Of a stretch of 36,248 nt of DNA, positions 1-36,248 are shown in pieces. The translations under genes were made by a program, and so were the position numbers. The DNA comes from Fibrobacterales bacterium. GTDB taxonomy: Bacteria > Fibrobacterota > Fibrobacteria > Fibrobacterales > JAOPTW01. The stretch lies in contig JAOPTX010000092.1 of the NCBI GenBank assembly GCA_051532055.1, forward strand, positions 1-36,248, in the 5' to 3' direction. Below the pieces are notes generated by a model. That model was not told where the DNA came from. It ran no database searches and was given only the letters and a program-made list of their open reading frames with translations. Position 1 is the first letter of the stretch. Every line of letters starts with the position of its first letter.

Positions 1-1146
1 ATGATTTGAAAGTATTATGGCACGGCGACCACCATAGACATCAGTATTGAGGTTCCAATTTTTTCTACCCATACGTTTTGATAAACAGAGTCTAAAGGTT
101 GAAAAGGAGTTTATTCCAGCACCAGTCCAGTGACGATCTTCGCCAATGTAGTGATGTTCTCCACCTTCAGGAATAACGGTAATCTGAGTATCAGCTTGAC
201 TCATAAACTGGTCTACTGTTCTCTTTCTACCATGTAATACATTACCAGAAATAAGACGTGAATTATCTTTGACACGAACGGCTTTAACGATGTCTTCCAT
301 TTGGATTTGACGATTTACTGTGTAGTAGGCTGGCTTTTCTGCATTGCCTCCTGTTACCGCAATTACTTTGTCGGTAGGAATTTTTCCGCTCTCTGCAAAA
401 GCACCAAAAAGAATGACATTCTCTGCATTCACCGTCCAAACCTGTTCATTCATATTAATTGGATCAATACGATTGATATGAGTGCTGGTAAGACCTGCAG
501 GGTGTGGCCCTTCAAAGGTATGGGTCTCAACACCTTCGGCATTTGCGTAGGCTTCTGCTTTGCATGTTGCAGACTTTGAAAGATGTACTTTTCCATCAGT
601 CAGTTTAGTCATAAGGGCAAGGCCTTTTTTAAACTGAGCTTCACGGCCTTTAGAGATAAAGCAGGGCGATGGTGCAAGAGGACCATTTGACATACAGTTT
701 ACAAAAATTGCTTTTGGTATAACTGTGGGGTCAGCAACTACATCAAATGGGCGCTGTTTGATCATGTGCCACATTCCTGATTCGAGTAATTTACTGATAA
801 TGGTTGCTCTGTCAGCTGTTGCATCAAGTGTACCGAATTCTTCTGCATCTTGTGTACCATCGGTTTCGATAACAATTGCAAGAAGTGCTCTTCTATCTCC
901 GCGAACAATCTCTTTAACTCTACCGGAAGCGGTTGATACTAATCTTAGATCAGTATTTTGCTTATTTGCTACAAGGGGGGTACCGACTTTAACGTAGTCG
1001 TCAACTTTACAGAGTAATTTATATTTGAAATGATAATCTGCTGTCGAAAGCCCGGTGTATTTTCCGAGTGGAATTGTAGAAAGATTCTTCTCGGCAGCAC
1101 CACTAATAGGTAAATTAAGACCTTTAGTAATTTTGAAATGTGCCAA
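1..1146 (-). CDS. nqrA: Na(+)-translocating NADH:quinone reductase subunit A (3' end runs off the window)
   Basis: Not in the ORF track because it is open at the edge. Manual translation from TTG at 1146, with AGGAGA RBS at 1151-1156, gives (M)AHFKITKGLNLPISGAAEK ... TDVYGGRRAII, matching NqrA N-terminal and late motifs. Confidence 0.9.
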   Translation of the reverse strand, partial: MAHFKITKGLNLPISGAAEKNLSTIPLGKYTGLSTADYHFKYKLLCKVDDYVKVGTPLVANKQNTDLRLVSTASGRVKEIVRGDRRALLAIVIETDGTQDAEEFGTLDATADRATIISKLLESGMWHMIKQRPFDVVADPTVIPKAIFVNCMSNGPLAPSPCFISKGREAQFKKGLALMTKLTDGKVHLSKSATCKAEAYANAEGVETHTFEGPHPAGLTSTHINRIDPINMNEQVWTVNAENVILFGAFAESGKIPTDKVIAVTGGNAEKPAYYTVNRQIQMEDIVKAVRVKDNSRLISGNVLHGRKRTVDQFMSQADTQITVIPEGGEHHYIGEDRHWTGAGINSFSTFRLCLSKRMGRKNWNLNTDVYGGRRAIILSNH

Positions 1147-1518
1147 AATATCTCCTGTTTTAGGTTTGGGTAATTGTACTACTTATTTATAAATAATTTT
1201 AGAAAAATTAGCCGTTTTGCGTCCCAAAAGTAGATTAATGAGACCTTTAGGTAAATGGGCTAATGTGCTATATTACAATTCTGGAATTAACTACAAGCTC
1301 AGTTGTTATTAATTCACATAGGTAAGTGTATTTGATCAATTGTTAGAATATAATGTTATATGAATTTAGAGAGGAGGGTGTTTTCTGATTGTGCCTGTGT
1401 AAGAGCATGAATTTGCAGTAATAAGCTCATCTCAGTCTTTTTTTCACAGATAGAGTTATCCTGAAATTCATTTGATTATGATATTGAAAGGGGGTGTAAG
1501 TGACGTATTTGAGGAGTT

Positions 1519-2352
1519 TTAGAGGTTGAAGTCGTAAAATTTATTCATCTCTGTTACAAAATTAACAATGCCTTCGTTGTTGTGCTTTTTGGCTCCAGAT
1601 AGGAGTATTGAAAGCTTAGTTCTTAAGATCTCTAAAGAGTTCTCTTTTTGTTGTTGTTTAAGGTCGAAATTCTGTAACAGGTTGTGAATAGATTTGCAGC
1701 GATAGATATCCATGTTGGGATATTTCGCAGAAAGTTGATCATCATGTCCGCCATATCGAGTCATGAGGTCTTTATCGACAAGCCCTATTTTATGCATTGA
1801 ACTTATTTTAATCCAGAGGTCATAATCTTCACAGGTTGGAAGTGCTTCATTAAAGCCACAAAACTCATCAAAGAGTTTTCTATGCATCATTACAGATGAA
1901 GGAGAAATCATACAGTTACTGAGGCTAATGCTAAATATATCACCTTCTTGTTTGCGCAGATGTTTGGGTTGATTAACCCGTGTGCCATTCCTTATCCAAA
2001 TCTCTTTGGTTTGAGAAATAGTGAAGTGATTGGTGACGGTATATTCCAGCTGCTCTTTGAGTTTGTGGGGTTTCCATTCATCATCAGAATCTAAAAAAGT
2101 AATCCACTTGCCTTTTGAGTGTTTGACCCCTTCATTACGTGCATGACTCACCCCGTTGTTTGGAGTGCTTATCGCCTTTATTCTATTGTCAGAGAGGTAA
2201 GGGAAGAGCATGTCCATTGTCTCATCGGTTGAACCATCGTCAACGATAATCAGTTCGATGTCTTTAAAGCTTTGTGCACGAACTGAATCAATTGCGCGTC
2301 TTAAACTCCATGCCCGATTAAAGGTTGGTATGATGACACTTATCTCGGCCAT
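1519..2352 (-). CDS. Glycosyltransferase family 2
   Basis: ISVIIPTFNR, IIVDDGSTD, ARNEG, FLDSDD and EDYDLW GT-A motifs; start overlaps the murB stop by 13 bp. Confidence 0.9.
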   Translation of the reverse strand: MAEISVIIPTFNRAWSLRRAIDSVRAQSFKDIELIIVDDGSTDETMDMLFPYLSDNRIKAISTPNNGVSHARNEGVKHSKGKWITFLDSDDEWKPHKLKEQLEYTVTNHFTISQTKEIWIRNGTRVNQPKHLRKQEGDIFSISLSNCMISPSSVMMHRKLFDEFCGFNEALPTCEDYDLWIKISSMHKIGLVDKDLMTRYGGHDDQLSAKYPNMDIYRCKSIHNLLQNFDLKQQQKENSLEILRTKLSILLSGAKKHNNEGIVNFVTEMNKFYDFNL

Positions 2353-3233
2353 GGTAAAAAGTCACCAATAAAAATTTGCTCTTTTTCGAGAGTGACTCCA
2401 CTATTTGCAGCAACTTTGGCAATGACAGATTCACTGAGGTCGTAAATATCTTGACCAGAGCCTTGGCCATTGTGCACTACAAAATTAGCATGCTTGTCAG
2501 ATATCTGGGCGTTGCCAAGTGTATAGCCTTTGAGGCCGGCTGCTTCGATAAGCCGACCAGCGTAATCGCCTTGAGGTCTTTTAAACATTGATCCAGCGTT
2601 GGGTAAATGAAGGGGCTGTTTGTCGAGTCTTTTGTCGAGAGTCTCATCCATTGTAAGTTTGAGGGCCTCGGCGTCACCGTCGTTTAGGCTGAAGGATGCC
2701 ATGAGGATTATTTCATTATTAGAACAAAATATACTCGTACGATATCCAAAAGCGCATTCACTATGAGTACGTTCAATGACTTCACCGTTTGGTGTTATTG
2801 AGGTAACTGAAGATACAGTGTCTTTTATCTCCATCCCAAAAGCGCCTGCGTTGATATAGACGCCACCACCAATGGTGCCAGGGATTCCCATGAGATATTC
2901 CATTCCGGCATACCCTTGGTCAGTTCCTGTTTTTACTACTCTGCCTAGTGATGCCCCTGCAAGTGCAGTGACTACATTGTCTTTAATGTCAATTTTCCCA
3001 AATTTTCTATTGAAGCTAATAATAAGGCCATCAAAGCCAGAGTCCGAAACCACAATATTGCTTCCGTGGCCCAGTACAAAATAGGGGAGTTCTTTTTGGG
3101 AACACCAATTAAGTAGTTCAGCAATGTCATCTATAGATTCAGGCTCAGCAAAGTAGCGAGCGGGACCGCCAATACGGTAAGTTGTATAGCGGTCGAGCGG
3201 GATATTTTCGTGTATTATGCAATTCATGGGCAT
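2340..3233 (-). CDS. murB: UDP-N-acetylenolpyruvoylglucosamine reductase
   Basis: TTYRIGGPA, LGHGSN, GIPGTIGG, NAGAFG, FGYRTS, NAGSMFKRP, SDKHANF. True start is probably ATG 3233 or 3227 rather than 3284. Confidence 0.95.
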   Translation of the reverse strand: MPMNCIIHENIPLDRYTTYRIGGPARYFAEPESIDDIAELLNWCSQKELPYFVLGHGSNIVVSDSGFDGLIISFNRKFGKIDIKDNVVTALAGASLGRVVKTGTDQGYAGMEYLMGIPGTIGGGVYINAGAFGMEIKDTVSSVTSITPNGEVIERTHSECAFGYRTSIFCSNNEIILMASFSLNDGDAEALKLTMDETLDKRLDKQPLHLPNAGSMFKRPQGDYAGRLIEAAGLKGYTLGNAQISDKHANFVVHNGQGSGQDIYDLSESVIAKVAANSGVTLEKEQIFIGDFLPWPR

Positions 3234-3323
3234 AATGTAGATAAACGTGTGATATTGAGCAATAAAATGGGTAAAGAACTGCAAGATTTACCCATTGTAA
3301 GCTCTAGAGTGGTTAGGGGTGTA

Positions 3324-4043
3324 TTATTTGGTAATTACTGGAGTTGAAATACGGCTTGTAAAAGTGGAATAAAAGTATCCTCCTCTAAATGCATCATTTA
3401 CAGATATCCATTTTTTTGAGGTGTACTCAATATCAAAAGAAGAAAGAGTAGATCCTGAATCTGATGGATTAAAAAAAGAGTTATCAAAGAGTGTATCTTT
3501 GAGGGCTAAGCTATGTGCACTGAGGTGTGTTTTATTTGTAGCATCAATATTAGTTGAATTATAGTGTCGAGTAAGTATACTCGTGTGGTTGACTCCTGTG
3601 CCTTTAGTGAGAGGGGCAAGCCCAATAGTTATGAAACTACTTGAATCTGTTGTGAGTTTGATAGTATTGTGATTAAAAGGTTGTGTGACGAGGCTTGTAT
3701 TGTATGGTGTTCCATCTGAAAGAGTGATTGTTAATAGGTGAGTTGTGTTGGGTAGTGTGGTCATTGGTGTGTGATAGAAGGGGAGGTTGTTTTTATAAGT
3801 GAGCTTTAAAGGGAGTGAGTTTAGTGTGATTGTCCCCCCGAGTAGGCTGAGATGGTCACCATAGGAGTCGACTAGTGAGACGCTAACATATTGGCTGTCT
3901 GGGGTATGAAATATATCTGCAGTTACTGAAAAAAGTTCTGGATTAGTGAGTTCTGTGTCGCTGAGTGTTGATTGGTGGGGAAGGTCAATCGCGCAACCGA
4001 TAAGAGTAAGAAGGACTATTGAGGTAAGGTATATTGTTCGCAT
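3324..4043 (-). CDS. Hypothetical lipoprotein, Ser/Thr-rich
   Basis: Signal peptide with lipobox LIGC and an AGGAG/GGAG-like RBS; no recognisable domain. Confidence 0.7.
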   Translation of the reverse strand: MRTIYLTSIVLLTLIGCAIDLPHQSTLSDTELTNPELFSVTADIFHTPDSQYVSVSLVDSYGDHLSLLGGTITLNSLPLKLTYKNNLPFYHTPMTTLPNTTHLLTITLSDGTPYNTSLVTQPFNHNTIKLTTDSSSFITIGLAPLTKGTGVNHTSILTRHYNSTNIDATNKTHLSAHSLALKDTLFDNSFFNPSDSGSTLSSFDIEYTSKKWISVNDAFRGGYFYSTFTSRISTPVITK

Positions 4044-4170
4044 AAGGAGGCTCCAAAATGAATGTTTAGCAAATGTACAAATTGAATAAAGAGAATTAAA
4101 ATGCTATTAGGTTGAATGTGATCTAGATCACAAGGCGTCAATAGCCTAGAATATTTATATTTAAAGCACT

Positions 4171-5217
4171 ATGAAGAAATGGACTAAAGATGAAATAGCT
4201 CACCTTAAAGACCTCAATCCAATTGAGGTGATTGCGGCGGAGCTTGGTGTCGCTGTTGTGCGGGGACGTGCACGCTGTATATTTCCTGAGAATCATGCAC
4301 ATGGAGATAGAACTCCTTCCATGTCGATTGGTAAGGGGAGTTATAAATGTTGGGTGTGCGATTCCGTTTGGGGTGATGTTATTAATTTTGTAATGCAAGT
4401 ACAGGGGAGTTCTTTTGCTCAGGCTCTTGTGTGGCTTGCGAGTCGAACACCGGGGCATTTTTTAGATATGAGTTCCGAAAGCCCTATTGGTGTGGGAATT
4501 CAAGGCGTTGTTTCTTCGAAGCCTGTAGCATTAAAAAGAAAGGTTCACTTTAGTCTTGATCTTGAGTATCGGAGTCAAATGATTCTCAGCTTTTTAAAGC
4601 TTTGTAAGCCTGTTGATGGAGTAGTACTCAAGTATTTGGTCTCACGCAAAATATTTAAAAAATTTGCTGATGCACAAAAAGTTCGGATGATTGAAAATTA
4701 TGATCAGGTAAATAAGGCTTTTAAAGAGCTTTATCCGATCGAAGACTTGAAAGAGTATGGATTTTATAGTGAAACGTCTCATCTGAGGTTCTATAAGCAT
4801 CCTCTTATTTTCCCCTATCTCAATAGAAAGGGGAGGCCAGTCTACTTTCAGGCGCGCTCAATTGAGGCGGGAATACAGCCAAAAGAGTTGAATATTAAGG
4901 GGCCTATTTCAATACCTTACAATGCTCAGCTCCTTAATGAAAAGCCTGGTATTGTCTTTCTATGTGAAGGTGTTATTGATGCACTCACAATGATTACTAA
5001 AAATTTTCCAACTATTGGTGTACCTGGAGTGAGTAGTTTTAAGTCTGAGTGGTTTGTTCTTTTTAAAAATAAGAATGTTTTTATCGCATTTGATGCTGAT
5101 AGTGCAGGAAAGAATGCGGCAGAAAGGCTCCATGCCCAATTTTCGGAATGTGGAATCGCTTCAAGTATCATTTCACTTCCTGAAGGTGAGGATATTAATC
5201 AGTGGTTTAGTACGTGA
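4171..5217 (+). CDS. DnaG-like primase (CHC2 zinc finger + TOPRIM), short form
   Basis: C-x5-H...C-x2-C zinc finger (CIFPENH...DRTPS...KCWVC..GDVINFV); TOPRIM motifs LCEGVIDAL, FDADSAG, LPEGEDIN. Confidence 0.85.
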   Translation: MKKWTKDEIAHLKDLNPIEVIAAELGVAVVRGRARCIFPENHAHGDRTPSMSIGKGSYKCWVCDSVWGDVINFVMQVQGSSFAQALVWLASRTPGHFLDMSSESPIGVGIQGVVSSKPVALKRKVHFSLDLEYRSQMILSFLKLCKPVDGVVLKYLVSRKIFKKFADAQKVRMIENYDQVNKAFKELYPIEDLKEYGFYSETSHLRFYKHPLIFPYLNRKGRPVYFQARSIEAGIQPKELNIKGPISIPYNAQLLNEKPGIVFLCEGVIDALTMITKNFPTIGVPGVSSFKSEWFVLFKNKNVFIAFDADSAGKNAAERLHAQFSECGIASSIISLPEGEDINQWFST

Positions 5218-5380
5218 TGGTGTAATATGTTGACCACTTTTATTGGGTTTTAGTTTCTTTTTTAGATGATTTATGTGCGATGCGTCACAATACTCGCCTG
5301 GGGGTGTAAAATAATTATACATCTCCAGATCTGATTATATATTAAGTATACAGAGTTTTATAAGTAGGAAGAGGTGCATT

Positions 5381-5764
5381 GTGCGCAACTTTTTAGCATC
5401 AATGGCAATGGTATCGGGAACAGTGGTGATTGTTACCACGTTCAATAATGGAGTAAGTACTACTTCCGTTGCTGGTGGCTCTATGCGTTCATCTGTAAAT
5501 GAACAAAGCATTGTTGTTAATACTACTCCACAACAATCACCTACTTCTGATGTTGTAAGGGCAAAGCCTAGAGTTCATACCCGGGTGTTTAATATTTCAA
5601 AGCATCAAATCCACAATACATTTAAAGAGGATGAAGTAATATCTTTTAAAAATGTTAATGGTGGTTCTCGGGATATAACAAAGGCTCAAATTGATAACCT
5701 GGCTTCTGGGGTGTATTTGATTCGAACAGAATCAAAAATATATCGATATTTAAAAAGAAACTAA
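5381..5764 (+). CDS. Small secreted protein with T9SS type-A-like C-terminal domain
   Basis: GAGG RBS, hydrophobic N-terminus, C-terminus NVNG...IDNLASGVYLIRTESKIYRYLK resembling the LxxGxYxv motif of T9SS CTDs. Confidence 0.55.
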   Translation: MRNFLASMAMVSGTVVIVTTFNNGVSTTSVAGGSMRSSVNEQSIVVNTTPQQSPTSDVVRAKPRVHTRVFNISKHQIHNTFKEDEVISFKNVNGGSRDITKAQIDNLASGVYLIRTESKIYRYLKRN

Positions 5765-5856
5765 TACCGTAATTCTTCTCTTGTACATCGTTGTTTGGAG
5801 TGTCATAGGTTTTCCTATGGGTGATCTTGGTTTGTCACTTATTTATGGCTATAAAG

Positions 5857-5883
5857 AAAGGCCCGTTGGGGAACGGGCCTTTT
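5857..5883. terminator. Intrinsic (probably bidirectional) terminator
   Basis: aaaggcccgtt-gggg-aacgggccttt hairpin between convergent genes. Confidence 0.7.
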
Positions 5884-5946
5884 GGGGGAAAGTGGTTGTA
5901 ACACACATACACACACAACCACTTAAGGGGGGTTCACAAATGTTTT

Positions 5947-6513
5947 TTAGACAGTCTCCTTGTCAAAAAACAGTTTCAACTGCTTGCGAGCAGTAAATAG
6001 TCTCGATTTAACGGTACCTTCAGGAATGTTGAGCATGCTACCGATCTCTGCGTGGTTGAGGCCTTGGTAGATGTCGAGTTCAATGGGTACTCTCAATTTT
6101 TCATTCAATGTGTCAAGGGCTTGACTAATCAGAGATTTTAATTCAAACTCTGTATCATGGCGTTTGGCACTTGATTCAATTTCATAAGGAAGCTCGTCAA
6201 ATGTTTTAGTAGCCTTTGCTGATGGGCGTTTGGCTGCCTGTAGGTGTCTCCAGCGAGATGTACAGGTGTTGGTAACAATTCTATGAAACCAAGTCTTAAA
6301 TGATGAGTTTCCTTTAAAGTTCTTTAACGAACAGTAAGTCTGAAAGAATACTTCTTGGAGGAGGTCTTCATGCTCGCCTTCTGTTCCGGTTATTTTCCAG
6401 ATCAAATTATTAGCGTATGACTCGTAATGGTAGAAGATCACCTTAAAGGCTTTCTTGTTGCCATTCTTGCTAGCATGTATGACCTTTGGGTCTATGTCGG
6501 CGAGTCTTTCCAT
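5947..6513 (-). CDS. ECF sigma-70 factor (RpoE/SigW-like), no adjacent anti-sigma
   Basis: Region 2 EDLLQEVF...FKGNSSFKTWFHRI; region 4 EIGSMLNIPEGTVKSRLFTAR. Confidence 0.92.
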   Translation of the reverse strand: MERLADIDPKVIHASKNGNKKAFKVIFYHYESYANNLIWKITGTEGEHEDLLQEVFFQTYCSLKNFKGNSSFKTWFHRIVTNTCTSRWRHLQAAKRPSAKATKTFDELPYEIESSAKRHDTEFELKSLISQALDTLNEKLRVPIELDIYQGLNHAEIGSMLNIPEGTVKSRLFTARKQLKLFFDKETV

Positions 6514-7163
6514 TGTTCCTATTCCGTGAAGTCTCTTGTAGACTTTTAATATCCATAATATAACTACAAAATGTTACTTGGCAAAGCGAAAAGTGAATAA
6601 AAAGTGCAAAATAAAAGTTTACAATATGGGGTTCTGTATGATTTGCGTCATAAGTCATTGATATTAAGTAATATATAGGGTGTCAGTGTCTGTCGACTGT
6701 ATGGGTTTTTAAATTGTTAATTTAGTGTCAGTATTTTTTATGTCGACAAATGTAGACAAAATAAGTGATAAAAATTGGTTTTGGGGTTGTGATTTTATAA
6801 ATGAATATTCGATAATTGCTTTTAAAATGAAGTATTCAAATTCATTCACACTTAGTTTAATTTCGGGAGTCTATCGAGGAGATGTATTAGAGGGCTTATA
6901 GACTTTATTGAGAGGGGGCGCTTATGGGTGATACAATACTAAAACAATGGGAGCTTTATGTGTGACTCGGTTTAATAGCTTATACAAGGAGAGCTATGGT
7001 TCCTTGATGCACAACGGGTAGGCTGTGTATATTGTTTTAAGAGAGTTAGAAAGGAGGCTGATGACATCTAATGTGCGTGAGATGCAGTGGAAACTCTACC
7101 ATAGGCCGCGTAAACGAGTACGGTAGAGGACTTTAAGTTGTTCTTAAATGAATGAGTTATACA

Positions 7164-8258
7164 TTATACGTTAAACAGAAAGTGCATGATATCGCCATCT
7201 TGCACAACGTATTCTTTGCCTTCTACGCGTAAATCGCCTTTATCTTTTGCTGCGTTCCACGTTCCGTGTTTGAGAAAGTCACTATAAGAGAGGGTCTCTG
7301 CTCTGATAAAGCCGCGCTCAAAATCCGTATGGATCACGCCTGCACAGGCAGGGGCCTTGTCACCATCGTGATAGGTCCATGCGCGGATCTCTTTTTCGCC
7401 GGCGGTAAAGTATGTTTTAAGGCCGAGGAGTGCGAATCCTTTATGGATTACTTGATCGAGCCCAGACTCATCAAGTCCGAGGTCTGATAGGAATTCTTTT
7501 TTGTCATCAGGTTCCATCATAGCGAGTTCTGATTCGATTTTACCACAGATAGCCACTACTTCAGAGTCTTGCTTTTTAGCATATTCTTTTAGGAGTGTCA
7601 CGTATTTATTGTCGGCGCCAATGTCATCTTCGAGAATGTTTGCACAGTAAAAGAGTGGTTTTGAGGTAAGAAGTGAAACGGTGTTCATTGCCTCTTCTTC
7701 ATCTTCGGTGAGTTCAACGGTTTTGGCAAGGCGCCCATCTTCGAGAGCCGGTTGGATTTTTTCAAGTGCAGAGACGACTGCTTTTGCTGTTTTATCACCG
7801 CCACGAGCAAGCTTGCCTTCTTTTACAATACGTTTTTCAATTGATTCAAGGTCTTTAAGAATGAGCTCAGTTTCGATAACTTCTGCATCGCGTATTGGGT
7901 CTACTGATCCATCGACATGAACCACGTCAGGATCTTCAAAGCAGCGAACCACATGGAGGAGCGCGTCACATTCGCGGATATTAGTCAAAAATTGGTTACC
8001 AAGACCCTCACCTTTGGAGGCGCCTTTTACAATTCCAGCAATATCAACAAACTCCATTACCGCAGGAATGATTTTCTGGGTATTGTAGGCTTCATTGAGA
8101 ACATCCATACGAGTGTCAGGAATCTGAACAATACCAATATTTGGGTCAATGGTACAGAATGGGTAGTTTTCGGCAGGAGCCTCATTACTGGTGAGTGCAT
8201 TAAAAATTGTTGATTTGCCCACGTTAGGGAGCCCTACAAAGCCACATTTGAAACCCAT
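7164..8258 (-). CDS. ychF: Ribosome-binding ATPase YchF
   Basis: [45 protein letters not shown] domain ending [19 protein letters not shown]. Confidence 0.98.
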
Positions 8259-8532
8259 GATATACCTCTTTTAAAGTCGCACCAATTATAGCAAAAATTT
8301 ACCTATTCAGTAGGTCCATGGCTTCTACTTCACTGTAAAAGCCGTATAAGCGTATTATTTGAGCTTTAGATGCTTGTAAACAGTTTTGCAACAATTTAGG
8401 GAGCATTTCTTTGTTATGGGGGCATATGACTTTTATTGAGGAGAAAAAAATATATACTAAGGGGTGGGGCGATTTAGTGCAGTGAGTGCATTGGATTCAA
8501 TTTTCGGTAATAAACTAATGGGGAACCATACA

Positions 8533-10173
8533 ATGAATGTACGAATACACATACTTTTGATCTTATTTACACTTCTTGTTTTAGGCTGTTCAAATAATGC
8601 GGGACCGGATGATGAGTCTTCATCAGAGAACATCTCTTCTTCTGAGGTACTTTCATTATCTGGTGGGGGGACTGGTGATGTTGACAGTGAGGCAGGGGCT
8701 TCTAGTGAAACAGATACTGTTGCTGGTGAGTCAAGTGCTTCTACAGGGGGAGAATCCTCTGAGATAGCAAGTGGTGAGTCGTCAGGCAGTACTGAAGGGA
8801 GCTCTGGGGGGAGTAGTATTGAAGGTGCTGGTGAGAGCAGTGTTGTGGGTGTGAGTAGTAGCGAGGGGCCGAAAGAGGAATTAGTTGAGCCTGCAGATTT
8901 TGATGATGCCGTTGTACAAGGTTATTTGAAGGATGATAAGTTGCCATTACTGTTTGCGAATAACTCTCGGTATAGTGACGATGAGATATTTATTGCAATT
9001 GTCGCAGATAATGCACCAGGGCTCCATAGTGCCCCCGTTTGGTATGATATTGCTCATCAAACAGTTCGGTTGATAAGTGCTTCTGATAATACTGTTGAAT
9101 CGCCCGTTGAGACTGATAGCTGGAAATACCCAGAGATTTTCACAAAGCTAAGTGATATACCTGATAACACTATAGCGATGCCGCGTTTAACAAGTGCAAA
9201 GATGTTTATTTCTTTTAAAAAAATGATGTACATACATTTCCACGATGCCGGTGGTTATGCCGGACCGAGTCATAGCAATCTTTCTGATCCTAATCATGGC
9301 ATACGGTATGAGACTATTGAATTTAATACATCAGGGTACATTGGTTCCACAAAAACAGCGTATGATCAAGAGGATGGCGTTACTTATAACGGGGTGTGGA
9401 TAAATACCAGTCGAGTAGATGCATATCAATATCCTATGGGTGTGGAAGTGTTTGGTACTGATGTAGGTGGTGTTGGGAATGATTATAAAAAAGTTGGTGA
9501 GCTTTTAGAGCATGATGAAATTCTTAATCGTTGGAATAACACCGTTTCGGATCCTTTCAAGGAATGCTATAACGAGCATAAACTTCCTGCAGGTGATGGT
9601 ATTATTTATCAGCCTTCTAAAATACCAGAATTTGGAGTTGCTGGGGAATATAAAAATTACTTTGACCCATATATTGATGAAGTTTGGACTGCATTTAGAT
9701 CTAAAAAAGTTCGATTCTCTATGTTTGATGAAGGCCTTTGGGAGGGCTGGGTCGAAGGTGATGTATTTATGGCAAAACAAATTGAAAAGAAAAATGGTCA
9801 ACCAGGTGATGCAAGTGGAAGTATAGCAAGTAAGCCCTCGACCACTGATGTGATTGAGGGGGCGGGTGTTATGGCTGCAGGTGGTATGTATGATAAAAAT
9901 GTTCAAAAATTTGTTTGTGCTTCACTCAATAGAGGAATTGTGAATCCAGATGCTCCCGACGGTGAGTTTCAGGATTGGGAAGCAGCTGACGAGTTTTTTA
10001 AGCGTGATATATATAATGAGTATGTTGGCTTTTTTCATAATCCAGAAATCAGTTATAATTCAGAGACCTATGCCTTTGCCTATGATGATGTGTATGACCT
10101 TTCATCAACGATACAAGCAACATTTCCAGATAAAATCCGTGTTACCATTGGGGGCTTTGTCGGCATTAAGTAA
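8533..10173 (+). CDS. Beta-1,3-glucanase GH64-family lipoprotein with Ser/Glu/Gly-rich linker
   Basis: Lipobox VLGC after MNVRIH (start 8533); GH64-like motifs YETIEF, WINTSRVDAYQYPM, CASLNRG, YAFAYDDV. Confidence 0.82.
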   Translation: MNVRIHILLILFTLLVLGCSNNAGPDDESSSENISSSEVLSLSGGGTGDVDSEAGASSETDTVAGESSASTGGESSEIASGESSGSTEGSSGGSSIEGAGESSVVGVSSSEGPKEELVEPADFDDAVVQGYLKDDKLPLLFANNSRYSDDEIFIAIVADNAPGLHSAPVWYDIAHQTVRLISASDNTVESPVETDSWKYPEIFTKLSDIPDNTIAMPRLTSAKMFISFKKMMYIHFHDAGGYAGPSHSNLSDPNHGIRYETIEFNTSGYIGSTKTAYDQEDGVTYNGVWINTSRVDAYQYPMGVEVFGTDVGGVGNDYKKVGELLEHDEILNRWNNTVSDPFKECYNEHKLPAGDGIIYQPSKIPEFGVAGEYKNYFDPYIDEVWTAFRSKKVRFSMFDEGLWEGWVEGDVFMAKQIEKKNGQPGDASGSIASKPSTTDVIEGAGVMAAGGMYDKNVQKFVCASLNRGIVNPDAPDGEFQDWEAADEFFKRDIYNEYVGFFHNPEISYNSETYAFAYDDVYDLSSTIQATFPDKIRVTIGGFVGIK

Positions 10174-10183
10174 ATTAAGATGT

Positions 10184-10945
10184 ATGAACTATTTCTTAAT
10201 CCTTCTTTCCTCAGGAATATTCTTCTTAGGGTGTTCCTTAAATAGACTAGCACCAGATATACAGTCAAAAAAGGTATTTAGAATAGCGTCGCCATCATTC
10301 GATCAGGCAATGGCTCACTCTATTACTAAAATCGCATTTGTACCGTTAGAAAGAGCTACTCTGATTGGGAGTGTTGTGGATGAGTGTGAACGTGATACTA
10401 ACTCACTGCAAGAGAGTGCTCCAGAGGGATGTGTAGAGCTCAATGAATCTAATAGTGCTTTTACCTTTAATAAAAAAGTGTATGAACTTCTTCCGGTGCT
10501 TTTTCCAAAAGCTCGGATTACAGAGCTGGTTCCTGGTGTAGGAGATGTACCAGTTAATGATACTCAGTTTTTAGCGCTTGAAAAAAAAATTCGGGAACTC
10601 TGTTCTATGGACTATTATCGATCATTAGAATCAGGACAATATGTAGCAATAGAACCAACTGCAGCGCCATTAAAAAGTGTTGTGACACAGTTGGCTGCAC
10701 GCTATTCGGTTCGGTATTTGATTATGCCTCTAGAGCTCACCGTAAACTTCTCTCTTGATGGTAGGGTTGCTACAGAAACTCTTTTCTCTTTTTGGGATGG
10801 CATGAAGGGTGAATTACTCTATGTCAAATATCAGTATCAGACTCATAGCGCTCCCCAAAGTGGCCTTAATAGCATTGTGCTATCCGAAGAGCCGGGTTCG
10901 ATTCTAGAGGATGTTAAATCGTTATCAAATATCACCACTCCATAA
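10184..10945 (+). CDS. Hypothetical lipoprotein
   Basis: Real start is ATG 10184 (MNYFLILLSSGIFFLGC, lipobox), 10 bp after the GH64 stop; the upstream part of the tracked ORF overlaps GH64. Confidence 0.7.
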   Translation: MNYFLILLSSGIFFLGCSLNRLAPDIQSKKVFRIASPSFDQAMAHSITKIAFVPLERATLIGSVVDECERDTNSLQESAPEGCVELNESNSAFTFNKKVYELLPVLFPKARITELVPGVGDVPVNDTQFLALEKKIRELCSMDYYRSLESGQYVAIEPTAAPLKSVVTQLAARYSVRYLIMPLELTVNFSLDGRVATETLFSFWDGMKGELLYVKYQYQTHSAPQSGLNSIVLSEEPGSILEDVKSLSNITTP

Positions 10946-11146
10946 GGGTACAAGCTCTTGAGGATTTTTAGAAAATCCTGTTAAGAAGGTGTGTAAAAAT
11001 ATTTGCATTCGTAAAATAATTTGCATGCTTTTAACTTTAATAAAATCAGTGTGTTACGTGTTTTGTTTGCTGTTGTGTCTATTGCTTTTACATATCCAAT
11101 AATTAATCAATAGACATTTAAAAGCCCTATTGATCAATTTAGTAGT

Positions 11147-11161
11147 TGGCCCGATACTTGC
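11147..11161 (+). promoter_or_regulatory. Sigma54 (RpoN) -24/-12 promoter
   Basis: TGGCCCGATACTTGC = TGGC-N7-TTGC (GG-N10-GC); IHF-consensus AATCAGtgtgTTA at 11044-11056; tandem near-palindromes at 10992-11026. Confidence 0.72.
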
Positions 11162-11172
11162 GCTATGTTAAG

Positions 11173-11301
11173 GTATATCGTTTAGTACCCTTGCTCTCCA
11201 TCATACCCTGGATGGACAACAAGTACCCCATGTTGTAGTGACGCGATCGCGTATATCACAAATCAAATTCAACTGGAGTGAGGGTACTAGATGCTTTTTT
11301 T
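11173..11301 (+). ncRNA. Putative sigma54-dependent structured small RNA or leader (four-way junction + U-tract)
   Basis: 19-bp closing helix 11179-11197/11275-11293 (G-U pairs valid on + strand only), three internal hairpins, T7 tract at 11295-11301. Confidence 0.6.
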
Positions 11302-11391
11302 ATCCCCCAAAAACCTTGGTATAAATAGTGAAATAGTGGTATTGTAGACCAAAAGAATAATGTTATTGGTGTTCCACTTGATGAGACTATT

Positions 11392-12204
11392 ATGATAAAT
11401 TTTGAAGAGCTCTTTGATACCATACAAGTGCTCCATATTGAGCCGAATGAAGAAAAGTATTCAGCAGAAGAAAATGCTTTTTTAGAAGGTACTGGTCCTC
11501 GCTTTTCTTTTGTATCAGGCGATGCGTCTCTTATGAGTGAGCCCGATGTGATGATGATGGAAAATTTTGATCTCATTGCTATTACTGCATTAGTTGGGTG
11601 TTCAGAAGAGTATATGCAGTCGCTCAACTGGTTTTGTACCAAATATTCCTTTTTACCCATTGTTATTTTTGTTGATCATTATTCAGAAGAAAGTGTTCTC
11701 TCTTACTTGTCACTGGGAGTGCAAGATGTTATTGATATAACAGAACCTAAAGGGGAGGGGAGTCAATTCGAGATTAAGATACTTTCATCTATGTCGAGAC
11801 AATTAAAGGCACGAATTAGTTCAGATAGTGACGACCTCTATCGTTCACTATTTGATTTTGGGTTAGATATTGTTTTTTTGGTGAGTGAGCAAGGGGATCT
11901 CCTCTATGCATCGCCTAACGTTGAGCTATTATTAGGTCAAAGTATTGCGACACTGGTGGGAACTAGTTTTTGCCAGTTGCTCAATGGGGAAACGTGCACT
12001 ATTTTGCAACCTGTTTTTAATTTGGGTGATGGAGGCTATGATAAAATATACCGGACTAAAGGCGTGCTACTGACCAGTGATGGTGAAGAGAGAGGGGCAG
12101 ACATTATAGTGAGAAATAGAGTTAATGATTCAAAAGTGGGTTGTATGGTTGTGAACTGTCATATAGGCCTTGAATCAAATGTTTTAGAAATAGAGGAGCT
12201 GTAA
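11392..12204 (+). CDS. Pseudo-receiver + PAS domain protein
   Basis: REC-like fold (PDVMMME, LPIVIFV, LSLGVQDVI) followed by a PAS domain (YRSLFD...VSEQGDLLYASPNVELLLG). Confidence 0.7.
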   Translation: MINFEELFDTIQVLHIEPNEEKYSAEENAFLEGTGPRFSFVSGDASLMSEPDVMMMENFDLIAITALVGCSEEYMQSLNWFCTKYSFLPIVIFVDHYSEESVLSYLSLGVQDVIDITEPKGEGSQFEIKILSSMSRQLKARISSDSDDLYRSLFDFGLDIVFLVSEQGDLLYASPNVELLLGQSIATLVGTSFCQLLNGETCTILQPVFNLGDGGYDKIYRTKGVLLTSDGEERGADIIVRNRVNDSKVGCMVVNCHIGLESNVLEIEEL

Positions 12205-12206
12205 CA

Positions 12207-13391
12207 ATGGTCCGCTACCCTATTGAGGATCTCACTGATGGATTGGTTTTAGCTGAACCCATCCTTGATAAAAACAGAAAACTGTTAGTTGCTGAAAACA
12301 CGAGTCTTAATGAAAAGCTCATTGGGTTGTTGAAGGAGCGAGGCTATACTTCAATATTAATTCATGTTGCAGGGACAGATACCATTATTCCAAACGAGAC
12401 CATACGGCAAGAACTTAAGTATGAAGTAGCAAGTATCATTGAAGAAGTAACTAATAGTGTGGGGCAGAAAATTGAAAATGCTCAAAAGCAAAAGTCATCA
12501 ATTTTAGAAGTACTTAAAAGCGAGAAGAATAATATTAATCAAGTGATTCAGGATAAGAAAACATTTGAATTGGTTGATAAAATTTTAGATGCTTTAATAT
12601 CTGAGCCTGTTACTTCAATTGTGATAAGCAAATTACAAAATTTTGAAAATGCCTTTTTTGAACATGTATTGCGAGTGGTGGTTACTTCGCTTGCTCTAGG
12701 GATCAAATTTGGTTTTAATAAGTTTGAGTTGACTGATTTGGGTAAGGGAGCTCTTGCCTATGATATTGGTATGCTTGCTGTCCCAGAAACAATACGGAGA
12801 AAGCAAGGGGAGTTGACCGAAGAAGAGTTTTCGGTTTTAAAACAACATACTTTGTATGGGCATATGATGCTTTCTGAACTGCCTAATTTTTCTGCTATGA
12901 GCACAATTATTGCTCTTTCTCACCATGAACATCAAGATGGAACGGGATATCCAAGGGGTCTAAAAGGAAGTAATAAAACACCAGTTAAGGCAAATGAAGT
13001 TCAAGGAACAATCCATAGATATGCTGATATTGTGCGAGCGGCAGATTTATATGACATGTATACTTTTGGGCGGCCTCATTACTCGTTGGCTTTGAACCCG
13101 CAACTAGTTGTTAAAAAATTGGTAACAGAGGCAGGAAAAACAATCAACGCATCAGTATTGAAAATGTTGCTCTCTATCGTCTCTATTTATCCTGTAGGTG
13201 CAAAAGTTAAAATTATTCAAAGTCCTATAGCTGGGTTAGACGGCTATTATGGCGTTGTGGCCAGAATTAATGAAAAAAATATTATGGCGCCAAGTCTTAT
13301 AATGCTAGAGGATAAGGAAAAACAGACCATAAAACCAATTGTGGTCGATATGTCAAAATATAAAGGATTTCAGATTGAATTATTGACTTAA
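12207..13391 (+). CDS. HD-GYP domain protein (degenerate HD motif)
   Basis: N-terminal L.DGLVLAEPI domain; ALAYDIGML, HTLYG, HHEHQDGTGYPRGL, ADLYD, YPVG. Confidence 0.88.
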   Translation: MVRYPIEDLTDGLVLAEPILDKNRKLLVAENTSLNEKLIGLLKERGYTSILIHVAGTDTIIPNETIRQELKYEVASIIEEVTNSVGQKIENAQKQKSSILEVLKSEKNNINQVIQDKKTFELVDKILDALISEPVTSIVISKLQNFENAFFEHVLRVVVTSLALGIKFGFNKFELTDLGKGALAYDIGMLAVPETIRRKQGELTEEEFSVLKQHTLYGHMMLSELPNFSAMSTIIALSHHEHQDGTGYPRGLKGSNKTPVKANEVQGTIHRYADIVRAADLYDMYTFGRPHYSLALNPQLVVKKLVTEAGKTINASVLKMLLSIVSIYPVGAKVKIIQSPIAGLDGYYGVVARINEKNIMAPSLIMLEDKEKQTIKPIVVDMSKYKGFQIELLT

Positions 13392-13490
13392 TAAGAGTCT
13401 TTCCAAAAACCATACTTGATAGTTAAAATACTCTTTTAATGTAATGTTCTTTATTACATTTTAAAGCGGTTGGGTAATGGGAATACATTA

Positions 13491-13904
13491 ATGAAAGAGA
13501 TTCTATTAATAGATGATGAAGAATTAGTACGTGAATCGCTGTCTGAGTTACTTGAACAGCGAGGGTATACCGTGACTGCAGTTGCCACAGCAGAAATGGG
13601 TATGAGTCTGTGCGAAACGAAAGAGTATGGATGTATTATTTCTGATATCTTTATGCCTGAGATAAACGGCTTTGAATTTATTCGTCTTCTTAAAAAGAAA
13701 TACCCCCACGCGCAAGTGATTGCGATCTCTGGAGGTTCAAATAAATATGGCTTTGGTGATTTTGATTATCTAGAGCACATCAAAAGTTTTGGGGTCGACT
13801 ATGCTTTTTATAAACCAGTCGACACAGAAAAACTCATTGAAGCAATAGAAGTACTACTTAATCAGAACTGCTTAAGTCCATCAGATGTAGCCAATATAAC
13901 TTGA
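13491..13904 (+). CDS. Single-domain response regulator (CheY-like)
   Basis: ILLIDDEE, ISDIFMPEING, IAISGG, YKP; probable start ATG 13491. Confidence 0.9.
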   Translation: MKEILLIDDEELVRESLSELLEQRGYTVTAVATAEMGMSLCETKEYGCIISDIFMPEINGFEFIRLLKKKYPHAQVIAISGGSNKYGFGDFDYLEHIKSFGVDYAFYKPVDTEKLIEAIEVLLNQNCLSPSDVANIT

Positions 13905-14545
13905 GTTGCGTACCCTGAAAATATACCATTGTCGAGAACGCCTGGAATCATATTGATTGCAGTTTCTAGACCTTTTGGATTTTCGATAGCATCAAACTCT
14001 GCATCAATAATCAAATTACCATTATCACTAATGACGGGGCCATCTTTTGATGTACCGGCAAGGCGAATAGTACAGGTTGCACCGAGTTTCGAGAGTGAAG
14101 CCATAGCCGAAGCAAGGGCGATTGGCATCACTTCAACAGGTACCGGCATTTTGGTGCCTAGCTGTGAAACTTCTTTGGTCTCATCTGCAACAACAATAAA
14201 TTCTTTTGACATTGCCTCGACAATTTTTTCTTGAGTGTGAGCCGCGCCTCTCCCTTTAATAAGGTTTTTAGCAGGGTCAATTTCGTCAGCACCATCAATA
14301 GTGAGATCGAGTGAATCTACTTGGCTGACGTCGAGAAGAGGAATACCAAATCTGATACAGTGTGCAGTCGTATCAAAAGAGGTTGAAACTGCTTGAATCG
14401 TAAGGTTCTCGTCTTTAATTCTTGCGGCAAGTCGTTCAATTGCGAAATATGCTGTTGAGCCTGTTCCGAGGCCAACACGCATGTTGTTTTGAATGAGGTT
14501 GGCAGCGGTGTATCCCGCCTCTTTTTTTAATTCACTAATAGTCAT
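13862..14545 (-). CDS. rpiA: Ribose-5-phosphate isomerase A
   Basis: GLGTGST, IDGADEID, LIKGRGAAHTQEKIV, PVPVEV, SDNGNLIID. Confidence 0.97.
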   Translation of the reverse strand: MTISELKKEAGYTAANLIQNNMRVGLGTGSTAYFAIERLAARIKDENLTIQAVSTSFDTTAHCIRFGIPLLDVSQVDSLDLTIDGADEIDPAKNLIKGRGAAHTQEKIVEAMSKEFIVVADETKEVSQLGTKMPVPVEVMPIALASAMASLSKLGATCTIRLAGTSKDGPVISDNGNLIIDAEFDAIENPKGLETAINMIPGVLDNGIFSGYATQVILATSDGLKQF

Positions 14546-14551
14546 GGGGCC

Positions 14552-15187
14552 TCACAGTAGTCCTAAAATGTCATTATCATCATCTGGATCACCATCCAGA
14601 AACTCTTGTTCAATCTCTTCAAAGGTGGCAGATTCGATACTGAGGACGGTTATATCAAAAATGATATCTTTGCCTGCAAGTTTGTGATTGCCATCAAGGA
14701 TGACCTCATTATCTAAAATTTCTTTGATAATAAAAAATGCAGGTTCAGGGTTCTCACCCTCTTCACTGTCATCGTCGTCATCATCATTGTCATTAAATAG
14801 ATCTTCTGGGGTTTTTGGTGTCTTAAACATATCAGGCGAAAGGTAGCTTTCGTGTTCTACAACTTCACGAGGCTCCTGCTCTTGGTACATTTCAACTTCC
14901 ATTCCTACATCGAGGGGTGAAAGATGCTCAAGTTCACTTTTATCTACGGCTATTAAGAGATCATCAGAATAGGCTCCAAATGCCTTTTCACTAGGAATCT
15001 TAATGCCTTCATGGCGTGACCCCTCCTCTTTATGCTCTAAAAACTCCTCTAAACCAGGAATAATGTAGTGATAGCCATGCATATAAGTGAGTGGATTGCT
15101 CTCGGGAGCTTCCTCAATTATAGTGCCATCACTATCTTTCAGAGTATAACAAATGGTTACTTTTTGGTTTTTTTCAACGATATTCAT
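14552..15187 (-). CDS. slyD: SlyD-like FKBP peptidyl-prolyl isomerase with acidic insertion
   Basis: YTLKDSDG..IE, YMHG..IIPGLE, AFGAY, LDGNHKLAGKDIIFDI, IESATFEEI; no His-rich tail. Confidence 0.8.
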   Translation of the reverse strand: MNIVEKNQKVTICYTLKDSDGTIIEEAPESNPLTYMHGYHYIIPGLEEFLEHKEEGSRHEGIKIPSEKAFGAYSDDLLIAVDKSELEHLSPLDVGMEVEMYQEQEPREVVEHESYLSPDMFKTPKTPEDLFNDNDDDDDDSEEGENPEPAFFIIKEILDNEVILDGNHKLAGKDIIFDITVLSIESATFEEIEQEFLDGDPDDDNDILGLL

Positions 15188-15235
15188 AGGCTATCAAGTA
15201 TATTTATGCTGTATTATCCTTAAGGAGAGCGCTGT

Positions 15236-15709
15236 ATGACAACGAAAGGTGTTTCAGTACTGTTTGTCTGTTTAGGAAATATCTGCAGATCTCCCACTGC
15301 AGATGCCATTGCGCAAAATTTACAAAAAAAATTCACTTTTATAAACCAAATCGACTCTGCGGGTACCGGAGCGTACCATATAAATGAACCACCGCACCAT
15401 GTGATGCAGCAAGTTGCTCGTGATAACGGGGTTGAAATGAGTCATCTACGGGCGCGGCAAGCTGTTGTGGCGGACTTTTATGCCTTTGATTATGTGATTG
15501 CCATGGATGATGACAATTTTTCTGAATTACAGGCCATTCAGCCGAATGATGGAAGTGCTCAACTGGTGAAATTACTTGATTACGGTGAAAATAGTGTGCG
15601 TAATGTTCCTGATCCTTATTATGGTGGACCAGATGGCTTTGTAGAGTGCTTTGAAATTATTGATACAGGTGTGAACAATTTATTCCATTTTCTTTCCCAA
15701 AATCACTAA
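15236..15709 (+). CDS. Low-molecular-weight protein tyrosine phosphatase
   Basis: VLFVCLGNICRS P-loop, IDSAGT, FDYVIAMD, VPDPYYGG. Confidence 0.93.
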   Translation: MTTKGVSVLFVCLGNICRSPTADAIAQNLQKKFTFINQIDSAGTGAYHINEPPHHVMQQVARDNGVEMSHLRARQAVVADFYAFDYVIAMDDDNFSELQAIQPNDGSAQLVKLLDYGENSVRNVPDPYYGGPDGFVECFEIIDTGVNNLFHFLSQNH

Positions 15710-15751
15710 AATAGCTAACTTATTAGGGTAAAATTAACGATATAGAGAGAT

Positions 15752-16480
15752 ATGCTACTCGGAATTTTTTCAGATATACATAGTAATATTCAGGCCCTTC
15801 AGGCCGTTAATAGCGATATGGAGAGTCGAGGTGTTGAAAAGAAAGTGTGCCTCGGGGACCTCGTCGGTTATGGCGGAAACCCTAATGAATGTGTTGATAT
15901 GGTACGTTCAATGTCTGAAATCTGTATTTTGGGAAACCACGATAGTGTGGCGATTGAAAATGAGCTCCCTGAAAACTTTAATCCCTATGCACTCAAAGTT
16001 ATGGATTGGACAAGAGAGATTTTGACTCCGGAGTCCCTCGACTATTTAAAAGCCCTTCAATATAAGATTGTTGAGCATGACTGTCTTTTTGTACACTCAA
16101 GTCCTAAATCGCCTGCCGATTGGTGTTATGTCTCGAGTCTCGATGATGCAGTCGATGCATTTGAATTTTTTAAACAGCAAGTCTGTTTTATTGGCCATAC
16201 CCATTGTCCTAATATTATTGTTAAAGAAAGTGGACAATCGTTTAAAGTGTTAGAAGAATCTGAGTATACCATTGTTGGTGATGAACGAGTGTTGGTTAAT
16301 GTAGGAAGTGTGGGACAGCCTCGTGATAGAGACCCACAAGCGAGTTATTGTACTTTTAATACTGAAACAAAAGAGATGCTTCTTATTAAAGTTCCCTATG
16401 ATATTGAGGCCGCTCAGCAGATAATGATTGAGAATGACCTGCCTGAGTATCTGGTGAACCGATTATCAGAAGGGCGTTAA
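15752..16480 (+). CDS. Metallophosphoesterase (calcineurin-like, YfcE/PrpA-type)
   Basis: SDIHSN, CLGDLVGYG, LGNHD, FIGHTH, NVGSVGQPRD. Confidence 0.9.
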   Translation: MLLGIFSDIHSNIQALQAVNSDMESRGVEKKVCLGDLVGYGGNPNECVDMVRSMSEICILGNHDSVAIENELPENFNPYALKVMDWTREILTPESLDYLKALQYKIVEHDCLFVHSSPKSPADWCYVSSLDDAVDAFEFFKQQVCFIGHTHCPNIIVKESGQSFKVLEESEYTIVGDERVLVNVGSVGQPRDRDPQASYCTFNTETKEMLLIKVPYDIEAAQQIMIENDLPEYLVNRLSEGR

Positions 16481-16497
16481 CTACAGGATGGTGAGAG

Positions 16498-17730
16498 ATG
16501 GCTGACATAGTAGTAGTACACACTCCCAGTAATGTAACCCAGTTACTTGCTGAACGCATCACCCAAAAGTTGGATCTTTCAGTTGTGGTTGTAGAATCGG
16601 TGAGTGAAGCAATGCGTACTATAGCCGACCAAGAGAGCCCTGTACTCCTTACTATTGTAGATCTTTCATTAAGCCCGAATAATTACAATCCCTTTGGTGA
16701 ACTCCCGACCATAATTATTACTGGGCTCCTTATGGTTCAATCAAATCTATTGATTCGTACTAAGGGGGTGATGGATTATGTGGTCAATTTAGAAAGCCAC
16801 AATATTCAATACATTATCCAGCTGATTAAACGCAAAAAGTATGCAAGTACTATTAAGATTATGATTGTGGATGATGAGGTTGTTGCTCGTCGGCTGATAA
16901 TGAATATCCTGTCAAATAAAGGGATTCAAGTATTAGAGGCCCATTCAGGAAAAGAAGCACTGGCACTGCTCGGTGAACATCCTGATATTAAATTGGTTGT
17001 GACTGATTATCATATGCCGCATATGGATGGCTTTGAGCTGACTCAAAAAATCAGGGCAGACTACTCCAGAAATGAACTCCCCATCATTGGCTATTCGGGA
17101 ATAGACTCACGTGATCTTCCTGCAGCCTTCATGATGCATGGAGCGAATGACTTTATTGCAAAACCTTTTAGTCTCGAAGAGTTTCAGATAAGAGTAATGC
17201 AGAATATTCAAATTGTAGAGAATTTCCAAGAACTTCGTGAAGTCTCGAACCGAGACTTCTTAACAAATCTATACAACCGTCGCTACTTTTTTGAAATTGG
17301 ACAGAAGTTTTTTGAAAGTGCCAAACGAGGACATATTGATATTCTTGTTGCTATGATCGATATTGACCACTTCAAAAAAGTCAATGATACGTATGGTCAT
17401 GCCATGGGTGATGTGGTACTGATGGAGTTGTCGAAAATTTTGAAAAAGAATCTTCGTAACTCTGATATTATTGCCCGTTTTGGAGGAGAGGAGTTTTGTA
17501 TTCTCTCTACGGGGGTACTGCCCAAAGATGGCTGTCATGTGTTTAATCGTATTCGTGAAGTGGTAGAGAATCATCGGATTCAAACTCCTGATGGGGAGTT
17601 GCAGTTTACTATGAGCGTTGGCTTGAGTGGACATCAGGGGGATTCTTTGACTGATGTGGTTAATCAGGCAGATGCCCTCCTCTACCAAGCAAAGAATACT
17701 GGCCGCAATCAAGTTATTTGCGAATTATAA
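16498..17730 (+). CDS. Response-regulator diguanylate cyclase (degenerate REC - REC - GGDEF)
   Basis: IVDDE..TDYHMP..AKPF receiver; DFLTNLYNRR, DIDHFKKVNDTYGH, RxxD I-site (RNSD), GGEEF. Confidence 0.93.
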   Translation: MADIVVVHTPSNVTQLLAERITQKLDLSVVVVESVSEAMRTIADQESPVLLTIVDLSLSPNNYNPFGELPTIIITGLLMVQSNLLIRTKGVMDYVVNLESHNIQYIIQLIKRKKYASTIKIMIVDDEVVARRLIMNILSNKGIQVLEAHSGKEALALLGEHPDIKLVVTDYHMPHMDGFELTQKIRADYSRNELPIIGYSGIDSRDLPAAFMMHGANDFIAKPFSLEEFQIRVMQNIQIVENFQELREVSNRDFLTNLYNRRYFFEIGQKFFESAKRGHIDILVAMIDIDHFKKVNDTYGHAMGDVVLMELSKILKKNLRNSDIIARFGGEEFCILSTGVLPKDGCHVFNRIREVVENHRIQTPDGELQFTMSVGLSGHQGDSLTDVVNQADALLYQAKNTGRNQVICEL

Positions 17731-17831
17731 CGCATATTTCGGCTCATCTTCTTCGTTATTTTTACCTCGACGTACTGGCGTACGCCTTCGCCAAAAATGC
17801 CTCAAACCTGAACCAAACTATGCGTTATAAT
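17724..17831. repeat. 108-bp REP/MITE-like inverted-repeat element
   Basis: 23-bp arms (20/23 match) attataacgcatatttcggctca ... tgaaccaaactatgcgttataat with central cgacgtactggcgtacgcc. Confidence 0.65.
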
Positions 17832-17944
17832 CAGGTTGTCGTCGTGGCTTTGCCACGTACTAGTCGCTTCATTCTGTTGTCGTGCTTTTGGCACGTACTG
17901 GTTGTTTTGTTTTTTCGTCGTGGCTTTGCCATGTGCTTGTTTTT
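17831..17944. repeat. Three tandem 38-bp units, each with a hairpin (REP-like)
   Basis: cgtggc-ttt-gccacg (17843), cgtgct-ttt-ggcacg (17881), cgtggc-ttt-gccatg (17919); exact 38-bp period. Confidence 0.75.
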
Positions 17945-18059
17945 ACTTGGTTTCTGAGTTACTTAATGTAAAAACTACATAAATATTGTTGTTGGTTCCG
18001 GGTGGGGCTGTAAATAAGAATATATTTGTGGTACAGAATGGTATTTTGAGGGAGGTGGT

Positions 18060-19187
18060 ATGTTTGGTAGTATTATTGTTGGACTTTTTTTGGGGAGTCT
18101 GTTTATTGGGTGTACAGCTTCGGATGATTTGAACGCATCGCGTGCGGGGGAGAGTAGTGATGTTGTTGATGAATCGAGTGAAAATGGTTCATCTGAGATG
18201 GCTGATAGCTACTCTTCTGAAGCTACAGAATCTTCGCTGGAGGAAGAAGAAAAAGAATCAAGCACAGAGGGGGTTTCATCGGTAGATCTTGTATCGAGCT
18301 CCACAGAGAGTAGTATCGCTGAATCCTCTTCATCGGTATCGATTGCACCACGCATTAGTTCATCCTCAGATGCTCTTTCGTCAGAAGAATCGAGCGTCAG
18401 TGGCGCTGAGCTCGAGGGATGGAATTTAGTTTGGTCTGATGAATTTAACTACGAAGGGCTCCCTAAGAGTGAATGGTGGAATTTTGATGCCATGGAGCCT
18501 GGTGCAAATAATGGTGAGTTACAGCGGTATGTTGAACCACGGCTTGATAATGCTCGGGTTGGCGATGGGTATCTTACCATAGAGGCGCGGAAAGAGAATT
18601 ATAAAAATGCAACGTATACTTCAGCACGACTACATACCTATGATAAAGTACAGTGGACCTATGGGCGCTATGAAATTAAAGCGATATTACCTACGGGACG
18701 TGGGGTTTGGCCCGCATTTTGGATGATGCCTTCTGATCCTTTTAAGAATGCAACTACCTGTACAATAGAGACAGGATGGATTGATGGCTGTGATGCATGG
18801 CCCGGTTGTGGAGAAATAGATATTATGGAATATGTTACCTATGACCCTAATGTGGTACATGCGAACCTCCATAATAAGCATTTTAATTTTATGAATGGCA
18901 ATAACCCTACAGGGAAACTGACTATTCCTGGTGCTGAAGCGGAGTATCATGTGTATGCTATGGAGTGGTTTGCAGAGTATATGGAGTTTTTTATTGATGA
19001 TCAGTTGGTAATGCGTTTTGATAATGACGGTACAGGGTGGGAGTCATGGCCATATGATGGCGACTTTTATTTGATTCTTAATATTGCGGTAGGAGGAGAT
19101 TGGGGAGCGGTGCAAGGCATAGATGAAACTATTGACTCATGGAAGCTTCAAATTGATTATGTTCGGGTGTATCAGAAAGCGGGGTAG
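18060..19187 (+). CDS. GH16 laminarinase-like lipoprotein with Ser/Glu-rich linker
   Basis: GGAGG RBS, lipobox FIGC, LVWSDEF, YTSARL, GVWPAFWMM, catalytic GEIDIME, LNIAVGGDW, IDYVRVYQ. Confidence 0.93.
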   Translation: MFGSIIVGLFLGSLFIGCTASDDLNASRAGESSDVVDESSENGSSEMADSYSSEATESSLEEEEKESSTEGVSSVDLVSSSTESSIAESSSSVSIAPRISSSSDALSSEESSVSGAELEGWNLVWSDEFNYEGLPKSEWWNFDAMEPGANNGELQRYVEPRLDNARVGDGYLTIEARKENYKNATYTSARLHTYDKVQWTYGRYEIKAILPTGRGVWPAFWMMPSDPFKNATTCTIETGWIDGCDAWPGCGEIDIMEYVTYDPNVVHANLHNKHFNFMNGNNPTGKLTIPGAEAEYHVYAMEWFAEYMEFFIDDQLVMRFDNDGTGWESWPYDGDFYLILNIAVGGDWGAVQGIDETIDSWKLQIDYVRVYQKAG

Positions 19188-19605
19188 GATTTACGATTTC
19201 TTTGTTTTCCTATTTCTCTTTATTATATGACTCCCAGGGGCCACCCTTGGATGCGGCCAGCTCTTTTTGACATCAAAAAGACTGGACAAAAAATGTTCTT
19301 GCAGAAAGCTACAGTATGGGGCTTTCATGTGATACCCAAGTTACACTGCTTTGTACATCGAATGGTTATTTGTGACTCCACTGAAGCATCTACCAAAAGA
19401 TCATCATGCACAGGACCTTTATAACACATCCTGTGCCAGAACTATTAATGCGAAGCACATTACACAATACATCTACATTGATCCCGATACCGAGAATCAC
19501 TATTCCTATCCCTTTCATTGTTGGAAGAAAAATTCCATTTTTCTGAGCCAATATGGGGATAGCTATGTGTTGCGGCTTTCTACAAGAGAAGCGCGAGATT
19601 CTTAA
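19188..19605 (+). pseudogene. Decayed REP-associated tyrosine transposase (Y1/RAYT) remnant, frameshifted
   Basis: LRFLCFPISLYYMTPRGH resembles the RAYT N-terminus LRIEFPGALYHVTSRGN; the next frame gives WLFVTPLKHLPK..LYNTSCARTINAKH, resembling HLLVETPxxNLSK..LNxSYxxYFNxKH. The HUH motif is lost. Similarity judged by eye. Confidence 0.5.
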
Positions 19606-19657
19606 GAGTACGCGCTTTGGCGTACTCTTAAGTTGGGGCTGGGGGTAAAGCCCCCGG
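19601..19657. repeat. Palindromic REP-like hairpins
   Basis: cttaagagtacgc-gctttg-gcgtactcttaag (13-bp stem, 19601-19632) followed by ggggct...agcccc. Confidence 0.6.
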
Positions 19658-19825
19658 GAGTTTAGATTAAAAGCAAAAAATTAAAATACCCTTTTATAAA
19701 ATTAAAAATGAAGGAGAGGCCAAAGAAAAGGATAGAATTTGCGTATAAGAAGCAAACAGAGCCCTAAAATAATTTACTACTATTGATAATACTCACCTAA
19801 AAAACAAAGAACTTTAAAGGCAGAA

Positions 19826-20290
19826 ATGAACATAGAACTCGTATCATACGGAAAACTCAACTCAAAATTTGCCATTGAAGAATTTGCAAAGTATGAAAAA
19901 CGGATGAAGCCGTTTGTCAGCTTTAAGGCAATTGAACTTAAAGAGTCTAAGCGCCCTGATCTTAAGCAAAAGCAAGAAGAGGATTTGCGGGAGTTTGAGA
20001 AAAAGGTGGGGGTAGGTGGTTATACGTTAATTGTACTCTCTGAGGAAGGTAAAAACCTTACGAGTGAGGGAATGGCGAAGCAGATTGAGAAATGGCAGTT
20101 ACGCGGTGATAAAAAGCTCGTTTTTTTGATAGGTGCAGCTTACGGTATTAGTGAAGAACTCAAAAAACGATCAGATTTCTTATTATCTCTGAGCCCTATG
20201 ACTTTTACCCATGATTATGCCCGTATAATCTTTATTGAGCAAATTTATCGTTGGTTTACGATATTGAAGGGACATCCTTATCATCATTAA
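19826..20290 (+). CDS. rlmH: 23S rRNA pseudouridine1915 N3-methyltransferase
   Basis: LSEEGKNLTSE, FLIGAAYG, LSLSPMTFTH..RIIFIEQIYR, GHPYHH. Confidence 0.95.
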   Translation: MNIELVSYGKLNSKFAIEEFAKYEKRMKPFVSFKAIELKESKRPDLKQKQEEDLREFEKKVGVGGYTLIVLSEEGKNLTSEGMAKQIEKWQLRGDKKLVFLIGAAYGISEELKKRSDFLLSLSPMTFTHDYARIIFIEQIYRWFTILKGHPYHH

Positions 20291-20365
20291 TTGTGTTTAA
20301 TGGGTAAGGATCACTTTAGAAATTTGTGATCTTTAATGATTATTTCTCTGAATTGAGTTTTTTAT

Positions 20366-20392
20366 TAAGTCCCATTTTTAACTATCCGATAT
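20366..20392 (+). promoter_or_regulatory. Sigma28 (FliA)-type promoter
   Basis: TAAG-N15-TCCGATAT versus consensus TAAA-N15-GCCGATAA, upstream of the FlgM-like ORF. Confidence 0.6.
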
Positions 20393-20448
20393 CTATTATA
20401 GGACGTCATATTTGGCGAAAATGCTCATTCACCTACGGAGAGCTACGG

Positions 20449-20628
20449 ATGGCACAAGTATCAAAATTTAAGCCCCAATCGGACAAGGGGACCGATGTCC
20501 GGTCTGATCGCGTCGCAGAGATCTCTCGTCAAATCAAAAATGGGACCTACTTTGATGTAGAAGAGGTCGACAAAGTAGCTTCTGGACTCGCAGAGATCTT
20601 TATGGAAGACTATTTTGACAATATCTAA
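20449..20628 (+). CDS. flgM: FlgM-like anti-sigma28 factor (59 aa)
   Basis: GGAG RBS, ATG 20449; DVRSDRVAEISRQIKNGTY..EVDKVA matches the FlgM C-terminal core. Confidence 0.65.
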   Translation: MAQVSKFKPQSDKGTDVRSDRVAEISRQIKNGTYFDVEEVDKVASGLAEIFMEDYFDNI

Positions 20629-20680
20629 TTAGTGCTTTCAAAAAACATCTATAAGTAAAAGCTCTTTTAGCCCATAAACT

Positions 20681-20935
20681 CTACTTCAAGGCGGCTTTAA
20701 TCTTCGCTTTGGTAGAATCAGTCAATCGCTCAGTTACTTCAACATCATCAAAGGCAGTTTTAACACTTTTTATGGTGAGAACTCTTTTAAGAAGGGTGAT
20801 ACTGGCACGAAAACGTCTACAATGAACACAGTAGATATTGTGGAGCCAGAGGCCTAAACGCTCTTTTTTGGTTAATGGGGTTTCAGTCTCTTTTGACATG
20901 AGATAGGTTGCTTGAGTACATTTCATCATCAACAT
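20681..20935 (-). CDS. Zinc-binding (zf-HC2/ZAS) anti-sigma factor
   Basis: MKCTQATYLMS...LWLHNIYCVHCRRF (C...H-x3-C-x2-C); abuts the sigma gene. Confidence 0.9.
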   Translation of the reverse strand: MLMMKCTQATYLMSKETETPLTKKERLGLWLHNIYCVHCRRFRASITLLKRVLTIKSVKTAFDDVEVTERLTDSTKAKIKAALK

Positions 20936-21514
20936 CTAAACCCCCTCCTTGTTCCAGACTGTTGAAAGGCATTCTCTTAATTGTAATCGCGAGCGATGTA
21001 GAATGACCCATAAGTTGGTCGCGGTGATATCGCAATCCTTACAAACAATATCAGAATCCATTTCGTCGATTTCTTTTAAAATAAAGGGAATTCTAAACTT
21101 TTCGGGGAGTTTCGTGATACAATCCCGGATCCACTGCCCCAATTGTTTATCATTCATCTCGCTTTCAGGAGTTTCATGCATATACCCTGGGCTCATTTTC
21201 CAATATCCATTGTCACCAAAAAAGTAGTCCATAATACCATCATTATCTGAACTCTTTTGAAGGTGAGATTCGGGAACTTCGCGTTTAGATTTTTTGTAGT
21301 GATCGTAAATTTTATGTTTGAGGATTCCAATCAACCAGGTTTTTTCAGAAGAATTGCCCGAGAATTTTTCCCACCCTTTGAGGGCCGCGATGTATGTCTC
21401 TTGCACGAGGTCTTCGGCGACGTCGACTTGACTGACGCGTGATCGTGCAAAATTAAAAAGGATGTCGCCATAATCGTCAACAAAACCTTTGACTATTTCT
21501 GATGGGGTGGGCAT
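20936..21514 (-). CDS. ECF sigma-70 factor (TIGR02943-like family)
   Basis: AEDLVQETYIAAL..FSGNSSEKTWLIGILKHKI, F.DNGYW, TNLWVILHRSRLQLRECL. Confidence 0.92.
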   Translation of the reverse strand: MPTPSEIVKGFVDDYGDILFNFARSRVSQVDVAEDLVQETYIAALKGWEKFSGNSSEKTWLIGILKHKIYDHYKKSKREVPESHLQKSSDNDGIMDYFFGDNGYWKMSPGYMHETPESEMNDKQLGQWIRDCITKLPEKFRIPFILKEIDEMDSDIVCKDCDITATNLWVILHRSRLQLRECLSTVWNKEGV

Positions 21515-21921
21515 GGGTATCCTTATCTTAAAGTCGTCATTGTTTGGTAAGTATAAAAATTAAAGGAGCCTAGAGTAGGGTTTTTAAGAACTTTACCTAC
21601 AGAGTATTGCTGGATTACAGAGGCGCTTCACCCGTATATTTCGAAGTTGAATAGTTGAGTGATTTTTTAACCAAGCTGCCTCACAAAATGTGAGCGCTAT
21701 TAGGAATGTCAATAATTCATAATATGACCATGGCTAGTAAAATAGGTATTATAAAGATACATCACTCATTGGAGATTACCATGAAACTGTCTGTGTACCT
21801 ACTGTTATCAGTTCTCTTCTGCTCTCAACTTGTGAGCAGAAATGTGAGCATTTAAGTCCTATCGCGAGCTATTCAGTCCCCTTTTAGTATTATTAGAGTA
21901 AACACTTCACTGGAGTATACC

Positions 21922-23382
21922 ATGCATTCACTATTGTACCTTGTTTTAATTGCATTTTTGAGCCTTATGGGCTGTAATGTTATTGTTGCTGACCCAAAAC
22001 CTACAGAGTCAACTATTGATTCTTCTGTTGAAATGGGTGATGTTTCGTCTAGTGAATCAGAAGGTATAACGGTAGATGACACGCGCTCTTCATCCTCTTA
22101 TGAATCTTCTGAAGAAGATGAAGTATTTTGCCTTGTAGATGGCGAATATTTAGAGGCTGGTGAAACACTGTATCGCGATGGGTGTGAGCCTGATGTATAT
22201 TGTTCGAAAAATGGCGACGCACTTGAAGCAACCGATAAGTGTATGCCTGAGCCATGCTCTGCTCGAAATAGTAAGACCTATTACGAAGGTGATTCTTATA
22301 GTGATGGATGTAATACACATCGCTGCATAAAAGGGGGCAAGTGGGTTTCAACTGAGAGAAATTGTCCTGAAATGTTTATCGAGTGTGACGATGTATGGGA
22401 ACCTGTGTGTAGTGTTAATGGTAATACTTATCCAAATGAGTGTGAAGCCAAGAGAAAGCTTGCTACTGTTTTTAAGAATGGTGAGTGCGCTCCGACAAAT
22501 GAGTGTATCGAGCTTTATGCGCCAGTCTGTGGAACCAATGGTAAAACCTATAGTACTCAGTGCGAGGCAGAAAATAATTTTATTAATGTTGCATATGGAG
22601 GTGAGTGTACAGAAGAGCCAAATGAGCCCAAAGAGCCAGTGGTGTGTACGAAAGAGGTAGCGCCGGTCTGTGGCTATGACAATGTTACCTACGACAATGC
22701 GTGTATTGCAGATAAAGAAGGGGCCTATATCAAAAATACTGGTGAATGTGGTGAAGCGTATGCATGTACCGCAATCTATGATCCGGTTTGTGGTGTTGAT
22801 GGTAAGACGTATGGAAGTAGCTGTTCAACTCTGGCACCAGTGTTACATAAAGGAGAATGTGAGGCTTCACTATCTTTTAAAGATGTAACGACTATCACGA
22901 TTAAAGAAATACAAATTACTCTACAAGAAATGCATATAGACTATCCGGAGCGCACTTCAACTCTTAATAAACAAAGTGTCAGTTTAATGTTGCCTGATGA
23001 TAGAATTATACGTATTGAAATACGATATGAATTTGATCATGGACAAAAAGAACTTGTTGCAATCTATGAAACCTTTCCACCTCATTGGAGTATTGAAAAA
23101 AAATATCAGAAAATAGATTTGGGAAGTGAGGGTTATGAAGCATTTCAGCAGGCGTATACCGATGAAGAAGAATTAACTCATTATATTCATGACTGTGATG
23201 AAAAAGGTAATTGTATACGATTATCACACACCCCTACCCACAATATATTTGTGAATTATGAGAATACTATAATCAGTGGGTATTATTATATGTCTATGGA
23301 TTATGGAACATTTATCAGTAAACCACTCAGTGTTTTAATCCAAGAATATAATAAGAATGTTAAGGAGCTTATTAACGAATAG
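21922..23382 (+). CDS. Lipoprotein with four Kazal-type protease-inhibitor domains and two pacifastin/VWC-like modules
   Basis: Lipobox LMGC, Ser/Glu linker, 4x C-x7-C-x5-TY-x3-C...GEC. Confidence 0.85.
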   Translation: MHSLLYLVLIAFLSLMGCNVIVADPKPTESTIDSSVEMGDVSSSESEGITVDDTRSSSSYESSEEDEVFCLVDGEYLEAGETLYRDGCEPDVYCSKNGDALEATDKCMPEPCSARNSKTYYEGDSYSDGCNTHRCIKGGKWVSTERNCPEMFIECDDVWEPVCSVNGNTYPNECEAKRKLATVFKNGECAPTNECIELYAPVCGTNGKTYSTQCEAENNFINVAYGGECTEEPNEPKEPVVCTKEVAPVCGYDNVTYDNACIADKEGAYIKNTGECGEAYACTAIYDPVCGVDGKTYGSSCSTLAPVLHKGECEASLSFKDVTTITIKEIQITLQEMHIDYPERTSTLNKQSVSLMLPDDRIIRIEIRYEFDHGQKELVAIYETFPPHWSIEKKYQKIDLGSEGYEAFQQAYTDEEELTHYIHDCDEKGNCIRLSHTPTHNIFVNYENTIISGYYYMSMDYGTFISKPLSVLIQEYNKNVKELINE

Positions 23383-23415
23383 GGAGATTTAAATTTCCTA
23401 TCGGTTTAAAGTCTA

Positions 23416-23461
23416 TTAAAAAAAGAAAAGCCAGTGTGATCACTGGCTTTTCTTTTTTTAA
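23416..23461. terminator. Bidirectional intrinsic terminator
   Basis: ttaaaaaaagaaaagccagtg-tgat-cactggcttttctttttttaa perfect inverted repeat between convergent genes. Confidence 0.85.
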
Positions 23462-23485
23462 GTTTGAACTAACTACCCATGAAAT

Positions 23486-24535
23486 CTAACAGCAGTTCCC
23501 ACCCTCTGAGTCTTCCTGACCAGCACTGCCAAAAGGCACATTGATGCCACAATCAGAAAATGCTCCATAGTGTGTATCCCATGTTCCAATAAATTCAAAG
23601 TACTCTTTAAAGCGCGTATCATGAATCATACGCCAAGTATTACCACAGACTGGGAAAACTTTACCTTTTTGAATGGCATGATGCCCGTCAAGGTGAAAAA
23701 CTTCTTCATGGTGTGGAATACCCCCTTTATAGATGACGGCTTGCCCATAATCTTCACATTGGCTCTCTAATTCTTCTATTTTAAAGAGTCTATAAGTAGC
23801 GGAATAAAAATTAATATGGCCAATGATATCTTTTATTGATTCATTGCTGATATCGAGAACACGATCTTTAACGAGTCGTGCATCTTTAAATCCTGTAGCC
23901 TGTGCGATATCGAGAAAGTCTTTCCAGTAGAGTGCACCACTGAGGCACTCTCCATAGAGAATAGGGTCTTCTTGTAGTGGTTTTGGCACTCTTCGGTCAC
24001 TATAGACATCAGAAAAGTAGATCTCTCCACCGGGCTTAAGAAGGTCAAATGCGTGTTTGAGGACTGATTTTTTATCAGGTGATAAATTTATCACACAGTT
24101 GGAGACAATAATATCGACACTGCCCGCAGGGATGTCAAGCTTATCGAGCTCTTCTATGTAGCCTTTTTTAAATTCAATATTAGGTGCCCCGTAGCCAAAT
24201 TTATCGGTATGGTAATCAATATGACGATTGGCGACTTCGAGTTGTTCATCAGTCATATCAACACCAATGACTTTTCCTTTTTCGCCGACTAATTTTGAGA
24301 GTACATAGCAATCTCGGCCTGACCCAGAACCAAGATCGAGAATGGTTTTCCCTGTAATAGATTCAGGGAGGATAATGCCACAACCATAGTATTTGCTCAT
24401 TACCTCATCGTGCAGTTCACTCAAAATATCTTTGAGATATCCAGGGATAGATTCTGCAGTACAGCAAGCATCGGTTTTTAAATCGTCTGAATTTTGTAAG
24501 ATTTTTCCATAATATTCTTGTACATCATTATGCAT
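23486..24535 (-). CDS. arsM: Arsenite S-adenosylmethionine methyltransferase (ArsM/AS3MT family)
   Basis: MHNDVQEYYG..DLKTDACC, YYGCG, LDLGSGSGRD, SNCVINL, YGECLSGALYW, PVCGNT, C-terminal CC. Start 24535 overlaps the upstream stop. Confidence 0.88.
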   Translation of the reverse strand: MHNDVQEYYGKILQNSDDLKTDACCTAESIPGYLKDILSELHDEVMSKYYGCGIILPESITGKTILDLGSGSGRDCYVLSKLVGEKGKVIGVDMTDEQLEVANRHIDYHTDKFGYGAPNIEFKKGYIEELDKLDIPAGSVDIIVSNCVINLSPDKKSVLKHAFDLLKPGGEIYFSDVYSDRRVPKPLQEDPILYGECLSGALYWKDFLDIAQATGFKDARLVKDRVLDISNESIKDIIGHINFYSATYRLFKIEELESQCEDYGQAVIYKGGIPHHEEVFHLDGHHAIQKGKVFPVCGNTWRMIHDTRFKEYFEFIGTWDTHYGAFSDCGINVPFGSAGQEDSEGGNCC

Positions 24536-25907
24536 TGTCTGCCTCATTATTCTGTTTAAATCGGTGGGTGTATGCATAGGCAAGTTTCTCGGCAGGGTAA
24601 CCTAAAGAGTATGCTATGCTGTAGAGTCTATTAAGGAGGGTAGTTTTAATCCATCCTTCATGTTCATATTTTCGTGGACTTACCCCAATACTTACTTTAA
24701 GCATAGTGTAGTTAAATTGTTTTTTTGCACGCTTCATAAGTGAAACCTCTTCAAAGAGGGGGATGCTTTCGAAGCCACCAAGGAAGTGAAAAAGGTCACT
24801 GCGCATAAAGATACCTTGATCACCATAAGGAATCGAAAAACGAACGCGGAGGTTGGTCCCCCAATTAAAAAACGTCCGTAAGGTACTTTGGAGGCCGGCG
24901 AGTCTAAATGAGAAACAGCCACTTTCACTACCGTGAGCAATGGCATTTTGAATGTGCGCAATACTGTTAGTAGGTAAAGAACTATCCGCATGCACAAACC
25001 AGAGTATGGCACCTGTTGCTTTTTGTGCGCCATAGTTGAGTTGTGTACCACGTCCTTTAGGGGAGGTAATATAGGTTGCCCCCGCTGCAGTGGCTAAGGA
25101 TTGACAGTCACTATTTTCTGCGCCATCAACGACGATGATCTCTTTGGGTTGGGGCGTGAGTTGACTCACTTGTGTGAGTAACGTGCCGAGGGCACTGTTG
25201 TCGTTGTATGTAGGGATAATTACTGAAAGGTCTATAAGCTCAGCTTTCACCGTATCGTATTGGGTGCGCATCCACCATAAAAAATCGGGAAAACGATTTC
25301 GTGTGGTCGGGTCATTGTGCAGGCGAAAGAGGTCTTCAATATGGTCAATGTCATAACAATGGGGGAGTGTCGTGTGGGAAATACCCAGGGTGTTAGAGAG
25401 TGAAATAATATCCTGATACATTTCGGCAGTACTCCAACGAATATCTGTCAGAACGGGCCAAGGGACGCGGGCCCCCATAAGGCTGACGCCCCCATCAATG
25501 GTAGGGATATACACTGTGTCGGAGTAATTGAGTTTTTTAGCAGCTTGTGCGAGTTGTTTTGAGCTCAGTATGGGAGAATCGGTGCCAATATAGATGATCC
25601 GTGAATGCCCGGTAGAGCGTAGATCGGAATCAATACCAGAGATACGTTCACCGAGCCCACCAGTGGGCTGAATAATTGTTTTGTAGGGGCCTAAATTGTC
25701 GTGGGACCACTCTTTATCTGCGCCATCGGTCAGTGCGATAATTATTCGTCCCTGCCACTCTTTGATGAGGGTTGCTGTTTGGGGAACCAATAGTGATGCA
25801 AGTTCAAAAGCTGCATCGGCACCAATCGTTTTGGCTAAACGCTGTTTACCTTGACCCAGTTTGGGCCGTTTACAAAAGACTACAAGTGTGGCCTTTTTGA
25901 TACTCAT
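24528..25907 (-). CDS. Fused arsenosugar-cluster glycosyltransferases: DUF2064/TIGR04282-like + GT2 TIGR04283-like
   Basis: N-half FCKRP..G.GKQRLA, LGERI, IGTDSP, DGG, WST, DIDHIEDL; C-half LSVIIPTYN, GRGTQLNYGA, FVHADS, PYGDQGIF, PLFEEV. ATG at 25907 overlaps the arsS stop (TAATG). Confidence 0.85.
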   Translation of the reverse strand: MSIKKATLVVFCKRPKLGQGKQRLAKTIGADAAFELASLLVPQTATLIKEWQGRIIIALTDGADKEWSHDNLGPYKTIIQPTGGLGERISGIDSDLRSTGHSRIIYIGTDSPILSSKQLAQAAKKLNYSDTVYIPTIDGGVSLMGARVPWPVLTDIRWSTAEMYQDIISLSNTLGISHTTLPHCYDIDHIEDLFRLHNDPTTRNRFPDFLWWMRTQYDTVKAELIDLSVIIPTYNDNSALGTLLTQVSQLTPQPKEIIVVDGAENSDCQSLATAAGATYITSPKGRGTQLNYGAQKATGAILWFVHADSSLPTNSIAHIQNAIAHGSESGCFSFRLAGLQSTLRTFFNWGTNLRVRFSIPYGDQGIFMRSDLFHFLGGFESIPLFEEVSLMKRAKKQFNYTMLKVSIGVSPRKYEHEGWIKTTLLNRLYSIAYSLGYPAEKLAYAYTHRFKQNNEADNA

Positions 25908-26860
25908 TACGCAATACTCCCTGAGCATGATGAACCACATCCAGCGGTACAGGCATAGCAGTGATCATCAGTAACAATCGACCGATCCATAAACTTTTGA
26001 TGATTATAGTCGGCTATATTTTGTGATCCACTCGTATCTGTTGGCATATTGAGGGCGAAGTTAAAATCACAGTCATACATGGTACCATCCCAACCAATAT
26101 TAATTTGATTGCGACACATAAGACCATCGAGTGTTGATGCATTAAAAGATTTTAAGAGAAGCTCACTGTACCCTTCGGCTTTACCCGAGCGTTCCAGGTC
26201 TTCTTTAAAACGGCCGATCATCATATTGGTAATGGTAAAGAGGTTATTAAAGTCTATGTCAAACTCATCCTTGAGTACTTTTTTATAATCGCGCTCAAGG
26301 GATTGTTGATCTCCAGGGAGTGAAGGGCCGCCAGGGTTAAAAACGAGGTCAAGTATGTGATCTTCGGTTCTGCCATACCCTGCATCATTTAATTTTTTGA
26401 GCACATCAATACTCTCTTCAAATACATGATTCCCTCGTTGCTTTTTAACATTTTCAGCAGTATAGCAGGGGAGAGATGCAACCAACTGAATGTTGTTCTC
26501 TTGATAAAAACTAATCATGTGTTTGAAGTCTTCTTGAGTAAGAATCGTTAAATTGGTCCGTACTTGTACCGCTACTCCTTTTTTAAGGAGTTCGAGACAA
26601 AACCATTCAAAATGTGGATTCATTTCGGGGGCACCACCGGTAATATCGGCAATTGATGGTTTCAAGTGATCGACTGCGTTTAAAATATGCTTCATAGTCT
26701 CTTGAGTCATGATCTCTCGACGCTTGGGAGAGGCCTCAACATGACAATGCCTGCACGAAAGGTTGCAGAGTAATCCAACGTTTACTTGAAGGATAGAACT
26801 ATTTAAGGGCTTAAGCCCTGCTAAAAGGTGTTTTGAGATTGTGCTGTTAAAGCTGACCAC
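25907..26860 (-). CDS. arsS: Arsenosugar biosynthesis radical SAM protein ArsS
   Basis: LQVNVGLLCNLSCRHCHVEASP, DITGGAPEMNP, RTNLT, ASLPCY, LMCR, YDCDFN, HCYACTAGCGSSC; AGGAG RBS + GTG. Confidence 0.93.
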   Translation of the reverse strand: MVSFNSTISKHLLAGLKPLNSSILQVNVGLLCNLSCRHCHVEASPKRREIMTQETMKHILNAVDHLKPSIADITGGAPEMNPHFEWFCLELLKKGVAVQVRTNLTILTQEDFKHMISFYQENNIQLVASLPCYTAENVKKQRGNHVFEESIDVLKKLNDAGYGRTEDHILDLVFNPGGPSLPGDQQSLERDYKKVLKDEFDIDFNNLFTITNMMIGRFKEDLERSGKAEGYSELLLKSFNASTLDGLMCRNQINIGWDGTMYDCDFNFALNMPTDTSGSQNIADYNHQKFMDRSIVTDDHCYACTAGCGSSCSGSIA

Positions 26861-26887
26861 ACGTACTCCTGTTGTTAATCATGCTGA

Positions 26888-26916
26888 TTAGTATCACTAT
26901 AGTCCAACATCTTACA
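26888..26916 (-). promoter_or_regulatory. Putative ECF promoter for arsS-GT-arsM
   Basis: TGTAAG-N17-TACTAA on the minus strand. Confidence 0.65.
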
Positions 26917-26944
26917 AATTATTTTGTTTTTTGTGGGGTATAAC

Positions 26945-26973
26945 TGTAAGCCGCTGAGGGATGTACATACTAA
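26945..26973 (+). promoter_or_regulatory. Putative ECF promoter for DUF3047-TVP38
   Basis: TGTAAG-N17-TACTAA on the plus strand. Confidence 0.65.
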
Positions 26974-27004
26974 TAGACATGTTTGTACGGGAGTTCCTTT
27001 CGTG

Positions 27005-27730
27005 ATGTCAAAGTTGTATAGAATGATTACTATTTTTGTGTTATTTGGTGGGGTTAGTTTTTGGCTGCTCACTCCGGTATATGGAGAAACAACGCTCCTC
27101 AATGAAGAGTTTCATACCCTTGACTCATGGCGTCCCTTTACATTTAATGATGAAATAAAGCCGACACAGTATCGTATTCATAATGACTCCGTACAGCAGT
27201 ATCTCTCAATGACCACTGATGCTTCGGCGTCGGGACTTGTGTGGAGTGACACTATTCTTGTTACCGAGACAGTGGCTATTAAGTGGCGCTGGCGGGTTGA
27301 CTCAATCTATCAAAACCTTGATGAGACAACCAAGGCAGGAGATGATTTCCCTTTGAGAGTATTTGTCCTGTTTGTGTATGAACCTGAAAATGCGCCATTC
27401 TTACAAGCACTTTCTTATGCCGCAGCAAAAAGAATCTATGGCTTTTATCCTCCCCTTGCTGCATTGGGGTATGTTTGGTCGAGTCGTTCGAAAAGTGCTC
27501 ATTCTATCCAAAGCCCCTATAGTGAAGTGACCCAGAGTATACCACTGAGAACTGGGGAGAGTGAGACGGGGGTATGGGTTGCGGAGGATAGGAGTATCAT
27601 GGATGATTATCGTATGATTTTTGGAAAGAGTCCGCCTTCACGTATGACAATTGCTATTATGAGCGATAGTGATAATAGTGGTCAACGGACTACAGCGGCC
27701 CTTGATGGAATTGAGTTATACAATAAATGA
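27005..27730 (+). CDS. DUF3047 family exported protein
   Basis: ASASGL, WRWRVD, KAGDDFPLRVFVLF, YVWSS, DDYRMIFG, AIMSDSDNSG; signal peptide from ATG 27005. Confidence 0.85.
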   Translation: MSKLYRMITIFVLFGGVSFWLLTPVYGETTLLNEEFHTLDSWRPFTFNDEIKPTQYRIHNDSVQQYLSMTTDASASGLVWSDTILVTETVAIKWRWRVDSIYQNLDETTKAGDDFPLRVFVLFVYEPENAPFLQALSYAAAKRIYGFYPPLAALGYVWSSRSKSAHSIQSPYSEVTQSIPLRTGESETGVWVAEDRSIMDDYRMIFGKSPPSRMTIAIMSDSDNSGQRTTAALDGIELYNK

Positions 27731-27746
27731 TAAGCAATAAGGTTAT

Positions 27747-28457
27747 ATGATGCAGTATCAATTACTCTTGAAACAACTGCGTCGGTATTGGGGTATCGTG
27801 CTCATTGGGTTACTGTTCGTATCATCGCTTTTTGTTCCCTATGCTGACGTTCTTACTGAGGTCACATCCTTTTGTATTGCTCTTGGTATACCGGGAATTA
27901 TTTTTTTCACCATTCTGTATACCATACTCTGCATGACACTCGCCCCTGGGTCTCTGATTACTATGAGTGCGAGTGCGATATATGGATTTGGATTGGGGTA
28001 TATCATAGTCACTATTGGATCTCTTGGAGCTGCGGCCTTTAGTTTTCTCTTAGGGAAATATTTCATGCACCGCAAAGTTGAGCAGTGGATGCAGCGCTAT
28101 CCGCGAGTGGCCCATTTTCAGCAGGCTATTGAAAAGCGAGGGCTTCTTATTGTTTTTCTGATGCGGTTAAGCCCACTCTTTCCTTTTGCAATATCGAACT
28201 ATGCCTTTAGCTTAACTTCACTATCCTTTTGGCGTTACTTTTTTATATCATGGGTCGGTATGATACCTGGAACACTTCTCTATGTGTATCTTGGGGCCAT
28301 GGGTAAAAAAATGATGACTGAAGAGACTATGGGTCACTATCAGATAGGCCTCCTGATAGCCGGTGGCATTGCAACTGCAGTTATAACAGTGATCATCGGA
28401 TCGATTGCCAAAAATTCTTTGAATCATTCATTGAGCGATACCTCAGACCACCTCTAA
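27747..28457 (+). CDS. TVP38/TMEM64 (DedA/SNARE-associated) membrane protein
   Basis: PGSLIT, GSLGA..SFLLGKY, RLSPLFPFAISNYAF, GMIPGT. Confidence 0.92.
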   Translation: MMQYQLLLKQLRRYWGIVLIGLLFVSSLFVPYADVLTEVTSFCIALGIPGIIFFTILYTILCMTLAPGSLITMSASAIYGFGLGYIIVTIGSLGAAAFSFLLGKYFMHRKVEQWMQRYPRVAHFQQAIEKRGLLIVFLMRLSPLFPFAISNYAFSLTSLSFWRYFFISWVGMIPGTLLYVYLGAMGKKMMTEETMGHYQIGLLIAGGIATAVITVIIGSIAKNSLNHSLSDTSDHL

Positions 28458-29323
28458 AGATTCATTCCAAACGAGAGTTTATAGATAAGTCCCGTAGGAA
28501 CTTCTACTCCTGCAATTGGTTTTGCGATAGATACACCAACTTTGCCCGGGCCGAGGCTGTGTCCAACACCAAGAGTGAGGGTGTGGTAGGAATACTCTAA
28601 ATCACGATAACTTTGACCAAATTCTATGGCTTCTGTTTTACCCAAAGGGATCGCAGCACTATAGTTTAACGTGAGTTCCCATGGAGGAAGTATGGGATAG
28701 ATTATTGAGATATCATTTTTCCAAGAGAGTGGTTTGTCGATACTATTGGTGAATCCCAAGGTGGTGTAGGTGTATTGGAGGGGCTGTTGCAATGATTGAG
28801 TAGTATAGAGGTAAATTGAATAGGGAAGTACATGCCCCGTTGAAACACCAAAAAAGGGTGTTTGGATGTTATCACTAATGGATATCTCATTTAAGTTGTC
28901 ACTATGCGCATTGGAGTTAGGGTAGTTCCAGCCGGCAAAAAACTTTAGAGGCACTTTAAGCGTTGTAAAATAACTTACCGTACCAGAAATCTCTTTAAAT
29001 CCAGAATCATCGGTCTTAAGGGTCCGATCCCAAGTGACTGAGCTCCACTGTGTGGCGAGATTAATTTGCAGATTACTGAGGACCATATAACTGATACTTC
29101 CATAGGTCGTTAGAGTGGTGTGTGTGCCAGAAAGGCCGGGAAAATAGGGTTGTGCATCGCCTTTGTCGTATTCAGAGAGTAACCCATTGGAAAATTTTTT
29201 ATCTGAGGATTGGTAGCCCACTTCTGTATATAATCCAATGGTGCCTTGAGGACTCGGCCAGGGCCATGCATGGAGTTGGAGACTCATTAAGAGCAGCAGG
29301 GAGAGTAGTATTTTATATTTCAT
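28454..29323 (-). CDS. Hypothetical exported protein, probable outer-membrane beta-barrel
   Basis: Signal peptide (LQLHA), alternating aromatic/hydrophobic strands, C-terminus YKLSFGMNL. Confidence 0.55.
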   Translation of the reverse strand: MKYKILLSLLLLMSLQLHAWPWPSPQGTIGLYTEVGYQSSDKKFSNGLLSEYDKGDAQPYFPGLSGTHTTLTTYGSISYMVLSNLQINLATQWSSVTWDRTLKTDDSGFKEISGTVSYFTTLKVPLKFFAGWNYPNSNAHSDNLNEISISDNIQTPFFGVSTGHVLPYSIYLYTTQSLQQPLQYTYTTLGFTNSIDKPLSWKNDISIIYPILPPWELTLNYSAAIPLGKTEAIEFGQSYRDLEYSYHTLTLGVGHSLGPGKVGVSIAKPIAGVEVPTGLIYKLSFGMNL

Positions 29324-29328
29324 ACTAG

Positions 29329-29357
29329 TTAGTATAGTATGCAGGAAAAACCTTACG
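29329..29357 (-). promoter_or_regulatory. Putative ECF promoter (near-leaderless) for the beta-barrel gene
   Basis: CGTAAG-N17-TACTAA ending 5 nt before the ATG; no SD sequence. Confidence 0.6.
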
Positions 29358-29637
29358 TAAATGTATTGGGAATTTGACTTTTACCGCGGATTCTTCGTAT
29401 AGAGCCCTAACCCCTATTATCTATTGAGATGAAGGCTCAATAAACTAAAATACCAATAGAAGAATAGGGCGTCGCATCAAGATTGAGTTGTTCTCAAGTA
29501 TAATTATGCACGATTTATTTAAAATCATTTAAGCTCTTAGTGTATTAAAGTATATTAGTTGTGGGACACAATTCATGGGGGTGGGTTGTCGTAATATACA
29601 TTTCAAATGCCAATACACATGGTATGAGGAGAGAGTT

Positions 29638-31863
29638 ATGACTTACTTTAAAAGTTTACAGTTTTTGCTGTTGCTTTCAGTTTTCACCTATGCAGACTTC
29701 ACTATAGTCACATTGCCGGACATTCAGAATATGACGTGGTCACCTCGTGATCAGACGCTCTATGCTGAAATGCAATATATCATCGATAAGAAAGATGAGC
29801 TCGGCGTCAAGTTTGTGGTCTCTCTGGGAGATTATACTGCGGGTGGTTACGGTTCAACCAGTGGTCATGGGCAGTGGACCATCGCTCGTAATTCGGTCAA
29901 TATGATATTAGATGCAGACATTCCCTATGCGGTTTGTATGGGTAATCACGATATGGATTTGGTACCCGACCATAATATACCTCAGAAAATGGATCGATTT
30001 GTGCAATACTTCCCCGTCTCTGATTTTGAGAACAAGTCGTATCATGGCGGCTATTTTCGCAACATGTCGAACAACTACAATCTGTTTACGGCAGACGGCA
30101 TGGATTTCATAATTCTGTCATTGCAAAACCATCAAGAGAGTCTCTTTGATACTGAAGTTTCAGATTGGGCCAATGGGGTTCTGACTGAATACTCTGACCG
30201 TAGGGCTATTATTGCGACCCATATGATCAATGCTGGTGATAGTTATATGACTAACATTGTAGAAAAGCATGATAATGTATTTATGACCGTCTATGGGCAT
30301 CACTGTGCCGATAACGGTGAGCGGTTTTGGACATCAACAACACCTTCTGGTAACACCATTTATAATCTCATGTCGGATTATCAGTGTCGTGATAATGAAA
30401 ATGGTGGAGCGGTTATTCGCTATTATACCTTTAGAACAGAAGACAATAAAATTGATGCGTTTACCTACAGTACCTATAGAAATCAATTTGAAACTGATGC
30501 CAGTTCTCAATTCACATTCGATTATGAAATGGCTGTCTCGCCAATACCAACTCTATCAACTATTACACAAACTCCTGATATTCCTGAAGTAGATGGTGCC
30601 GTTACCCTTTCTGCTACAATCAAAGATGATATTGGTATTGAAAGTGCAACCATTAAGTGGGGAACAAGTGAAAATGATATGAGCAACAGTGTTACTCTTA
30701 CTGCTGATGGTGATGTGTATAGTGGGTCGATTCCAGGGCAGTCATTGGGGACCTCTGTCTATTATAGTATAGAGGCGAGCGATGGTGATGGTAATTCGAT
30801 TGTTTCTCCTATGGAATCATATACTATTGAGAAACTGGTTTATTCGTGGAACTCATGGGATGTGATGCTCCAGGATGCCGAGCCTCAAGGCGCTGTTGGT
30901 GAGGGTGAGTATAAAACATCCATAGAGCTCTATGAAAGTACTGATGACAATGGTATTAAAAAATCGTCACTCTTTGGGACCTATAATAATAACAATCATC
31001 GTGAGGATTTTAATGCACTCGAAAGTTATTGGATGGGGGCAGAGGATTATCCGTATGCAGGTAAGAGTGCAACACCGCGCGGAGGAAGTGAGCCAGAGCC
31101 TGCTGGCGTCTTTGATATGCAGATGCATCCACCTGAAAATAGTCATCTAGTGGTGGCTGCTTTTACGGCACCAGTTGATGGGGCCTATAAGGTTTCAGGC
31201 TTGGGGATTAGACGTGTGGTAGATAAAAGTGGATCGGTTGCACTTGTCTTAAAAAAGAGTGACGGAGAAACCGTGGCTGAGATTACGGCAACGAGCCAAA
31301 GCTGGGCACAGGATAGTAAGATGTATGATTTGGGCACTTTAGCAAAAGGAGAGTCAATCTATTTTGCGGTGGATAATGTTGAAAAGTTTAATTATGATGC
31401 CTGTGAAATAATGTGGACTGTCAATCTGTTTAGTACAGAGGTACCGGCAGACGATGATGTTTCTTCTTCTACCATGGACGCGAGCTCAAATGAGTCGGTG
31501 AGTAGTTCTGAGCAGGGGCCCATTGATATAAGCAGTGATGATGAGAGTAATGAAACCGTAAGTTCAGTAGACGAAGATCCGAAAGAGGAGTCGAGTGAAG
31601 AGCAGCGAGCTGCACTGGAAGAGGCCTTTGTGTCATTCTCTGATGTTATGCACTACTCATCAATTGAAAAAAGATTCTACTATACACATCCAGGACAGAT
31701 TCATGCCCTAAGCATAACTGGATTGGATGGACGCTCAAAGAGTTACGGCATTAGTCCTTCGAGAACGTACATGGATCTTACATCAGTTGAGTCCGGACTC
31801 ATCTATTTACGCATCGAAACAACCGACGGTGTAGTGGTTACCCACAGTGTGGTAATCTTTTAA
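29638..31863 (+). CDS. Secreted multidomain metallophosphoesterase with Ser-rich linker and T9SS-like CTD
   Basis: GAGGAG RBS, ATG 29638, signal peptide; LPDIQ, LGD, MGNHD, ATH, YGHH; C-terminus GLDGR...ESGLIYLRIET. Confidence 0.8.
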   Translation: MTYFKSLQFLLLLSVFTYADFTIVTLPDIQNMTWSPRDQTLYAEMQYIIDKKDELGVKFVVSLGDYTAGGYGSTSGHGQWTIARNSVNMILDADIPYAVCMGNHDMDLVPDHNIPQKMDRFVQYFPVSDFENKSYHGGYFRNMSNNYNLFTADGMDFIILSLQNHQESLFDTEVSDWANGVLTEYSDRRAIIATHMINAGDSYMTNIVEKHDNVFMTVYGHHCADNGERFWTSTTPSGNTIYNLMSDYQCRDNENGGAVIRYYTFRTEDNKIDAFTYSTYRNQFETDASSQFTFDYEMAVSPIPTLSTITQTPDIPEVDGAVTLSATIKDDIGIESATIKWGTSENDMSNSVTLTADGDVYSGSIPGQSLGTSVYYSIEASDGDGNSIVSPMESYTIEKLVYSWNSWDVMLQDAEPQGAVGEGEYKTSIELYESTDDNGIKKSSLFGTYNNNNHREDFNALESYWMGAEDYPYAGKSATPRGGSEPEPAGVFDMQMHPPENSHLVVAAFTAPVDGAYKVSGLGIRRVVDKSGSVALVLKKSDGETVAEITATSQSWAQDSKMYDLGTLAKGESIYFAVDNVEKFNYDACEIMWTVNLFSTEVPADDDVSSSTMDASSNESVSSSEQGPIDISSDDESNETVSSVDEDPKEESSEEQRAALEEAFVSFSDVMHYSSIEKRFYYTHPGQIHALSITGLDGRSKSYGISPSRTYMDLTSVESGLIYLRIETTDGVVVTHSVVIF

Positions 31864-31890
31864 GTACGGGTGATTCAAAATAACATCTAT

Positions 31891-31928
31891 ACAAAAGGCT
31901 TTCTCGTAGTTGAGAAAGCCTTTTTTGT
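31891..31928. terminator. Bidirectional intrinsic terminator
   Basis: aaaaggctttctc-gtagtt-gagaaagcctttttt between convergent genes. Confidence 0.85.
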
Positions 31929-31970
31929 TATCAAACCTATTTGAGTGTCGGAACACTGAGTTTTGCAGTG

Positions 31971-33476
31971 CTATCGCTCTTTAAACAAAATCGATTTAGA
32001 TATGGCTCCAGGAAAGAGCACATGCATGGTAGAAACCATTCCTACAAAAAAGAATCCTGCAGTGTAGATAACTAAAAACGGGCTGATGATCCAGCTGTTG
32101 TTTGATATGTAATTATATAAACTGAGCAAACAGTAGGTCGCTAACATGAGCTCAAAAATGTTGGTGTAATTTGCGAGTGATTTATAGGAGTGGCTCTTTT
32201 TATCTCCCTTCTTCGGGGTTCGTTTAAAAGGAGACTCTTTACCAATAAGCGCTTCAAAAACGGCTTTAGAATTGTTGACCGCAAAGCCGGTTCCTATGAC
32301 CATCATGAAGGGGGCAAGTGCAATTTTTTTCCAGAGGGCATTGCCTAAGAAGTGCTGGGATATCATATACATGAGTGTTGGAGCGAGACTGGAAAGAAGC
32401 ATGACGCCGATGATACTGCTATAGAGGTAGATTGAGAATTTAAAATGGACCAAGAGCACCATGGGTAGAGTAAAGAGGGCCAGAGCCAACATAAAGATGT
32501 GGATTGAGTAATGGGTTAGGTGAAAGAAGGCCTGAAAAAATTTGAATTTTGGTATGTCGCTTTTCATGAGAAGCGGTAAAATTTTCTTGGCGGTCTGTAT
32601 CGATCCTTTGGCCCACCTGAACTGTTGGTTTTTAAAGGCGTTAATATCTTCGGGGATCTCGGCGGGAACATTAATATCAGGGACGTACTCGGCTTCCCAT
32701 CCTTTGAGCTGCATGCGGTAAGAAAGGTCCATATCTTCGGTGAGGGTATCTGCTTGCCAGTTACCTGCTGCTTCAATGGCTGTAATTCTAAAAATACCGG
32801 CAGTCCCATTAAAATTCATAAAGAGGTTGTTCCAACTACGGGCGGCTTGCTCTACCATGAAGTGTCCATCGATACCCATTGCCTGAACACGGGTCAGGAG
32901 TGATGATCCGCGGTTAATGTGATCCCATCGTCCTTGTACTAAGCCTAACTTGGGGCGTTTTAGAAAGAAGGGGATTGATTTTTTGAGAAAGTCTGGGGTA
33001 GGGATAAAGTCGGCATCAAAGATTGCCACAAATTCGGCGTCAGTTTTGGTAAGACCATACTTGAGGGCGCCCGCTTTAAAACCGGTGCGCACATCTCGTC
33101 TGATCACTTCAATCCAGTGACCCATGGCTGCGTAGCGTTCTACAATTTCATCAATAATGGCAACAGTCTCATCGGTGCTATCGTCCAATACTTGTATATA
33201 GTGTTTCTCTCTGGGGTAGTCAAATGAGGTGACGGCTTGGATAAGGCGTTCAGCAACTGCTTTTTCATTATACATGGGGAGTTGCGTACACACAAGAGGG
33301 TATGATTCTGTATCGGTGATACCATCAAAATGATCAAAATGGGTTCGGTGATAGGCGAGCTTATCTTTGCGTTTGCGGAGGTAGAGGTAGGAGAGGATAA
33401 AGCATTGTGCAGCAAAAGCGAGGAGAACCAGTGAACTGGTTCCATATAAGGCGATGAGGATGATTTTGTAGGTCAT
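31971..33476 (-). CDS. Processive GT2, cellulose-synthase-like (CslA-type) membrane glycosyltransferase
   Basis: QLPMYNE, QVLDDSTD, GFKAGAL, FDADF, FNGTAG, TEDMD, QQFRWAKG, FKRTPK. Confidence 0.92.
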   Translation of the reverse strand: MTYKIILIALYGTSSLVLLAFAAQCFILSYLYLRKRKDKLAYHRTHFDHFDGITDTESYPLVCTQLPMYNEKAVAERLIQAVTSFDYPREKHYIQVLDDSTDETVAIIDEIVERYAAMGHWIEVIRRDVRTGFKAGALKYGLTKTDAEFVAIFDADFIPTPDFLKKSIPFFLKRPKLGLVQGRWDHINRGSSLLTRVQAMGIDGHFMVEQAARSWNNLFMNFNGTAGIFRITAIEAAGNWQADTLTEDMDLSYRMQLKGWEAEYVPDINVPAEIPEDINAFKNQQFRWAKGSIQTAKKILPLLMKSDIPKFKFFQAFFHLTHYSIHIFMLALALFTLPMVLLVHFKFSIYLYSSIIGVMLLSSLAPTLMYMISQHFLGNALWKKIALAPFMMVIGTGFAVNNSKAVFEALIGKESPFKRTPKKGDKKSHSYKSLANYTNIFELMLATYCLLSLYNYISNNSWIISPFLVIYTAGFFFVGMVSTMHVLFPGAISKSILFKER

Positions 33477-33612
33477 AGGAGGCAGTGGGGTTGTATATGT
33501 TTATTGAAAAGGTAATCAATTATCTGAGGATTAGTCGGATTCGGGGTGGGTTCCTTACAAGTAGTGATGATGTGGGTTAAAAAAGGCACTTTTTGTGTAT
33601 TTTGGGACTATT

Positions 33613-34158
33613 TTAGAACTCAAATAATAACTTAAAGCCAATAAGAATCAGAAGAACACCACCAACTAATTCTGCTGTATGGCCTAGCTTGTTTCCTATC
33701 AAGCGCCCAATTTTAAGCCCTAAGAGAGAAAATATAAAAGTCGTAGCGGTTATGAGTAAAACCGCCCAATAGATATCTACCTGGATAACAGCAAAACCAA
33801 TACCAATGGCAAACGCATCTATACTGGTTGCAATTGATTGGAGGAGTACTGTTGATGCCTTGAGGTTTTTAACGGTATCGGTATCATTAGAAAAACTTTC
33901 ATACACCATTTTTAAACCAATGATTGCGAGCAATCCAAAAGCAATCCAGTTGTCAAAGGTTTCAATGAATGGCGCTACTTCTCTCCCCAGTAACCAACCC
34001 AGGTAGGGCATAAGACCTTGGCACACTGCAAAAGATACTGCGGTTGTGATAAGTACTCTTCTTTTGAGGTGAGGAAAATTAATGCCATTTGATACGGACA
34101 CCGCAAAGGAGTCCATAGAAAGGCTCAGAGAAATTAACACTAATGAAAAGATATCCAC
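33613..34158 (-). CDS. mntP: Manganese efflux pump MntP
   Basis: SLSMDSFAVS, QGLMP.LGW, ATSIDAFAIG, AELVGG.LLILIG; real start GTG 34158. Confidence 0.92.
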   Translation of the reverse strand: MDIFSLVLISLSLSMDSFAVSVSNGINFPHLKRRVLITTAVSFAVCQGLMPYLGWLLGREVAPFIETFDNWIAFGLLAIIGLKMVYESFSNDTDTVKNLKASTVLLQSIATSIDAFAIGIGFAVIQVDIYWAVLLITATTFIFSLLGLKIGRLIGNKLGHTAELVGGVLLILIGFKLLFEF

Positions 34159-34190
34159 AGTACGTCCAGGGTTATGTTTTAGATAACAAC

Positions 34191-34236
34191 TACTTTGATT
34201 GTCAAAGTTATTAATTATATTTTGATAATCAAAGTA
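34191..34236. promoter_or_regulatory. Twin palindromic operators between mntP and MarR
   Basis: ctttgattgtcaaag and ttttgataatcaaag, together forming a 46-bp imperfect palindrome (tactttga...tcaaagta). Confidence 0.7.
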
Positions 34237-34248
34237 AATGAGGCCCTT

Positions 34249-34656
34249 TTGGAAAACTTTAGTGAAAATATCGTGGAATTTTACGAGCGACTCTCCTCTT
34301 GGGAGCAGGCTGTGGTCAAAGATAGTGGTCTGACGCTCCAACAGATGCACACGATTGAAATTATTGGAAATCATGACACGTTAAAAATGAAGGAGTTAGC
34401 TTCTAAATTAGGTGTTGTTATGGGGACCCTTACCGTAATGATTAATCGGTTATCCCAAATGGGTCTGGTTGAACGCAAAAGTTCAAAAGATGACAAACGT
34501 TCATTTATTATTTCATTAACCAAAGCCGGAAATGCTATACATGAAGAACATCATGAGCATCATGATGTGTTGGCAGAAGAATTAAGCTCTCACATTACGG
34601 TGAGTGAACGAAAGGCCTTTAATACCATACTCACGAAATTACTCAAAAACATGTAG
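34249..34656 (+). CDS. MarR-family regulator, AdcR/ZitR-like metal-site pattern
   Basis: wHTH MKELASKLGV..GTLT..INRL, DDKRS; E (SSWE), H (QMH), HEEHHEHH; GAGG RBS + TTG 34249. Confidence 0.88.
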   Translation: MENFSENIVEFYERLSSWEQAVVKDSGLTLQQMHTIEIIGNHDTLKMKELASKLGVVMGTLTVMINRLSQMGLVERKSSKDDKRSFIISLTKAGNAIHEEHHEHHDVLAEELSSHITVSERKAFNTILTKLLKNM

Positions 34657-34666
34657 GATAGTTATT

Positions 34667-35572
34667 ATGCACTGTGATCAATTACATAAAGATATAGGTT
34701 CAAATAAGAATCAGACAAAAACACTGATTGTCATTATTATAACGCTGATTATGATGGTTGTTGAAATCACCACTGGGTTACTGTTTGGCTCCATTGCACT
34801 TCTGTCTGATGGTATCCATATGGGAACCCATACCTTTGCCTTAATGATAACGTTTCTTGCTTATGTTATCTCAAGACGGAATGCTAAAAATACCAATTTC
34901 ACTTTTGGCACAGGCAAAGTAGGGATACTGGGTGGGTACTCTTCAGCGATAGTGCTCATCATTGCCGCCTTTGCTATGGGGGCCGAGTCGATTCAGCGAT
35001 TTTTTAATCCTGTAGAAATACAGTTTAACCAATCGATTATGGTTGCGTGCATTGGGCTTGTAATAAACCTTATCAGTGCGTGGTTGTTAAAGGATGATCA
35101 TCACCATCATGACCATGGACACGATCACGATCATGGACACGATCATGGACATCACCACGACCATAATTTAAAAGCGGCGTACCTTCATGTAATTGCCGAT
35201 GCGTTAACATCGGTCCTTGCTATTGGTGCCCTCCTTGCCGGTAAGTTCTATAATGCTTCTTGGCTTGATCCGGTTGTCGGCATTGCGGGAGCAGTTGTTG
35301 TGACCAAGTGGGGATATGGACTTCTTAAAACGACTGGTTCTATTCTTTTGGATCATAGCTCCAGTTCTACACTCAAAAATACCGTGCTCTCTACAGTATC
35401 AATTGATCCCAATGCATCAGTCACCGATCTGCATATATGGCAAGTGGGCAGTGGGAAGCATGCGCTGATTTGTACTATTGATGGGTGTACTGTTGAGGAT
35501 GTACGAAGTGGCATTACAGCCAAGCTCAAGGGTGATCGATCCTTTGATCATGTGACGGTTGAGTTTAGTTAA
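34667..35572 (+). CDS. dmeF: CDF-family Co/Ni efflux transporter DmeF-like
   Basis: GSIALLSDGIHMGTH, FTFGTGKV..LGGY, His-rich loop, DHNLKAAYLHVIADALTS, DLHIW, HVTVE. Confidence 0.9.
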   Translation: MHCDQLHKDIGSNKNQTKTLIVIIITLIMMVVEITTGLLFGSIALLSDGIHMGTHTFALMITFLAYVISRRNAKNTNFTFGTGKVGILGGYSSAIVLIIAAFAMGAESIQRFFNPVEIQFNQSIMVACIGLVINLISAWLLKDDHHHHDHGHDHDHGHDHGHHHDHNLKAAYLHVIADALTSVLAIGALLAGKFYNASWLDPVVGIAGAVVVTKWGYGLLKTTGSILLDHSSSSTLKNTVLSTVSIDPNASVTDLHIWQVGSGKHALICTIDGCTVEDVRSGITAKLKGDRSFDHVTVEFS

Positions 35573-35704
35573 GTAACCGTTTTTGGTTGCCCTATGGAAT
35601 TGTATGGCAAATATGGATATTACCTTTTATAAGTTGCATTCACTGATAAATTATTTGAAAATAATATGCTATAATTATTCTATGAAATATCTGAGAGACC
35701 CTAC

Positions 35705-36248
35705 GTGAATTTTATAAGTGATATTCTACATCTTGATCCTGAAAAGAACAGTACTGATTTTACCTTAGCGCAAAGTGCACTCACCACGCGATCGGTTAAA
35801 AAAGGAGAGGTCTTGGTACGAGAAGGTGAATGTGCAACCAAGGTCTTTTTTGTGAAAAAAGGACTTCTTCGTGCTTATAGCCTCGATGATAATGGAAAAG
35901 AGCATATCTTTCTATTTGCTCCCGAAGGGTGGATCGTTTCAGATGGTGAGGCAGTTACTGCTGAAGCGCCTTCAAATCTCTCTATTGATGCTATAGAAGA
36001 TTCAGAATTAGATGTTATCGATAAAGTAATTTTACAAGATGTTATCTTATCAACGCAAGGAACCGAGGAGCTGCTTTTGAATCTTAGGAGAAGGATAGCG
36101 GTACTTCAAAAACGCGTTATTATGCTGATGAGCTCTCCTGTTGTTGAACGCTATAAAGACTTTATTAAAACGTATCCGGATATTATTCAGCGGGCTCCCC
36201 AGCGAATGATTGCATCGTATTTAGGAGTTACTCCAGAGGCCTTGAGTA
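35705..36248 (+). CDS. Crp/Fnr family transcriptional regulator (truncated by window end)
   Basis: Manual translation from GTG 35705: VKKGEVLVREGE..FFVKKGLLRAY...GKEHI..FAPEGW...ERYKDF..YP..QR.IASYLGVTPEALS. Confidence 0.88.
   Translation, partial: MNFISDILHLDPEKNSTDFTLAQSALTTRSVKKGEVLVREGECATKVFFVKKGLLRAYSLDDNGKEHIFLFAPEGWIVSDGEAVTAEAPSNLSIDAIEDSELDVIDKVILQDVILSTQGTEELLLNLRRRIAVLQKRVIMLMSSPVVERYKDFIKTYPDIIQRAPQRMIASYLGVTPEALS

Follow-up and report, generated by a model that had tools for sequence, protein, structure and literature searches.

We identified what is credibly a new non-coding RNA gene in the genome of a Fibrobacterales bacterium: a small RNA of the sigma54-driven kind, belonging to no catalogued family, which may act through its exposed C-rich loops. 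We are confident, short of certainty, that it is a real, stand-alone small RNA gene. The stretch of DNA analysed (the window) is 36,248 nt long and is contig C92 of the source genome (G000; 5.17 Mb, 94% complete). The element sits in a 446-nt intergenic gap between an unassigned gene at 9950-10945 and a PAS/HD-GYP gene pair at 11392-13391, and both flanks of the gap are coded on the + strand, like the element itself (Table 1). The sole congener in the genome collection (G001) was the main comparison genome; the two are close species, with a median protein identity of 92% over 218 orthologues. Because the structure had been predicted from the source genome alone, comparison with the congener was the main test of it.

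Table 1. Features of the element and of the downstream operon (positions in the window; identities are to the congener).
Feature	Position	Strand	Evidence or remarks
Upstream activator site 1, near-palindrome, predicted enhancer-binding-protein site	10992..11008	+	block 10988-11026 33/39 identical
Upstream activator site 2, predicted	11010..11026	+	18-bp period from site 1
IHF-consensus site, predicted	11044..11056	+	WATCARN4TTR; block 11037-11056 17/20 identical
sigma54 -24/-12 box	11146..11161	+	15/16 identical
Predicted non-coding RNA, about 125-129 nt	11173..11301	+	start from promoter spacing, end at U tract
Closing helix, 19 bp (21 bp in congener)	11179-11197 / 11275-11293	+	compensatory and compatible substitution
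Hairpin 1, 5 bp, loop 11203-11210	11198..11215	+	fold; ACCCUG kept, first two loop bases differ in congener
Hairpin 2, 6 bp, invariant C-rich loop 11222-11230	11216..11236	+	opening cost about 0.5 kcal/mol
Hairpin 3, 4+3 bp, 4-nt bulge, tetraloop	11238..11259	+	fold; pairs invariant, so without covariation support
Single-stranded A/U-rich junction linker, 15 nt	11260..11274	+	opening about 0.1 kcal/mol; 14/15 identical
U7 tract, predicted 3' end, straight after closing helix	11295..11301	+	no canonical short terminator hairpin called
Putative sigma70-type operon promoter: -35-like 11316-11321, TG 11337-11338, -10-like 11340-11345	11316..11345	+	conserved block in a gap of ~53% identity
PAS-domain gene	11392..12204	+	TIGR00229 match, residues 145-244; no Pfam match
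HD-GYP-type gene, YD replacing HD	12207..13391	+	PF13487; translation; His also missing in orthologues

A conserved sigma54-type promoter precedes the RNA

The promoter elements named in the original prediction were all found in place: tandem near-palindromes with an 18-bp period starting at 10993 and 11011, an IHF consensus that fits WATCARN4TTR in both genomes, and TGGC-N7-TTGC at 11147-11161. WATCARN4TTR is the IHF consensus given for glmY in the passages cited here (PMC3045617). At the level of sequence, the element has the conserved -24/-12 box, activator sites and IHF site expected of sigma54-dependent small RNAs such as GlmY, Pxr and NrsZ. The transcription start near 11173 was predicted from sigma54 spacing alone. 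The motif GTAAAA..ATTTGCA occurs twice in the whole 5.17-Mb genome, both times at this promoter, and the host carries rpoN, 14 strong bEBP domains and three IHF/HU genes.

Matches to TGGY-N7-TTGC number 493 in the source genome, 71 of them intergenic, and many of the intergenic boxes precede flagellar, nitrogen and chaperone genes. A relaxed search gave 116 intergenic sigma54-like sites that lead into non-coding DNA; ordered by fold z, the element came second, after a lone terminator-like hairpin. We consider the sigma54 promoter credible, and the layout conserved between the two genomes supports the predicted arrangement, in which a promoter of the sigma54/IHF/enhancer type would drive a structured non-coding RNA.

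Other sigma54 boxes in the source genome (contigs C10, C49, C8, C94, C67, C79, C12, C24 and C16) lie upstream of flagellin and other flagellar genes, and further boxes in the same contig set precede three ammonium transporters, nirB, grpE, groES, a peroxiredoxin and a spoVG-like tandem, with gene names assigned by eye from the translations. A non-coding repeat with an identical sigma54-like box was seen at three places (C45 near 5429, and C89 near 1506 and 12040, - strand).

The search for the activator gave few leads. No bEBP gene was found inside the 36-kb window. With a matrix built from the four activator sites, the highest score ahead of 31 other sigma54 boxes was 9.9, compared to 20.2 and 15.9 here, a comparison that is circular. 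The activator-site pattern matched in 27 of 296 and 23 of 255 genomes, mostly as chance matches in coding sequence, and none of the matches inspected had a similar RNA downstream. Activator-like sites together with sigma54 sites precede clpB (G076) and htpG (G039), and in the source genome we saw no clear tandem site in front of grpE or groES; a possible link of the activator site to heat shock is thus a weak lead only. In this phylum, heat-shock genes seem to be under sigma54 control, and a bEBP gene comes after dnaJ. The activator site may resemble the RocR site.

The RNA is predicted to fold into a junction closed by an end-to-end helix

The predicted RNA folded at -43.7 kcal/mol with a z-score of -4.15, and none of 200 shuffled sequences was as stable; the z-score in the congener was -5.45. 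The modelled fold agreed with the one proposed originally, a closing helix round three hairpins followed by T7, and added the A/U-rich linker of the junction, which had been omitted. It is the closing helix that contributes most of the fold stability; taken by themselves, the three inner hairpins were no better than shuffles (z of -1.40, with 21/200 shuffles as stable). Both C-rich loops are exposed, opening at a cost of ≤0.5 kcal/mol, and that of hairpin 2 is the best candidate for a seed or a protein-binding loop.

The G-U pairs had been said to fix the + strand. Five such pairs are indeed present in the closing helix, whereas the preference by energy is small, -43.7 kcal/mol for the + strand versus -41.0 for the - strand (-45.5 versus -41.4 in the congener). 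The + strand is therefore assigned mainly from the direction of the promoter, the U tract and the five closing-helix G-U pairs. UACCC occurs at 11186, 11204 and 11224, and GGGUA at 11282. The threefold repeat reported earlier is thus present in the source genome, whereas in the congener only the loop-2 copy survives; some 5-mer was found in three copies in 14.6% of 2000 shuffles.

Substitutions in the congener uphold the closing helix

The congener keeps the same element layout, with four separate conserved footprints in canonical order. The three promoter blocks (Table 1) and the RNA block (122/130 identical) stand out from spacers that are ~53% identical (22/42 before the enhancer sites, 47/89 in the spacer and 49/93 in the downstream gap). 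None of the eight substitutions in the RNA breaks a pair. One compensatory change converts C-G to U-A at 11189/11283, a compatible change converts U-G to U-A at 11182/11290, a substitution at 11294 lengthens the closing helix, and the remaining four fall in loops or the linker. When eight changes were placed at random (n = 200,000), the probability that no pair was broken was 0.016, and that there was also a compensatory change was 0.0023. The closing helix is thereby upheld as a conserved structure in these two close genomes; across all stems of the fold, 35/37 base pairs are unchanged. Covariation, which had been proposed as a check, came down to the one compensatory pair in the closing helix; it is a single event because there are only two sequences, from close species, and a shuffle control with two rows was uninformative (245/500). 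The inner hairpins have no covariation support, since none of their 18 pairs varies between the genomes.

We asked how unusual this conservation is. Identity across the RNA was 0.93, compared to 0.60-0.85 in any 130-nt stretch of the flanking genes, and it equals that of the RNA that is very probably the source genome's own 6S RNA (94.2%; see below). Genome-wide, 160 of 733 gaps could be compared within 2.38 Mb of the congener, and 62 of the 160 hold a stretch of ≥0.93 identity, such that absolute conservation of this degree is not rare. Measured as contrast with the surroundings (0.30), the gap ranked 14th of 161; three of the 13 gaps with higher contrast are tRNA genes by eye. Conservation is therefore locally clear and, genome-wide, moderate.

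These numbers bear on the possibility that there is no functional RNA, and that a DNA inverted repeat, a decayed mobile element or a promoter-region structure has been kept by slow local divergence. The commonness of high-identity non-coding stretches, and the fact that only two close genomes are at hand, are what such an explanation would lead one to see. We consider it very unlikely: the sequence is single-copy, its G-U pairs would be mismatches in DNA, one of its changes is compensatory, its local flanks are only ~53% identical, and it is the only near product of a complete and conserved sigma54 promoter set.

The RNA matches no catalogued family and is so far limited to one genus

A covariance-model search of the window with Rfam 15 gave no matches at the gathering score, in agreement with the earlier statement that no Rfam family was recognized. 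At E-values up to 10 there were six weak matches, in a search that included the c-di-GMP riboswitches, and none overlapped 11173-11301. The same search of stretch L003 also gave no match at the gathering score.

Several known kinds of RNA were considered and rejected. The 6S RNA family (RF00013) matched in 35/151 genomes of the phylum, and 11/12 of the phylum 6S loci read have a 5' signature characteristic of Fibrobacterota, as does a 170-nt rod-like RNA directly after zapA in the source genome (C7:85991-86160, - strand; 94.2% identical to the congener copy at L237:4179-4348). That RNA is very probably the 6S RNA of the source genome, missed by Rfam. The element resembles 6S RNA in having its ends paired in a long closing helix and in its similar conservation between the two genomes. 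In contrast to 6S RNA it is shorter, multibranched rather than rod-like, and without the 5' signature. There were no RF00013 matches in the 56 genomes of the order's main family; because of this, and because the 6S RNA of the source genome was missed, RF00013 may miss 6S RNA across the order.

The SRP RNA of the source genome is located elsewhere (C57:31361-31459). ARAGORN called no tmRNA or tRNA in the window; its two tmRNA calls in the genome are at C79:17170-17533, whose tag looks typical, and at C16:2174-2478, which may be a false call. Y RNA of the YrlA kind has a sigma54 link; no match to PF05731 (Ro60/Rsr) was found in the 94% complete source genome. Short peptides were also considered. 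An 8-codon reading frame at 11212 lacks an SD, a frame starting at 11291 is shifted in the congener, and an antisense frame of ~20 codons has two non-synonymous changes there.

Searches for homologues recovered the congener and little else. There were no paralogues in the source genome. BLAST over 296 phylum genomes gave matches in five: the source genome, the congener, and three with matches of 19-29 nt, for which there was no model support beyond a promoter-like piece. A covariance model (R1), built from two sequences and applied to 160 genomes, found the congener and one promoter-only match (E of 0.2); the outcome was the same for 38 of those 160 without the stricter filter. For phylum genomes outside the 160, most of which belong to one large family, the search was by BLAST alone. 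A model built from two sequences is weak and may overlook distant relatives. Pattern scans gave 13 metagenome loci, none with model support, and at least 119 stretches in the genome collection; L095 was the sole match among the 80 compared with the model, and it adds no variant because its aligned sequence is the same as that of L003. Scans of viral contigs, plasmids and phages gave no matches. The RNA is thus so far limited to one genus. In the literature searched, we found no report of a sigma54 RNA or small RNA for Fibrobacterota; supplementary motif lists could hold a related RNA. A review table covering the whole FCB group gives only 16 Rfam small RNA families (PMC9029176).

A proposed mode of action through C-rich loops

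We propose the following series of events. An enhancer-binding protein at the two upstream sites, aided by an IHF bend, would cause the sigma54 promoter to fire, as the conserved promoter anatomy suggests, producing a signal-induced RNA of about 125 nt. Its two ends would zip into a helix of 19-21 bp, the part backed by substitutions, that closes just before the U tract; closing helix and U7 together would end transcription, and the helix would shield both ends and present the two C-rich loops and the A/U-rich linker. Needing no chaperone, the loops would then pair in trans with mRNAs at their G-rich ribosome-binding regions; RNase III may first cut the closing helix, by analogy with CJnc190 of Campylobacter. 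An RNase III gene is present in the source genome, and neither Hfq nor ProQ was found in it (94% complete). Action in trans had been one of the options offered originally, and as a reading it is supported. As to base pairing of the loops with mRNAs in particular, we regard it tentatively, with doubt slightly outweighing belief.

The search for targets brought no clear signal. C-rich loop seeds that target G-rich SD regions are described, also in a Gram-negative host, in the passages cited (PMC12205990). Seven start regions are complementary to 7 nt of loop 2, compared to 7.6 expected, which is the level of chance; the site lies at -8 to -13 in five of them. Seed complements were conserved at about background (for example, 12/20 compared to a mean of 54%, with 1135 of 3648 start regions compared). 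Duplexes below -12 kcal/mol numbered 56, versus 32 in shuffled start regions, a slight excess only. The best single candidate, the second spoVG-like gene, was rejected, its site being lost in the congener. The main SD of the source genome, AAGGAG, is a poor match for ACCCC loops, and the near-invariant stems exceed what a seed needs, which argues against an RNA that is nothing more than a seed.

The main rival to base pairing is that this stand-alone sigma54 RNA is a protein decoy or scaffold, in which the repeated ACCC loops and A/U linker of the junction titrate an RNA-binding protein. The paired and protected ends, the invariant stems and junction, and the failure to find a conserved mRNA complement are all consistent with a decoy. 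There is also a precedent: sigma54 decoy RNAs are said to exist, and GlmY reportedly titrates RapZ. Against it, we have no candidate protein partner, and loop 1 tolerates two changes; a decoy seems rather unlikely. An RNA titrating CsrA/RsmA was rejected. All three GGA triplets are in stems and none in loops, and csrA of the source genome is in a flagellin-fliW-csrA locus, which together make a role as CsrA sponge unlikely.

The downstream operon appears to be independent of the RNA

The original prediction also offered the RNA as a conformational attenuator for the c-di-GMP operon downstream, a proposal that is weakly supported at best. The operon appears to have a sigma70-type promoter of its own in the gap (Table 1), although its extended -10-like site at 11337-11345 scores below the promoter-scan threshold and belongs to a motif class that exceeds its controls only slightly (369 sense, 244 antisense and 312 shuffled occurrences, of 1707). 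In G125, a plain sigma70 promoter stands 42 nt ahead of the ATG of the orthologous operon, and 10 kb of sequence there contained no sigma54 box; the operon stretch of G076 likewise had none. The RNA model had no match beside the operon in G125, G076 or G077. The operon thus appears able to do without the RNA.

Competition of the loop UACCC copies for the 3' arm, the basis of the suggested switch, did not hold up. In the congener the arm is GAGUAC, the 5' copy UACUC and loop 1 GAACCC. When loop 2 or loop 1 was made to pair with the arm in the source genome, the fold came to -29.9 and -25.2 kcal/mol, respectively, versus -43.7, a cost of 13.8 or 18.5 kcal/mol. We found no conserved alternative fold that removes the terminator; energy alone cannot speak to a fold stabilized by a ligand or protein.

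A cis-acting leader of a different kind is conceivable, in which a ligand or protein blocks the closing helix, acting as a long-range terminator, so that sigma54 transcription continues into the PAS/HD-GYP operon. In both genomes the RNA shares the strand of the operon and precedes it by 90 nt, the closing helix ends 0-1 nt before U7, and prefix folds of 65 and 90 nt pair the 5' part differently before the closing helix forms. Nevertheless, besides the costly switches, the lack of a conserved alternative fold, the operon's putative own promoter and its occurrence without the RNA in three genomes, the RNA fold was unchanged in an extended transcript and no riboswitch family matched, so that we hold a leader to be improbable. 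A pseudoknot with the downstream gap was rejected as well, pairing of loop 2 with the gap being at the level of chance (matched by 39% and 18% of random stretches), which also counts against a leader. It is highly doubtful, too, that the four-way junction is a sensor for a ligand or protein and the end-to-end helix a terminator, the sigma54 transcript being either a closed small RNA or a leader of the c-di-GMP operon; if true, this would amount to an uncatalogued class of switch, one that works through a multibranch terminator formed over a long range.

The operon has features of its own. The N-terminus of the PAS-domain protein is receiver-like by eye, without a family match. With YD where HD is expected, the HD-GYP protein could serve as a receptor and not as an active enzyme. 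The PAS and HD-GYP gene pair is common to three distant members of the phylum (L028, L029 and L030), and in all three the HD histidine is replaced (YD or FD), which suggests a conserved binder of c-di-GMP that is not catalytic.

Relation to known small RNAs

The nearest functional model, by analogy, is CJnc190 of Campylobacter jejuni, in which RNase III cuts a long 5'/3' duplex during maturation in a host that has neither Hfq nor ProQ (PMC8687705) and a CU-rich loop binds the SD (PMC8687705, PMC12205990). The likeness, as far as the cited passages go, lies in the long end-to-end duplex, the pyrimidine-rich loop, and a host lacking Hfq and ProQ and having RNase III; it implies no likeness in sequence. 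An antisense partner and a proven target are known for CJnc190, whereas neither was seen here, and the passages on it give no sigma54 control.

GlmY and GlmZ of Enterobacteriaceae share with the element activator sites, an IHF site of the same consensus, a sigma54 box and a small RNA product, although in the passages cited their activator site is TGTC-N10-GACA, and GlmY, unlike the RNA described here, adjoins its activator genes (PMC3045617). The absence of an Rfam match also sets our RNA apart. Pxr of Myxococcus is described as having a predicted sigma54 promoter with an enhancer region, three stem-loops, a functional loop, a host without Hfq and a narrow lineage, all of which recall the present RNA; in contrast, it adjoins its activator gene pxrR, and the passages describe no helix joining its two ends (PMC5684412). 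Here, too, there was no Rfam or sequence match.

If the gene is what we take it to be, a signal-induced RNA would extend the sigma54-to-small-RNA design to the phylum Fibrobacterota, in a genome where no Hfq or ProQ was found, with a reach of two uncultured species. It would also allow termination to be tested at a helix that joins the two ends around about 77 nt.

Other conserved regions

Two further regions were observed in these comparisons. In the window gap at 20290-20935, a 130-nt stretch is 0.96 identical, compared to 0.59 in the rest of the gap; it overlaps a 100-aa reading frame (20326-20628) and probably represents a conserved small gene or the leader of one. Elsewhere in the source genome, a conserved non-coding stretch at C9:21500-22039 (L191 in the congener) is 0.94 identical, compared to 0.69 around it, with no Rfam match at the gathering score, and we take it to look like a riboswitch.
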